A stretch of DNA of 64,000 nt from Vulcanimicrobiota bacterium (GTDB lineage Bacteria > Vulcanimicrobiota > Vulcanimicrobiia > Eremiobacterales > Eremiobacteraceae), in contig CAWDVP010000002.1 in the NCBI GenBank assembly GCA_963805945.1, positions 384,001 through 448,000 on the forward strand, written 5' to 3'. A program made the translations under genes and the position numbers. The stretch's first letter is position 1; every line of letters starts with the position of its first letter. Under the pieces are notes generated by a model. That model made no database searches, was not told the DNA's origin, and saw nothing but the letters and a program-made list of their open reading frames with translations. Positions 1 through 64,000 of the stretch are shown here, one piece after another.

Positions 1-2
1 CG

Positions 3-383
3 CTCGCCGGCGCGGCGGCGGGCTTCCTGCCGTACAACTTCAGCCGCGCGCGCATCTTCATGGGCGACGGCGGCTCGCTCTTCATCGGCTTCGTGCTGGC
101 GACCGTCGGCGTGATGGGCACGGAGAAGCAGGCCGTCGCGATCTCGCTCGTCGTGCCGCTGCTCATCCTCGCGCTCCCGATCCTCGACACCGCCAAGGTG
201 ATCGTGCGCCGCCTCCACAAAGGCGCGCCGCTGTCGATCGCCGACCGCGAGCACGTGCACCATCAGCTGCTCGACCTCGGTCTGAGCCAGCGCCAGGTCG
301 TCGTGCTCATCTACGCGGTGTGCTGCGTGCTGAGCGGGATCGCCATCGTGCTGTCGCTGCCCAAGGGACCGCACGTCTTTTGA
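3..383 (+). CDS. MraY/WecA/TagO-family undecaprenyl-phosphate GlcNAc-1-P transferase, 3' part (gene starts before the window)
   Basis: FLPYNF..ARIFMGDGGS and DREHVHH motifs, multiple TM helices, directly upstream of wecB. Confidence 0.9.
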   Translation, partial: LAGAAAGFLPYNFSRARIFMGDGGSLFIGFVLATVGVMGTEKQAVAISLVVPLLILALPILDTAKVIVRRLHKGAPLSIADREHVHHQLLDLGLSQRQVVVLIYAVCCVLSGIAIVLSLPKGPHVF

Positions 384-1551
384 CGCGCCCGCTGCGCGTC
401 GCGGTCGTCTTCGGCACGCGGCCCGACGCGATCAAGATGGCGCCGGTGGCGCACGCGCTGACGAGCGACCGGCGTTTCGAGTGCATCACCATCTCCACCG
501 GACAGCATCGCGAGATGCTCGACGAGGTGCTCGCGCTCTTCGACATCGTGCCCGAGCACGATCTCGAGGTGATGACCGACGAGCAGTCGCTCACCGACGT
601 CACCACGCGCGTGCTCGAGCGGCTCTCCGCCGTGCTGGCGGACGCCAAGCCCGAGGTCGTGCTGGTGCATGGCGACACCACCAGCTCCACCGCCTCCGCG
701 CTCGCCGCGTACTATAAGAAGATCCCCGTCGGCCACGTCGAGGCGGGCCTGCGCACCGACACCATCTACGAGCCGTTCCCGGAGGAGATGAACCGCCGGC
801 TCACCGGCGCGCTCGCCACCCATCATTTCGCGCCGACGCCGACGGCCAAGCAGAACCTGCTGCGCGAAGGCAAGGCGGCGCGCGACATCCACGTCACCGG
901 CAACACCGTCATCGACGCGTTCCTCTGGGTGCACGCGCGCACCACGCCAGAGGACGTGCCCGCGGTCGAGACGCCGCGGCTCGCGTTCGTCGAGGCGCAT
1001 CGCCGCGAGAACCTCGGCGAGCCGCTCGAGGCGATCTGCCGCGCGCTGCGCACGGTCGCCGAGCGCCACTCCGACCTCTCCATCCTGTGGCCGGTGCATC
1101 CCAACCCGGCGGTGTCCGAAGTCGCGCGCCGTATCCTCTCGAGCAGCGAGCGCGTGCGGCTCGTGGCGCCGATGACCTACCGTAAGCTCGTCGGCGCCGA
1201 TCGGACGCGCCACGCTCGTCGCGACCGACTCCGGCGGACTGCAAGAAGAGGCGCCTTGCTTGGGCAAACCGGTGCTCGTGTTGCGGCGGGTCACCGAGCG
1301 GCCTGAGGGAGTGGAAGCGGGCACGCTGCGCTTCAGTGGGCACCGACGAGAAGACGATCGTCGCCGCCTTCGACGAGCTGCTCGACGATCAAGCGGCGTA
1401 TCAACGCATGGCGCGCGCGGCGAATCCATATGGCGACGGGCGCGCGGCGGAGCGGATCCGCGACGCGCTCATCGCGCTATATCGCGAAGGCGCGATGCCC
1501 GGCGAATTCGATCCGTCGCTGCCGCCGACGCTTCCCTCAGCGGCGCGGTGA
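380..1551 (+). CDS. wecB: UDP-N-acetylglucosamine 2-epimerase (frameshifts near 1200 and 1335, probably sequencing errors)
   Basis: [56 protein letters not shown] spread over three frames; TTG start overlaps the upstream stop. Confidence 0.93.
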
Positions 1552-1572
1552 GAGCAGAACGACCCGCTCACC

Positions 1573-1740
1573 ATGGCTCGTCTGGCGAGCGTCGGCTTCT
1601 CGCTGCTGGCGAACGTCGCCGTGGGATTCGCGCTCGGCGTGCTCGCGAACAAGTATCTGCATTGGGACTGGGCGATTCCGCTCGGCATCGTGGTCGGCTT
1701 CGCCGCCGGATTCGCGATGATGTTCCGCCAGCTCAGATAG
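1573..1740 (+). CDS. AtpZ/AtpI-family small membrane protein (below the ORF-track length cutoff)
   Basis: Read by hand: [55 protein letters not shown]; two TM helices, first gene of the atp operon. Confidence 0.75.
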
Positions 1741-1806
1741 CGGCGTCGCACACACGAACGTTCGAGTGGAGGGCGACCCGGACAGCCGGACGAACGCGCC
1801 AACCCT

Positions 1807-2223
1807 ATGGAAGGCTTCCGCACGTTTCAGGCAGCGGTGGCGACGCGCAGCCTGGCGCTAGCGGTCGTCGCCGCCGCAGCCCTAGCGCTGTTCCACCAGC
1901 GCGTCCCGGCGCTCGCGCTCCTGGCGGGGACCCTTATCGGGCTCTTCTATCTCTTACACATCGCGACAAGCTTCAACCGCCTGGTGAAAGGCGGCAAGGC
2001 GTACCTGCCCTTCAACACCATCGAGTCGCTGCTGCGCGTGCTGCTCGCCGGCGCCGCGCCTTTCTTCATCGTGGGACGCGGGCCGTGGCAGGGGTACTTC
2101 ACCTACCTTGCTGGATTTGTCGCACCGCTAGCAGTGGCGATTCTCGTGTATAAGAAACAAATCAGCACGGATTGCGTCCCGACGGGCGCGCCGGACGAAC
2201 ACTCTGCCACCACCGCCTCATAA
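1807..2223 (+). CDS. atpI: ATP synthase protein I-like membrane protein
   Basis: About 4 TM helices, directly upstream of atpB. Confidence 0.7.
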
Positions 2224-2231
2224 AGGAAGCG

Positions 2232-2969
2232 ATGCAGCACGAAAACGTCGGCGATCACCCGCTGTGGCATCTGGATTTCATGCCGGCGCCGTTCAACACG
2301 GTCCATGCCGACACGGTGATCATCACGTGGCTCGTCATGGCCTTGGCGCTGCTCGCCGTGGGCCTGCTCGCCGCCACCCACCCGGTCACGGTGGTCTCCA
2401 AACGCTATAGCGTCATGGAGCTCGTGGTCGGCTACCTCACCGACCTGACGACGGGCATCCTCGGCCGCAACGGCGCGCCGCTCGTGCCGTTCATCATCTC
2501 GCTGTTCCTGTTCATCGTGCTGCTCAACGAGATCGGCCTGCTGCCCGTGCCCGGCTTCTTCTCGCCGACCGCGGACATCAACACGACCGCCGCGCTGGCG
2601 ATCACGACGATCCTGCTCATCCAGGCCGTCGGCATCCGCAATCATGGACTGGGCTTCTACAAACACCTCGTCATCCAACCGCTGGCGCTCGGCATCCCGA
2701 TGCTGCCGTTCATGCTCATCGACGAACTGGCGCGGCCGGTGACGCTCGCGATGCGGCTGTTCGGCAACATCTTCGCCGGCGAGATCCTCTTGGTGGTCGT
2801 CGCGGCGATCATCGGCGCCAAGATCGGCCTCCTCTCGACGCTCGCGAACGGCGCGCCGATCCTCATCTACGCGTTCAACCTGATCATCGGGCTCATCCAG
2901 GCGCTCGTCTTCACCTTGCTGACCATCGCGTACCTCATCGCGCCAACTTCGGAATCAACGGAACACTAA
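2232..2969 (+). CDS. atpB: F0 subunit a
   Basis: SPTADINTT, RPVTLAMRLFGNIFAGE, IQALVFTLLT; AAGGAAG RBS before ATG 2232. Confidence 0.96.
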   Translation: MQHENVGDHPLWHLDFMPAPFNTVHADTVIITWLVMALALLAVGLLAATHPVTVVSKRYSVMELVVGYLTDLTTGILGRNGAPLVPFIISLFLFIVLLNEIGLLPVPGFFSPTADINTTAALAITTILLIQAVGIRNHGLGFYKHLVIQPLALGIPMLPFMLIDELARPVTLAMRLFGNIFAGEILLVVVAAIIGAKIGLLSTLANGAPILIYAFNLIIGLIQALVFTLLTIAYLIAPTSESTEH

Positions 2970-2982
2970 AGGGAGCACATCT

Positions 2983-3274
2983 GTGGAAAACGCAATTCTG
3001 GTCTCAGCGGTCATCGTGAGCTTCGCCTTGATGGTGGGGTTCGCGGCGTTCGGTTCCGCGATCGGCGACGGCATCATCGGCAGCAAAGCCGTCGAGTCGA
3101 TCGCGCGGCAGCCCGAAGCGCGGCCGAACATATTCTTCTTCTACTTCCTCGGCTTCGGCATCCTGGAGGCCTTCCCGATCATCGCGATCGCGCTGGCCTT
3201 CTTCTTGCTGATCGGCGGCGGCGGTCTGGGCGTGATGCAGGCTGCTCAAGCCCATCCTCACCGCGGGCCACTAG
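2983..3274 (+). CDS. atpE: F0 subunit c (likely indel near 3240 hides the stop at 3272-3274)
   Basis: GSAIGDGIIG, ARQPE loop, ion-binding Glu in ILEAFPII. Confidence 0.93.
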
Positions 3275-3291
3275 GACGTAGCAGAGCCGGC

Positions 3292-3727
3292 ATGCTGCTC
3301 TCGATCGACGGCACGTTCCTCGTCCAGATCCTGAACTTCATCGTGTTCTGGGCGCTGCTGAACTACGTCTTCATCGCGCCGACGCGGCGCACGGTCGAGG
3401 CGCGCCAACGGCTCATCGCGGAGCAGCAGCGGGCGGCGGAGGAGCTCGCAGGCGCGCGCGCAGGCGCTGCAGGCGCAAGCCGACGCGATCATCGGCGAGG
3501 CCCGGCGTACGACCGACGAAGCGATGCGCGCCGCGGCCGCGGCGGCCTCCGACGAGACGCACGCCATCGAGCGCAAAGCCGCGGACGAGGCGACGGCGAC
3601 CGTGACGCTCGCGCACGCGACCGTCGCGGACGAGCGTGCACAGGCGGTGGCCAATCAGGCGGCGTTCGTCGATGAGCTCGCGCACACGATGGCAACGCGC
3701 GCGACCGGCATGGAGAGCGTGGCATGA
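3292..3727 (+). CDS. F0 subunit b/b', first copy (frameshift near 3450)
   Basis: IDGTFLVQILNFIVFWALLNYVFIAP TM segment followed by an Ala/Glu/Arg coiled coil continuing in ORF 3524-3727. Confidence 0.85.
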
Positions 3728-4231
3728 TGGACTTCGCCGCGGCGTTCCACGATCCGATCTTCATCGCGAAGTTCATCGACTTCGTCCTCTTCGCGGTGGT
3801 CGATCGTCTATGTCTACCAGCACGTGGCTGGAGCCGGTGCTCGTCGGCTACCAGGAATCCCAGAACAAAGCGGTCGCAGACGCGGCCGCGCGCCGCGCGG
3901 CGTGCGAGCAGGCGGTCGAGACGGCCAGCCGCCGCGATCTCGCAGGCGGAGCTCGACGCGACGCGCATGGTGGAGATCGGCCGCGCGCAGGCGGCGAAGC
4001 TCATCGCCGACGAACGCGCGCGCGGCGCAAGCGCACGCGCAGCGTATCGCCGCGCACGCCGCGGGCGAACTCGAACGCGAGCGCTACCGCGTGCGTCGCG
4101 AATTGCTCGAGGACACGGTCGAGCGCGCGACCGCCGCCGCGCGCGCGATCGTCACGCGCGATCTCACGCCCGCCCGGCAGCAGGCGCTCGTCGAGGGCGC
4201 GGTCGCGGATCTCGAGGCCGGCCGTGCTTAA
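3724..4231 (+). CDS. atpF: F0 subunit b, second copy (several frameshifts)
   Basis: AKFIDFVLF TM segment plus coiled-coil pieces across frames; lies between the first b gene and delta. Confidence 0.8.
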
Positions 4232-4823
4232 GGACAGCCTCGCGCGCCGCTACTCCGCCGCGCTGTTCGCGCTCGCCGACGAGGCCGGCACGACGCGTGC
4301 GACCCTCGACCAGCTCGACGCCTTCATCGCCGCGCTCGACGAAGATCCGCAGCTGGCGGAGTTCTACGAATCGCCGGTCATCGACCGGGCGGAGAAACAG
4401 CGCATGCTCGAGACCGCGCTCGCCGGCAGCGGCGAGCTGGTCGCGCAGTTCGTGCTGCTGCTCGTGCGCAAACGGCGCGAGAACATCATCCGGCTGGTCG
4501 CAAGCCAGATGCACGAACTGCTCGATCGCCAAGCCGGCCGCGCGGACGCCGATATCGAGACGCCGACGCCGCTGCCGGCGCACGAGCTCGCGGAGCTGGC
4601 GCGCCGGCTCTCGAAGGTGTACGGCCGGACGATCGTGCCGCAGCCGAAAGTGCAGCCGGCGCTGCTCGGCGGCATGGTGGTGCAGGTCGGCGACCGCTAC
4701 GTCGACGCCAGCGTGTCCGGCAAGATCGAGGAACTGCGCCGTCATCTGCTCGCGAGCGCGGACACGTGGAGCAGCACATCTACTAACGGTCGGATCAATC
4801 CGACCGCTCCAGGGGATCGATAA
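4224..4823 (+). CDS. atpH: F1 subunit delta
   Basis: [10 protein letters not shown]-terminus, [19 protein letters not shown]-terminus. Confidence 0.93.
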
Positions 4824-4825
4824 AT

Positions 4826-6337
4826 ATGATCAACGCCGACGAGATCGCGGGAATACTCAAACAGCAGATCCAGAGCGCCCGCACGCAGACGCGCCAAGAC
4901 GAGGTGGGCACCGTCATCGAAGTGGGCGACTCCATCGCCCGCGTCTACGGGCTGAGCGCCGCGCAGGCGGGCGAACTGCTGCAGTTCCCCAACGGGTTGT
5001 TCGGCATCGTCTTCAACCTCGAAGAGGACAACGTCGGCGTCGTCATCATGGGTCCCGACTCGGACATCAAAGAGGGCGCCACGGTGCGGCGCACCGGCCG
5101 CATCGTCTCTGTGCCCGTCGGCGATGCGGTCATCGGCCGCGTCGTGAACCCGCTCGGCCAGCCGCTCGACGACAAAGGCCCGGTCAACACGACGCGCACG
5201 CGGCCGATCGAGACGCAGGCGCCCGGCGTCGTGCAGCGCCAGCCGGTGCATGAACCGCTGCAGACCGGCATCAAGTCCATCGACGGCCTCATCCCGGTCG
5301 GCAAGGGGCAGCGCGAGCTCATCATCGGCGACCGCCAGACCGGCAAGACGGCGATCGCGCTCGACGCGATCATCAACCAAAAGGGCAAGGACGTCATCTG
5401 CATCTACGTCGCGATCGGGCAGAAGGCGTCGACGGTCGCGCAGGTCTACAAGCTGCTCACCGATGCCGGCGCGATGGACTACACGACGATCGTCGCGGCC
5501 AACGCGGCGGATCCGGCGAGCCTGCGCTACATCGCGCCGTACGCCGGCTGCGCGATGGGTCAAGAGCTCATGTACGCCGGCAAGCACGTGCTCATCATCT
5601 ACGACGATCTCTCCAAGCACGCGCAGGCGTACCGCGAGATCTCGCTCGTGCTGCGCCGCCCGCCCGGCCGCGAGGCGTATCCGGGCGACATCTTCTACCT
5701 CCACTCGCGCCTGTTGGAGCGCGCGGCGAAGCTCTCCGACGAGCTCGGCGGCGGTTCGATGACCGCGTTGCCCGTCATCGAGACGCAGCAGGGCGACGTC
5801 TCCGCGTACATCCCGACGAATCTGATCTCGATCACCGACGGCCAGATCTACCTGGACACGAACCTGTTCTACCAGGGCATCCGGCCGGCCATCGACGTCG
5901 GCTTGTCCGTGTCGCGCGTCGGCGGCAACGCGCAGACCAAGGCGATGAAGGCCGTCGCCGGCCAGCTGCGCCTCGAGCTGTCGCAGTACCGCGATCTCGC
6001 GGCGTTCTCGAAGCTTGCGTCCGACCTCGACAAGGCGACACAAGCGCAGCTGTCGCGCGGCGAGAAGGTGACCGAGACGCTCAAGCAGCCGCAGTTCGAG
6101 CCGCTCGACCTCGACCGCCAGGTCATCCAGATCTACGTCGCGGTGAAGGACTACTTGGCGGACATCCCCACGCCGCGCGTGCGCGAGTTCCAGAAGCAGT
6201 TCTACGAGTTCTTGCAGACGGCGCATCCCGACATCCCCGCGTTCATCGCCGACCGCAAAGAGCTCAACGACGAGATCCGCGGAAAGCTCGACGCGGCCAT
6301 CGTCGAGTTCAAGCAGCGCTTCGCGGCGGCGAAATGA
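4826..6337 (+). CDS. atpA: F1 subunit alpha
   Basis: GDRQTGKT Walker [13 protein letters not shown]. Confidence 0.99.
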
Positions 6338-6345
6338 CGCGCTAG

Positions 6346-7204
6346 ATGCCGACACTCCGCCAGCTGCGCGACCGCGTCAAGTCGCTCAAGAACACCCAGC
6401 AGATCACCCGCGCCATGAAGATGGTCGCGGGCGCGAGGATCCGCCGGGCGGAGCTCGACATGCGCGCAGCGCGGCCGTACGCTGCGGCGATCGGCGAGAT
6501 GCTGACGCAGCTCGCGTCAGCCGGCGGCAGCAGCGCGAACCATCCGCTGCTCGAGACGCGCGAGGTGAGGACCCGCGCGATCCTGCTCATGACCGCCGAC
6601 AAGGGTCTGTGCGGCTCGTTCAACTCGAATCTCGTGCGTGCGGCGCTCAAGTCGATCGAAGGCGATGGCAGATCCAAAGCTCTATCTCGTCGGCACCAAG
6701 GGCCGGGTGCAGCTGCAGCGCAGATATCCGCCCGCCGCGTTCTGGCCGCTGCTGAGCAAGAGCTTCGGCGAACTCGCCAAGGAAGTCGCGATCCAAGGTG
6801 AGCGACGATTTCTTGTCGGGGGCGGTCGATTCGGTGACGCTCGTGTCGAGCCGTTTCGTCTCGACCATGGTGCAGCGGCCGACGCGCGATCCAATTGCTG
6901 CCGATCGCGACCGCGAGCAGCCGAGAAGCGGGATGCCGGCAAGAACTCGTTCGAGTTCGAGCCCGACGTCGCGGCGGTGCTGGCGTCGCTGCTGCCGAAA
7001 TATCTCGAGTTCACCATCTTCCAGGCGCTGCTCGAGACGCAGGCGTCGGAATTCGCGGCACGGCTCATCGCGATGACGAGCGCCACGGACAACGCGGGCA
7101 AGCTCATCGACGAGATCACCATGCTCATGAACCAGACGCGCCAGGCGGCGATCACCAAGGAGATCTTGGAGATCGTCGGCGGCGCCGAAGCGCTGAAAGG
7201 CTAG
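6346..7204 (+). CDS. atpG: F1 subunit gamma (frameshifted)
   Basis: KNTQQITRAMKMVA, DKGLCGSFN, RQAAITKEILEIVGGAEAL in different frames. Confidence 0.95.
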
Positions 7205-8629
<1,425 letters not shown>

Positions 8630-8635
8630 CGGCGC

Positions 8636-9070
8636 ATGGCGACCACGCATCTCTCGGTCGTCACGCCGGCCGCCCTGAAGTTCGAGGGCGACGTCGAGAT
8701 CGTCATCGCGCCGGGCGCCGCGGGCGACCTCGCCGCGTTGGTCAACCACGCGCCGCTGCTCACGACCCTGCGCACCGGCCTGGTGAAGGCGGACACGATC
8801 CGGCCGAGCGCGGGCGACGCGAATCCGGCGGTCGAGCGGGTCGAGTTCTGCGTCGACGGGGGCTTCATGCAGGTGCTGCCCGATCGCGTCATCATCCTCA
8901 CCGATACCGCCCTCGCGCGCGACGAGGTGGATGTCGTCGCCACGCGAGCCGAATTGAAGCGGGCCGAGGAAGCCCTCGCGCAGAAGAAGGGCGCTGATGA
9001 TCTCCCAGAGCGTCGCGCGGTCGCATGGGCACAGGCCAAGCTCGAGGTCGCGCACAGCACGCCGGAATAA
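8636..9070 (+). CDS. atpC: F1 subunit epsilon
   Basis: LSVVTP, HAPLLTTL, VDGGFMQV; last gene of the operon. Confidence 0.95.
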   Translation: MATTHLSVVTPAALKFEGDVEIVIAPGAAGDLAALVNHAPLLTTLRTGLVKADTIRPSAGDANPAVERVEFCVDGGFMQVLPDRVIILTDTALARDEVDVVATRAELKRAEEALAQKKGADDLPERRAVAWAQAKLEVAHSTPE

Positions 9071-9090
9071 CGGTCGAGTGAACTCGACCG
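9071..9090 (+). terminator. Hairpin closing the atp operon
   Basis: CGGTCGAGT-GA-ACTCGACCG immediately after the atpC stop; weak U tract. Confidence 0.5.
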
Positions 9091-9103
9091 CTACATTCTC
9101 TAT

Positions 9104-11457
<2,354 letters not shown>

Positions 11458-11464
11458 GGGTGAT

Positions 11465-11541
11465 CTATGTAGGGGCCGATCTTAAGATCGGCCCTCCCCA
11501 CGTCGAAAAAAGGGTCGACCTAAAGGTCGACCCCTACATAG
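11465..11541. repeat. Inverted pair of GTAG-type REP palindromes (REPIN-like)
   Basis: CTATGTAGGGGCCGATCTTAAGATCGGCCCT at 11465-11495 and, on the minus strand, CTATGTAGGGGTCGACCTTTAGGTCGACCCT at 11511-11541. Confidence 0.85.
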
Positions 11542-11553
11542 GTTGTACGTCCG

Positions 11554-11748
11554 TTATGAGGCGAAGCGCAGGCGGCGCGCGATGCTCGCGCCCGCTCGCT
11601 TCACGCGGCGGCGCGCACGGGCGACCCGGCTTTTGGCGCTGCGGTGCATCTCCTGGCCGACCGCGAGCGGCACCAGCGCGGTGCACACGGCGGCGAAGAT
11701 AATGCCGAGGGTGGCGTAGAACATCTGGTTTCGGATGCGGGAACCCAT
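11554..11748 (-). CDS. Small hypothetical membrane protein (64 aa)
   Basis: MGSRIRNQMFYATLGIIFAAVCTALVPLAVGQEM... one TM helix plus basic tail; fills the gap between the REP pair and tsaC. Confidence 0.5.
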   Translation of the reverse strand: MGSRIRNQMFYATLGIIFAAVCTALVPLAVGQEMHRSAKSRVARARRRVKRAGASIARRLRFAS

Positions 11749-11805
11749 ACTATACTCTTTACCAACCAGGCGCCGACGCCCTTCGGCGTGCGGGAGCGAG
11801 CTGCG

Positions 11806-12423
11806 ATGCACGTAGTGCGCGCCGGCGGAACGCCCGACGCTGCGACGCTGCACGAGGCCGCCACATGTATCCGCACGGGCGGCCTGCTGATCTTCCCGAC
11901 CGAGACCGTCTACGGCATCGGGTGCGCGCCCGACGACGAGCGCGCGGTCGCCGCGCTCTTCCGCGCGAAGCGCCGACCAGCCGACAAGCCGCTTGCGATC
12001 CATCTCGCACGCGCGGCGGATGCCGAGGTGTTCGCGCTCGCGTTACCGGAGAGCGCGCGCCGCATCATGCGATCGTTGTGGCCCGGACCGGTCGCCATCG
12101 TCGTCGAGCGCGCCCCGACACGCGCAGCCGCCGCCGCATGCGGCGGCGCCACGATCTCGCTGCGCTGCCCGGACGACGCGGCATGTCGTGCGATCCTCGA
12201 GGCGACGGGGCCGCTCGCCGCCACGTCGGCCAATCTCGCCAGCGAGCCGGCGTTCCTGGGAGATGAAGCGGGCATCGCGTCGCTGCCGGACGCGGCGCTC
12301 GCGATCATCACAGGGCCCACCCGATTGCGGCAAGAAAGCACGGTCGTTGATTGTACCGGCGAGATCCCACGTATCCTGCGGCACGGCGCGGTCGACGAAG
12401 CGGCCATCGCCGCTGCGCGCTAA
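11806..12423 (+). CDS. tsaC: L-threonylcarbamoyladenylate synthase (YrdC/Sua5 domain)
   Basis: FPTETVYGIG, KRRPADKPL, LWPGP, ATSANL, STVVD. Confidence 0.93.
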   Translation: MHVVRAGGTPDAATLHEAATCIRTGGLLIFPTETVYGIGCAPDDERAVAALFRAKRRPADKPLAIHLARAADAEVFALALPESARRIMRSLWPGPVAIVVERAPTRAAAAACGGATISLRCPDDAACRAILEATGPLAATSANLASEPAFLGDEAGIASLPDAALAIITGPTRLRQESTVVDCTGEIPRILRHGAVDEAAIAAAR

Positions 12424-12436
12424 GCCCCGCCCTCCG

Positions 12437-14293
12437 ATGACCACCACGCGCTGGATCGCGACCGCGCTGGCGCTCGCCGTCGCCACCTGCCTCTCGCCTG
12501 TGCCGGCGCGCGCCGACCTGCAGATCGGGCGCTTCTCGCTCGAGTTCCGGAATTCGAACTACAATCTGAAGACCGGCGACATCGTGCTCACCGGCGGGGT
12601 CAGTGGCAAGGGACCGGACGGCGACTTCCGCGCGGACCGCGCGTTCGGCAACCGGGAGAAGCAAGAGATCACGTTGGTCGGCGGCGTGCAGGCGCATCGC
12701 AAGAGCGGCACGCAACCGATCACGCTGCGCAGCGATACCGCCTTCATCGACGAGCGGGCGAAGACGTACGTGGCGTCCGGCAACGCGAGCGCACAGGTCG
12801 GGCAGCGCATCATGAACGCGGACGAGATGCGTTTCGACGATGCCGCGCACGTCTTCACGCTGAGCGGATCCGTGAGCATCGTCGAACCGCCGGGACGCAC
12901 GCTGCTGACGGGCCTGCTCATCTATCACGACGACACCGGCGACATCAGCTCACCCGGCCCGTTGAGCGGCATCGCCGAGAACGGTGACTTCCGCGCCGAC
13001 CGCGCGCAGGGCAACGTGCGCACCAATCTCATGACGCTGTCCGGCGGCGTCGTGCTGCACTCAGGCGCCGTCGCGAGTGGGCCGTCGAAGGAGCCGATCG
13101 CGCTGTACGCCGACACGCTGCACATCGACGGCGCCGCCAAGCGCATGCAGGCGAGCGGCGACGTCCGCATCGAGCAGGGCACGCAGACGCTGAGCGCGCC
13201 GCAGCTCGACCTCGACAACGCGACGGGCGAGATGCGCATGAGCGGCGGTGTGCACGGCGCGCAGCCGCCCGACCGCACATTCGACACCGCAGAGATCAGC
13301 TACAACCTCAACTCGGGCGAGATAACGGTGCCCAAAGCCGTGCGCGGCACATCGCGCAACGGCGACTTCTCCGCCGGTTCGGCGCACGGCAACCTCAAAG
13401 CGCACGTGTACGATCTGGTCGGCGACGCCGTCGTGCACTCGAGCGGCAAGGCCACGAAGGGCACGCCGACGACGCCGACCACGTTGAGCGCGCAGCACAT
13501 CCATATCGACGAGGCGAACAAATCGTATCGGGCGGAGGGCGGGGCGGAGGTGGCGCAAGGCGATCGCACGGTGAGCGCGCCGCTGATGACGTTCGACGAC
13601 AAGATCCACGTCGTCAAGATGACCGGCGGCGTCCACGCGACGCAGCTGCCGAATCGCAGCGCCGACACCGCCGAGGTCATCTATCATTCCGACAGCGGAG
13701 ATGTGTCTGCGCCCGCGCACGTGTCCGGCCGCTCGCCGACCGATTCGTTCTCCGCGGATCGCGCGCTCGGCAACACCAAGAAGAACGTCTACGATCTGCT
13801 CGGCAACGTGGTGTTGCGCCGGCAGAACCCCACCGACAAAGACCCGAGCGTGATGACCGCGAGCGACCTGCACATCGACGGCAATGCCAAGACTTACACC
13901 GCGACGGGCAATCCGAAGGTGACGCAAGGTCCGCGCACGATGACCGGCAAGGTGATCAGCCTCAACGACACGACCCACCTCATGCACGTGAGCGGCGGGG
14001 TGCATGTGGAAGCGCCGCAGGGCCGTTCCTTCAACACGCCCGAGCTCACCTACAATCTCCAGAGCGACGACTTCAAGATGCTCGGCGGCATCACCGCGCT
14101 CTTCCCGCTCGGCAAGCCGAGCCCGACGCCGACGCCCTTCGCGTCGCCGAGCAGCGACCTCGCGCCGCAAGCGCCGTCCCCGTTCGCCAACGGCGGCATC
14201 CCCTCGCAATTCGCGTCGCCCGCGCCGTCGCCGTCGCCCACCGCGTCGCCGCCACCGACGATCGCACCATCACCAAGCGCGGCCCCGCACTAG
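12437..14293 (+). CDS. Secreted protein with four tandem LptA/LptC/OstA-like beta-jellyroll repeats and a Pro/Ser tail
   Basis: Signal peptide ending ..PARA; repeats begin DFRADRAFGN, DFRADRAQGN, DFSAGSAHGN, SFSADRALGN; recurring L.G.V, A.G...QG.R and .AD beta-strand patterns. Confidence 0.75.
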   Translation: MTTTRWIATALALAVATCLSPVPARADLQIGRFSLEFRNSNYNLKTGDIVLTGGVSGKGPDGDFRADRAFGNREKQEITLVGGVQAHRKSGTQPITLRSDTAFIDERAKTYVASGNASAQVGQRIMNADEMRFDDAAHVFTLSGSVSIVEPPGRTLLTGLLIYHDDTGDISSPGPLSGIAENGDFRADRAQGNVRTNLMTLSGGVVLHSGAVASGPSKEPIALYADTLHIDGAAKRMQASGDVRIEQGTQTLSAPQLDLDNATGEMRMSGGVHGAQPPDRTFDTAEISYNLNSGEITVPKAVRGTSRNGDFSAGSAHGNLKAHVYDLVGDAVVHSSGKATKGTPTTPTTLSAQHIHIDEANKSYRAEGGAEVAQGDRTVSAPLMTFDDKIHVVKMTGGVHATQLPNRSADTAEVIYHSDSGDVSAPAHVSGRSPTDSFSADRALGNTKKNVYDLLGNVVLRRQNPTDKDPSVMTASDLHIDGNAKTYTATGNPKVTQGPRTMTGKVISLNDTTHLMHVSGGVHVEAPQGRSFNTPELTYNLQSDDFKMLGGITALFPLGKPSPTPTPFASPSSDLAPQAPSPFANGGIPSQFASPAPSPSPTASPPPTIAPSPSAAPH

Positions 14294-14295
14294 GC

Positions 14296-14502
14296 ATGAC
14301 GAGCGAAGGGACAGCACGGCCGACGAAATCGCGCTGCGAGCGCTGCGGTGTCGCGTTCGGCGCACACGCGCAAGCCCAAGCATGCGGCTACGGCTGCACG
14401 TTTTGCGAAGCGTGCACGCGCGCGATGAACGCGGTGTGCCCGAACTGCGCGGGCGCGCTTGTGCCGGTGACAATCATCAGCAAAGGACCCTCTTCACGAT
14501 GA
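14296..14502 (+). CDS. DUF1272-like Cys-rich small protein
   Basis: CERC...CGYGCTFCEAC...CPNCAGALV. Confidence 0.8.
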   Translation: MTSEGTARPTKSRCERCGVAFGAHAQAQACGYGCTFCEACTRAMNAVCPNCAGALVPVTIISKGPSSR

Positions 14503-15377
14503 GCTTCTTCCTAGCAGGCGTGCGTGCTCGGTTCGCCGTCACGCTCGTCTTCGGTCTCGGCTTCGCCGCAGCGCTGTGCACCGCGTCGGCGAGCGCAGCC
14601 GTCGAGACGCCGTCCGCCACGCCGCCGCCCGCGATGAGCTTGTCCGATGAAGACCTGCCATCCCCAAGCCATGAAAGCCCACTGGATCCGAGCGAATGGT
14701 TCTCTATCGAAGACGAGGCGATGCCGAGCTACGACGGCATGACGGGCGCCGGCAACACGATGAACCTGCGCGCGCAGATCCCGATCGGTCACGATCTCCT
14801 ACCGATTCTTGGCCGGTTGACCAGGTTGCAGCTTATCAAATTCAAACTGCCATACCAGTTCTCGTCGCCGTCGCAGTCGAGTCCGGGACTCGGCGACACC
14901 ACTCTCGTCGGCCTGACATATCTCGGAAGACGCGATTTCAAGTGGACGATCGGCCCGTCGTTCAAACTACCCACCGCGTCGCAGATGTCGCTTGGCTCCG
15001 GCAAGTGGTCGGTCGGGCCTGCAGGCAGCTACGCCTACCGGCATGGCGATACCGAGATGGGCATCTACACGCAAAACTTCTTCTCGTTCGCCGGCCCCTC
15101 ATCGCGCAAAGCGGTGTCGCAAACAGAATTCCAGCCGAGTCTCGCCTTCGGGCTTGGGCACGGCTGGAGCGTCGGCACATCGTACATGATGTTCAAATAC
15201 AATTGGGAGAAGCCGGCGTGGGAGAACGTGCCGCTGGGCATCCGTTTTGCGAAGAAGTTCTCGCTGGGCGCTGGACGCATGGACGCCGGCCTCGAGGCCG
15301 AGAAGAACCTCACCTTCTACAAGGGCCAGCCTGACATGACCTACCGCATCAACTTCAAATACCGACCCAAACACTGA
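14499..15377 (+). CDS. Exported protein, probable outer-membrane beta-barrel (MetA-pathway/SphA-like)
   Basis: Signal peptide; GLGDT, GP...LPTAS..LGSGKWSVGP; alternating aromatic strands at the C-terminus. Confidence 0.6.
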   Translation: MSFFLAGVRARFAVTLVFGLGFAAALCTASASAAVETPSATPPPAMSLSDEDLPSPSHESPLDPSEWFSIEDEAMPSYDGMTGAGNTMNLRAQIPIGHDLLPILGRLTRLQLIKFKLPYQFSSPSQSSPGLGDTTLVGLTYLGRRDFKWTIGPSFKLPTASQMSLGSGKWSVGPAGSYAYRHGDTEMGIYTQNFFSFAGPSSRKAVSQTEFQPSLAFGLGHGWSVGTSYMMFKYNWEKPAWENVPLGIRFAKKFSLGAGRMDAGLEAEKNLTFYKGQPDMTYRINFKYRPKH

Positions 15378-15379
15378 CC

Positions 15380-15838
15380 ATGCCGATAAGGCCGGTGCAA
15401 GCGCGCGACGCGGAGGCATGGCTGGCGATGCGGGCCCGCCTGTGGCCCGCGGCGGACGCCGGCGAGCTGGCCAGAGAGGCGCGCGGATTCGCCGCCGGTG
15501 GTGAGAAAGGGATCCTGGACGCGGTCTTCCTCGCCGAAGACGATCGAGCGCGGCCGCTCGGTTTCCTGGAGCTTTCCGTGCGCGCTTTTTCGGACGGCTG
15601 CGACTCCATGCCGGTGCCGCACGTGGAAGGCTGGTATGTCGAAGTCTCCGCGCGCCGCCAGGGCTTCGGGCGGGCGCTGGTGCGCGCCGCCGAGGACTGG
15701 GCGCGTGCTCGGGGGTTCACCGAACTCGCTTCAGATGCGGAACTCGACAACGCCGCGGCCCAATGCGCCCATGACAGGTGCGGATTCGAGGAGGTCGACC
15801 GGCTCGTCAAGTTCCGGAAGAGGCTGTTTCCACGATGA
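15380..15838 (+). CDS. GNAT acetyltransferase of the AAC(6')-Iy/Iz/Ic-like family
   Basis: W..MR..LWP, GC...PV..VEGWYV, RRQGFGR, ELASDAELDN..A..AH...GF.E. Confidence 0.8.
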   Translation: MPIRPVQARDAEAWLAMRARLWPAADAGELAREARGFAAGGEKGILDAVFLAEDDRARPLGFLELSVRAFSDGCDSMPVPHVEGWYVEVSARRQGFGRALVRAAEDWARARGFTELASDAELDNAAAQCAHDRCGFEEVDRLVKFRKRLFPR

Positions 15839-15929
15839 AGAAATCAGGCGGATAGTCGCGTAACACAACGCGCTATGGTATCGTTACAGGGCACGGGAGC
15901 ATTATTGTTGCTCTAGGGGGGATCGTCAC

Positions 15930-17321
15930 ATGAAAAAATGGCTGTTCGCGTTCGTCGCACTGGGCGTCCTGATCGCGCAACCGCATCGCGCGAGTGCCGC
16001 CATCACGGCATCGATGTCGATCGTCGGCCCGAGCTCGTATAACGGTTGTCCTGTCACGGTGAAGTTCACCGGCACCATCTCAGGTAAGGTGGGGACGGTT
16101 TTCACCTACAGCTTCAACCGCTTCATCAACGGCGCGCAGACCGTCGTCAACGGCGGCACGACGACGATGCCGGCCAGTGGTTCGATCGCGGTGAACGACT
16201 CCATGTCGCTCGCATCCTCGGCGATGTCCAACACCTTCGACCAACTATGGGTGCACGGCATCTCCGGCGGCCTGCCCGACGTCTATTCGAACAAAGCCAG
16301 CTTCACCGTGAACTGCGCGACGCCACCGCCGGCAGCCACGCCCCCGCCTGCACCTAACTCCCTGACGAGCACCAACGATCCTCAGGTGTGCACGGCGCAC
16401 GGCGGCTTCGGCGGCGGTCTCGCGTGCAGCGCAGGCTTCAGCAACGGCTGGCTCGCGCTCATCTGGAACGCCCCGAACACGTGCCCCAACTGCATCGGCG
16501 GGTATAACGTCTACCGCGTCGACGGCGGGCAGCACACCTTCATCTACAAGCAGAACAACGGCAGGGATGTGACGCTCTCGCTCGTCACCAAACCGAGCGA
16601 CGGTTTCAGCGGCAAATGCTACACGGTCACGTCCTACTCCGGCAGTGCGGAATCGATCGACAGCGGCGCGTTCTGCGTCAACGGCCCGGTCGACCAGCCG
16701 GTCGTGCGCAGCTTCAACTTCACTCCGAACGCGACGCGCACCGTCTACCACCACTACAGCTATTCGGCGCCGGGGCCTGGCTGCGGCTTGAGCGGTCTCG
16801 GCACGGGACCGGGCGGCCTCTTCGTGGGCTTCGTGCACGACTACTCGAGTTCGATCGGCATCACGTGCTATGAGGACACGTCGGTCAACCAGACCGCGGT
16901 GAGCTTCGAACTGGGCACCGCGGGCATCATCTTGCGCAACTCGAAGGCCAGCGTCCAAAGCGCCATCCTCACGTTCCAGCGCGTGGACGGCAGCAACGCC
17001 AGCTGCATCGCCGGCGTGCACCTGCCGACCGGCGACTGGTCGAACGCGCAGGACCTGATCCCGAACACCGATTACATCAGCGGCATCCCGTGGAGCAGCA
17101 ACGGCGTCAGCGTCAACAGCAACCAGGTGAAGATCTCGGGCTCGAACTACTCGATCGACGTCTCGAGCGCGATCAACAACTTCGCCAAGGGAAACTGGAA
17201 CGATCACGGCTTCCTGCTCATCGGCGGCAACGAAGACACGAGCGGCTTCCACGACAACAACCAGTGCATCTCGACGGTCGGCAACTTCGCGCTCAGCCTC
17301 AAGGTGATCATCCAACCGTGA
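15930..17321 (+). CDS. Secreted multidomain Cys-rich beta protein (Ig-like, FN3-like and DNRLRE-like parts)
   Basis: Signal peptide, Pro linker, W....GYNVYR and CYTVTSY (FN3-like), SAILTF...IDVS..N..W.DHGFLL; GGGGGA RBS. Confidence 0.7.
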   Translation: MKKWLFAFVALGVLIAQPHRASAAITASMSIVGPSSYNGCPVTVKFTGTISGKVGTVFTYSFNRFINGAQTVVNGGTTTMPASGSIAVNDSMSLASSAMSNTFDQLWVHGISGGLPDVYSNKASFTVNCATPPPAATPPPAPNSLTSTNDPQVCTAHGGFGGGLACSAGFSNGWLALIWNAPNTCPNCIGGYNVYRVDGGQHTFIYKQNNGRDVTLSLVTKPSDGFSGKCYTVTSYSGSAESIDSGAFCVNGPVDQPVVRSFNFTPNATRTVYHHYSYSAPGPGCGLSGLGTGPGGLFVGFVHDYSSSIGITCYEDTSVNQTAVSFELGTAGIILRNSKASVQSAILTFQRVDGSNASCIAGVHLPTGDWSNAQDLIPNTDYISGIPWSSNGVSVNSNQVKISGSNYSIDVSSAINNFAKGNWNDHGFLLIGGNEDTSGFHDNNQCISTVGNFALSLKVIIQP

Positions 17322-18427
17322 GCCGCACAGCGGCGAGATACGCGATGCGCGCGGTTCTCGCCGCTGCCTCGACCGTCGTGCTTTGCCTTTCGGCTGTCGC
17401 GACGGCGCGAGCCGGACAGCCGGTCGCATCGACCGATGCTCCGGTGCCGAGCGGACTCGTCGTGGTCATAGATGCGCGCGCGCTCGACGACCCCTCATGG
17501 CGTCAAGCACTGGATGATCCGTCCATCAGCGGCATCGCGCTGCAGATCCATTGGAGCGATATCGAACCCACCGAAGGAAGCCCCGACTGGTCGAAGCTCG
17601 ATGCGGTGCTTTCCGCTGCAGCCGGCTCGAAGAAGTGGGTGCAGCTCCTCATCTTCCCCGGCTTCTTCAGCCCTGCGTGGGCCCTCGAAGGCGCACAGAC
17701 AGAACAATTCCCGATACAGTATGGGCCTGGCAAAGGCAGCGTGGAGACGCTCCCGATGCCGTGGGATACGGTGTACCTCAGCCGCTGGCTCGCATTCATA
17801 AAACGATTGAGCGAGAGGTACGGAAAGGCGCCCGCCTTGAGGATGATCGCCGCCGCGGGACCGACATCCGTGTCTGGGGAGTTCACATTACCGAACTCGC
17901 CGAGGGATCTCAAGACCTGGCAAGACGATTCCTATACTCCGAGCAAATACATAGGGGCGTGGGTCGCGGTCTTCAAGGCGTACGCCGCCGACTTTCCCGA
18001 TCAGTACGTCTCGCTATCTCTGGGACGTGGTCTGAGTATCAACGATCAAGGCAAGATCGATGCGGGTGAGCATTCGCGCACAAAGCAAGCGATCGTCGAC
18101 CAAGCGATCGGGATCTTAGGCCGGCGTTGCGCCCTTCAGTACAGCAATCTCGACGGGACCGCGAACCCGGACGTCGAGGGCACCGGCTTTCTCATCGGTT
18201 ACAATGGGCGAGTCGTGACCGGTCTGCAACTGCGCACGTCGGCCGCCAACGCAGGGATGGGCGCCGACGGCGATCCCCCGCTCGCCTTGCGACGATCGAT
18301 CGATAAAGGGATGCAACCGAACGGCGCTGGTCAGCGTGCGAACTACCTTGAGATATACGAACCCGATGTGCTCGCGCCGGACATGCAACCGGTGCTGCGG
18401 TATGGGGCGGCGCGCTTCACTCCGTGA
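17318..18427 (+). CDS. Secreted putative glycoside hydrolase (TIM-barrel-like)
   Basis: Signal peptide, WSDIEPTEG.PDWSKLD, P.W, PMPWD..YL, YLEIY; coupled to the upstream gene (GTGA overlap). Confidence 0.6.
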   Translation: MSRTAARYAMRAVLAAASTVVLCLSAVATARAGQPVASTDAPVPSGLVVVIDARALDDPSWRQALDDPSISGIALQIHWSDIEPTEGSPDWSKLDAVLSAAAGSKKWVQLLIFPGFFSPAWALEGAQTEQFPIQYGPGKGSVETLPMPWDTVYLSRWLAFIKRLSERYGKAPALRMIAAAGPTSVSGEFTLPNSPRDLKTWQDDSYTPSKYIGAWVAVFKAYAADFPDQYVSLSLGRGLSINDQGKIDAGEHSRTKQAIVDQAIGILGRRCALQYSNLDGTANPDVEGTGFLIGYNGRVVTGLQLRTSAANAGMGADGDPPLALRRSIDKGMQPNGAGQRANYLEIYEPDVLAPDMQPVLRYGAARFTP

Positions 18428-18525
18428 GGCATTGAACGCGGCGCCACCCGTCCTTGCGGGGGCGAGCCAAAGCCCCGCGTCGAAGTCTAGCAGACTCGAA
18501 CAAGACGCAAGGGAAAGGCATGACC

Positions 18526-19567
18526 ATGAAGGCTCTCGTCTACAACGGCCCCGGCAAGAAAGCGCTGGAAGATCGTCCTATGCCGGAGGTCTCGGCACCC
18601 ACTGACGCCATCGTGAAGATGACGAAGACCACCATCTGCGGCACCGACCTGCACATCCTCAAAGGCGACGTGCCGAGCTGTGCGCCCGGCACGCACTCTC
18701 GGGCACGAAGGGGTCGGCGTCGTCGACACGATCGGCGCCGCCGTCACCCAGTTCAAGACCGGCGATCACGTGCTCGTCTCGTGCATCTCCTCGTGCGGGA
18801 AATGCGAATACTGCCGGCGCGGCATGTACTCCCACTGCACGACGGGCGGCTGGATCCTCGGCAACAAGATCAACGGCACGCAAGCGGAGTACGTCCGCGC
18901 GCCGCACGCGGACACCAGCCTCTACAAGATCCCCGCGGGCGTCGATGAGGAGGCGCTCGTCATGCTGAGCGACATCCTGCCGACCGGCTTCGAGTGCGGC
19001 GTGCTCAACGGCGAAAGTCCAACCGGGCGCCACCGTGGCCATCGTCGGTTCCGGCCCCATCGGGCTCGCGGCGCTGCTGACGGCGCAGTTTCTTCTCGCC
19101 GTCAGAGATCATCATGATCGATCTCGACGACAATCGGCTCGAGGTCGCGCGCCGTCTCGGCGCGACAAAGACGATCAACAGCGGCGACGGCAAAGCGGTC
19201 GAGAAGGTCATGCAGATGACCGGCGGGCGCGGCGTCGACTGCTCCATCGAGGCGGTCGGCATTCCGGCGACGTTCGGCATGTGCCAAGAGCTGGTCGCGC
19301 CGGGCGGCACGATCGCCAACATCGGCGTCCACGGCGCCAAGGTCGACCTGCATCTCGAACGCCTGTGGTCGCAGAACATCGCCATCACGACGCGTCTGGT
19401 CGACACGGTCACCACCCCGATGCTGCTCAAGACCGTGCGATCGGGCACGATCGAGCCCAAGCAGCTCATAACGCACCACTTCCCGTTCGACTCGCGTGCT
19501 TGACGCGTACGACACGTTCGGTCAAGCGGCCAAGACCCAGGCGCTCAAGGTCATCATCGAACTGTAA
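18526..19567 (+). CDS. Zn-dependent alcohol dehydrogenase (frameshifted)
   Basis: ICGTDLH, GHEGVG, CGKCEYC..G..SHC, LSDILPTG, GSGPIG across frames. Confidence 0.9.
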
Positions 19568-19570
19568 GGC

Positions 19571-20848
19571 CTAGGGTTCGAAGAAGCGGCGCCCCGCTAG
19601 CTCGTCGGGCAGGTGCTGCTGCTCGACCTTCGCGTCGGGGTAGTCGTGCGCATAGCGGTATTCCTTGCCGTAGCCGAGATCGCGCATCAAGCCGGTGACC
19701 GCGTTGCGCAGATGCAGCGGCACCGGCAGGGTGCCGGTCTGCTCGATCGCCGCGACCGCCGCGCCGTATGCCCGCAGACCTGAGTTGCTCTTCTTCGCAA
19801 GCGCTAGATAGAGCGTCGCCTCCACCAATGGGTACATCGCCTCGGGCATGCCGATCGCGTGCACCGCGTAATGCGCGGCGGTCGCCATCGGCAACGCCTG
19901 GGGATCGCCAAGCCCGACGTCCTCACCGGCCAAGATGACGAGCCGGCGCGCGACGAACATCGGGTCCTCGCCCGCTTCGAGCATGCGCGCGAGCCAGTAC
20001 ACCGCAGCGTGCGGATCGCTGCCGCGCACCGACTTGATGAACGCCGATATGAGGTCGTAGTGCTCGTCGCCGGCGCGGTCGTAGCGCAGCGCGCGGCGCT
20101 GCATGGCCTCTTCGACATCGCGCGCCGCGATCACCACCCCGCCGCTACCGCCGCGCGACGAGGCGATCTCATACGCGAGCTCCAGCGCGTTGAGCGCCGA
20201 GCGCGCGTCGCCGTCCGCCAGCGCGATGAGCTTCGCGCGCGCGTCATCGGCCACCGTCGCGGCTCCCGCGAGGCCGCGCTGAGGATCCGCGAGCGCACGA
20301 TCGACGATCGTGCCGATCTCATCGGCGCCGAGCGCCTTGAGCACGAACACGCGGCTGCGCGACAGCAGCGCGCTGTTGATCTCGAACGACGGGTTCTCCG
20401 TGGTCGCGCCGATGAAGGTGATATCGCCGCGCTCGACGTGCGGCAGCACGACGTCCTGCTGCGCCTTGTTGAAGCGATGGATCTCGTCGACGAACACGAT
20501 CGTGCCGCGCGCGCGATCGCGCTTCGCGTCGGCGACGATGCGGCGCAGGTCCGCGACGCCCGCGGTGACGGCCGACAGCGCGACGAAGTGCGCGCCGACC
20601 GAGCGCGCGGCCAAACGCGCGAGCGTCGTCTTGCCGCTGCCGGGCGGACCCCACAACACGATGGAGGGCAGCTTGCGCTGTTCGATCGCGGTGCGCAGCG
20701 CGGTGCCCGGCCCGACGATCTTCTCCTGGCCCACGAATTCGTCGAGCGTGCGCGGCCGCATGCGCGCGGCCAGCGGCGCGCCGACCGGCAGCGGCTCGTC
20801 GGCGCCGGCGTCCGGCGGGCTCTCGAACAAACGCGGTTCGTCTGACAT
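19571..20848 (-). CDS. rarA: Replication-associated recombination protein A (MgsA/RarA)
   Basis: PLAARMRP, WGPPGSGKTT, DEIHRFNKAQQD, ATTENPSF, ISAFIKSVRGSD. Confidence 0.96.
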   Translation of the reverse strand: MSDEPRLFESPPDAGADEPLPVGAPLAARMRPRTLDEFVGQEKIVGPGTALRTAIEQRKLPSIVLWGPPGSGKTTLARLAARSVGAHFVALSAVTAGVADLRRIVADAKRDRARGTIVFVDEIHRFNKAQQDVVLPHVERGDITFIGATTENPSFEINSALLSRSRVFVLKALGADEIGTIVDRALADPQRGLAGAATVADDARAKLIALADGDARSALNALELAYEIASSRGGSGGVVIAARDVEEAMQRRALRYDRAGDEHYDLISAFIKSVRGSDPHAAVYWLARMLEAGEDPMFVARRLVILAGEDVGLGDPQALPMATAAHYAVHAIGMPEAMYPLVEATLYLALAKKSNSGLRAYGAAVAAIEQTGTLPVPLHLRNAVTGLMRDLGYGKEYRYAHDYPDAKVEQQHLPDELAGRRFFEP

Positions 20849-20856
20849 GGGCGCGC

Positions 20857-21591
20857 TTAGCGGCGCAGCGCCGCGACGGTGCGCATCCAGCTGAGGATCT
20901 CGCCGACGGTGACCTTCGACACGCCCTTCTCGCGGTTGCGAAAGGCGATCGGCACCTCGACGATGCGCGCACCCGCCGCCGACGCTTCGTAGAGCAGCTC
21001 GGGCACCATCGAATAGCCGGTCGACTTGAGCGCTTCCATCCGCATGCGGCGCAGCAGGCAGGCCGAATAGAGACGGAAGCCGGATGTGCAGTCGCGCACC
21101 GTTAGGCCGAGCAGCGCGCGCGCGGCGCCGTTGGCCACCGCGCTGTTGAGCTTGCGCGCGAACGAGAAGTTCTCGACCGTGCCGCCCGGGGCGTAGCGCG
21201 AGCCGATGACCATGTCGGCCTCGCCCGAGTCGATGTGCGCGAACATCGCAGGCAGCGCCGCCGGGTCGTGCGAGCCGTCCGCGTCCATCGTCGCGATCAT
21301 GCCATAGCCGGCGGCGAGGCCGCGCGCGAAACCCGCCAGATACGCCGTGCCGAGGCCGAGCTTGCCGGTGCGGGAGAGCAGCGACACGCGCGCATCGGCC
21401 GCGATCATGGCGCTGACGATCTGCGCCGTGCCGTCGGGCGAGGCGTCGTCCACGACGAGCGCGTCGGCGCGCGGCGACGCGGCCAGAACGGCCGACACCG
21501 TCGAGCGGATATTGTCGCGCTCCTGATACGTCGGTAGCACGACGAGGCAGCGCGAGGGCAGAAGCGGTGCTTGAGAAGCCAAGGGACGCAC
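20857..21591 (-). CDS. Polyprenol-monophosphomannose synthase-like GT2 (start approximate)
   Basis: LPTYQERDN, VDDASPDGT, KLGLGTAY, MDADGSHDP, DCTSGFRLY. Confidence 0.88.
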   Translation of the reverse strand: MRPLASQAPLLPSRCLVVLPTYQERDNIRSTVSAVLAASPRADALVVDDASPDGTAQIVSAMIAADARVSLLSRTGKLGLGTAYLAGFARGLAAGYGMIATMDADGSHDPAALPAMFAHIDSGEADMVIGSRYAPGGTVENFSFARKLNSAVANGAARALLGLTVRDCTSGFRLYSACLLRRMRMEALKSTGYSMVPELLYEASAAGARIVEVPIAFRNREKGVSKVTVGEILSWMRTVAALRR

Positions 21592-21637
21592 AGTTCGGCG
21601 CCGGGGTTCGCCGAACCCCGTCGCGAAAAGGCTGCAG

Positions 21638-22834
21638 GTGGCCATCTATCTCGACAACGCCGCGACCACCGCGCTCCGGCCCGAGGCGCTCGACGCGATG
21701 CTGCCGTTCCTGCGCGATGAATTCGCCAATCCTTCAAGCCCGCATTCGGCCGGACAGCGCGTGCGCCGGGCGCTCGACGACGCGCGCGAGCGCACCGCTG
21801 CCGCACTTGGCGCGCAGCCGGCCGAGATCGTGTTCACCGGCAGCGGCTCGGAGTCGGATTGCCTCGCGATCTTCGGCATGCTCGACGCGCGTGGCGCGGC
21901 GCGCGGCCGCTTCATCACCAGCGCGATCGAGCACCACGCGGTGCTGCACGCCGCAGACGCGCTGCGCGAGCGAGGGCACCGCGTGACGGTGCTGCCGGTC
22001 GACGCGGAAGGCTTCGTGTCAAAGGAAGCGCTCGCCGCCGCGCTCGATGTTGGGCGGCCCGCCGAGCGCACGCTCGTCAGCGTCATGCACGCAAACAACG
22101 AGATCGGCACGATTCAGCACATCAAGGAACTCGCCGCTATCGCGCACGGACGCGGCGCGCTCCTCCACACCGATGCGGTGCAGACGGTCGGGCACATCCC
22201 GCTGCACGTCGGCGAGCTGGACGTCGACGCGCTCACACTCTCGGCGCACAAGTTCGAGGGCCCCAAGGGCGTCGGCGCGCTGTATCTGCGCCGCGGCATC
22301 GCCGCGACGCCCATCGTCTACGGCGGCGGGCAAGAAGGCGGTCGCCGCGCCGGCACCGAGAACGTCGCCGGCATCGTCGGGCTGTCGGTCGCGCTCGAGC
22401 GCGCGGTCCACGAGCTCGGCGCGACCGCGCCCGCGATCGCCCGCGTGCGCGATCAACTAATCGAAGGCGTCCTCGCGCGCATCCCCATGACCGCGCTCAA
22501 CGGCGCACGGCGCGAGCGCTTGCCGAACAACGCCAGCCTGCGCTTCGAGGGGATCGAAGGGCAGACGCTGGTCTTGGGCCTGGATCTCGCCGGTTTCGCC
22601 ACCTCGACGGGCAGCGCGTGTACCTCAGGCTCGCTCGAGCCATCCCACGTGCTCTCCGCCCTCGGTCTGAGCGCGCCAGAGGCGCGCGGCACGGTGCGGT
22701 TCTCGCTCGGGCGGCAGACCCGTGACAGCGATATCGAGGTTTTGATCGAGCGCGTAGCGGGTATCGTTCACGAGCTCAGAAAGCTCTCGCCTTCCCTCGT
22801 GGCTGGGGGAGGTATGTCCCACAAACAAGAATGA
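21638..22834 (+). CDS. iscS: Cysteine desulfurase
   Basis: YLDNAATT, NPSS.H, HTDAVQ, SAHKFEGPKG, STGSACTSG. Confidence 0.93.
   Translation: MAIYLDNAATTALRPEALDAMLPFLRDEFANPSSPHSAGQRVRRALDDARERTAAALGAQPAEIVFTGSGSESDCLAIFGMLDARGAARGRFITSAIEHHAVLHAADALRERGHRVTVLPVDAEGFVSKEALAAALDVGRPAERTLVSVMHANNEIGTIQHIKELAAIAHGRGALLHTDAVQTVGHIPLHVGELDVDALTLSAHKFEGPKGVGALYLRRGIAATPIVYGGGQEGGRRAGTENVAGIVGLSVALERAVHELGATAPAIARVRDQLIEGVLARIPMTALNGARRERLPNNASLRFEGIEGQTLVLGLDLAGFATSTGSACTSGSLEPSHVLSALGLSAPEARGTVRFSLGRQTRDSDIEVLIERVAGIVHELRKLSPSLVAGGGMSHKQE
22738..22764 (+). promoter_or_regulatory. SigB/SigF-type promoter inside the iscS 3' end
   Basis: GGTTT-N16-GGGTAT, about 80 nt upstream of the DUF948 gene. Confidence 0.7.
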
Positions 22835-22844
22835 CGGAAATCCC

Positions 22845-23249
22845 ATGAACGCACAAGATTTCATGTACATCTCGATCGGGCTGGCGTGCCTGGTCGTCGC
22901 CGGTTTCTTGGCATTCGTCTTCGTGCGCTTGGCGGCGCTGCTGACCCGCGCCGAAGACACGCTCGGCAAAGCGGACGCGACGCTCGAGCATCTCGACGCG
23001 CCGATCGTGAAGACGATGGACGGGGTCGGGAACATCACGCAGCGGTTGGACACCTTGCTCGGCAAGGTCAACCGTGTGACGAGCATCGCCGAAAGGGCGG
23101 CGGACGTCGTCGACAAGGCGTCGGATGCCGCGCAATCGCGGATCACGCCGACCGTGCTGCGCATCGCCAGCCTCGTCGCCGGGCTCGGCGCCGGCACGCG
23201 CGACTTTTTCACTTCACGCGACAACGGTTCGCACAAAGGAGATCGGTAA
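22845..23249 (+). CDS. DUF948 (YtxG/YoxC-like) general stress protein
   Basis: N-terminal TM helix plus coiled coil, upstream of a YtxH-like gene. Confidence 0.7.
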   Translation: MNAQDFMYISIGLACLVVAGFLAFVFVRLAALLTRAEDTLGKADATLEHLDAPIVKTMDGVGNITQRLDTLLGKVNRVTSIAERAADVVDKASDAAQSRITPTVLRIASLVAGLGAGTRDFFTSRDNGSHKGDR

Positions 23250-23596
23250 TGGAGAACAACGACAACGGCAACTCGGGCGTCGGCTTCCTCTCAGGACTCG
23301 TGCTCGGCGCGTTCGCGGGAGCCATCCTCGCCCTCGTCCTCGCGCCGCAGACCGGCGAAGAGACGCGCGACCTGATCGCCGGCAAGGCGCAGGAAGCGAA
23401 AGGCAAAGCCATGGACATCGCCTCTGACCTCAAGGATCTCGCTGGGCAGCTCTCCGACGATCTGCGCCGGCAGGCCGACGACCTGTCGCGCCGGTCGCGC
23501 GAAGCGTACGAGAGCACGTCGAAACGGGCCGAAGGCGCGCTGCACGCGGCGAAGAGCGCCGCCAAGGCGAAAATCGACGAACTGCAGCAGGGTTAG
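23249..23596 (+). CDS. YtxH-domain general stress protein
   Basis: FLSGLVLGAFAGAILALVLAPQTGEETR motif plus helical tail. Confidence 0.88.
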   Translation: MENNDNGNSGVGFLSGLVLGAFAGAILALVLAPQTGEETRDLIAGKAQEAKGKAMDIASDLKDLAGQLSDDLRRQADDLSRRSREAYESTSKRAEGALHAAKSAAKAKIDELQQG

Positions 23597-23605
23597 GCGA
23601 CAAGC

Positions 23606-23953
23606 GTGGATATCGCGGTAGAAGTACGGGAAGTCCCGGGCAAGAACGGCGCGCGCATCGTCGATCTCAACGGCGAGATCGACGTGTACACCTCGCCGCG
23701 CGTCAAGGAGACCATCACCGATCTCATCGATCAGGGCCACTACGACCTGATCATCAACCTGGAGAACGTCCGCTATATCGACTCGACCGGCTTGGGCGTG
23801 CTCATCGGCGGCCTGAAGCGGGTGCGCGAGCACAGCGGTACGGTCAGCCTGGTGTGCACGAATCCGCAGATAAAGAAGATATTCGACATCACCGGACTGG
23901 TGAAGATCTTCGGCATCTTCGACTCGGAGCCGAGCGCGAGCGCGGCGCTATGA
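23606..23953 (+). CDS. rsbV: STAS anti-anti-sigma factor
   Basis: GEIDVYTSP, YIDSTGLGVL. Confidence 0.9.
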   Translation: MDIAVEVREVPGKNGARIVDLNGEIDVYTSPRVKETITDLIDQGHYDLIINLENVRYIDSTGLGVLIGGLKRVREHSGTVSLVCTNPQIKKIFDITGLVKIFGIFDSEPSASAAL

Positions 23954-24378
23954 TCTCACCTCAGGAGAGCGGCGGCGATTCCGGCAGCATCGAACTCCGT
24001 CTGCCGAGCAAGGCCGAATGGGTCGGCGTGGCGCGGCTCGCGATCGCCGGCGTCGCGAGCCGGCTCAACTTCAGCGTCGAGGACATCGAGGACCTGAAGC
24101 TCGCCGTCGCGGAGGCGTGCACGAACTGCATCCAGCATGCGAGCGATAACGACGAAGTGCGCATCGCGTGCGTCGTCTCGGAATCGAAGCTGACGGTCAC
24201 CGTCCAGGACAACGGCAAAGGATTCGACGGCCGGGGCATCAATCCGAAATCGCTCGGCGAGCCCAAAGTGGGCGGGCTGGGCGTGTTTCTCATCCGCACG
24301 CTCATGGACGACGTGAGCTATGAGGTCGATCCGGCATCGGGGACGAAACTCACGATGACCAAACACGTCCGATCGTAG
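23950..24378 (+). CDS. rsbW: Anti-sigma factor / Ser kinase
   Basis: DLKLAVAEACTN, D.GKGFD, GGLGVFLIRTLMD. Confidence 0.9.
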   Translation: MISPQESGGDSGSIELRLPSKAEWVGVARLAIAGVASRLNFSVEDIEDLKLAVAEACTNCIQHASDNDEVRIACVVSESKLTVTVQDNGKGFDGRGINPKSLGEPKVGGLGVFLIRTLMDDVSYEVDPASGTKLTMTKHVRS

Positions 24379-24383
24379 CAGCC

Positions 24384-25193
24384 GTGGGAATCGAGTCCAG
24401 CTACGAACTCGGGCACGAGCGCGAGGGTCGCTTCGATAAGGCGCGCACGAAGCAGCTCTTCCTTCAGTATGCCGCGACGCGCGACGCGGACACCCGCGAA
24501 CAGCTCGTCGTCGCGCACCTCAATCTGGTGCGCTTTCTCGCCTCGCGCTTCGCAGGCCGCGGCGAGCCGCTCGACGATCTGATCCAAGTCGGGATGGTCG
24601 GCCTGCTCAAGGCGATCGACCGATTCGATCCCGAACGCGGCATCGAGTTCACCACTTACGTGACCCCCACCGTCGTCGGCGAGATCAAACGGCACTTCCG
24701 CGACAAGGGCTGGGCGATCCGCGTGCCGCGGCGCCTGCAGGAGCTCAACGCGGCCATGCATCGCGGGCTCGACGCGCTCACCGCGGATCTGGGGCGCTCG
24801 CCGAACGTCGCCGAGATGGCCGCCTCGCTGCACGCCAGCGAAGAGGAGATCATCGAGGCGCAAGAGCTCGGGCACGCCTATGCGCCGCTGTCCCTGGACG
24901 CCATCGCCTCCGCCAGCGGCGAGGGCAGGACGCTCGGCGAGTCGCTCGGCTACGATGATCCCGATATGGCGAAGGTCGCCGACCAGGACCTGCTCGACCG
25001 CGCGCTGACCTGCCTGGACCGCCGCGAGCGCGTCATCGTGCATCTGCGCTACTTCGAACGCGTGACGCAGACCGACATCGCGCGGCGGCTGCGCATGTCG
25101 CAGATGCACGTCTCCCGCCTCCAGCAGCGCGCGCTCGGCAAGATGAAAGGACTGCTCCAAGAAGAGTCCAGCCCCGAACGCGCAAACCAATAG
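24384..25193 (+). CDS. sigB: SigB/SigF/SigG-family sigma factor
   Basis: DDLIQVG..GLLKAIDRFDP, GEIKRHFRDKGW, SQMHVSRLQ. Confidence 0.88.
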   Translation: MGIESSYELGHEREGRFDKARTKQLFLQYAATRDADTREQLVVAHLNLVRFLASRFAGRGEPLDDLIQVGMVGLLKAIDRFDPERGIEFTTYVTPTVVGEIKRHFRDKGWAIRVPRRLQELNAAMHRGLDALTADLGRSPNVAEMAASLHASEEEIIEAQELGHAYAPLSLDAIASASGEGRTLGESLGYDDPDMAKVADQDLLDRALTCLDRRERVIVHLRYFERVTQTDIARRLRMSQMHVSRLQQRALGKMKGLLQEESSPERANQ

Positions 25194-25198
25194 CGGGT

Positions 25199-27847
25199 AT
25201 GACCTCTCAAGACGTACGCCGGTCGTTCGTCGAGTTTTTCAAGAGCAGGCAGCACAAGCAGGTCGCGGGCGCCAGCCTGGTGCCGGATGCGCTGTCGACG
25301 ACGCTGTTCACCATCGCCGGCATGGAGCCGTTCGTGCCGCAGTTCCTCGGCGAAGCGCCGCCGCCTGCGCCGCGCGTGGTCACGGTGCAGCGCTGCCTGC
25401 GCGTCGCCGGCGGCAAGAACGACATCGAGAACGTCGGCCGCAGCGGCCGGCACGGCACGTTCCTCGAGATGCTCGGCAACTTCTCGTTCGGCGACTACTA
25501 CAAACGCGAGGCGATCGCGTGGGCGTGGGAATACCTCACGAAGACGCTGCGCTTGCCCGCCGAGCGACTGTCCGCGACGGTCTACGTCGACGACGACGAG
25601 GCAGCGCAGATCTGGCAGCGCGATATCGGCCTTGCGCCGGAGCGCGTGACGCGCATGCGCGAGGACAACTTCTGGGACATGGGGCCGACCGGGCCATGCG
25701 GTCCCTGCTCGGAGATCTTCTACGACCTCGGGCCGGCCGTCGGCTGCGGCAAGCCGACGTGCGGCGTCGGCTGCCCGGATTGCGATCGCTATATCGAGTT
25801 CTGGAATCTCGTGTTCCAGCAGTACGACCGCGACACCGACGGGCGGCTGCATCCGCTGCCCAAGCAGTGCATCGACACCGGCATGGGTTTCGAGCGGCTG
25901 TGCATGATCCTGGCCGGCAAGACGTCGATCTTCGACACCGATCTGTATCAGGACATCATCGCCGCGCTGCCGCCGGTCGGCGAGTCGCGCTTGCCCGACT
26001 CCGAGCGCGCCGTGCATCGCTGCATCATCGCCGACCACGCGCGCGCCTGCGTGTTCCTCATCGCCGACGGCGTCGTGCCGGGCAACACCGATCGCGGCTA
26101 CGTGCTGCGTTTTCTCACGCGGCGCGCGATCCGCAGCGGCAAGCTGCTGGGATTCCCAGACGGTTTCTTCGCCACGCTCACGCCGACGGTGATCCGGACG
26201 CTCGTGGACGGTTATCCGGAACTTCGAGGCAGCGAGCAGCGCGTCGAGCGCGCGCTCGAGGTCGAGGAGAAGCAGTTCGGCGCGACCTTGGCGCGCGGTT
26301 CCGTCAGGCTCGCCGAGCGGCTCGACGCCCTCGCGCGCACCGGCGCGCTCGTGCTGCCCGGCAAGGACGCCTTCGAACTGCACGACACGTACGGCTTTCC
26401 CGTGGACCTGACGCGCGAGATCGCCGGCGAAGCGGGCATCACCATCGACACCGCCGGTTTCTCCGCCGCGATGGAGGAGCAGCGCGAACGCGCGCGCGCC
26501 GATGCGTTGGCCAAACGCGGCGAGGTCCGCGTCGCCCGCGGCGCGGGGACCGACCAACCGGCCACGACCTTCACCGGCTACGATAGGCTGGAGTCCAAGG
26601 CCGTCATCGCGGCGATCTTCGACCGCTCCGGAGCGCCCGCCGAGCGGCTCGACGCGGGCGCCGAAGGCATCATCGTGCTCGACCAGACCCCGTTCTACGC
26701 CGAGCGCGGCGGACAGGCCGGCGATCGCGGCGTGCTTGCTGCGGCCGGCGCGTCGTTCGACGTGCGCGACACGCAGTATGAAGATAAGACACATCGCCGC
26801 ATCATGCACCGGGGTGTCGTGCGCTCGGGCGGCTTCGCCGCCGGTGACCAGGTGGACGCGATCGTCGACCCGCATTGGCGGCGCGAGATCCGCCGCCACC
26901 ACAGCGTCACCCATCTGCTGCAGCGCGCGCTCAAAGAGGTGCTCGGCGACGCGGTCGCCCAGCGCGGCAGCGCCGTGTTCCCGGAGCGCACCCGCTTCGA
27001 CTTCGACTCGCCGGTCGGTGCGCTCTCCAAGGCGCAGCGCTCCGAGGTGGGCGCGCGGGTCAACGAGCTCATCCGCAGCGACTACCGCCTTGAAGAGGCG
27101 AGCATGCCGTTCGCCGAGGCGGTCGCGCGCGGCGCGGTCTATATGAAGGGCGAGAACTACGGCGACGTCGTCCGCATCGTCACCTTCGGTCCCAGCATCG
27201 AGCTGTGCGGCGGCACCCATGTGACGTCGACCGGCGAGATCGGCCACTTCGTCCTGCTCGCCGATTCCGCGATCGGCGCCGGCATCCGCCGCGCCGAAGG
27301 CGTGGTGTCCGAAGCCGCGGATCGGTACGTCGACTCCGTGCGCGAGACGGTCGACGAAGTCGGTTCGGCGCTGTCCACCGCCGCCGACCAAGTCCCTGAG
27401 GCGGTGAGCCGGCTCGCGCTACGGCAGAAGGAGCTCGAGCGCAAGATCGCCGCGCTGCAATCGCAGCTCGCCGCGCAGCGTGCCGATGAATATCTCGCAT
27501 CCGCCAAAGAGATCGGCGGCGTCTCCTATCTCGCGGTCAGACCGAGCGGCGACGTCGGCGTCGGAGCGAAGGAGCTCGCCGAATCCATCCGCGCCAAATG
27601 GCCCGACGGCGTGATCGTCGTGGCCCAGCCGGAGAATGGGCGGGTGTCGCTCGTCGTCGCGGCCGGCCGCGCGGCCGCCAAGCGCGGCGTGTCGGCGAAG
27701 GACGTCCTCGCCGCGATCATCGGCCACGTCAAGGGCAAAGGCGGAGGCAACGCCTCGCTGGCACAAGGCTCCGGCTCCGACGCCGCCGGCATCGATGCGG
27801 CGTTAGGCGCGGTCCCCGACGCGATCGCCAAGGCAGCGCGTGCCTAA
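25199..27847 (+). CDS. alaS: Alanine--tRNA ligase
   Basis: RHGTFLEMLGNFSFGDYYK, IDTGMGFER, ELCGGTHV, KGGG C-terminal domain. Confidence 0.98.
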   Translation: MTSQDVRRSFVEFFKSRQHKQVAGASLVPDALSTTLFTIAGMEPFVPQFLGEAPPPAPRVVTVQRCLRVAGGKNDIENVGRSGRHGTFLEMLGNFSFGDYYKREAIAWAWEYLTKTLRLPAERLSATVYVDDDEAAQIWQRDIGLAPERVTRMREDNFWDMGPTGPCGPCSEIFYDLGPAVGCGKPTCGVGCPDCDRYIEFWNLVFQQYDRDTDGRLHPLPKQCIDTGMGFERLCMILAGKTSIFDTDLYQDIIAALPPVGESRLPDSERAVHRCIIADHARACVFLIADGVVPGNTDRGYVLRFLTRRAIRSGKLLGFPDGFFATLTPTVIRTLVDGYPELRGSEQRVERALEVEEKQFGATLARGSVRLAERLDALARTGALVLPGKDAFELHDTYGFPVDLTREIAGEAGITIDTAGFSAAMEEQRERARADALAKRGEVRVARGAGTDQPATTFTGYDRLESKAVIAAIFDRSGAPAERLDAGAEGIIVLDQTPFYAERGGQAGDRGVLAAAGASFDVRDTQYEDKTHRRIMHRGVVRSGGFAAGDQVDAIVDPHWRREIRRHHSVTHLLQRALKEVLGDAVAQRGSAVFPERTRFDFDSPVGALSKAQRSEVGARVNELIRSDYRLEEASMPFAEAVARGAVYMKGENYGDVVRIVTFGPSIELCGGTHVTSTGEIGHFVLLADSAIGAGIRRAEGVVSEAADRYVDSVRETVDEVGSALSTAADQVPEAVSRLALRQKELERKIAALQSQLAAQRADEYLASAKEIGGVSYLAVRPSGDVGVGAKELAESIRAKWPDGVIVVAQPENGRVSLVVAAGRAAAKRGVSAKDVLAAIIGHVKGKGGGNASLAQGSGSDAAGIDAALGAVPDAIAKAARA

Positions 27848-28580
27848 GCGAGACGCGGTCATGCTCGCGCTGCTGCTCGCGATCGCGCTCGGCGGTCCCG
27901 CAGCAGCGGCATCGCCGCCGCCCACATCGCGGGTCCACGGGGTCGTCTCGCCGGGCATGCTCGCGGCGCGCGCGCTCGAGAAATACCACGCCGCCATGGC
28001 GTCGTTGGGCCAGCCGCCGAACATGGTGTTCACCTATGCCGAGACGCGCACCGGTCCGTCTCGCATCGTGACCGGCGTCCATCGCGTCTATCGCGACAGC
28101 GCGGGTGACCAGCGCAACGACACGATGGAGATCAATGGCTCGCCCATCCGGCCGCCGTTGACGCGCACGTACCAGCGCACCACATGGCCCTACTTCGCCG
28201 ACGAGTTCTCAGCCTCGGCTGCCGACTATGACGCGCACTTCGTAGGCGCGGCGACGGTGAACGGCCGCCGCGGCTACTCGTTCCAGATGAAACGTCACAT
28301 CAGCGCGGTGTTTGAGGTCACGGAATTGGATCTCGACACGGCCAGCGGCTTGCCGTTGCGCATCGGCTACGCCGTCCAAAGCGGCACGTGCGACGGTCAA
28401 GGGACGCTCGAATACGCGCCGGCCGGCGCGTATTGGCTGCCGACACTCGCGACCGCCGAGTGCGCCACCGGCAAGTCGGCGGAGCCGAGCTACAAGCACA
28501 CCATCAGATTCTCCGATTATTCGTTTCCCGTCTCGATCCCGCAAGACGTGCTCCATCCGCCGGGGGCAAGCGCGCAATGA
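27840..28580 (+). CDS. Exported hypothetical protein (beta-rich)
   Basis: Signal peptide; overlaps both neighbours; normal codon bias. Confidence 0.65.
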   Translation: MPKRDAVMLALLLAIALGGPAAAASPPPTSRVHGVVSPGMLAARALEKYHAAMASLGQPPNMVFTYAETRTGPSRIVTGVHRVYRDSAGDQRNDTMEINGSPIRPPLTRTYQRTTWPYFADEFSASAADYDAHFVGAATVNGRRGYSFQMKRHISAVFEVTELDLDTASGLPLRIGYAVQSGTCDGQGTLEYAPAGAYWLPTLATAECATGKSAEPSYKHTIRFSDYSFPVSIPQDVLHPPGASAQ

Positions 28581-29788
28581 GCGCGTTCGGCGCACCGGCG
28601 CTGCCGCGGCCGCAGCGATCGTCGTCCGCCGCATGGACGGCGTTGGCGGTGTTCGCGTTCGCGCTCGCGGTGTATCTGCTCTCCACCGGCGGCAAGCATG
28701 CGTTCTACGACAACTTCATCCGCCTCGCGTACGCGTTCGCGCACGGCAGAGTGTGGATCGATTGGCCGGGGCCGGCGATCGAAGCGCTCGAGTTCGGCGG
28801 ACAGCACTACGTCATCGAAGGCCCGATCCCGGCGATCATGGCGATGCCATTCGTGCTGTTGTTCGGGCTCGATGCGAACCAATCGGTCGTCTGCGCAATC
28901 GCAGCAGCCATAGGGGTTTGCGCGGTTTGGCTGATGCTCGGCGGGATGCGCGTCTCCACCGAGACGCGCGTCTTCGCCACCATCTTCTTCGGCTTCGGCA
29001 CGGTGTATTGGTGGTGCGCCGCGTTCGGCTCGTTGTGGATGTACGCGCACGTCACTGGCGCGATGTTCGCCGTAATCGCGCTCGCGGAATGGTACGGCAA
29101 GCGGCGACCGTGGCTGCTCGGCGTGCTGTTCGCGTGCATGGCGCTGTCGCGTTTCTCGATGGCGCTCGCCGGCATCCCGTTCATCGTATGGCTGCTGCTC
29201 GAGACGCCGCGCGGCGGCCGGCTGCGTGCGCTCGGCGAAGCCACGCTCGGCGCATTGCCGTTCTTCGCGCTATTCCTCGTCTACAACGAAGCGCGCTGGG
29301 GCACGCTGCAGGACATCGGCTACACCACGTGGTTCCACCAGGATCCGGTCGGCTCCACGACCGGCAGCCCGTTCCAACTGCGCTTCTTGCCGGCCAACCT
29401 GTACAGCTTCTTGATGCTGCCGCCGGACTATTCCGTCTACTTCCCGTGGCTCAAGCTCAACGGGTTCGGCGTCGCGCTCACCTTCACGAGCCCGGCGCTC
29501 GCGCTCGCGTTCTTCGCTCCCGCGCGCAACCGTGAGACGTGGTTCCTGTGGGCGGCGACGCTGCTGGCGGCGATCCCGTCGCTGCTCTACTACGTCAACG
29601 GGTTCGAACAGTTCGGCATGCGCCACTCGCTGGACTTCACGCCGTTCATGCTGCCGCTCGTCGCGCGCGGCCTCGAGCGCATCAAAGCGCTGTTCGCGTA
29701 CGCGCTCGTGGCGATCTCGGTGCTCGCGAACGGCTACGGCGTGTGGTATTCGTGGGCATACCACGCGTACGCGGTGGTGCCGCGCTAG
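28577..29788 (+). CDS. Polytopic membrane protein, probable GT-C-fold glycosyltransferase
   Basis: About 10 TM helices, YNEARWG loop, QFGMRHSLDF motif. Confidence 0.6.
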   Translation: MSAFGAPALPRPQRSSSAAWTALAVFAFALAVYLLSTGGKHAFYDNFIRLAYAFAHGRVWIDWPGPAIEALEFGGQHYVIEGPIPAIMAMPFVLLFGLDANQSVVCAIAAAIGVCAVWLMLGGMRVSTETRVFATIFFGFGTVYWWCAAFGSLWMYAHVTGAMFAVIALAEWYGKRRPWLLGVLFACMALSRFSMALAGIPFIVWLLLETPRGGRLRALGEATLGALPFFALFLVYNEARWGTLQDIGYTTWFHQDPVGSTTGSPFQLRFLPANLYSFLMLPPDYSVYFPWLKLNGFGVALTFTSPALALAFFAPARNRETWFLWAATLLAAIPSLLYYVNGFEQFGMRHSLDFTPFMLPLVARGLERIKALFAYALVAISVLANGYGVWYSWAYHAYAVVPR

Positions 29789-29863
29789 CGGGCGGACGAC
29801 GTCGCTTGCGACCTGCGCCATAGAGGTGCGTCACGGGGAGTCCGGCGAACGCGCCGCGCGACG

Positions 29864-30574
29864 ATGAGCGAGACGAAAAAAGCGACGCAGACCGCGAAGA
29901 TCCTCGTCGTCGACGACGAGGCGGCGATACTGCAGACGCTTCGCTACAATCTCGAGAAGAACGGCTACTCAGTGTGCACCGCCGGAGATGGACGGCGCGC
30001 GCTGTCCGTCGTCGAGCTCGAGAAACCCGACCTCATCGTGCTCGACATCATGCTGCCGGAGCTCGACGGCATCGAGGTCTGTCGCGAGATCCGCAAGCGC
30101 TCGACGACGCCGGTGCTCATGCTCACCGCCAAAGATCAGGAGATCGACAAAGTCCTCGCGCTCGAGATCGGCGCGGACGACTACATCACCAAGCCGTTCT
30201 CGGTCTACGAACTGCTCGCGCGCATCAAAGCGCACCTGCGCCGGCTCCAGACGCAAGCGCAGCCGTCGGAGACCGGCATCGTGCGCTCCGGCGACGTCGA
30301 GCTCGACGCAGGCCGGCACCGCGTCACCAAGCGCGGCGCGACCGTCGAGCTGGCGCCGAAGGAGTTCCGCCTGCTCCAGGTGCTGCTCGAGAACAAGGGG
30401 CGCGTCGTGACGCGCCAGGTGATGCTCGATCGGGTGTGGGGCTACGACTTCTACGGCGATCTGCAGACGGTGAACGTCCACATCCGTTGGCTGCGCGAGA
30501 AGATCGAAGACGATCCAAGTGATCCCAAATACATTCTCACCGTGCGCAGCCGCGGGTATCTTTTCAAGGACTAG
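29864..30574 (+). CDS. phoB: OmpR-family response regulator, PhoB/PhoP-like
   Basis: VVDDE, LDIMLP, ADDYITKPF, TVNVHIRWLREKIE; in the pho/pst locus. Confidence 0.85.
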   Translation: MSETKKATQTAKILVVDDEAAILQTLRYNLEKNGYSVCTAGDGRRALSVVELEKPDLIVLDIMLPELDGIEVCREIRKRSTTPVLMLTAKDQEIDKVLALEIGADDYITKPFSVYELLARIKAHLRRLQTQAQPSETGIVRSGDVELDAGRHRVTKRGATVELAPKEFRLLQVLLENKGRVVTRQVMLDRVWGYDFYGDLQTVNVHIRWLREKIEDDPSDPKYILTVRSRGYLFKD

Positions 30575-30594
30575 CCAAACCAGAGCCCACTCGC

Positions 30595-31689
30595 ATGTCG
30601 ATCTTCGACGCTTTCCGCAGACAGCCGGCCGCGCCGGACGAGGCCGAGCCGGGATCCCAGCACGCCGCAGCGCAGCTCGAGCGTTTCGACGAGCTTGTCG
30701 ACGCGTTGCCCGTCGGCGTCATCGTGGTCGGCGACAACGGCCGCGTGACGTTCTTCAATCCGGCCGCGGCGGAGATCTTCGGCGTGCCGCCGGAGCGCGC
30801 GCTCGGCCGTGCTCTCATCGAGAGCGTCCGCAGCTACGAGCTCGACCGGCGGCTGTCGAACGCGCTGCGCTTCGGCATCGAGCAGACAGCGGAGCTCACC
30901 TACAACGCGGGCACCGCGCGCAAGCTGGAGGTCACGACGAAGCCGCTGCGCGGCGGCGATGCCCGCCGCGAGGCGGTGGCCGTCGTCCACGACCTCACCC
31001 GCGTGCGCGAGCTCGAGGCCATCCGGCGCGATTTCGTGTCGAACGTCTCGCACGAGCTGCGCACCCCGCTCACCTCGGTGAAGATCATCGTCGAAACGCT
31101 GCAGGACGGCGTCGACAAGAAGACCCAGACCAAATTCCTCGGCGACGTCGCCCGCGAGACCGACCGGATGATCGCGCTCGTCGAGGACCTGCTCGGCCTC
31201 GCCAAGCTCGAGAGCGACACGCCGGCGGATCCGTTCGCGCCGGTCGACCTGTGCGAGCTGTGCCGCGAAGTCGTCGCGACGCAGCTGCTGCGCGCGACGC
31301 AGCTCAACGTGGAGCTGCAGCTGCGCACGCCCGAGGAACCGGTCGTCATCCAGGGCGACCGCGATAAGCTCGTGCAGGTCGTCGTCAACCTGCTCGACAA
31401 CGCGCTGCGGCTCACGCCGCCCAACGGTCACGTGAAGGTCTCGGTCCAGCGCGGGCCCGACTTCGCCGAGATCGCGGTGGCGGACGATGGGCCGGGCATC
31501 GCGTCGTCGGCGCTGCCGCATATCTTCGAGCGCTTCTATGTCGTCGAGCGTTCGCGGGCTCGCGCGGCCACCGGCACCGGCTTGGGTCTCGCGATCGTGA
31601 AGCACATCATGGAACTGCACGACGGCACGGTGGAAGCGGAAAGCGAGCTCGGAGCCGGCACGGTCTTCCGCTGCCGTTTCAATATTTAA
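30595..31689 (+). CDS. phoR: PAS-HisKA-HATPase sensor kinase, PhoR-like, no TM helix
   Basis: RRDFVSNVSHELRTPLT, NLLDNA, DDGPGI, FERFY, GTGLGLAIVKH. Confidence 0.88.
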   Translation: MSIFDAFRRQPAAPDEAEPGSQHAAAQLERFDELVDALPVGVIVVGDNGRVTFFNPAAAEIFGVPPERALGRALIESVRSYELDRRLSNALRFGIEQTAELTYNAGTARKLEVTTKPLRGGDARREAVAVVHDLTRVRELEAIRRDFVSNVSHELRTPLTSVKIIVETLQDGVDKKTQTKFLGDVARETDRMIALVEDLLGLAKLESDTPADPFAPVDLCELCREVVATQLLRATQLNVELQLRTPEEPVVIQGDRDKLVQVVVNLLDNALRLTPPNGHVKVSVQRGPDFAEIAVADDGPGIASSALPHIFERFYVVERSRARAATGTGLGLAIVKHIMELHDGTVEAESELGAGTVFRCRFNI

Positions 31690-31700
31690 CGCCGCCATGG

Positions 31701-31729
31701 TTTACAAATGTCCGGTTGCGGCCTATAAT
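31701..31729 (+). promoter_or_regulatory. Sigma70-type promoter for phoU
   Basis: TTTACA-N17-TATAAT. Confidence 0.7.
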
Positions 31730-31763
31730 GCAATGGGTACTTTTGTCATGGGGGTCTAGATCT

Positions 31764-32498
31764 TTGGGTCGCGAGAATTTCCACCGCATACTCGATGAGA
31801 CGCAACAGGACACGCTGCGGCTCGGCAGCCTCGTCGAAGAGGCCACGTCGAAGTCCGTCGATGCCCTGACCCGATCCGATGTCAAGCTGGCCGACGAGAT
31901 CCTCGAGGCCGACGACATCGTCGATGATCTGTGCGTCCGCATCGAGACCAACTGCCTCAACCTGCTCGCGCTGCAGCAGCCGATGGCGTCCGATCTGCGC
32001 ACCATCGCGGCCATGCTCGACATCATCATCGACCTCGAACGCATCGGCGACCACGCGTGCGACATCGCGCAGATCACCAAGAACCTCGCGGCCGAGCCGC
32101 AGCTCAAGCCGTTCATCGACATCCCGCTCATGGCCACCGCCGCGCGCGAGATGCTGCGCGAGTCGCTCGACGCCTTCGCCCAGCACGACTCGGAGATCGC
32201 GCATCGCGTGCCGGCCAAAGACGACGAGGTGGACCGTCTCTATCGCTCTGTCTTCAAAGAGCTCATCGAGTTCATGGCCAAGGACCCCAAGGCCATCAAC
32301 CGCGGCAGCAACCTCATCCTCGTGGCGCTCTACCTCGAGCGCATCGCCGACCACGCCACTAATATCTGCGAACGCGTGGTGTACATGGTCGAGGGCGTGC
32401 CGAAGCACTTGAAGCGCTCGGTCGTCGAGATGAACCAGGCGATCGCCAACAGCGAGGCCGTCGGCGCCCGCACCGTGAGCGACCCGGCCGCGACCTAG
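31764..32498 (+). CDS. phoU: Phosphate signalling protein PhoU
   Basis: QQPMASDLR, DLERIGDHA, LERIADHATNICE; TTG start after GGGGGT. Confidence 0.95.
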   Translation: MGRENFHRILDETQQDTLRLGSLVEEATSKSVDALTRSDVKLADEILEADDIVDDLCVRIETNCLNLLALQQPMASDLRTIAAMLDIIIDLERIGDHACDIAQITKNLAAEPQLKPFIDIPLMATAAREMLRESLDAFAQHDSEIAHRVPAKDDEVDRLYRSVFKELIEFMAKDPKAINRGSNLILVALYLERIADHATNICERVVYMVEGVPKHLKRSVVEMNQAIANSEAVGARTVSDPAAT

Positions 32499-32500
32499 CC

Positions 32501-32541
32501 CCTTAACCCAGCCTTAAGCAAACCATAACATCGCCTTCAAG
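32501..32541 (+). promoter_or_regulatory. Pho box array upstream of pstS
   Basis: CCTTAACC (32501), CCTTAAGC (32512), CCATAACA (32523), CCTTCAAG (32534): exact 11-bp period. Confidence 0.8.
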
Positions 32542-32619
32542 CCGTTGCGCTACGGTCAGTGAGGTGCATTTCTCACTAACACACCGCGCGATTTTGTCGC
32601 GTGCAGGAGCGCTCACACC

Positions 32620-33651
32620 GTGAAGATTTCCCGCAAGGCCCTCGTGGCCGCCGCCATCGTCGCCGGCCTCATCGCCCCGATGGCCGCCTCGGCCGACACC
32701 CAGTTCCTCGGCGCAGGTTCGACGTTTGACGCGCCATTTTTCTCGCGCGCATTCTACGCCTACAGCCAAGAGCACGCCGGGGTCACCGTCAACTACGCGA
32801 GCATCGGTTCTGGCGGCGGCATCTCGCAGTTCACCGCGAAAACCGTCGACTTCGGGGCCACCGATGTTCCCCTCAGCAAAGCCGAGCTTTCGGCTGCGAT
32901 GGACGCCAACGGCGCGGTGGTGCAGTTGCCCGTCACGCTTGGGGGCGTGTGCATATCGTACAACGTGCCGAACATCTCGAAGCACATCAATATGACGCCT
33001 ACCGTTCTGGCGAACATCGCACTTGGCCGGGTCACGAACTGGAGCGATCCTTCCATCGCGGCTCTCAATCCAGGCGTGAAGTTCCCCAGCCTTGCGATCC
33101 TGTGGGTCCACCGCGCCGATGCGAGCGGCACATCGTACATCTTCACCGACTATATGTCCAAGATCAGTCCGGAATGGAAGTCCAAGGTCGGAGTCGGCAA
33201 GTCGGTCAATTGGCCGGTCGGAGTCGGCGCCAAAGGCAACGAAGGCGTCGCTGGGCAGCTGAGCAATTCGCCCGGCGGCATCGGCTATATAGAGCTCGCC
33301 TATGCGCTGCAGAACGACATCTCCTTCGCGGCGATGCAGAACAAAGAGGGGGCGTACGTGCTGCCGTCGATCGACTCGGTTCGTTCGGCGGCCGCGCAGA
33401 AGCCTGATGTCAGCCCGACCGACTTCTCGATCGTGGACCTCGGCGGCAAGGATAGCTATCCCATCTCGGGTTACTCGTGGGTCATGGTGTGGAAGAACCA
33501 AGCGGATCCGGCGCGCGGCAAGCAGCTCGCCGACATGCTCAAATGGTTGGTCACCGGCGGCCAGCAGCTCGCCACAAAGGTGAACTATGTGGGACTGCCG
33601 GAGAACGTGCAACAGGAGGCGCTCAAGGCGCTCGGCTCGATCCATTCGTAG
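32620..33651 (+). CDS. pstS: Phosphate-binding protein
   Basis: GAGSTF, YASIGSGGGI, DFGATD, HRADASGTS, YPISGYSW. Confidence 0.96.
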   Translation: MKISRKALVAAAIVAGLIAPMAASADTQFLGAGSTFDAPFFSRAFYAYSQEHAGVTVNYASIGSGGGISQFTAKTVDFGATDVPLSKAELSAAMDANGAVVQLPVTLGGVCISYNVPNISKHINMTPTVLANIALGRVTNWSDPSIAALNPGVKFPSLAILWVHRADASGTSYIFTDYMSKISPEWKSKVGVGKSVNWPVGVGAKGNEGVAGQLSNSPGGIGYIELAYALQNDISFAAMQNKEGAYVLPSIDSVRSAAAQKPDVSPTDFSIVDLGGKDSYPISGYSWVMVWKNQADPARGKQLADMLKWLVTGGQQLATKVNYVGLPENVQQEALKALGSIHS

Positions 33652-33751
33652 GCGGAATTCCTAAGCGCGGCCGAACAGGCGGTGAGGAATCAGGTGACAA
33701 AGCCTGAGGGGGTCACCGCCTGACGCGTTCGCTGCCCCGAAGACGGAGAGC

Positions 33752-34729
33752 ATGTCGCACAATAGCGCCGAACTGGTAGGAGCGAGCTCGGCTTCCGCCG
33801 CACGAATCGCAAGAGCGCGGATCTCGCCCGCCGGCGATCGCGTCTTCATGTTCCTCCTGCACTCATCTGCGTGGCTGGTGCTGGCAGTCGTTCTCGCCCT
33901 GTTCCTGGTGCTGCTGCAGCGCTCGTGGCCCGCCATCCAGCACATAGGGTTGGGTGCGTTCACCTCGCTGTGGGACCCGAACGGCGGGCACTTCGGCGTC
34001 ATGACCTTCGTTTTCGGCACGATCGTCACGTCGATCATCGCTCTTCTCGTCGCCGGCCCTATCGGCATCGGCGCAGCGCTCTTCCTCGCCGAACTGGCGC
34101 CCCGACGACTCGCAACGCCGGTCGCCATGCTCATCGAGCTGTTGGCCGCCGTGCCTAGCGTCGTGTATGGCCTGTGGGGCCTCTTCGTGCTTGGGCCCGC
34201 TATCCGCATCGTCATCGGACCGGCGCTGCAGAAGGTCTTCGGCTTCTTGCCGCTGTTCCAAGGACCGATCTACGGCTTCGGCATGCTGGCGGGCGGGCTC
34301 ATCCTCGCGATCATGGTGGTGCCGACGGTGGCCGCGATCTCGCGCGACGTGTTCGAGGCCGTGCCGAACGATCAACGGGAAGGCATGCTCGCGCTCGGCG
34401 CGACGAAGTGGGAGATGCTGACCAGGGCCGTGCTTCCGTACGCGAGCTCAGGCGTGATCGGCGCGCTGGTGCTCGGCGTCGGCCGCGCGCTCGGCGAAGC
34501 GATGGCGGTGGTCATGGTGATCGGCAACAAACCGCAGATCGCGGCGTCCTTATTCGCGCCCGGCTACACCATGGCGAGTGTGCTCGCGAATGAGTTCACG
34601 GAGGCGACAGGCAAGGTGTACATAGCCATGCTCATCGAGATCGGACTGCTGCTCTTCGTCATAAGCTTGATCGTCAATGTCTTCGCGCGCATCCTGGTGT
34701 GGAACGCGAGCGGCCGGGGTCGCAGGTGA
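33752..34729 (+). CDS. pstC: Phosphate ABC permease PstC
   Basis: ELLAAVPSVVYGLWG, EGMLALGAT, GRALGEAMAV. Confidence 0.95.
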   Translation: MSHNSAELVGASSASAARIARARISPAGDRVFMFLLHSSAWLVLAVVLALFLVLLQRSWPAIQHIGLGAFTSLWDPNGGHFGVMTFVFGTIVTSIIALLVAGPIGIGAALFLAELAPRRLATPVAMLIELLAAVPSVVYGLWGLFVLGPAIRIVIGPALQKVFGFLPLFQGPIYGFGMLAGGLILAIMVVPTVAAISRDVFEAVPNDQREGMLALGATKWEMLTRAVLPYASSGVIGALVLGVGRALGEAMAVVMVIGNKPQIAASLFAPGYTMASVLANEFTEATGKVYIAMLIEIGLLLFVISLIVNVFARILVWNASGRGRR

Positions 34730-35577
34730 AGGTCTTCGATCTGAAGTCGTTCCGCAAGGCCTGGAGCAACTTCATGGTCGCGGTGAGCGCGCTGTGTGCA
34801 GGTGTGTGCGGCGCGGTGTTGGTGATCGTCGTCGTCTTCGTCATCGGCAAGGGCTACAAGGCCCTCAACTGGAGCTTCTTCACCAAGCTGCCGCTGCCGG
34901 TCGGCATAACGGGCGGCGGCGTCGTCAACGCGATCGTCGGTTCTGGAGAGATTATCGCCATGGCGTCGCTTCTGGCGGTGCCGATCGGCGTCATGGCAGG
35001 CATCTACCTAGCGCTCTTTGGGCGCGGTACGTTGGCCGCGTCGGTGCGCTTCTACAGCGACGTGCTCACCGGCATGCCTTCGATCGCGATCGGCGTGTTC
35101 GCCTACGCGCTCGTCGTCATCCCGACGGGCCACTTTTCAGCGCATTCTGCCGCGGTGGCCCTTGCCGTGATCATGCTGCCCATCGTCGTGCGCACGACGG
35201 AAGAATCCGTCCGCCTCGTCCCAACCGTGATCCGTGAGGGCGCGTTGGCGCTGGGCATCCCCGCATGGAAGGCGACGCTGCTCGTGACGGTGCCGGTCGC
35301 GCGGCCGGGCATCGTGACCGGCGTCTTGCTCGCGGTCGCGCGTGTCGCCGGCGAATCCGCGCCGCTGTTGTTCACCGCGTTCGGCAGCCAGTTCTGGCCT
35401 CACGGGCTTGCATCGCCGACCGCGGCGTTGCCGCTCATCATCTTCCAATATGCGATCTCACCCTATGCCGACTGGCAGCAGATCGCATGGGGCTGTGCTC
35501 TCGTGCTCGTCGTGCTGGTGTTCACGCTTAACCTCGCTGCGCGCTTGGCCTTCTCCGGCCGCGTTTCCGCGAACTAG
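34726..35577 (+). CDS. pstA: Phosphate ABC permease PstA
   Basis: [27 protein letters not shown]. Confidence 0.95.
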
Positions 35578-35596
35578 GGGAGAGAAGAAGTTGATC

Positions 35597-36404
35597 ATGG
35601 TGACCGAGCCAGCGGCGACGAAGACGGGTGCGACCAAGCTTGAGGTGAGGAATCTGAGCGCTTACTACGGCAAGCACCAGGCCGTCAAGGACATCAACAT
35701 GCGTTTCGAGTCCGGCTTGATCACCGCGCTGATCGGCCCCTCGGGTTGCGGCAAATCGACCCTGCTCCGCTGTCTGAATCGCATGCACGAGGTCATCCCC
35801 AACGCGCGCGTCGAGGGCGAAGTGCTGCTCGACGGGGACGACCTCTACGCATCGGGTGTTGATCCGACCGATACCCGCCGGCGTGTCGGCATGGTATTCC
35901 AGCGGCCGAATCCCTTTCCGACGATGTCGATCTTCGACAACGTCCTCGCCGGGGTCCGCTTGGCCGGCAAACCGCCAGGAAGCGCGACGCTCGGCGAGAT
36001 CGCCGAGAAGAGTCTGAGGCGCGCGGCGCTGTGGGAAGAGGTCAAGGACAAGCTCCATAAGGCCGGCACCTCGCTCTCCGGCGGCCAGCAGCAGCGGCTG
36101 TGCATCGCGCGCGCGCTCGCGGTCGATCCCGAAGTGCTGCTCATGGACGAGCCGGCGTCGGCGCTCGATCCGATCTCCACCATCAAGATCGAAGAGCTGA
36201 TGCGCGAGCTGCAAGGGCGCGTACACGATCATCATCGTGACGCACAACATGCAGCAGGCGGCGCGCGTCTCCGACTACACCGGCTTCATTCTCGCGGGCG
36301 AATCGGCGACCGGCGAACTGGTCGAGTTCGACGTCACCTCGAAGATGTTCACCACGCCGAAAGACAAGCGGACCGAGGACTACATCACCGGCCGTTTCGG
36401 CTAA
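35597..36404 (+). CDS. pstB: Phosphate ABC ATPase PstB (frameshift near 36215)
   Basis: [35 protein letters not shown]; then [10 protein letters not shown] and [10 protein letters not shown] in the shifted frame. Confidence 0.95.
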
Positions 36405-36437
36405 AGGTCGGTCCACCGCGGGGTCGAATCTCCCCGC

Positions 36438-37256
36438 GTGTCCCCTCTTTCGGAGCGTTCTCTCGTCGCGCTCGCGCGCGTATGCGCCGCGTTCGTCGTC
36501 GTCTTCCCCGGGCTCGTCATCCTCACGCTCGCCATCGGCACGGCGGTCGCGGTCGCGCGCGGCCTCGCCTCGATCGGCTTCGCGCACGGCCTCGTCATCG
36601 GCGCGACGACGCTCGGACTCGCGGTCGTCGCGGCGACCGCCGGTTCGGCTGCGGGCGTGGCGAGCGCCTTGTTCACCGTCGAGATCGCGCCGGCGCGGCT
36701 GCGGCAGACCGTCAAAGCGCTTGTCGGCGCGCTCCACGCCGTGCCCGCGGTCGGCTTCGGGATCGCCGCTGCGGGCGCGCTGCTGCTTCCCGCCGCCACG
36801 CCTTCGCCGCTCGCGACCATCGCGCTCGCGGCGCTCGTCCTCACGATCATGATCGCGTCCGTCGTCTTCGCCCAGACGCGCGGCGAGCTGGCGCGCGTGC
36901 CCGCCGCGATGCGCGAGTCGGCGCATGCGGCCGGCGCCGACGGGATGGCGATCGCGCTGCGCGCGATCTTGCCGGGCATGCGGGCATCGCTCGCCGGCAT
37001 CTGGTGGTCGGCCTTCGCGCTCGCGCTCGGCGAGGCGACCGCGCTCTCGATGATCTTCAGCGCCGCAAGCAGCAGAGTCGCGTCGAAGGCGGCGTGGGCG
37101 ATCGACGGCACGCTGGCGAGCATCCTGCTCAACTCGGGCGCGAACGGTTTTGGCGCGCAGACGTTGGGGTTGGCGCCGGTCGCGCTGTGCCTCGCCCTTG
37201 TCGTGCTCGCGGCGGTCTTCTTCGGACGCCGCGCGATGGGCACGCAATGGCGATAG
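36438..37256 (+). CDS. Divergent PstC-like permease
   Basis: [22 protein letters not shown] loop [15 protein letters not shown] in place of RALGEA. Confidence 0.8.
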
Positions 37257-38086
37257 ACGCGACGCGTCCGCAGCCGGCGGTCGAACGATTCGGTTCTCCG
37301 GCGCGCGCCTTGTTGTTCCTGTCCACCGCCGCGCTGTGCGCCTCCGGCATCGGGCTGATCGGCTGGCTGATCGCCGCCGCATTGCCCAGCGCGCTGCCGC
37401 AGCTTCATCCGGCCGATGGTGTCGGCGTCATCGGTCCGCTCGGCGCGACCATCTACGTCGTCACCTTCGCCCTTCCGTTGACGGTGCTGGTCGGCGGGCT
37501 GGCGGGTGCGAGCATCGCTGAAGGGCGTCTGTTCGGCTCGCGGAAGCCCGCGTTTCGCGCCGCGTTCGACTTCATCGGCAGCCTGCCGACCATCGTGGTC
37601 GCCTTCGCGGTGCTCGTCGCCGCCATCATGCTGGGTCTGCGGCCTTCGCTCAATCTCGGCGCGTGCGCGGTCGCGCTCGCCAACCTGCCGCTCATGGCGA
37701 CGCTCACCGCCGGAATCCTCGCCGATGCGTCGCGCGACTCGAGTGAGGCGGCGACCGCGCTCGGCGCTTCGCCGTCGTTCATCATCTGGAGAGTGGCGTT
37801 CGTCCGAGGCAGCCGCCGGCTCTGGGCCGCCGTCGTCAGCATCGCGACCCAGATGACCGGCGCGGCGGCGGCCGTCATCCTGCTCGCGAGCGCCCATACG
37901 TCGACCCTCGGGACCACGCCGCTCGGCTCGTGGCCGCTCGCGGTGCAGATATGGACGCGCTCCACCGACGCCGCGGCATACGGCGCGACCGCCGCGAGCA
38001 CGATCGTGCTGATCCTCTGCGTCTGGCTGCTCCAAGAGCCGCTGCGCTCAGGGGTCGCCTCGGGCGCGGCAGAGGCGAACAAGTGA
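37247..38086 (+). CDS. Divergent PstA-like permease
   Basis: SLPTIVV, EAA loop [25 protein letters not shown] in place of ARVAGESA. Confidence 0.75.
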
Positions 38087-38859
38087 GTCAGGAACGCACG
38101 CCGCTCGAGACCAAGATCGAATTGCTGGGCGTCAGCGTGTGGTACGGGCAGCTGCAGGCGCTGCGCGACGTCAGTTTCGACGTGCCGTCCAAGACGACGA
38201 TCGCGCTGATCGGGCCAGGCGGTGCGGGCAAGACGACGCTGTTGCGTGCGCTCAACCGGATGCACGACCTGGACCATGACGTGCGGGTCGCCGGCAGCAT
38301 CAAGATCGACGGCGCGGAGATCCTGGGAGCCGGCGTGGATATCGGCCGGCTGCGGCGCAACGTCGGCATGCTCTTCGCGGCGCCCACCATGCTGCCGTCG
38401 AGCATCGCCGACAACGTGACCTTCGGCCTGGCGGCCCAGGGCGTGCGCGATACGCGCGTGCTCGACGAGGCGTGCGAACGCGCGTTGCGGCGCGTCGCGC
38501 TCTGGGAGACGCTGCGCGGGCAGACCGCGGCGCCGGCGGTCTCGCTGCCGCTCGACGTGCGGCAGCGCATCTGCCTGGCGCGGACGCTCGCCCTCGATCC
38601 GGACGTGCTGCTGCTCGACAACCCGACCGCCCTGCTCGACTCGAACGCGGCGCTCGCGGTCGAGGACATCATCGCCCGCTTGCGCCGGGATCATACGGTC
38701 ATCATCGCCACCAACGACCTCCAGCAAGCCGCCCGGCTGGCGGACGTCACGACGTACATGGCACACGGCGAGATCGTCGAAATGGGCGATACGACGCTCG
38801 TCTTCAGCAAACCGACGGACGCGCGGACCGAGGCGTTCTTGTCGGGTAGGGCTTCATGA
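38083..38859 (+). CDS. PstB-like ABC ATPase with degenerate catalytic motifs
   Basis: PstB hallmarks ([26 protein letters not shown]) and Walker A GPGGAGKT present; Q-loop, signature, Walker B Glu and H-loop altered. Confidence 0.88.
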
Positions 38860-38869
38860 GGATACGACC

Positions 38870-40279
38870 GTGAGAACTGATACGCGACCTGCTTCGGCGC
38901 TCGGGCCGCTGCGCGACGACGGGATGTTCTACTACGACTCCGCGCTCGAGGTCGTCGGCGCGACGCCGCTCGTGCGCTTGCAGCGCGTGATGGGCGACGC
39001 GTACTGCACCGTGCTCGCGAAGATCGAGTTCGTCAATCCCGGCGGCTCGGTGAAGGACCGGCCTGCGCTCGCCATGGTCGCGGATGCCGAGCAGCGCGGC
39101 CTGCTCAAACCCGGCGGCACGATCGTCGAGCCCACGTCAGGCAACACGGGCGTCGGACTCGCCATGGTCGCCGCCATCAAACGCTATCGCTGCATCCTCG
39201 TCATGCCCGACAAGGTGAGCGAGGAGAAGATCCGCCTCCTGCGCGCCTATGGCGCGGAAGTCGTCATCACGCCGACCAAGGTGCCGGCGAGCAGCCCGGA
39301 GTCGTTCTACGGCGTCGCCGCGAAACTCGCGAGCGAAATCCCCGGCGCCTTCATGCCTAACCAGTTCGCGAACGCGATCAACCCGAAGTCTCACGAGCTG
39401 ACCACCGGCCCTGAGATCTGGGAGGCCACCGCCGGCAAGATCACCCATTACGTGAGTGGCATCGGCACCGGCGGGACCATCTCCGGCGTCGCCCATTATC
39501 TAAAGAAGAAGAACGCCGCCATCATGGTGGTCGGGGCCGACCCCGAGGGCTCGATCTACTCAGGCGACACCGCCAAGTCGTACAAGGTCGAGGGCATCGG
39601 CGAGGACTTCTTGCCGGCCACCGTCGACCTCAAGGCGATCGACCGCATCGAGCGCGTGTCGGACAAAGAATCGTTCCTCATGGCGCGGCGGGCGTGCCGC
39701 GAGGAAGGCCTGCTCGTCGGCGGTTCGTCGGGCACGGCGCTCGTCGCGGCGTCGCGGCTCGCACGCGAGCTGCCGGCTAGCGCGATCGTCGTCGTGCTCC
39801 TGCCGGACAACGGCCGCGGCTATCTGTCGAAGATCTTCAACGACGAGTGGATGACGGCCAACGGCTTTCTCGGTGAGCAGGGCCGCGGCGCCACAGTGGG
39901 CGATGTCCTGCGCGCACGCGGCAAAGGCGAACCGCCGCCGCTCATCACGCTGGCGCCGGAAGATCCGGTCAAGCGCGGCATCGAGCTCATGCGCGAATTC
40001 CAGATCTCCCAGATCCCGGTGGTCGATCGCGGCGAGATGGTCGGCAGCATCAACGAGGTCGCCGTGATGCAGTTGATCTACGATCGCGCCGACGTCGCGC
40101 ATCAGGCGGTCAAAGACGTCATGGGCCGGCCGTTCCCCATCCTCGAAGAGCTCGACGAAGTCGAAAAGGCGTACAAGGAGCTGTCGCTCGGCCATGCCGC
40201 CGTCGTCGTCGCCCGCAAGGGCGTGCCGATCGGCGTCTTGACGAAGATGGACATCATCGCGCATCTCTCGGGAAGTTAG
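38870..40279 (+). CDS. cbs: Cystathionine beta-synthase with C-terminal CBS pair (alternative start 38924)
   Basis: NPGGSVKDR, EPTSGNTG, GTGGT, VEGIGEDF, GRGYLSKIFNDEWM, CBS domains. Confidence 0.92.
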   Translation: MRTDTRPASALGPLRDDGMFYYDSALEVVGATPLVRLQRVMGDAYCTVLAKIEFVNPGGSVKDRPALAMVADAEQRGLLKPGGTIVEPTSGNTGVGLAMVAAIKRYRCILVMPDKVSEEKIRLLRAYGAEVVITPTKVPASSPESFYGVAAKLASEIPGAFMPNQFANAINPKSHELTTGPEIWEATAGKITHYVSGIGTGGTISGVAHYLKKKNAAIMVVGADPEGSIYSGDTAKSYKVEGIGEDFLPATVDLKAIDRIERVSDKESFLMARRACREEGLLVGGSSGTALVAASRLARELPASAIVVVLLPDNGRGYLSKIFNDEWMTANGFLGEQGRGATVGDVLRARGKGEPPPLITLAPEDPVKRGIELMREFQISQIPVVDRGEMVGSINEVAVMQLIYDRADVAHQAVKDVMGRPFPILEELDEVEKAYKELSLGHAAVVVARKGVPIGVLTKMDIIAHLSGS

Positions 40280-40286
40280 GACACGC

Positions 40287-41423
40287 ATGCACTTCGCCAC
40301 CAGGGCCATCCACGTCGGCCAGGAGGCCGACCCGACCACCGGCGCGACCATCGTACCGATCTACCAGACCACCACGTATACGCAAGCCGCCCCCGGACAG
40401 CACAAGGGCTTCGACTATTCGCGCACCATCAATCCGACGCGCCTGGCGCTCGAACGCTGTCTCGCATCGCTCGAGAACGCGCGCCACGGCCTGTGCTTCG
40501 CCAGCGGCATGGCGGCGACGTCGGCCGTCGCGAACCTGCTCTCGCCGGGCGACCACGTCGTCGTCAACGACGATCTGTACGGCGGCACGTTCCGCCTCTT
40601 CGACAAGGTGAACGCGCGCTTCGGGCTCGAGTTCAGCTATGTCGATGCGACCGACGCGGGCAGAGTCGCGAGCGCGATGCGACCGAACACGAAGATGGTC
40701 TGGCTGGAGACGCCGACCAATCCGCTGCTGCGCCTGGCGGACATCGGCGCGATCGCGCAGCTCGCCCATGCGCGCGGCGCGAAGGTCGCGGTCGACAACA
40801 CGTTCGCGACGCCGTTCCTGCAGAACCCGCTCGATCTCGGCGCCGATATCGTGGTCCACTCGACGACCAAATACATCGGCGGCCACTCGGACGCGCTCGG
40901 CGGTTTCGCCGCGGTCAACGCGCCGGAGCTGTACGAGCCGCTCAAGTTCTATCAGAACGCTGCCGGCGCCGTGCCGGGGCCGTTCGATTGCTTCCTCACC
41001 ATGCGCGGCGCGAAGACGCTGGCGCTACGCATGCGCGAGCACGATCGCAACGCGCGCGCGGTCGCGGATTTCCTCGCCGGGCATGCCGGCGTCGAGCGCG
41101 TCTACTACCCCGGACTGTCCTCGCATCCGCAGCACGACTTGGCCAAGAAGCAGATGCGTGGTTACGGCGGCATGGTCTCGTTCACGCTCAAGGGACCGGT
41201 CGACCGCGCGCGGACGTTCGCCGCGGCGACGAAGCTGTTCTCACTGGCGGAAAGCCTGGGCGGCGTGGAGTCGCTCATCTGCCATCCGGCGACGATGACC
41301 CACGGCTCGATCCCCAAAGACGTGCGCGAGGCGCGCGGCGTCACGGATGGTTTGCTGCGGCTGTCCGTGGGCATCGAGGACGAGGACGACTTGATCGCCG
41401 ACCTCGAGCAGGCCCTCAAGTAG
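40287..41423 (+). CDS. Cystathionine gamma-lyase/synthase
   Basis: YSRTINPTR, ETPTNP, HSTTKYIGGHSD, AESLGGVESL, RLSVGIE. Confidence 0.92.
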   Translation: MHFATRAIHVGQEADPTTGATIVPIYQTTTYTQAAPGQHKGFDYSRTINPTRLALERCLASLENARHGLCFASGMAATSAVANLLSPGDHVVVNDDLYGGTFRLFDKVNARFGLEFSYVDATDAGRVASAMRPNTKMVWLETPTNPLLRLADIGAIAQLAHARGAKVAVDNTFATPFLQNPLDLGADIVVHSTTKYIGGHSDALGGFAAVNAPELYEPLKFYQNAAGAVPGPFDCFLTMRGAKTLALRMREHDRNARAVADFLAGHAGVERVYYPGLSSHPQHDLAKKQMRGYGGMVSFTLKGPVDRARTFAAATKLFSLAESLGGVESLICHPATMTHGSIPKDVREARGVTDGLLRLSVGIEDEDDLIADLEQALK

Positions 41424-41451
41424 AGGACGTCGTGCCCGAGCGAAGCTCGGG

Positions 41452-42276
41452 TCAACCGCCGAGCAGTCTGCTCACCTCTGCGGCGTGGCGCGCCACCTCC
41501 GTCGCGATCTCGGTGAGCCGCTCGCGGTCCACGTGGCGCGAGAAGCCGGCCACCCAAATGACTGCGACGAGCTGACGGCCGGGGCCGAAGATCGGCGCCG
41601 CCGCTGCCCGCATGCCGTCCACGTACTCGTCGATGTCGGTGGCGGCGCCGTCGACCGCCGCCTTCTCGATCGCTTCTTTATACAGCGTGGTATCGCGCAC
41701 GGTGTTGGCGGTGAACGCCGGCAGCCGCACATCGGTGAAGAACACCGCGCGCCGCCGCTCGTCCCAAGCCGAGACGACCGCTTTCCCCACGGCCCCCGCC
41801 AGCAAGGGGATCGCCGAACCTATAGGGGCTGAGATCGACATGGTCGGCCGTCCATGGACGAGGTCGAGGATGGTCACATGGTCCTCGGCAGGGACGCCGA
41901 GAAAGCTGGTCTGCTCGGTGACCGCGGCGAGGTGCTCCAAGGCGGGCCTCGCCAGCTCGCGCAGATCGCGCTGGCCCGCCGATCTGGAGGCGAGGGCATA
42001 CAGGCCCGCGCCGAGGCGATAGCGCTTCGTGCCGTTGCCGGCTTCGACGATGCCGAGCGACTCGAGCGTCGTCACCAGACCGTGCACCGTGCTCTTGCCC
42101 AGGCCTAGCGTGCGCGCGAGTTGGGAGACGCCGAGGGGTTCGGATGATTCGCTCAGCGCCCCGAGCAGCCGGAATGCCTTGTCCACTGCGGGGACGACTG
42201 CTGCAGGGCGCTCCTGCTCGGCTGCCTCGTCCTCGCCGTTCTCGGGGCTAGGCTTCCCGTTCGGTGGCGTGAACAT
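41452..42276 (-). CDS. IclR-family transcriptional regulator (start uncertain)
   Basis: AVDKAFRLL, LGLGKSTVHGLVTTL HTH, GAVGKA, EYVDGMRAAAAPI. Confidence 0.9.
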   Translation of the reverse strand: MFTPPNGKPSPENGEDEAAEQERPAAVVPAVDKAFRLLGALSESSEPLGVSQLARTLGLGKSTVHGLVTTLESLGIVEAGNGTKRYRLGAGLYALASRSAGQRDLRELARPALEHLAAVTEQTSFLGVPAEDHVTILDLVHGRPTMSISAPIGSAIPLLAGAVGKAVVSAWDERRRAVFFTDVRLPAFTANTVRDTTLYKEAIEKAAVDGAATDIDEYVDGMRAAAAPIFGPGRQLVAVIWVAGFSRHVDRERLTEIATEVARHAAEVSRLLGG

Positions 42277-42390
42277 CTTGTAGGGGGTTGGCGGCCGGGG
42301 GACTGGCGGCCTGCGCATCAGAAGCCCGAGCCACCTCAGGACAATTCGCAACGGCCGACCGTAGGGTCGGCCTTATGATGGGGACCACAA

Positions 42391-43842
42391 GTGCAATTCG
42401 AGAGCGAGGCCCAGCGCGCGCTCGACACCGCGACGGCCAAAGGCGCAGATTACTGCGACGTCCGCTTCGGCGTCAACCGCGACGAACACGTCGAGGTGCG
42501 TAACGGCGTCGTCGCCGGTCTCTCCGACGGATCGAGCAGCGGCTTCTCGGTGCGCGCGTTCGTCAACGGCGCGTGGGGCTTCAGCTCGAGCGCATCGCTC
42601 GAGCCGGCGGAGATCGACCGCGTTGCCGCGCAGGCCGTCGCCATCGCGCGCGCCAGCGGCGCGGTGCAGACGCACCGCATCGAACTGCGGCCTGCCGGCA
42701 AGTGCGTCGACACGTACAAGACGCCGCTCGAGATCGATCCGGCGGGCATCTCGACGAGCGAGCGCGTGGCGTATCTGCTCGCGGTCGAAAAAGAGATCCG
42801 CGCGGCGAAGGGCGTCACCGTGGGGCGTGCCTGGATCGACGTGTGGCACACCAAGAAATGCTTCGCGAGCACCGAGGGCAGCCGCATCGAGCAAGACCTC
42901 GTCCAGTGCGGCACCGCGCTCTCGGCGTTGGCGGTCGGCGACGGCGACGTGCAGGATCGCCAGTATCCGGGCACCGCGGGGCTCTATCAGACCGGCGGCT
43001 ACGAGATCGTCAATTCCGCCAATCTGCTCGACAACGCGCGGCGCGCCGGCGAAGAAGCGGTCGCGCTGCTCACCGCGGACCAAAGCCCGAGCGGCACGAT
43101 GGACATCGTCCTCTCCGGCGATCAGACGTCGCTGCAGATCCACGAGTCCATCGGCCACGCGCTCGAGCTGGATCGCGTGCTCGGCTGGGAGGCGAACTTC
43201 TCCGGCCTGTCGTTCGCGACGCTGGACAAACTCGGCTCGTTCCGCTACGGCAGCGACATCGTCAACGTCGTGTGCGACATGACCTGTCCGAAGGCGCTTG
43301 CGACCGAGGGCTACGACGACGAGGGCACGCCCGCCACGAGCGTCGATCTCATCCGCAACGGCATCTTGGTCGGCTACATGGCCGGGCGCGACACCGCGTC
43401 CGCGGCGAAGGTGGACCTCGCAGGCTGCGTGCGCGCCGAGTATTGGGGACGGCTGCCGATGATCCGCATCGGCAACGTGAACCTCAAGCCGGGCACGGCC
43501 TCGCTCGACGAGTTGATCGGCGACGTCAAGCAGGGCATCTATATGGAAGCGAACCGCTCGTGGTCCATCGACGACAAGCGCCTCAACTTCCAGTTCGGCT
43601 GCCAGCTAGGCTACGAGATAAAGGACGGCAAGAAAGGCCGGCTGCTCAAGAATCCCACGTATGCCGGCATGACGCCCGAGTTCTGGAAGTCGTGCGACGC
43701 GATCGGCGACGCCTCGACCTGGGTGGCTTGGGGCACGCCCAACTGCGGCAAGGGCGAGCCGATCCAGACCGCGCGCTCGTGTCAAGGCGCGTCGCCCACG
43801 CGCTTCCGCAACGTCAGCGTCGGAGTCGGCTATGGGGGCTGA
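42391..43842 (+). CDS. tldD: TldD metalloprotease
   Basis: IHESIGHALELDR, YDDEG, NCGKGEP. Confidence 0.92.
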   Translation: MQFESEAQRALDTATAKGADYCDVRFGVNRDEHVEVRNGVVAGLSDGSSSGFSVRAFVNGAWGFSSSASLEPAEIDRVAAQAVAIARASGAVQTHRIELRPAGKCVDTYKTPLEIDPAGISTSERVAYLLAVEKEIRAAKGVTVGRAWIDVWHTKKCFASTEGSRIEQDLVQCGTALSALAVGDGDVQDRQYPGTAGLYQTGGYEIVNSANLLDNARRAGEEAVALLTADQSPSGTMDIVLSGDQTSLQIHESIGHALELDRVLGWEANFSGLSFATLDKLGSFRYGSDIVNVVCDMTCPKALATEGYDDEGTPATSVDLIRNGILVGYMAGRDTASAAKVDLAGCVRAEYWGRLPMIRIGNVNLKPGTASLDELIGDVKQGIYMEANRSWSIDDKRLNFQFGCQLGYEIKDGKKGRLLKNPTYAGMTPEFWKSCDAIGDASTWVAWGTPNCGKGEPIQTARSCQGASPTRFRNVSVGVGYGG

Positions 43843-45172
43843 TTTCATCAACGACCGCGCCGCCGCAGAGGCGGTGCTCGACCGCGCGCTCGCGGCCTCC
43901 ACCGCCGACGAGACCGAGGTGCTCGTGCTGGGCAGCGAGAGCGCGCTCACCCGCTACACCCACAACTACATCCATGAGAACATGGTGGAGCGGAACTGGC
44001 AGCTGTCGGTGCGCGCGGTGATCGGCAAGCGCGTCGGCGTGGCCGCCACCAACCAGCTGGATGAGGCGGGCATCGCGGACGTCGTCGCGCGGGCCGTCGA
44101 GATCGCGCGGCTCACGCCTGAAGACGAAGATTTTCCGGGCCTGCCGTCGGATGCGAGCGCCTGCACGGAGGTCGCGGCGTGCGACGAGGCGACCGCCGCG
44201 CTCTCGCCCGAAGCGCGCGCCGACGCGGTCGCGCAGATCGTGCGCGTGATGCGGCAGAACGACCTGTACGCCGCCGGCTACGTCTCGAGCCGTCACGACG
44301 CCATCGCGCTCGCCAACTCGAAGGGCGTGCGCCGCTACTTCCGCGGCTCCGACAGCGCGATCAACATCAAGGCGATCGGCGCGACGTCGAGCGGCTATGC
44401 CGAGGGCTATGCGCGCCGCTTCTCCGATCTCTCGCCGAGCAAGCTCGCCGAGACGGCCGCGCGCAAGGCGGTCCAAGGCGCGTCGCCGCAGGTGCTCGAG
44501 CCGGGCAAGTACACCGTGATCTTCGAGCCCGCGGCGTTCCGCGAGTTCCTCGGCTACCTCTCGTGGATCGGCTTCGGCGCGCAGCCGTTCGAGCAAGGCT
44601 CGTCGTTCATGAGCGGCAAGATCGGCGAGCGCATCGCCGGCGAGAACGTGACGATGCGCGATGACTTCACGCAGCCGCTCGGACTCGGCTTACCCTTTGA
44701 TTTCGAGGGTGCGCCGCGCCGGCCGGTGACGCTCATCGAGAACGGCATCGCCAAGGAGGTGGTGTACGACTCCTACTACGCGGCGAAGCTCAAGCACGCG
44801 AACACCGGACACGCATTGCCGGCGCCGAACTCCGACGGTCCGCTGCCGCTCAACGTCGTCGTCGCGCCGGGGACGCGCACGCTGGCCGAGATGATCAAAG
44901 GCGTCGAGCACGGCGTGCTGGTGACGCGCACTTGGTATATCCGGCTCGTCGACCAACGTCAGACGATCATCACTGGGATGTCGCGTGACGGGCTGTTCCT
45001 CATCCAGAACGGCGAGCTCGCGCACGGGCTCAAGAACATGCGCTTCAACGAGTCGATCCTCGGCGCGCTCGGGCGCTGCGAGCTGAGCAGCGAGCTCGTG
45101 CGCTCGGAGAGCCACGTGCTGCCGGCCGCCCGCTTCGACGACTTCCACTTCACCAGCGGCACCGAGTTCTAG
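43832..45172 (+). CDS. TldE/PmbA partner subunit
   Basis: PGKYTVIFEP, PFDFEG, TGMSRDG; no HEXXH; overlaps tldD. Confidence 0.88.
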   Translation: MGADFINDRAAAEAVLDRALAASTADETEVLVLGSESALTRYTHNYIHENMVERNWQLSVRAVIGKRVGVAATNQLDEAGIADVVARAVEIARLTPEDEDFPGLPSDASACTEVAACDEATAALSPEARADAVAQIVRVMRQNDLYAAGYVSSRHDAIALANSKGVRRYFRGSDSAINIKAIGATSSGYAEGYARRFSDLSPSKLAETAARKAVQGASPQVLEPGKYTVIFEPAAFREFLGYLSWIGFGAQPFEQGSSFMSGKIGERIAGENVTMRDDFTQPLGLGLPFDFEGAPRRPVTLIENGIAKEVVYDSYYAAKLKHANTGHALPAPNSDGPLPLNVVVAPGTRTLAEMIKGVEHGVLVTRTWYIRLVDQRQTIITGMSRDGLFLIQNGELAHGLKNMRFNESILGALGRCELSSELVRSESHVLPAARFDDFHFTSGTEF

Positions 45173-45176
45173 CGCG

Positions 45177-45698
45177 CTACTGCGTCGCTCCGGGTGAGGG
45201 CGAGACCGCGGGCGTCGGCTCGGTCACCGGCCGCCGCGGCTCGTGCGACGGAAGAAATATCTCTTTCTGCAGGCCGAACTCGTACGCGATCTTCAGCGCG
45301 CTGGAATTGAGCGCCGCGCCGTGCGCATCGGTCGGGCACGACACGTCCGGCGAACGCTGGCCGCGCCACCACACGAAGGTCCGCGTGCCGAACGACACGC
45401 TCTTCATGCAGCCCACCGTGGGCAGCTGCGACAGCGGCATCGCCGCGTCGAGGTTCGCGAAGAGCACCAGCGCCAGATCTTCGCTCAACTGCGTCTTCTT
45501 GCGCGTCGTGCCGCTCACATACTCGGCATCGCCGTTGCGCTGGATGACGATGCGATAGCCGAGCGCATTCGTCGAGCCTGTGTTGAGGATCACCGCAGCG
45601 TCGTGCGGCACCGGCAGATAGGGCACGGGCTGCGCCGCCGATGCGGGCAGCGCGCACGCGCAGGCGAGCAAGGCGGCGAGGGCAAGCGTTTTCTTCAT
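45177..45698 (-). CDS. Secreted hypothetical protein
   Basis: AAAGGAAA RBS, signal peptide MKKTLALAALL..ASA, NTGSTN and CMKSVSFGT motifs, Pro-rich tail. Confidence 0.75.
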   Translation of the reverse strand: MKKTLALAALLACACALPASAAQPVPYLPVPHDAAVILNTGSTNALGYRIVIQRNGDAEYVSGTTRKKTQLSEDLALVLFANLDAAMPLSQLPTVGCMKSVSFGTRTFVWWRGQRSPDVSCPTDAHGAALNSSALKIAYEFGLQKEIFLPSHEPRRPVTEPTPAVSPSPGATQ

Positions 45699-45778
45699 AT
45701 CTTTTCCTTTAACGTGAGCGGGCCGCACGGCGTTTCAGCAGGCGTTAAAGGCCCGTGAGGAAAATTCTTCTGTCCCGA

Positions 45779-45862
45779 GCCGAAGTGGCGAAACTGGCAG
45801 ACGCGCAAGTTTCAGGTATTTGTGTCCGCAAGGACGTGCAGGTTCAAGTCCTGTCTTCGGCA
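45779..45862 (+). tRNA. tRNA-Leu(CAG)
   Basis: GCCGAAG/CTTCGGC acceptor stem, anticodon arm CAAGT-TTCAGGT-ATTTG, long variable arm GTCC-GCAA-GGAC, GGTTCAAGTCC T arm; CCA not encoded. Confidence 0.95.
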
Positions 45863-45903
45863 AGTTCTTCGTGCGCGGCGCTCAACGCGCCAGAGGGGAT
45901 CAC

Positions 45904-48163
<2,260 letters not shown>

Positions 48164-48192
<29 letters not shown>

Positions 48193-48836
48193 CCGCGGGC
48201 GCGTCGTAACCGCGTACAGACGTGGTCAGGTGCCGGCGGTAGCGGCGCTCGACGGCGCGCAGCAAGAGATCCACTGAGATGGCTAACGCCGCCGAGACGA
48301 GCGCGCCTGCGACCGCCTTCTCCGGATAGTCATGCTCGATGCCGTCGAGCACGAGCGTCCCCAACCCGCCGGCGTTGATCCAGGCCGCCACGGTCGCGAT
48401 ACCGATGAGCGACACGGTCGCGAGGCGCACCCCCGCGATGAACACCGGAGTGGCGAGCGGGCGCTCGACACGCCACAACGTCTGCGCAGCGCTCATGCCC
48501 ATGGCGCGCGCGGCTTCGACCGTGGCGGCGTCGACGCCGTCGAGCGCCGTCGCGGTGTTGCGCACGAGGATCATCTGCGCGTAAGCGGCAAGCGCGACGA
48601 CCGCTGTCCAAAAGCCAAGCCCGAGGAGCGGGATGAGCAGCGCGAAGAGCGCGAGGCTCGGGATCGTGTAGATCACCCCGAGCACGCCGTAGACCGGCAC
48701 GGTGAGGGCACGGTAGCGCGCGGCGATGCCCGCGGGCAGCGCGACGCAAGGGCTAGCGCGAGCGCCACGCCGAGAGCGCCACGTGCTCGAGGCCTAGGCG
48801 CGCGACCAGCAGCGGATGATGGACGAGATAGCTCAT
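48164..48836 (-). CDS. Osmoprotectant-type ABC permease (5' frameshifts)
   Basis: YTIPSLAL, EAARAMGM, NAGGLG. Confidence 0.85.
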
Positions 48837-49815
48837 GGCCTCTCCCCGCGCCCGCCGCATGCGCGGCGGCTAGCATCCGCTCGAGGGTGAGCGTGCCGGT
48901 GTGGCGCCGGACGCGTCGACGACCCGCAGCCGCAACGCGCCCGCGGCGAGCATGGCCGAGAGCGCCATCCGCAGATCGCCGCTTGCCACGATCGATGGGC
49001 CGTCGCCGCGCGCCCGCGCCATCGTCAAGGGCGACGTCTGCCACCGCCATGAGGCTGAAACGGCGTACAAGTCGCCTGCGTTGACGAGTTCGCCGACAAA
49101 TGCGTCTGCCGGGCCGTGCCAAGAGGTCGAGCGGCCGCGCGTATTGCACGATGCGGCCGGCGCGCAGACGATGAGCGATCGGCCAGGCGCAGCGCCTCAT
49201 CGACGTCATGGGTCACGAAGAGCACCGTCTTGTGCAGGCGCTGAGTGCGGCGAGATCATCTCGGCCTGCAGGCGGGCGCGCTCGATCGCGTCGATCGCGC
49301 CGAACGGCTCGTCCATGAGCAGGATGTCGGGATCGGCGGCAAGCGCGCGCGCCAGGCCGACGCGCTGCTGCTTCCGCCCGAGAGCGCGCGGGATACCGCG
49401 CCGCGATAGCGCGGCGGGTGAGATCACGAGCGCCAGCATTTCGTCGACGCGCGCGCGGGTGCGCGCGGCATCGCCAGCCGAGCAGCGACGGCACGACCGC
49501 GGTGTTCTCGGCGACCGTCATGTGCGCGAACAGGCCGACCTGCTGGATGACGTAGCCGATGCCCGGCGCAGCGCGACCGCATCGACCGTCGCGACGTCGC
49601 CGCCATTGACGACACGCGGCCGGACGTCACTCGAAGAAGCGATTGACGGTCTTAGCAGCGTGTCTTGCCGCTGCCCGAAGGTCCGAGGAGCACGACGAAC
49701 TGCCCGCGCGCGACCTCAAACAGACGTCATCGACGACGCGCGGGCCCGACCGGGGCGATATTCCTTGACGACGTGTTCGAAGGCGATGCCGTGTCGGGTC
49801 TCAGGCGTCAGCGAG
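48833..49815 (-). CDS. Osmoprotectant-type ABC ATPase (heavily frameshifted, ends approximate)
   Basis: Fragments [58 protein letters not shown]. Confidence 0.75.
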
Positions 49816-49831
49816 GGACGTGGCCGGTCGG

Positions 49832-50703
49832 CTACTGCGAGGAAGTCGCGGCGACGTCGGCGGGCTCTTCCTGTCGCCGTCGACGCGCCAATTCAGACGG
49901 CGCATCGTCGCGTCGGTGAGGAACGGCGCCAGCGCGTTGAGCGCGCCCGCGATCTCGGGAAGCGCCGCGAGCGCGTCGGCGCGGACGACCGGCGCGACCT
50001 GGTAGGGCGGGAAGAAATGTTGTCGTCGTCGAGCACGACGAGATGGTCTGCATCGATCTGCCCGTCCGTGCCGAAGGCGACGACCACGTCGACGTCACCC
50101 CCAGCAGGGCACTATACTTGAGCCCGATGTCGATAGTGCACGACTCGCGAAAGGCGAAGCCGCCATAGGCTTTGACAGCCCGGGGAGCCCATCGGGCCGA
50201 TCGAGGAATTCATGAGGCGCTCCCAAGCGCAGCTGCGGCGCGAGGCTTCGCGCACTCCGACAGGTCGAAGAGGCGAAGCTCGGCGGTATGCTGCGTCGTC
50301 GCCAGCGCCTGCGTGTCGTTCATCGGCGCCGGCTGAGCCAAGTCAGATCGTAGCGCGCCGCGTACTGCGACTTACGACTGGTAGACCGCCTCGCGGTTGC
50401 GCATCGGCGCGTGCTTGAGCAGGACGAGCAATGCGGTGCCGGTGTACTCGGGGTAGAGATCGATGTCGCCGCGCGCCAGCGCGGCCATCGCGACCTGCGT
50501 GCTGCCCAAGTCGAGCCTGCGCTGCACCGGTCAAGCCGCGGTTCTCGAGCGCCAGGGCGTAGATCTCGCCGAGCAGCAGCTCTTCGGTGAAGTTCTTCGA
50601 ACCGACCTTAATGCGCGCGCGGTTGGCGCACGCGGCGGGGAGCAGCGCGCCTGCGGCGAGCATGGCGAGCGCATCACGGCGCGTGATGAGAAGGTGAGCT
50701 CAT
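49832..50703 (-). CDS. OpuAC/OsmX-family substrate-binding lipoprotein (heavily frameshifted)
   Basis: VGSKNFTEE.LLGEIYA, GDIDLYPEYTGT, AFGTDGQI, LDDD..FFPPY; RR-containing leader ending AAC. Confidence 0.75.
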
Positions 50704-51346
50704 GCGGCGATCGCGCGCGGCGTGAGCCGCCGCTGTGCGAGCGAGAGCAGACCCTCAGCCGCCAACGCGAGCAGCGCGACCGCAGATCGCCCCGGTCAGC
50801 AGTTCGCCGATGTTGTCGTTCTGCAGTCCGGCGACGATCAGGTCGCCGAGCCCACCGCCGCCGATGAACGCCGCGAGCGTCGCGGACGCGATGACCTCGA
50901 CCGCGGCGGTGCGGACGCCGGCGAGGATCACGCCGGCGCGGCGAGCGGCGTCTCGACGCGTCGAAGACCTGGCCCGGCAGCATGCCCATGCCGACCGCCG
51001 CCTCGAACCGCGGCGCGATGACCGACGCATAGCCGAGGTCGGTATTGATGAGGATCGGCGGGATGGCGAGCAGGATGAGCGCGACGAGAGCCGGCTTCGT
51101 CCCCAGGCCGAGCACCGGCAGCATGAGCGCGAGCACCGCCAGGCTCGGGATCGAACGGAGCCCCGTCATGAAGCCGACCACGCCTGCGCCGGCGGGCCGG
51201 CGCGACGTCCATATGCCGAGCGGGATGCACACGGCGGCCGCGACCAGCAACGCGCTCACGCTCAGGCCGAGATGGACGTACAGCGCGTGCAGCAGCGTCC
51301 GCTCGTTGGCGAGCACATAAGCGACCATCTGCGCAGGCCCCGTCAT
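50700..51346 (-). CDS. Osmoprotectant-type ABC permease (frameshifted)
   Basis: RSIPSLAVLA, LAIPPILINT, EAAVGMGM, ATLAAFIGGGGLG. Confidence 0.85.
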
Positions 51347-51972
51347 GGCGTCGCACCTTCAAGCCGGAGCGCCGCGCGTACCTCTTCATCCGAGGCTTCG
51401 TGGAAGTCTTCGTAGTAGCGCCCCACCGCGAACTGCCGCTCGCGCGCCGGCTGCAGCACCACGAGCCGGTCGCACGCCGTGCCGAAGCGTTCGAGGTAGT
51501 CGGCAGGCGCCACCGGGACCGCGCACACGATGCGGCGCGCCTCGAAGCGACGCGCATACGCGATCGCGCACAGCATCGTCGCGCTCGTCGCGATGCCGTC
51601 GTCGATGAGCACGACGGTGCGCCCTTTGATGTCGAGCGGGGGCCGGCCCTCGCGCAACTGCGCCTGGAGGTCCCGGGCGCGCCGCGCGGCGTCGTCGATG
51701 CGCGCTTGGAGATCGACCGGCGCGAGTTCGCGGGCGTATTCGGTGAGCACCACGTCGCCGGCTGCGGAGACGGCGCCGAGCGCGAGCTCCGGCTGGCCGG
51801 GATGGCCGACTTTGCGCACGACGCACACGTCGAGCGGCGCATGGAGCGCCCGCGCGATGGGAGCGGCGACGAGCACCCCGCCGCGCGCGATGCCGAGCAC
51901 CGCGGGCCGCTCTTCATCCTGGAGCCGGAGCGCGAGCAGCGCGCCCGCGGCGTTACGGTCTTTGAAGATTAG
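51343..51972 (-). CDS. Phosphoribosyltransferase-family protein (start uncertain)
   Basis: FKDR..AG..LA, GIARGG, RKVGHP..PELA.GA, LIDDGIATSAT, VGRYYEDF. Confidence 0.88.
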   Translation of the reverse strand, partial: LIFKDRNAAGALLALRLQDEERPAVLGIARGGVLVAAPIARALHAPLDVCVVRKVGHPGQPELALGAVSAAGDVVLTEYARELAPVDLQARIDDAARRARDLQAQLREGRPPLDIKGRTVVLIDDGIATSATMLCAIAYARRFEARRIVCAVPVAPADYLERFGTACDRLVVLQPARERQFAVGRYYEDFHEASDEEVRAALRLEGATP

Positions 51973-52390
51973 GAGCGTTCGGCGCCGGGAAGGCGCGCAC
52001 GCCGAATTGGTTCGCGGCGACTCGTTCGGCGACGAACGAATCAAGGCGGAAGCGTTCCTCTTCGCTCATGTGGACGAAGCTCACGCCGTAGCGCGCGTGG
52101 AAGCCCTGATCGCCGGGGCGTGCGTACACGACGCGGCCCGACAGTTCGTAGCGCTGGTCGCGGCCGAAATACATCGACAGGCCGAGCTGTTCGCCCACGC
52201 GCAGGCGCTGGTGGGTGCGCAGGCATGCGCCGCCGGACGAGACGTCCTGAAGGATAGCCGGGCCCTCGCCGCCGTCGATCAAGCGCAGTCTGATAGGCTC
52301 GCTCATCGCGAGACGCGTGGATAGACGCGGCTTGGTACCGCGTGCGTCTGTCTTATTCTTCGATTTGAACAGAAAGCCGAAAATGGACAT
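51953..52390 (-). CDS. PilZ-domain protein
   Basis: RGTKPR (RxxxR-like), DVSSGG (DxSxxG), GRVVY, YGVSF. Confidence 0.82.
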   Translation of the reverse strand: MSIFGFLFKSKNKTDARGTKPRLSTRLAMSEPIRLRLIDGGEGPAILQDVSSGGACLRTHQRLRVGEQLGLSMYFGRDQRYELSGRVVYARPGDQGFHARYGVSFVHMSEEERFRLDSFVAERVAANQFGVRAFPAPNAPNLQRP

Positions 52391-52443
52391 GGTCGGGCGT
52401 GCGCCCCTAGTCCGCCCCTCTCGGTCCAGTCCCCCAGGTCTTA

Positions 52444-52472
52444 ATGATACGGTCCCGTGCTAGGGGTGTCAA
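52444..52472 (-). promoter_or_regulatory. Sigma70 promoter for the pilZ-PRTase-ABC unit
   Basis: Minus strand TTGACA-N17-TATCAT. Confidence 0.75.
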
Positions 52473-52491
52473 GCGAAAGCCCGTTTGGTCG

Positions 52492-54516
52492 CTAGCCCGC
52501 CTCTTGAGGGAAACCGATGAGCCGGCCCACGAGCAGTTGTCCGTCGAGCACGAACGCGTTGCCGCCCGCGGCCCGCGCGATGCGTTTGTAGCGGGCGGTC
52601 TTGCCCGCGAGCCCCGCCAGGTTCGGTAGCGGCGATTGCAAAGCGGTGATGCCAACCACCGAGAGTCCGACGCCGGGCGGGACGGTCGAGAAATCGCCGG
52701 CGGGACCGATGTCTCTGCCGAGCGGCGCCGTTTGTTTCGCGAAGCTGTCGAGGATCTTGCGTCCCAGCCACTCGACCTTGTCCGGTGCGCATAGGATGGC
52801 GAAGTTGACGCCGCCCAGATGACCGACGAGCGCCTGCCGGTCGTCGGATTCGCCGACGACGATGGAGAGCGTCCTCGCGAGCATGGCGATCACCTCATCG
52901 CCGCGCTCGACGCCGTAGCGTTCGTTGTACGTGCGGAAGTTGAGCAGATCCGCGTGCAGCACCGCGAACGGCGTCTCCGTGGACGCACGCCGATCGATCT
53001 CTTGCTGTAGCGGGATGCGGCCGGGCAGACCGGTGAGCGGATTGGCGCTGCGCGCCATCGTCGCCTGGAACTCGGTCATCGTGTGGAGCAGATCGCGCAC
53101 CGACACGACGCCGGAATAGACGCCGTTCTCGAGCACGACGATCTCTTCGTACATCTCGGTACGGCGGCGGTGCGTCACCTTGCGCGCCACGTCTTCGATC
53201 GAATCCTTCGCGTCGACGGCGATGTACGAGTCGTCCATGACCAGCCGCGCGGGCCGCTTCGCGTAGATGGCGACGCCGAAGGGATGCGACAAGCGTTCGT
53301 ACAGCTTCGTTCGGCTCACCAGCCCGACCGGCGCGCCGAACTCGGTGAGCACGATGCTGTCGAGGTCGGAATTGCGGTCGAAGATCTCCAGCAGCTCGCT
53401 TGTGTAGGCTGTCGGCATGAGTGCGGGCGCGCGTCGCGCGATGGTGTTGATGGCCATGCGCTTGGGCATGGGTGCGGCGCGCTGCAATGCGAATTTCTCG
53501 CGGATGAACGCGGTGATCTCGGGCCGCGGCTCGATGAAGCCGGTTGACGGGCGGCCCAACAAAAAGCCTTGGCCGAGATCGACCTGGATATCGATGATGG
53601 TCGCGAGCTCGTCAACGGTCTCGATGCCTTCGGCGAGCACCTTCGCGTCGATGCGTTTGGCGAAGATGATCAGGGCCGACACGAGCGCGCTCTTGGCAGG
53701 GTCGCTATCGATGCCGCGCACGAGCGCCATGTCGAGCTTGATGTAGTGCGGCCGCACCTCGGTGACCGCACGCAGGCTGTTGTGTCCGGCGCCGGCGTCG
53801 TCGATCGCGACCTTGAAGCCCTGGCGGTAATAGTAGAGCAGTGCGTCCTTGAGCAGGGCGAAGTCGGCGACCGCCTGTTTCTCGGTGATCTCGAGGACGA
53901 CGCGCTCTTGCGCGAGCCGGCTCTGCTCCATGACCTCGCGCGACAGCCCGGCGTTCTGCTCTTCGAGCACGCGTGGGCTCAGGTTGAGGAAGAGAAAGCA
54001 GCCGCTCGGTATGCCCGCCGCAGCGGCGATGGAGCGGAAGCGGCACACGCGCTCGAGGCGTTGCGTCTCGCCGGCGGCGGCGGCGGCGGAGAACAGGGCG
54101 TCCGCGGTCTCGAGACGCGTGCCGATCGGTCCGCGCGAGAGCGCTTCGTAACCGTAGACACTGCCGTCGCTGAGATCGATGATGGGTTGGAAGACCGAAC
54201 GGATGCGGTTCTCGTTGAGCACCTGCTCGAGGTCGTCGTCGCGTTCTGCGGTCCGCGGCGGCGGTTCGAAGATGGTTGGCACGGCCTGGACCGGTCGCGG
54301 CGGCGGCGGTGTCGGCGCTTGCGGCGGCGCGGGAGTCGGCGACTGGATCGCGGGCGGCGATGTCTCGGCCGCTTGCGCGTTCTCAGGGATCTGTTGGGCC
54401 GGCGGCTCTGCGATCGCGCCTTCGGCCGACGCAGGCAGCGGCGATCGCTCGCCGGTGACGAACCCGAGCAGTCTGCTGAAGCGGCCTTTTATGCGCTTGG
54501 ATGATTCGTCGAACAC
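52492..54516 (-). CDS. EAL-CBS-degenerate GGDEF protein
   Basis: FQPI, YEALSR, EITE, IDDAGAG, IKLD, AEGIE; CBS-like middle; NPLTGLP and GHLGGVNF. Confidence 0.9.
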   Translation of the reverse strand: MFDESSKRIKGRFSRLLGFVTGERSPLPASAEGAIAEPPAQQIPENAQAAETSPPAIQSPTPAPPQAPTPPPPRPVQAVPTIFEPPPRTAERDDDLEQVLNENRIRSVFQPIIDLSDGSVYGYEALSRGPIGTRLETADALFSAAAAAGETQRLERVCRFRSIAAAAGIPSGCFLFLNLSPRVLEEQNAGLSREVMEQSRLAQERVVLEITEKQAVADFALLKDALLYYYRQGFKVAIDDAGAGHNSLRAVTEVRPHYIKLDMALVRGIDSDPAKSALVSALIIFAKRIDAKVLAEGIETVDELATIIDIQVDLGQGFLLGRPSTGFIEPRPEITAFIREKFALQRAAPMPKRMAINTIARRAPALMPTAYTSELLEIFDRNSDLDSIVLTEFGAPVGLVSRTKLYERLSHPFGVAIYAKRPARLVMDDSYIAVDAKDSIEDVARKVTHRRRTEMYEEIVVLENGVYSGVVSVRDLLHTMTEFQATMARSANPLTGLPGRIPLQQEIDRRASTETPFAVLHADLLNFRTYNERYGVERGDEVIAMLARTLSIVVGESDDRQALVGHLGGVNFAILCAPDKVEWLGRKILDSFAKQTAPLGRDIGPAGDFSTVPPGVGLSVVGITALQSPLPNLAGLAGKTARYKRIARAAGGNAFVLDGQLLVGRLIGFPQEAG

Positions 54517-54638
54517 GCCGTTCTATCTATATAAGCGGACCCTGCGAGAACGCGATGCCGTACCTAGGTCATCGGAATGGCAGGCATTGGACATTAGGCG
54601 CGAACCCCTGTTCGGCCTTGAAGTGAGCGCGAGGGTGC

Positions 54639-54881
54639 CTACTTATTGAAATAGTCGGCGTTGATCTGGGTGTATTCTTTCCACTGCTCGGGCACTTCGG
54701 TCTCGTTGTAGATCGCCGTGACCGGGCAGGCCGCGACGCATGCGCCGCAATCGATGCAGGTCGTCGGATCGATGAACAGCATCTGGTCTTCGTCGCCGCC
54801 CTTGATGCAGTCGACAGGACAGACGTCGATGCACGACTTGTCTTTGACGCCGATGCAGGGCTGGCAGATGACGTAGGTCAC
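54639..54881 (-). CDS. Dicluster (7Fe-type) ferredoxin
   Basis: C..VKDKSCIDVCPVDCI and CIDCGAC...CP. Confidence 0.93.
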   Translation of the reverse strand: MTYVICQPCIGVKDKSCIDVCPVDCIKGGDEDQMLFIDPTTCIDCGACVAACPVTAIYNETEVPEQWKEYTQINADYFNK

Positions 54882-54975
54882 TTCAGGTCTTGGGCCTCCG
54901 ATGATCGAGTGCCACGCCCTCTTCTACGCCGCCCGCTCCGGACCTACTGCGCACGCGCGCCGAAGGGCCCGCCGC

Positions 54976-55758
54976 ATGCGCGTGGAAGCCGCCGCGGTGG
55001 CGCACACGATTTCCATCGGCCGTTATACGGACATCGTTCGCAGGCTCGACGCGATCGGCCGGCGCCCGGGCTTCACGCTGACGGTGCTGGGCGTCTTGCG
55101 GCGCTCCGGCTACGCGCTGCCGTTCTTCATGGTGCGCGCGGGCCCCGCGGCCGGACCGCAATTGTGCGTGAGCGCGGGCATGCATGGCGACGAGCCCGCC
55201 GGCGTCGAGGCGCTGCTGGCGTTCCTCGAGCTGCCGTCGCAGCCGGCCATCGGCGTCACCGCCTTCCCATGCATCAACCCGGCCGGCTTCATCGCAGGCA
55301 CGCGGCGCAACGATCTCGGCCTCGATCTCAATCGCACTTTCGGCCAAGAGCGCGGACCGCAGGAGATCGAGCTCGTGCGCGCGGCGCTCGACGGCCGGCG
55401 CTTCGACGCCGGCGTGGATCTGCATGAGGATTCCGAGGCGCGCGGCTTCTATCTGTACGAGCACGTGCGCGCGCCGCGGCATGAGCTCGGGCCGCGCATC
55501 GTCGCCGCCGTACGCGCGATCGGCTTGCCGATCAACGACGTGCCGACGATCGAGGAGCGCCCGCTCGTCGACGGCTGCGTCGAGCCCGCCGACGAGACGC
55601 TCTCGCCGCTGGTCGGGTTCTTCTCCATCTACCTGTTCGACCGCCACAGCGATCAGACGCTCGTGCCGGAGTCGCCGCCGCGGCTGCCCATGCCGGCGCG
55701 CGTCGCGATGCACATCGCGACGCTCAACACGGTGATCGCCGCGCTGCCGCCGTCGTGA
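54976..55758 (+). CDS. M14-family metallopeptidase / succinylglutamate desuccinylase-like
   Basis: SAGMHGDEPAG, PCINP.G, DLNR, DLHED. Confidence 0.85.
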   Translation: MRVEAAAVAHTISIGRYTDIVRRLDAIGRRPGFTLTVLGVLRRSGYALPFFMVRAGPAAGPQLCVSAGMHGDEPAGVEALLAFLELPSQPAIGVTAFPCINPAGFIAGTRRNDLGLDLNRTFGQERGPQEIELVRAALDGRRFDAGVDLHEDSEARGFYLYEHVRAPRHELGPRIVAAVRAIGLPINDVPTIEERPLVDGCVEPADETLSPLVGFFSIYLFDRHSDQTLVPESPPRLPMPARVAMHIATLNTVIAALPPS

Positions 55759-56603
55759 GGATCCTCACCGGCACGTGCGGCTTCTCGTACCGCGACTGGG
55801 TCGGCCCGTTCTATCCGCCCGGCACGCGTAGCGCCGACATGCTCGAGCTCTACGCGCGGCGTTTCCCGGCCGTGGAGATCGACAGCACGTACTACGCGAT
55901 TCCGAAGCCGCAGCTGTTCGAGCGCATGGCCGCGCGCACGCCCGAGGCGTTCGTGTTCTCGGTGAAGGCGCCCGGCGCGATCACGCACGTGCCCGCGAGC
56001 GGCGAGCCGCTGGCGGCCGACGTCGAAGCGTTCCGGGCGTGTCTCGAGCCGCTGGTCTCGGCGGGCAAGCTCGGCGCGATCCTCGCGCAGTTCCCGCATA
56101 GTTTCCGACCCGATGCCGACGGCTACGCGCGGCTCGAAGCGATGCGCGCGTGGTGGCCCGAGCTGCCGATCGTGTGCGAGTTCCGCCATCGCGACTGGCA
56201 GCGCGACGGCGTCTTGACGCGGCTGCGCGAGCTGTCGTTCGGCTGGTGCAACGTCGACGAGCCGCAATTCGCATCGCTGCTGCGGCCCGGCGCGGAGTCG
56301 ACCTCGCCGATCGGCTACGTCCGCTTCCACGGCCGCAACTACGAGAAGTGGTGGCGCCAGGAACGCGCGTCGCACGAGCGTTACGATTATCTGTACGCTG
56401 AGACGGAGCTCGAGACGTGGATCCCGCGCATCGCCGACGTCGCCGAGCACACCGACACGACGTTCGTCTTCTTCAACAACCACCATATGGGCCGCGCGGC
56501 CGCCAATGCGCTCGACATGCGCCGCCTGCTTACGCCGCTCACCGGCGAGATCGTCGAAGCGGCAGGGCCGACTGCCGATCTTGCCGACCCGCGTCTATTC
56601 TAG
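55755..56603 (+). CDS. DUF72 (YecE) family protein
   Basis: GTCGFSY.DW.G.FYP, VEIDSTYY, QFP.SF, EFRH..W, YVRFHGRN, FFNN. Confidence 0.92.
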   Translation: MRILTGTCGFSYRDWVGPFYPPGTRSADMLELYARRFPAVEIDSTYYAIPKPQLFERMAARTPEAFVFSVKAPGAITHVPASGEPLAADVEAFRACLEPLVSAGKLGAILAQFPHSFRPDADGYARLEAMRAWWPELPIVCEFRHRDWQRDGVLTRLRELSFGWCNVDEPQFASLLRPGAESTSPIGYVRFHGRNYEKWWRQERASHERYDYLYAETELETWIPRIADVAEHTDTTFVFFNNHHMGRAAANALDMRRLLTPLTGEIVEAAGPTADLADPRLF

Positions 56604-56604
56604 G

Positions 56605-57354
56605 TCATGACGACTCGGCGGTCGCGGGTAAAGTCGGCGGGGATTCGGCAGGCGGCGCGGGCGGCGGCAATGCCGCGATACGCCTGGACAGCAGCGCGCC
56701 GCCGAGCAGATCCTGCGCGATGTGCGCGATGATGCACGGCCACAGCGATCCCGTCAAGAGGTAGATCAGCGCGAACAGCAGCCCGAGCACCGTCGTGCCG
56801 ATGACGCCGGCCCGGCCTTGGTATGCGTGCGCGAGTCCGAACGCCATGGTCGACAGCACGACCCCGAGCGCCACGCTGCCGGTGAGCTGCGCGATCACGT
56901 TGAGCGCGTACCCGCGGTAGAGGAACTCCTCGCACAGGCCGGCGGAGCAGGCGAGCGGCACGAACCACAGCCAGTCCGCGGTGCTCAGCGGGATGATGAG
57001 CCGGATCTTCTCCGCGTATGACGGCTCGATGGCGCCGCGTCGCAGCGTGCCGGCGAGCGCGATCGCGACGACGGCAAGACCGGCGAGATAGTAGAGCGGC
57101 TCGCGCGGCGGCACGAGTCCGACGTCGCTCGGGTCCTGGCCGTGCAGCCGCAGCGCGTACACCGCGAGGGCGGTGAGCGACCACAGGATCAGCATGGTGC
57201 GCGCGTAGCGGCCGTGCTTGGTGCCGCGCGGGTTTGCCGCGGCGCGGCGCGCGGCGAAGGCGCTGAGCAACGGCGCGACGATGAGGATCAACGCCAACGC
57301 GGCGACGAGGACGACGCGCGGCAGGTGCGTCAGTTCCTGAAGTGAAGGCCACAC
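56605..57354 (-). CDS. CPBP/Abi family intramembrane metalloprotease
   Basis: EEFLYRG, FGLAH.YQG, H...D motifs. Confidence 0.9.
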   Translation of the reverse strand: MWPSLQELTHLPRVVLVAALALILIVAPLLSAFAARRAAANPRGTKHGRYARTMLILWSLTALAVYALRLHGQDPSDVGLVPPREPLYYLAGLAVVAIALAGTLRRGAIEPSYAEKIRLIIPLSTADWLWFVPLACSAGLCEEFLYRGYALNVIAQLTGSVALGVVLSTMAFGLAHAYQGRAGVIGTTVLGLLFALIYLLTGSLWPCIIAHIAQDLLGGALLSRRIAALPPPAPPAESPPTLPATAESS

Positions 57355-57389
57355 GCGTCCGACGTCCCCTGCCCCGGAGCGAAAATCCT

Positions 57390-58571
57390 GTGTTGAAGCG
57401 CGCGCTCGGTATCTTGAGCATCGGCCACCTGGCGGTGGACATCACCGGCGGCGCGCTGCCCGCCATCCTGCCGTTCCTGCAGACCGAGTTCAAGCTCTCG
57501 TACCTGCTGCTCGCGGCGGTCATCACCGTCTCGAACGTGACCTCGTCGGTCGTGCAGCCCGTGTTCGGCCTCGCCTCCGACAAGGCGGCCGCGCGCTACT
57601 TGCTGCCGCTCGGCGTGCTGCTCGCGGTGGCCGGCTTCGCGTTCATCGGCCTCGCGCAGAACTATCTGTGGCTGCTCGTCGCGGTGGCGGTGTCCGGCAT
57701 CGGCTCGGCGATCTATCATCCGGAGGCGTCGAAATCGGCGTCGTATGTGGTCGGCGAGAAGCGCGCCACCGGCATGTCGATCTTCTCGGTCGGCGGCAAT
57801 ATCGGATTCGCGCTCGGCCCGCTCGTCATCATCGGCATCATCGCGCTCGGCGGCCTGCACGGCATGTGGGTGCTGGCGATCCCCGGCGCGCTCGTCGCGG
57901 CGCTGCTCGCGACAATCCTGCCTGCGATCGCACGCGCGCAAGCCGCGCACGAGAAGCACGCCGCCGCGCGCGGGGGTCGCACGCAACGCGGCCCGATGAC
58001 GCTGCTCATCGCCGTCGTCGCGCTGCGCTCGGTGGTGTACGGCGGATTGCTCGCGTTCGTGCCGCTCTACGCGGTCAACGTGCTGCACCGCGATCCGCAC
58101 GCATCGGGTTTTCTGCTCACCGCTATACTGGGCGCAGGCGCGGCCGGCACGATCGTCGCCGCGCCGATCGCGGACCGCTTCGGCAAGCACGCCACGATGG
58201 TGGCGAGCCTCGCGCTCGTGGCGCCGCTCATCGCGGCCTTTCTGTTGCTGCCCGGTCTGCTCGGCGTCATCGCGATCGCGCTCGCGGGCGCGTGCCTCAT
58301 CGGCACGTTCACCCTGACTCTGCTGCTCGGCCAGGAGTTCATGCCCAACCGGCTCGGCCTCGCGTCCGCGTTCATGATCGGCTTCACCTCGGGACTCGGC
58401 GGCCTCGGTGTCGCCGCGCTCGGGTATGTGGCGGATGTCGCCGGTTTGACCGCCACGATCTGGTCGCTCGCGGGCATCGCGGTCGCCGGCGTCGCGCTCA
58501 CGCTGCCGCTGCACGCGCAAGAAAAAGCCGGCGATGCCTCGCCGGCCGATATGCGGACCGCCGCTCGCTAA
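57390..58571 (+). CDS. MFS transporter, Fsr-like
   Basis: H..VD, SSVVQP.FG..SD, YHPEA, SIFSVGGNIG.A.GP; about 12 TM helices. Confidence 0.88.
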   Translation: MLKRALGILSIGHLAVDITGGALPAILPFLQTEFKLSYLLLAAVITVSNVTSSVVQPVFGLASDKAAARYLLPLGVLLAVAGFAFIGLAQNYLWLLVAVAVSGIGSAIYHPEASKSASYVVGEKRATGMSIFSVGGNIGFALGPLVIIGIIALGGLHGMWVLAIPGALVAALLATILPAIARAQAAHEKHAAARGGRTQRGPMTLLIAVVALRSVVYGGLLAFVPLYAVNVLHRDPHASGFLLTAILGAGAAGTIVAAPIADRFGKHATMVASLALVAPLIAAFLLLPGLLGVIAIALAGACLIGTFTLTLLLGQEFMPNRLGLASAFMIGFTSGLGGLGVAALGYVADVAGLTATIWSLAGIAVAGVALTLPLHAQEKAGDASPADMRTAAR

Positions 58572-58575
58572 AGCG

Positions 58576-59664
58576 CTACGAGCGCAGGTTCAAGGTCGCG
58601 GTCGTTCCCGTGTTGGTGTTCGGATCGACGGACGTGATACGCACGCTGACGTTGCCGCCGCTGGTCGCCGCCGCGAGGCTCACCTGAGCCGAGAAGTTGC
58701 CGTTGCCGTCAGCCACGACGTCGGTCGAGTACGTGCCGGTGCCGACGCGGAGGATGCCGCCGAACAGCGCGGAGGCCGTCGCGGCGATATGCACGCGCGC
58801 GTATGCCGTGGTGTTGCCCGACACGGTGAACGTGCTGCTGACGGTCGAGCCGTCCTGCGGCGTGAGGTTGTTGAGGGGAATGTTGGCCGCGCTGCCGCCG
58901 GAATTGAAGGCCCAGGAGCGGTCAAAGCCGACGCCGTTGCTCGACTTGCCGATCACCTCGACCGTGTGGCGCGCCGCCGTCAGATTGTAGGACGGGGTGA
59001 AGAGGATGTCTTGAGCCGACACATATGCGGTGCTCGACACGTCGCGCCCATCGAGCGCGATGCGCACGCTGTTCGGATCGACGGTTGAGCTGAACGATGC
59101 GGAGATGGCCGGGCGCGAGGATTGCACCGTGCTGTTCGCGCCGGGCCGCAGGTTCGACAAGGTGATGGTCGCCGGCGTCTGGGTCTGCGAGACCGGCGGC
59201 GGATAATTGCCGTTGCCGTTGCCGCCGTTGATCGTCACCGTCTGAGAGTTGTCGTCCCATTGGACGTTCGCGCCCAGCGCTTCTGAGATGAATCGCAGCG
59301 GCACGAGCGTGCGCGCGCCGATGAGGAACGGCGCTTGGTCGAGCATGCGCTGCTGCCCGTCGACGATGCCCTGCGTCGAGCCGATGCGGACCTGGATGGA
59401 ATGGCCCGAACCAGTCGCGTTGATGATGCCGTTGTCATACACCACGCTTGCGCCGAGCTGTTCGAACACGCCGCGCAGGGGCACGAAGACGCGTCCGCTG
59501 CGCACGATCGCCGGCTGGTCGAGCTGCACCGTCTGACCGTTGACGACGACGCGGACGTCGGCTCGAGCGATCTGCGGCGCGAAGACGAGGAAGAGCGCGA
59601 CCGCCGCCGCGAGCGGCACGAGAAGGAACGCGGGACCACGAGTGGTTCTGAACCTAGTAAGCAT
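58576..59664 (-). CDS. Secreted protein with copper-amine-oxidase N-terminal domain and Ig-like domains
   Basis: GRVFVPLRGVFEQLGA and RTLVPLRFISEALGA.V.W repeats, followed by beta-sandwich segments. Confidence 0.88.
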   Translation of the reverse strand: MLTRFRTTRGPAFLLVPLAAAVALFLVFAPQIARADVRVVVNGQTVQLDQPAIVRSGRVFVPLRGVFEQLGASVVYDNGIINATGSGHSIQVRIGSTQGIVDGQQRMLDQAPFLIGARTLVPLRFISEALGANVQWDDNSQTVTINGGNGNGNYPPPVSQTQTPATITLSNLRPGANSTVQSSRPAISASFSSTVDPNSVRIALDGRDVSSTAYVSAQDILFTPSYNLTAARHTVEVIGKSSNGVGFDRSWAFNSGGSAANIPLNNLTPQDGSTVSSTFTVSGNTTAYARVHIAATASALFGGILRVGTGTYSTDVVADGNGNFSAQVSLAAATSGGNVSVRITSVDPNTNTGTTATLNLRS

Positions 59665-59686
59665 ACAGGCCTCCAATGAAGATGGT

Positions 59687-59713
59687 ATACCCGGCGGCAT
59701 GCATGCGCAAACC
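59687..59713 (-). promoter_or_regulatory. SigB/SigF-type promoter
   Basis: Minus strand GGTTT-N16-GGGTAT, followed by a GGAGG RBS and ATG at 59664. Confidence 0.75.
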
Positions 59714-59723
59714 TGCGACAGGA

Positions 59724-59773
59724 ATTACTTTGCACAGCAAAGTAATAGCAGCGAAAGCCTTTGCCTCGCAAAG
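59724..59773. promoter_or_regulatory. Tandem palindromic operator pair
   Basis: ATTACTTTGC-ACA-GCAAAGTAAT (59724-59746) and CTTTGC-CTC-GCAAAG (59759-59773). Confidence 0.65.
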
Positions 59774-59792
59774 CGATAAGGGAGAGGGAATC

Positions 59793-60953
59793 GTGGAGCG
59801 CTTCGATGTCGGCGTCGTGGGGGCCGGTCTCGCCGGTTTGTGGTGCGCGCGCGAGCTGGCACGTCGCGGGCTGCGCGTCGCGCTGATCGACGCGAAGCCG
59901 AGCGTCGATGCACGCGTGCGGACCACCGGCATCTTCGTGCGCCGGACGTTCGAGGAGTTCGACCTGCCGCGCGGCTGCCTCGGACGCGCCGTGCGCCGCG
60001 TCGTGCTCTACTCGCCGCGCAAGCGCGCCTTGTCGCTCACGAGCGAGCGCGACGAGTTCCGCATCGCCGACATGCGGCTGCTGTGCAACTCGCTGTTGTA
60101 CGACTGCGTCCGCAGCGGCGTGCGCTGGCTGCCCGCGACGATCGTGCGCGATCTGCGTCCCTGGGACAGCGGCACGCTGCTCGATCTCGAGACGCCGGGC
60201 GCGCGCGACACGCTTGCCGTCCGGTTCGTCGTCGGGGCCGACGGCGCGCGCTCGAAGGTCGCACAGGCGCTGCACCTCTCGCGCAACCACGACTTCATCG
60301 CCGGCGTCGAGGATGTCTACGACCTCACCGAGCCGTCGCGACCGGCGCTGCATAGCTTTCTCGACTCGACCCTCGCTCCAGGCTACATCGCGTGGGTCGC
60401 GTGCGACGGCGCGAGCGCGCACGTCGGCGTCGGCGGCGCCGCGCCGGGTTACGCGCCGGCGGCGGCGTTGCGTCGTTTCTCAAGCACGCTCGGCGGGATC
60501 CTCGATCTGCGCCGCGCGGTCCGACGCGAGCGGCGCGCCGGGCTCATACCCGTCAATGGCGTGCTGCCGCACATCGTCTGCGGCCGCGGCCTGCTGGTCG
60601 GCGACGCCGCCGGCGCCGTCTCGCCGCTCACCGCGGGCGGCCTCGACGCGTGCTTGCGCCTCTCGGACTATGCGGCGACGGCGGTCGCCGCGTATCTGCA
60701 CGGCGGCGATGCGCGCGCGCTTGCGGGATATGACGGAAAGCGTTTTGCCGCGCGCTTCATCGCGCGTCGCTTCATGCGGCACGCGCTGCGCGTCGCGAGC
60801 GCAAGCGCGCTCGAACTGGCCTGTGCCGCCCTGCGTTCGAGAGCGTTGCGAGCGTTCGCCGAGCACATGTTCTTCGGCCACGGTTCGTTCCCAGATATGG
60901 AACCCCGCCGCGTGCGTCGCTTGGAGCGCCTCTCCCACAGGCCCGCTCGCTGA
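59793..60953 (+). CDS. FAD-dependent oxidoreductase, geranylgeranyl-reductase family
   Basis: VVGAGLAG, VGADGARS, LVGDAAG.VSPLTAGG. Confidence 0.85.
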   Translation: MERFDVGVVGAGLAGLWCARELARRGLRVALIDAKPSVDARVRTTGIFVRRTFEEFDLPRGCLGRAVRRVVLYSPRKRALSLTSERDEFRIADMRLLCNSLLYDCVRSGVRWLPATIVRDLRPWDSGTLLDLETPGARDTLAVRFVVGADGARSKVAQALHLSRNHDFIAGVEDVYDLTEPSRPALHSFLDSTLAPGYIAWVACDGASAHVGVGGAAPGYAPAAALRRFSSTLGGILDLRRAVRRERRAGLIPVNGVLPHIVCGRGLLVGDAAGAVSPLTAGGLDACLRLSDYAATAVAAYLHGGDARALAGYDGKRFAARFIARRFMRHALRVASASALELACAALRSRALRAFAEHMFFGHGSFPDMEPRRVRRLERLSHRPAR

Positions 60954-60973
60954 ACGCGCCGAAGCCGAAGAAC

Positions 60974-61417
60974 ATGCATAGCTCACTCTCGCGCTTCGCG
61001 CGCCTTCCGTTCTTGCTCGTCGCCGCCGGCATCGCGCTGGCCGCCTCGACCTCGCTCATCGGCTGCAAGCCGACCAGCAGCACCATCCCGGCCTGGCTGA
61101 CGGCCGACGATTCGTTCGTCATCCACGACGCGACCCGGTATAACACCCAGGATACGAACGACGTCTCGACCCTGGTCGTCGTCATCGAGACGACGTATAC
61201 CAACAAGACCTCGATCCAGCAGGCGATCCGGCCCGAGCGCTTCCAGCTGCTCGATCTCAACATGGGGACGCAGTACAACGGCATGAACGGCGGCAATATC
61301 CACGTGCCGCAGATGACCTACTCATACCTCGATCCGGGCAAATCGATCGATCTGACGCTCGGCTTCCGCGTGTCCACCTCGATCTCGTCCGCTCGTCTCG
61401 CGTATACGCCGCTATAA
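60974..61417 (+). CDS. Lipoprotein, DUF4352-like
   Basis: Lipobox-like LIGC; F.L.D...Y and LDPG......F.V pattern. Confidence 0.6.
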   Translation: MHSSLSRFARLPFLLVAAGIALAASTSLIGCKPTSSTIPAWLTADDSFVIHDATRYNTQDTNDVSTLVVVIETTYTNKTSIQQAIRPERFQLLDLNMGTQYNGMNGGNIHVPQMTYSYLDPGKSIDLTLGFRVSTSISSARLAYTPL

Positions 61418-61464
61418 GCAAGGACGCGCGACGCCCTTCACCCGGAGACGACGCAGCGCGACGG

Positions 61465-64000
61465 CTGCTGCTCATCGACACCTACGCGTTGGTCTATCGC
61501 GCCTTCTTCGCGCTGCCGCCGCTCACGACGAAGGACGGACGGCCTGCCAATGCGGTGTACGGCTTCGAGCGCATGCTCAACCGCATCGTCGGCGACGAGC
61601 GGCCGACCCACGTGATCGCATGTTTCGACGCAGGCATCCCAGCCGAGCGGCTCGCCGCGGCGCCGCAGTACAAAGCGAACCGGCCGGCGACGCCGGACGA
61701 TCTCGAATCGCAGTTCCCCATCGTGCGCCAGGTGTTGGAGGCGTGGGGCATCCCCATCGTCGAGGTCGAGGGCGAAGAGGCCGACGATTGCATCGCCACG
61801 CTCGCAGCGCAGGCGTCGCGCGAGGGCGTGCAGACGATCGTGGTGACGGGCGACAACGATCTGCTGCAGCTCGTCGACGACCGCGTCACGGTGGTGCTGA
61901 CCCGCCGCGGCATCTCCGACTTGGCGCGCTACGACGTCGCCGCGGTGCGCGAGCGCTACGGCCTGACGCCGGCGCAGCTGCCGGACTATCGCGGGCTCAA
62001 GGGAGACCCGTCGGATAATCTCGCCGGCGTCCCCGGCATCGGCGAGAAGACCGCGGTGAAGCTCATCGCCGCGTACGGCTCGCTCGATGCGCTGCTCGCG
62101 CGAGTGGACGAAGTGACGCCCCCGCGCATCGCCGGCCTGCTCGCCGAGCATGCGGCGCAAGCGCGCGCGTGCCGCGACGTGTCCATCGCCAAGCGCGATC
62201 TGCCGATCGCCGTGCGCTGGGACGAGTGCGAGCTGCGCACCTCGGATCCGAGCGCCCGCAATAAGTTGTTCGCCGAACTCGGCTTCCGCTCGCTGCAGCA
62301 GGGTCCGGCCGCTCCGCCGACGCGCAGGCGCACGCCCAATGCGCGCGGCGACGACCAACGCCGCCGCGTTGACCGACGTCGTCGTCCGCGCGACGCCGCC
62401 CATCGAGCTCATGACGACCGCCTATCGCCTCGTCGTCGAGCCGGCGCGGGTGCTCGGGGTGCTCGCGGCGGCGCGCAACGCGAGCGAGTGGGCCTTGTGC
62501 GCCTTGCCCGCGCCGGCCTCGTGGCGCGACCCGGAGCCGATCGCCTTCGCGATCGCGCGTGCGCCGGGCATCGCCGAGGTCATACCTTCGATCGTGCTGT
62601 TGCACGATGCCGCCGTGCGCGAGACGTTCGCCGCGCTGCTGGCGGACGGCAGCGCGAAGATCGTGCACGGCGCCAAGTCGCTCGCCGGCTGGTTCGCCGC
62701 GCGCGACCTCGCGCTCGCCGGCGTCGCGTTCGACGCCCAGCTCGCGCACGGTCTGCTCGACACGAGCCGCGTCGACCCGACGTTTGCCGAAACCTTGGAG
62801 TTCGCCGGCGCCCAGAGCATCTACCGCCCGTTGGGCGCGACGCAATCGAGCATGGAGCTGTTCGCGCCTGCCCCCGAGCTCGCCGCCGCGCACGCCTCGG
62901 CGGCGGATGCGCTCGTGCGCGCGACGCCACGGCTGCGCGGCGCTCGTCGACGATGCCGGCATGGGAGCGCTGCTGCGCGACGTCGAGCAGCCGCTCGCAG
63001 CGGTGCTCGCGGCGATGGAGCGTACCGGCTTCCGGCTCGATCTCGACGAGCTGGCGCGCATCCGCGGCCACCTCGAACGCGTCATGTCGGAGACCTCGGC
63101 CGCGATCTTCGCGATCGCCGGCGCCGAGTTCAACATCAACTCGCCCAAGGCGCTCGGCGAAGTGCTCTTCGAGAAGCTCGGGCTGCAGCACGGCGGCAAG
63201 ACGAGGACCGGCTACGCGACCGGCATCGAAGTGCTCGCGCCGCTCGCCGCCGACAACCCGATCGCCGCGAAAGTGCTGGAGTTCCGCGAGGTGTCGAAGC
63301 TCAAGTCGACCTACGTCGACGCCTTGCCCGCGCTGCTCGATCCAGCGACCGGCCTGCTCCACACCACCTTTCATCAGCTCGGCGCGGCGACCGGCCGTCT
63401 TTCGAGCAGCGATCCCAACTTGCAGAACATCCCGGTCCGCAGCGCGCTCGGCCGGGAGATCCGGCGCGCGTTCTTCGCACCGCTGCCGGGCGAGGTGCTG
63501 CTCGCGGCCGACTACTCGCAGATCGAATTGCGGCTGTTCGCGCATCTCTCGCGGCGATCCCGAACTCATCGAGGCGTTCAGACGCGGCGAGGACATCCAC
63601 GAGTACACCGCGCGCGGCGTGTTCGCGCGTGGCCGCCGAAGCGCCGATCGCACGCAGAACTGCGCCGGCGCGCCAAAGCGGTCAACTTCGGCATCCTGTA
63701 CGGCCAAGGCGAGTTCGGCCTGTCGCAGAGCGTCGGCTTCTCGCGTGCGGAGGCGCGCGAATTCATCGGCGCGTATTTCAGACGTTTTCCGCAGGTGCGC
63801 GGGTATATCGACGGCGCGCTCGAGGTCGCGCGCGAGCGCGGCTACGTCACGACGTTGATGGGCCGCCGGCGCGTGCTGCCCGATCTTCGCTCGCATAACC
63901 CGGCAGCGCGTGCCGCCGCCGAGCGCATGGCGATCAACGCGCCGCTGCAAGGCAGCGCCGCCGATCTCATCAAGGCCGCGATGCGCGACGTCGCGCGGCG
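61465..64000 (+). CDS. polA: DNA polymerase I (start not identified; frameshifted; continues past the window)
   Basis: LLIDT..LVYRAFFA, YKANR, EADD, GD.SDN..GV.GIGEKTA, TGRLSS.DPNLQNIP, ADYSQIELR, AKAVNFG..YG, NAPLQGSAAD. Confidence 0.95.

Follow-up and report, generated by a model that had tools for sequence, protein, structure and literature searches.

A conserved second PstCAB set with a degenerate ATPase accompanies pstSCAB in a family of Candidatus Eremiobacterota and may have a regulatory role

The stretch of DNA analysed here (the window, 64,000 nucleotides) comes from a soil bacterium of the Candidatus Eremiobacterota, in which a diverged second pst set adjoins the genes for a normal phosphate pump (Table 1). 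Both in the window and in its relatives, a single cluster holds the response regulator, phoR, phoU, pstSCAB and this second set, which we designate pstC'A'B' (C'A'B'). The initial annotation had described three open, translationally coupled frames after the pst genes, and this description was borne out: pstC' and pstA' overlap by 10 nt, pstA' and pstB' overlap by the tetranucleotide GTGA, and 33 nt separate the stop codon of the canonical pstB from the start of pstC'. No pstS lies between the canonical pstB and pstC' in the window, and a search of the bacterium's own assembly (82% complete) retrieved one pstS copy. The accompanying statement that C'A'B' has no second pstS is therefore valid for this genome, but not for four relatives (G012, G009, G018 and G024) that carry a pstS copy directly before pstC'. 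The window's locus contains no second PstB'-type gene; a third PstB-like match in the genome (C2:581369-582079) was discarded, because it is an amino-acid ABC ATPase encoded beside a binding protein and a permease and does not belong to a pst set.

Table 1. Features of the pst cluster and of the genes that follow it, with coordinates given as positions in the window.
Feature	Coordinates	Strand	Description
phoB-like response regulator	29864..30574	+	domain match
phoR-like histidine kinase	30595..31689	+	PAS-HisKA-HATPase; without N-terminal membrane segment
phoU	31716..32498	+	Pfam PhoU, two stretches
putative Pho box	32502..32539	+	CTTAA-like units, 11-bp spacing, upstream of pstS
pstS	32620..33651	+	Pfam PBP_like_2; sole copy in assembly
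canonical pstC	33752..34729	+	TIGR02138, 306.9 bits, above cut-off; aligned to 9k3s_B
canonical pstA	34699..35577	+	TIGR00974, 259.9 bits, above cut-off; aligned to 9k3s_A
canonical pstB	35597..36404	+	catalytic motifs all canonical; frame split in assembly
pstC'	36438..37256	+	diverged PstC-like permease, 272 aa, GTG start, open frame
pstA'	37247..38086	+	strongly diverged PstA-like permease, 279 aa, ATG start, open frame
pstB'	38083..38859	+	PstB-fold ATP-binding-cassette protein, 258 aa, GTG start, open frame
PLP enzyme with CBS domain	38870..40279	+	cystathionine beta-synthase-like; starts 10 nt past pstB'
Cys/Met-metabolism PLP enzyme	40287..41423	+	cystathionine gamma-lyase/synthase-like; after CBS-domain PLP enzyme

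The CTTAA-like site upstream of pstS is the only one with this 11-bp arrangement in the 64-kb window, and we infer from its periodicity and position that it may be a Pho box. Neither terminator-like nor promoter-like sites were found between pstB and pstC' in the window, and a search of 19 loci for three units with at most one mismatch, which included relatives with intervening genes, did not reveal any Pho box of its own upstream of pstC'. Judging from these signals, C'A'B' is probably on the same transcript as pstSCAB in the window. A hairpin over the start of pstC' (36396-36455) was not more stable than shuffled sequences (z = -1.26), and Rfam gave no match in the interval 29500-41600 at E values up to 0.1.

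C'A'B' had been described as following the canonical pstSCAB, which is correct as to position, although it was overlooked that the assembly has a frameshift in the pstB used for comparison. This gene is split by a single extra base, located within 36212-36217, where the frame carrying ...ELMREL switches to another frame. The break is most likely an assembly indel; the same assembly has 30 similar frame switches, and pstB is intact in all the relatives that carry it. Three soil-metagenome runs (0.06-0.07 of sampled words), at 88% likeness, yielded short contigs that correspond mostly to the conserved pstB of other organisms and do not inform positions 36212-36217.

The motifs of the second set were compared by BLASTP with the neighbouring canonical genes and by phmmer with the E. 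coli PstSCAB chains 9k3s/9k3x. PstB' has an intact Walker A (GPGGAGKT), and changes the Q-loop from VFQRP to LFAAP, the signature from LSGGQ to LPLDV, Walker B from LMDEP to LLDNP, with Asn for the catalytic Glu, and the H-loop from VTHN to ATND, with Asn for His. All of these states had been noticed in the initial annotation and were reproduced in both comparisons, as well as in an independent metagenome protein (P0002) that is 96% identical to PstB' and has the same motif states, including LLLDNP. Of the catalytic set of PstB, Walker A and the Walker B Asp are all that remains; the other four elements are replaced in the window, as they are in 49-54 of the 54 orthologous sequences.

Indeed, the same substitutions recur across the 54 distinct PstB' sequences that we collected. 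None of them has the Q-loop Gln or an SGG signature; the first signature Gly is present in a single sequence and the second in none, with Asp or Glu at this second position in 48/54. The position of the catalytic Glu is occupied by Asp in 49/54, by Asn in 2/54 and by Glu in 3/54, and that of the H-loop His by Asn in 53/54. Likewise, the Walker B Asp and the D-loop Asp are each found in 54/54, the Walker A Lys in 50/54 (one genus has Arg instead), and the A-loop aromatic residue in 47/54, being missing in the other 7/54. The replacement residues are themselves conserved, and the residues that bind Mg-nucleotide mostly persist. This pattern fits the earlier proposal of nucleotide binding without hydrolysis in that the nucleotide-binding residues are largely kept and those for catalysis and dimer closure are gone; however, neither the Lys nor the A-loop aromatic is universal, so that nucleotide binding is not universal either and cannot be essential everywhere.

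The predicted structure of PstB' (AF2 model, pLDDT 91.4) has the PstB fold, with E. coli PstB (9k3s_C and 9k3x_C) as the top Foldseek matches, the best of them being 9k3x_C (TM 0.91/0.95, rmsd 1.4), and the region facing the coupling helices is retained together with the overall fold. The best-scoring family for PstB' is TIGR00972, with a full-length match of 259.9 bits that falls short of the cut-off of 343.2. Best family models are also Pst models for the two permeases, again far below their cut-offs, with 43.5 bits for PstC' against TIGR02138 (cut-off 196.45) and 35.4 bits for PstA' against TIGR00974 (cut-off 193.45). Over partial alignments, PstC' is 29% identical to PstC and PstA' is 28% identical to PstA, and PstC' lacks around 25 N-terminal residues and a periplasmic loop of around 18 residues. 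The AF2 model of PstA' is of moderate quality (pLDDT 71) and shows a type I importer permease fold that is closest to PstA, with 9k3x_A, 9k3y_A and 9k3s_A from E. coli as top Foldseek matches (TM 0.65-0.66; best 9k3x_A, 0.66). PstA' also gives weak matches to sulfate permease models, of 24 and 23 bits.

EAA-type loops are found in both permeases, and their core is invariant, as Ala-x-Gly-Ala-x-Pro in the PstA' alignment and as Ala-x-Gly-Ala in that of PstC'. The phosphate ligands in the solved structure are PstA Arg220 and PstC Arg237, according to excerpts of the structural report (PMC12976172). In the window, the RALGE of PstC is LALGE in PstC', with Leu at the equivalent of Arg237 and the Glu241 equivalent retained, and the ARVAGE of PstA is TQMTGA in PstA', with Gln at the equivalent of Arg220 and Ala at that of Glu224, so that neither the Arg237-Glu241 pair nor Arg220 with Glu224 is complete. 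These changes, and the persistence of the EAA loops, agree with the original reading of the sequence; nevertheless, the module as a whole is not characterised by loss of the arginines. The Arg237 equivalent is retained in 11/19 PstC' orthologs (Leu replaces it in the window and six congeners, Ala in G011), the Arg220 equivalent in 6/19 PstA' orthologs, and the Glu241 equivalent in 19/19. Only the window's genus and G011 are devoid of both arginine equivalents, while both are retained, together with the glutamates, in two genera (G009/G018/G024 and G017/G008/G023). In all, C'A'B' resembles the E. coli PstSCAB importer (9k3s, 9k3x, 9k3y) in its C-A-B order, PstB and PstA folds, EAA-type loops and best-matching profiles, and differs from it in that all three products score under the family cut-offs, in the missing Q-loop Gln, signature, catalytic Glu and H-loop His of PstB', in the absence of both phosphate-binding arginines from the window's genus, in the shortened PstC' and in the lack of a dedicated PstS in the window's genome.

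Orthologs of PstB' (51-76% identity) were retrieved from 23 of the 24 genomes of the same family, the sole miss being a genome that is 89% complete (G021), whereas a search of 279 further genomes from the phylum gave none. A scan of genome contigs yielded 80 loci, of which the 22 with at least 50.8% identity were all degenerate and the 58 with at most 47.3% identity were all canonical; a scan of metagenomes retrieved PstB' relatives with 64-75% identity. The three frames were open in 18/18 of the relatives' loci that were fetched, from at least nine genera, with PstC' orthologs in 18/18 and PstA' orthologs in 18/18 (profile search), so that syntenic and intact C'A'B' sets do occur in relatives. 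The same two PLP-enzyme genes always follow C'A'B' (18/18 loci), and the order that is kept is response regulator, phoR, phoU and pstSCAB, followed by 0-10 kb of Pho-type genes, C'A'B' and the PLP enzymes. The genes inserted between pstB and pstC' in relatives code for phosphoesterases, PstS, porin-like and TonB-receptor-like proteins, and some of them lie behind a putative Pho box.

We estimated dN/dS by the Nei-Gojobori method in eight close pairs in which dS was not saturated, and the ratios were far below 1 (0.035-0.35). They ranged from 0.035 to 0.109 for pstB', from 0.090 to 0.298 for pstC' and from 0.089 to 0.346 for pstA', and, in the same pairs, from 0.044 to 0.131, 0.033 to 0.143 and 0.046 to 0.111 for the canonical pstB, pstC and pstA, respectively. 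C'A'B' is under purifying selection in all the relatives examined and is not a decaying duplicate. With syntenic orthologs, recurrent motif substitutions and these low ratios, the observation withstands the refuting outcomes that the initial annotation had set for it in relatives. It evolves, however, faster than its canonical counterparts (around 4 times for C', 6-10 times for A' and 2 times for B'), and all three genes have a higher G+C content and an Ala-rich composition, with a G+C content of 0.70-0.76 for the permease genes, versus 0.61-0.67 for the canonical ones; the higher rate and G+C content of the permease genes indicate that constraint on PstC' and PstA' is weak. Against the nearest congener (G002), the window's genes gave higher dN/dS values, of 0.48 (C'), 0.71 (A') and 0.26 (B'), although a special degeneration of the window's copy was rejected because its branch is similar in length to those of its congeners (rate ratios of 0.9-1.4, as for neighbouring genes). 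That C'A'B' is what is left of a duplicated pst operon, without function and in the course of being lost, would agree with this fast evolution, with the altered composition, with the family scores of all three products and with the ratios against G002, but is most improbable given the open frames in at least nine genera, the low dN/dS in close pairs, the ordinary branch of the window and the conservation of the replacement residues. In a tree without a fixed root, PstB' sequences form a single clade with full support (100/100) and a long stem, which is not nested within the canonical clade; we thus discarded a recent tandem duplication of the neighbouring pstB as the origin of PstB'.

These features set C'A'B' apart from known systems with more than one cassette, or with cassettes that depart from the canonical cycle. 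In heterodimeric ABC exporters and in CFTR/SUR, the non-hydrolysing site is classically marked by Asp in place of the catalytic Glu, an H-loop without its His and a non-canonical signature, all of which are also seen in PstB'. Their degenerate elements, however, come from two chains to share one site, with the other site active, whereas PstB' is importer-type and has Walker and signature defects in the same chain, so that they are not confined to one composite site and no consensus site would be left either in a homodimer or with PstB. The PhnK and PhnL cassettes of C-P lyase retain catalytic motifs but are not known to pair with permeases. Structures with these cassettes (7z15 and 7z16) are among the fold matches of PstB', and they are comparable as Pho-regulon ABC cassettes used other than to drive a permease, although PstB' does have permease partners and lacks the catalytic motifs. 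Homologs of transporters that became sensors or co-sensors, such as UhpC, are genetically proven and mostly are not ABC systems. Like UhpC, C'A'B' is paralogous to an active transporter, has its genes near those of the cognate two-component system and would serve to report, not to carry; signalling was proven genetically in those cases, whereas for C'A'B' it is deduced. More than one PstB-type gene per locus, with non-equivalent roles, also occurs in Enterococcus faecalis (pstB1/pstB2; PMC12096839, in excerpt) and in two loci of a sister family (L045 and L046). The E. faecalis proteins share around 60% identity, each resemble verified PstB ATPases and use a single permease pair, according to the same excerpt, and the sister-family pairs are catalytically canonical; PstB', in contrast, is degenerate and comes with permeases of its own. 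C'A'B' is an unusual ABC system: its cassette is of the importer type, both halves of the ATP site have degenerated, and the residues that replace the canonical ones are conserved. Among the matches listed in the literature searches, whose titles and abstract beginnings were considered, a fully degenerate PstB was not described, and nothing was found on pstSCAB in Eremiobacterota.

The sensing of external phosphate by bacteria through PstSCAB, PhoU and PhoR is still unsettled, and the leading idea, that PhoR reads the conformation of the transporter and not phosphate, rests on engineered mutants of E. coli. A second Pst complex that is selected across a family, with defects of the type that uncouples signalling from transport in the laboratory, would therefore constitute a natural experiment on phosphate sensing. 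Because selection has kept C'A'B' family-wide although its ATPase lacks the residues needed for ATP hydrolysis, its job is probably regulatory rather than pumping. The reading that we favour, which we consider a little short of an even call, is that C'A'B' is a Pst-derived complex kept by selection, without an ATP-driven transport cycle, that would feed a fixed-state input to PhoU/PhoR or put a brake on uptake. PstB' would dock on PstC'A' and may bind nucleotide, but without a signature motif, and with an acidic residue at the second signature Gly position, in the would-be gamma-phosphate-facing site, it would be unable to close into an ATP sandwich; the complex would consequently rest in an open-cassette, inward-facing state. 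The analogy is with the E. coli pstB mutant Q160K, a signature mutant predicted to be locked open that does not transport and signals phosphate sufficiency to PhoR, according to excerpts of its description (PMC5775613). Both would have a cassette that cannot close, PstB' being a natural protein with its signature destroyed; Q160K, however, is one engineered change in the only Pst of the cell, whereas C'A'B' is a separate paralogous complex beside a normal one and bears many further changes. It is by this analogy that we infer a possible signalling role for C'A'B', and, since it comes last in the pst cluster, downstream of the sole putative Pho box, it would be a negative-feedback element and not a second pump. 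Against this reading weigh the weak constraint on the permeases, the Walker A Lys and A-loop aromatic that are missing from some sequences, the arginines and the pstS copies of some relatives, the closer linkage to the PLP-enzyme pair, and the finding that in relatives with intervening genes no putative Pho box directly precedes pstC'. The automated annotation of these genes as 'phosphate transport system ATP-binding protein' would then overcount the phosphate-uptake capacity of Eremiobacterota genomes.

A more specific version of this proposal, about which we are rather doubtful, is that of a natural locked pseudo-transporter, whose permanent inward-facing state would be read by PhoU/PhoR as 'phosphate replete'. 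Since Pho induction of the pst genes would yield C'A'B' as well, this signal would feed back negatively on the starvation response, and since the PhoR of this bacterium lacks a membrane anchor, the complex may also offer the kinase a place, among others, to dock at the membrane. If true, C'A'B' would be the natural counterpart of pstB Q160K and a handle on the sensing of Pst conformation rather than of flux. A complex prediction for PhoU (residues 17-240) and PstB', run without controls, gave scores of 0.01 and 0.00, versus a mark of 0.32, which speak neither for nor against contact, and the literature passages retrieved on PhoU do not name contact residues on the PstB side.

Scaffolding of PhoU/PhoR, or mixing with the active subunits, had been put forward as possibilities in the initial annotation. 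Protection from phosphate overload is ascribed to PhoU in E. coli. It is conceivable, albeit unlikely, that PstB' and/or PstC'A' protect from it as poison subunits, forming inactive hybrids with canonical subunits that would cap uptake under strong induction. The location of C'A'B' in the same cluster as pstSCAB, and probably in the same transcript in the window, would be in line with such a throttle, as would the PstB fold of PstB' and its preserved coupling-helix-facing region; besides, pairing of PstB with PstB' would leave the dimer without a consensus ATP site, since the degeneracy of PstB' affects its Walker side as well as its signature side. A poison subunit, nonetheless, does not need a permease pair of its own, with conserved EAA loops and open in 18/18 loci, and the low identity of these permeases to PstC and PstA, over partial alignments, also argues against hybrids.

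We consider it equally improbable that PstC'A' forms a path for phosphate or another oxyanion, either powered by PstB or by residual activity of PstB', or as an unpowered channel gated by PstB'. Such transport would be consistent with the Glu241 equivalent present in all PstC' orthologs, with the arginine equivalents and glutamates retained in two genera, in one of which (G017/G008/G023) PstB' also has the catalytic Glu, and with the pstS copy right before pstC' in four genomes (G009, G018, G024 and G012); the retained arginines and this pstS would also fit some residual handling of substrate. Conversely, no PstB' sequence out of 54 has the Q-loop Gln or an SGG signature, and, in the window's genus, the two arginines that are phosphate ligands in the solved structure are absent; PstC' is devoid of the periplasmic loop and N-terminus, and the window's genome has no second pstS.

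The tightest conserved neighbour of C'A'B' is the downstream PLP-enzyme pair and not pstSCAB: in every relative examined the pair starts around 0-60 nt past pstB', while pstB is separated from pstC' by 33 nt to around 10 kb. A function tied to these sulfur-amino-acid genes (the CBS-like and Cys/Met PLP enzymes), for instance as a sulfur sensor or regulator, would suit this spacing and the sulfate permease matches of PstA', but is very unlikely, because the best family matches are to Pst models and the best structural matches to E. coli PstB and PstA, because the genes between pstB and pstC' are Pho-type, some of them behind a putative Pho box, and because weak sulfate matches are typical of related type I permeases.

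The second, diverged set of Pst genes in the window, pstC'A'B', follows the canonical pstSCAB genes within a single Pho/Pst cluster (see table). For each of its products the top-scoring family is a Pst model, yet the scores lie far under the cut-offs (259.9 against 343.2 bits for PstB', 43.5 against 196.45 for PstC' and 35.4 against 193.45 for PstA'). Identity to the neighbouring canonical proteins is 42-43% for PstB' and 29% for PstC', and PstA' can scarcely be aligned (28% over 118 residues, E 0.2). The model of PstB' (pLDDT 91.4) has the PstB fold and matches E. coli chain 9k3x_C with TM-scores of 0.91/0.95, and that of PstA', which is moderate (pLDDT 71), has E. coli PstA as its best match (TM 0.66). 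In public annotation, PstB' is named as an ordinary phosphate transporter ATPase.

Genes of the Pho/Pst cluster (29864-41423)
Feature	Position	Strand	Remarks
PhoB-type response regulator		+	first gene of the cluster
phoR-like PAS-HisKA-HATPase kinase	30595-31689	+	364 aa, PAS domain at the very start
phoU, pstS, pstC, pstA		+	in this order, between kinase and pstB
canonical pstB	35597-36404	+
pstC'	36438-37256	+	starts 33 nt past the pstB stop
pstA'	37247-38086	+	10-nt overlap with pstC'
pstB'	38083-38859	+	GTGA overlap with pstA'
PLP enzyme with CBS domain, then Cys/Met-metabolism PLP enzyme		+	downstream of pstB'; cluster ends at 41423

The initial annotation had reported an intact Walker A in PstB' alongside changes in its other catalytic motifs, and this holds: we found GPGGAGKT in Walker A, together with a Q-loop LFAAP, a signature LPLDV, a Walker B LLDNP and an H-loop ATND. 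The same motif states occur in P0002, a protein from an independent metagenome contig that is 96% identical to PstB', so the changes are not assembly noise. Across 54 distinct PstB' sequences (19 from genomes and 35 cluster representatives), the residues that hold Mg-nucleotide are mostly retained and, judged by motif, all the elements for ATP-dimer closure and hydrolysis are lost (see table). The replacement residues are constrained in their turn: a new conserved state rather than drift.

Diagnostic residues in 54 PstB' sequences
Position	Kept	State
Q-loop Gln	0/54	Ser, Thr, Ala, Pro, Gly or Asn
First signature Gly	1/54
Second signature Gly	0/54	Asp or Glu in 48/54
Catalytic Glu	3/54	Asp 49/54, Asn 2/54 (window and P0002)
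H-loop His		Asn 53/54
Walker B Asp	54/54	invariant
D-loop Asp	54/54	invariant
Walker A Lys	50/54	Arg in one genus
A-loop aromatic	47/54

In three relatives (G009, G018 and G024) Arg replaces the Walker A Lys of PstB', and the two permease arginines are retained. Because Walker-side and signature-side defects occur in one chain, a PstB' homodimer would contain no consensus ATP site, and neither would a PstB/PstB' heterodimer. Classical exporters with one degenerate site differ in this respect, as PstB' has both kinds of defect within the same chain. Four metagenomic PstB homologs (P0037-P0040) keep Walker A, the Q-loop, the Walker B Glu and the H-loop His, and have degenerate signatures (LPLDQQQR, LSGEQQQR, LPDEQQQR); they may form a separate half-degenerate PstB class.

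These comparisons establish PstC'A'B' as a conserved, selected, putative Pst-fold complex whose motifs predict that it is not competent for hydrolysis. In E. coli, as reported in PMC5775613, pstB Q160K changes the signature motif and abolishes transport, while phosphate sufficiency is still signalled; its cassettes are predicted to stay open, with an inward-facing transporter. E179Q, for which a locked-closed state is predicted, signals starvation. Since PstB' lacks a signature and has an acidic residue at the place of the gamma-phosphate, PstC'A'B' would be expected to rest in the open state. PhoU/PhoR, if they recognise it, would then receive a 'replete' report, and a complex made with the Pho-induced operon would damp the response. 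We hold the whole reading, a selected non-hydrolysing complex with an open-state mechanism by analogy with the E. coli mutants, tentatively and at slightly less than an even chance; its specific signalling version, in which the open complex reports 'replete', is by itself rather unlikely. The prime subunits might also act as poison subunits, mixing with the active ones to throttle uptake, a role that we consider improbable.

The initial annotation had also proposed that the permeases have lost their transport residues. The changes from RALGE to LALGE in PstC' and from ARVAGE to TQMTGA in PstA' are as it stated, and in alignments with E. coli chains of known structure they fall at PstC Arg237 and PstA Arg220/Glu224, which section 9 of PMC12976172 describes as phosphate ligands and salt-bridge partner. 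The loss stands for the window's genus and for the relative G011, and falls as a module-wide trait, being graded among 19 orthologs. The Arg237 equivalent is kept in 11 of them, its loss being confined to the window's genus (Leu in 7/7) and G011 (Ala), the Glu241 equivalent of PstC' is kept in all 19, and the Arg220 equivalent of PstA' is Gln in 13/19 and retained in two genera. Both permeases have EAA-type loops, with an invariant Ala-x-Gly-Ala-x-Pro core in PstA' and Ala-x-Gly-Ala in PstC'. Likewise, the claimed absence of a second pstS applies to the window and not to four relatives (loci L035-L038 of G012, G009, G018 and G024), where the pstB-pstC' interval contains one, immediately ahead of pstC' in three of the four; its product is 54-56% identical to the window's PstS. 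The disabling of the ATPase evidently goes back to the base of the family, and the membrane phosphate site decayed afterwards, in some lineages only. Lineages that still have both arginines and a pstS copy speak for a residual transporter or facilitator, to which we give a low probability.

Going by the names that its homologs bear, the organism belongs to the Eremiobacteraceae of Candidatus Eremiobacterota. Turning to distribution, a PstB' ortholog of 51-76% identity occurs in 23 of the 24 other family genomes, with canonical pstB a few kb upstream as well; the sole genome without a match is G021 (89% complete). When a PstB' profile was run on 301 phylum genomes, 20/21 family genomes scored at least 346 bits, and 279/279 genomes of other families scored at most 322 bits or were unmatched, the best three matches among these being catalytically canonical. 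Both sets include unpublished genomes (G010, G013 and G016 in the first; G013, G016 and six others in the second), which were left out of alignments and rates. A pattern scan of one genome per species (185,579 species; 80 loci kept) found all 22 loci at ≥50.8% identity to be degenerate and all 58 at ≤47.3% to read K-Q-S-G-G-E-H at the seven diagnostic positions. Syntenic orthologs were sought in relatives, and pstC', pstA' and pstB' are all present and uninterrupted in 18/18 fetched loci, where the same pair of PLP-enzyme genes follows them directly. We give very little credence to a functional link with these downstream sulfur-amino-acid genes.

In an unrooted tree, PstB' forms a single clade (100/100 support) with a long stem, outside the family's canonical PstBs; as it is not nested among them, a recent copy of the neighbouring pstB is ruled out. 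Four sister-family loci (L056 and L057, from G030 and G194, L045 and L058) have a catalytically intact pstB directly after a response regulator-phoR pair, two of them with no pstC or pstA match beside it, and PstB' is slightly more similar to this PstB type (45-48%) than to the window's own PstB (42%).

Values of dN/dS (Nei-Gojobori, eight close genome pairs), a check suggested by the initial annotation, were well under 1 for all three prime genes (0.035-0.346). They were 0.035-0.109 for pstB', 0.090-0.298 for pstC' and 0.089-0.346 for pstA', against 0.044-0.131, 0.033-0.143 and 0.046-0.111 for canonical pstB, pstC and pstA. Between the window and its nearest congener they were higher (0.26, 0.48 and 0.71 for pstB', pstC' and pstA'); the window lineage does not evolve faster than its congeners (outgroup-based branch lengths, ratios 0.9-1.4, like flanking genes), so we put this down to the depth of the comparison, with dS saturation the likely cause. 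The prime genes evolve faster than the canonical ones in all lineages (pstC' ~4x, pstA' ~6-10x, pstB' ~2x). Selection is purifying overall, strong for PstB' and relaxed for the two permeases, and pstC'A'B' is a conserved, selected module rather than a dying duplicate; a functionless remnant is barely credible. The G+C content is 0.70-0.76 over pstC' and pstA' (36500-37999) versus 0.61-0.67 over pstC and pstA, and the products of pstC' and pstA' are highly Ala-rich, both of which are consistent with weaker constraint.

The single pieces are all of known kinds (a Pst paralog, a degenerate ABC cassette, transporter-linked signalling). In the literature searched, we found no description of their combination, a cassette of the importer type in which both sides of the ATP site are degenerate and the substituted residues conserved, with a permease pair of its own, retained family-wide beside a normal Pst system.

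The interval between pstB and pstC' holds 0-10 kb of Pho-type genes in relatives (TonB-dependent-receptor-like proteins, PF04185 phosphoesterases, an OprD-like porin, a metallophosphatase, the second pstS), none of which is present in that of the window. All five congeners with the region (L027-L031) carry there ~5.7 kb, with a TonB-dependent-receptor-like gene (CarboxypepD_reg + Plug) and a PF04185 phosphoesterase, absent from the window through either deletion or collapse in assembly. CTTAA-like units with 11-bp spacing occur upstream of pstS (32502-32539), the sole such site in the 64-kb window; in relatives the array is conserved ahead of pstS and of some of the inserted Pho-type genes, and we regard it as a candidate Pho box of the family. 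No such array lies directly upstream of pstC' in the window or the relatives examined. The window has no terminator-like or promoter-like site between pstB and pstC', or between pstB' and the PLP-enzyme genes, so pstC'A'B' is most likely carried on the pst transcript in this genome. A near-consensus (11/12) sigma-70-like promoter match at 31701-31729 extends over the TTG codon assumed to start phoU (31716), and the real start of this gene may be further downstream. The phoR-like kinase has no N-terminal hydrophobic segment and would thus need a partner for reaching the membrane.

In the window's assembly (G000; 2.3 Mb, 8 contigs, 82% complete), canonical pstB is split into two frames by one extra base within 36212-36217, as judged against eight relatives, and the gene is intact in every relative carrying it. 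If the break were real, the strain would be without any working PstB, since the only other PstB-like match is an amino-acid ABC ATPase. A tblastn comparison of G000 with its own paralogs gave 30 strict frame-switch junctions in ~547 kb of paralog-comparable DNA; indels are thus frequent in G000, and one of them most likely accounts for the pstB break. Several G000 genes have two such junctions each, and another lies inside the window near 46865 (430865 on contig C2).
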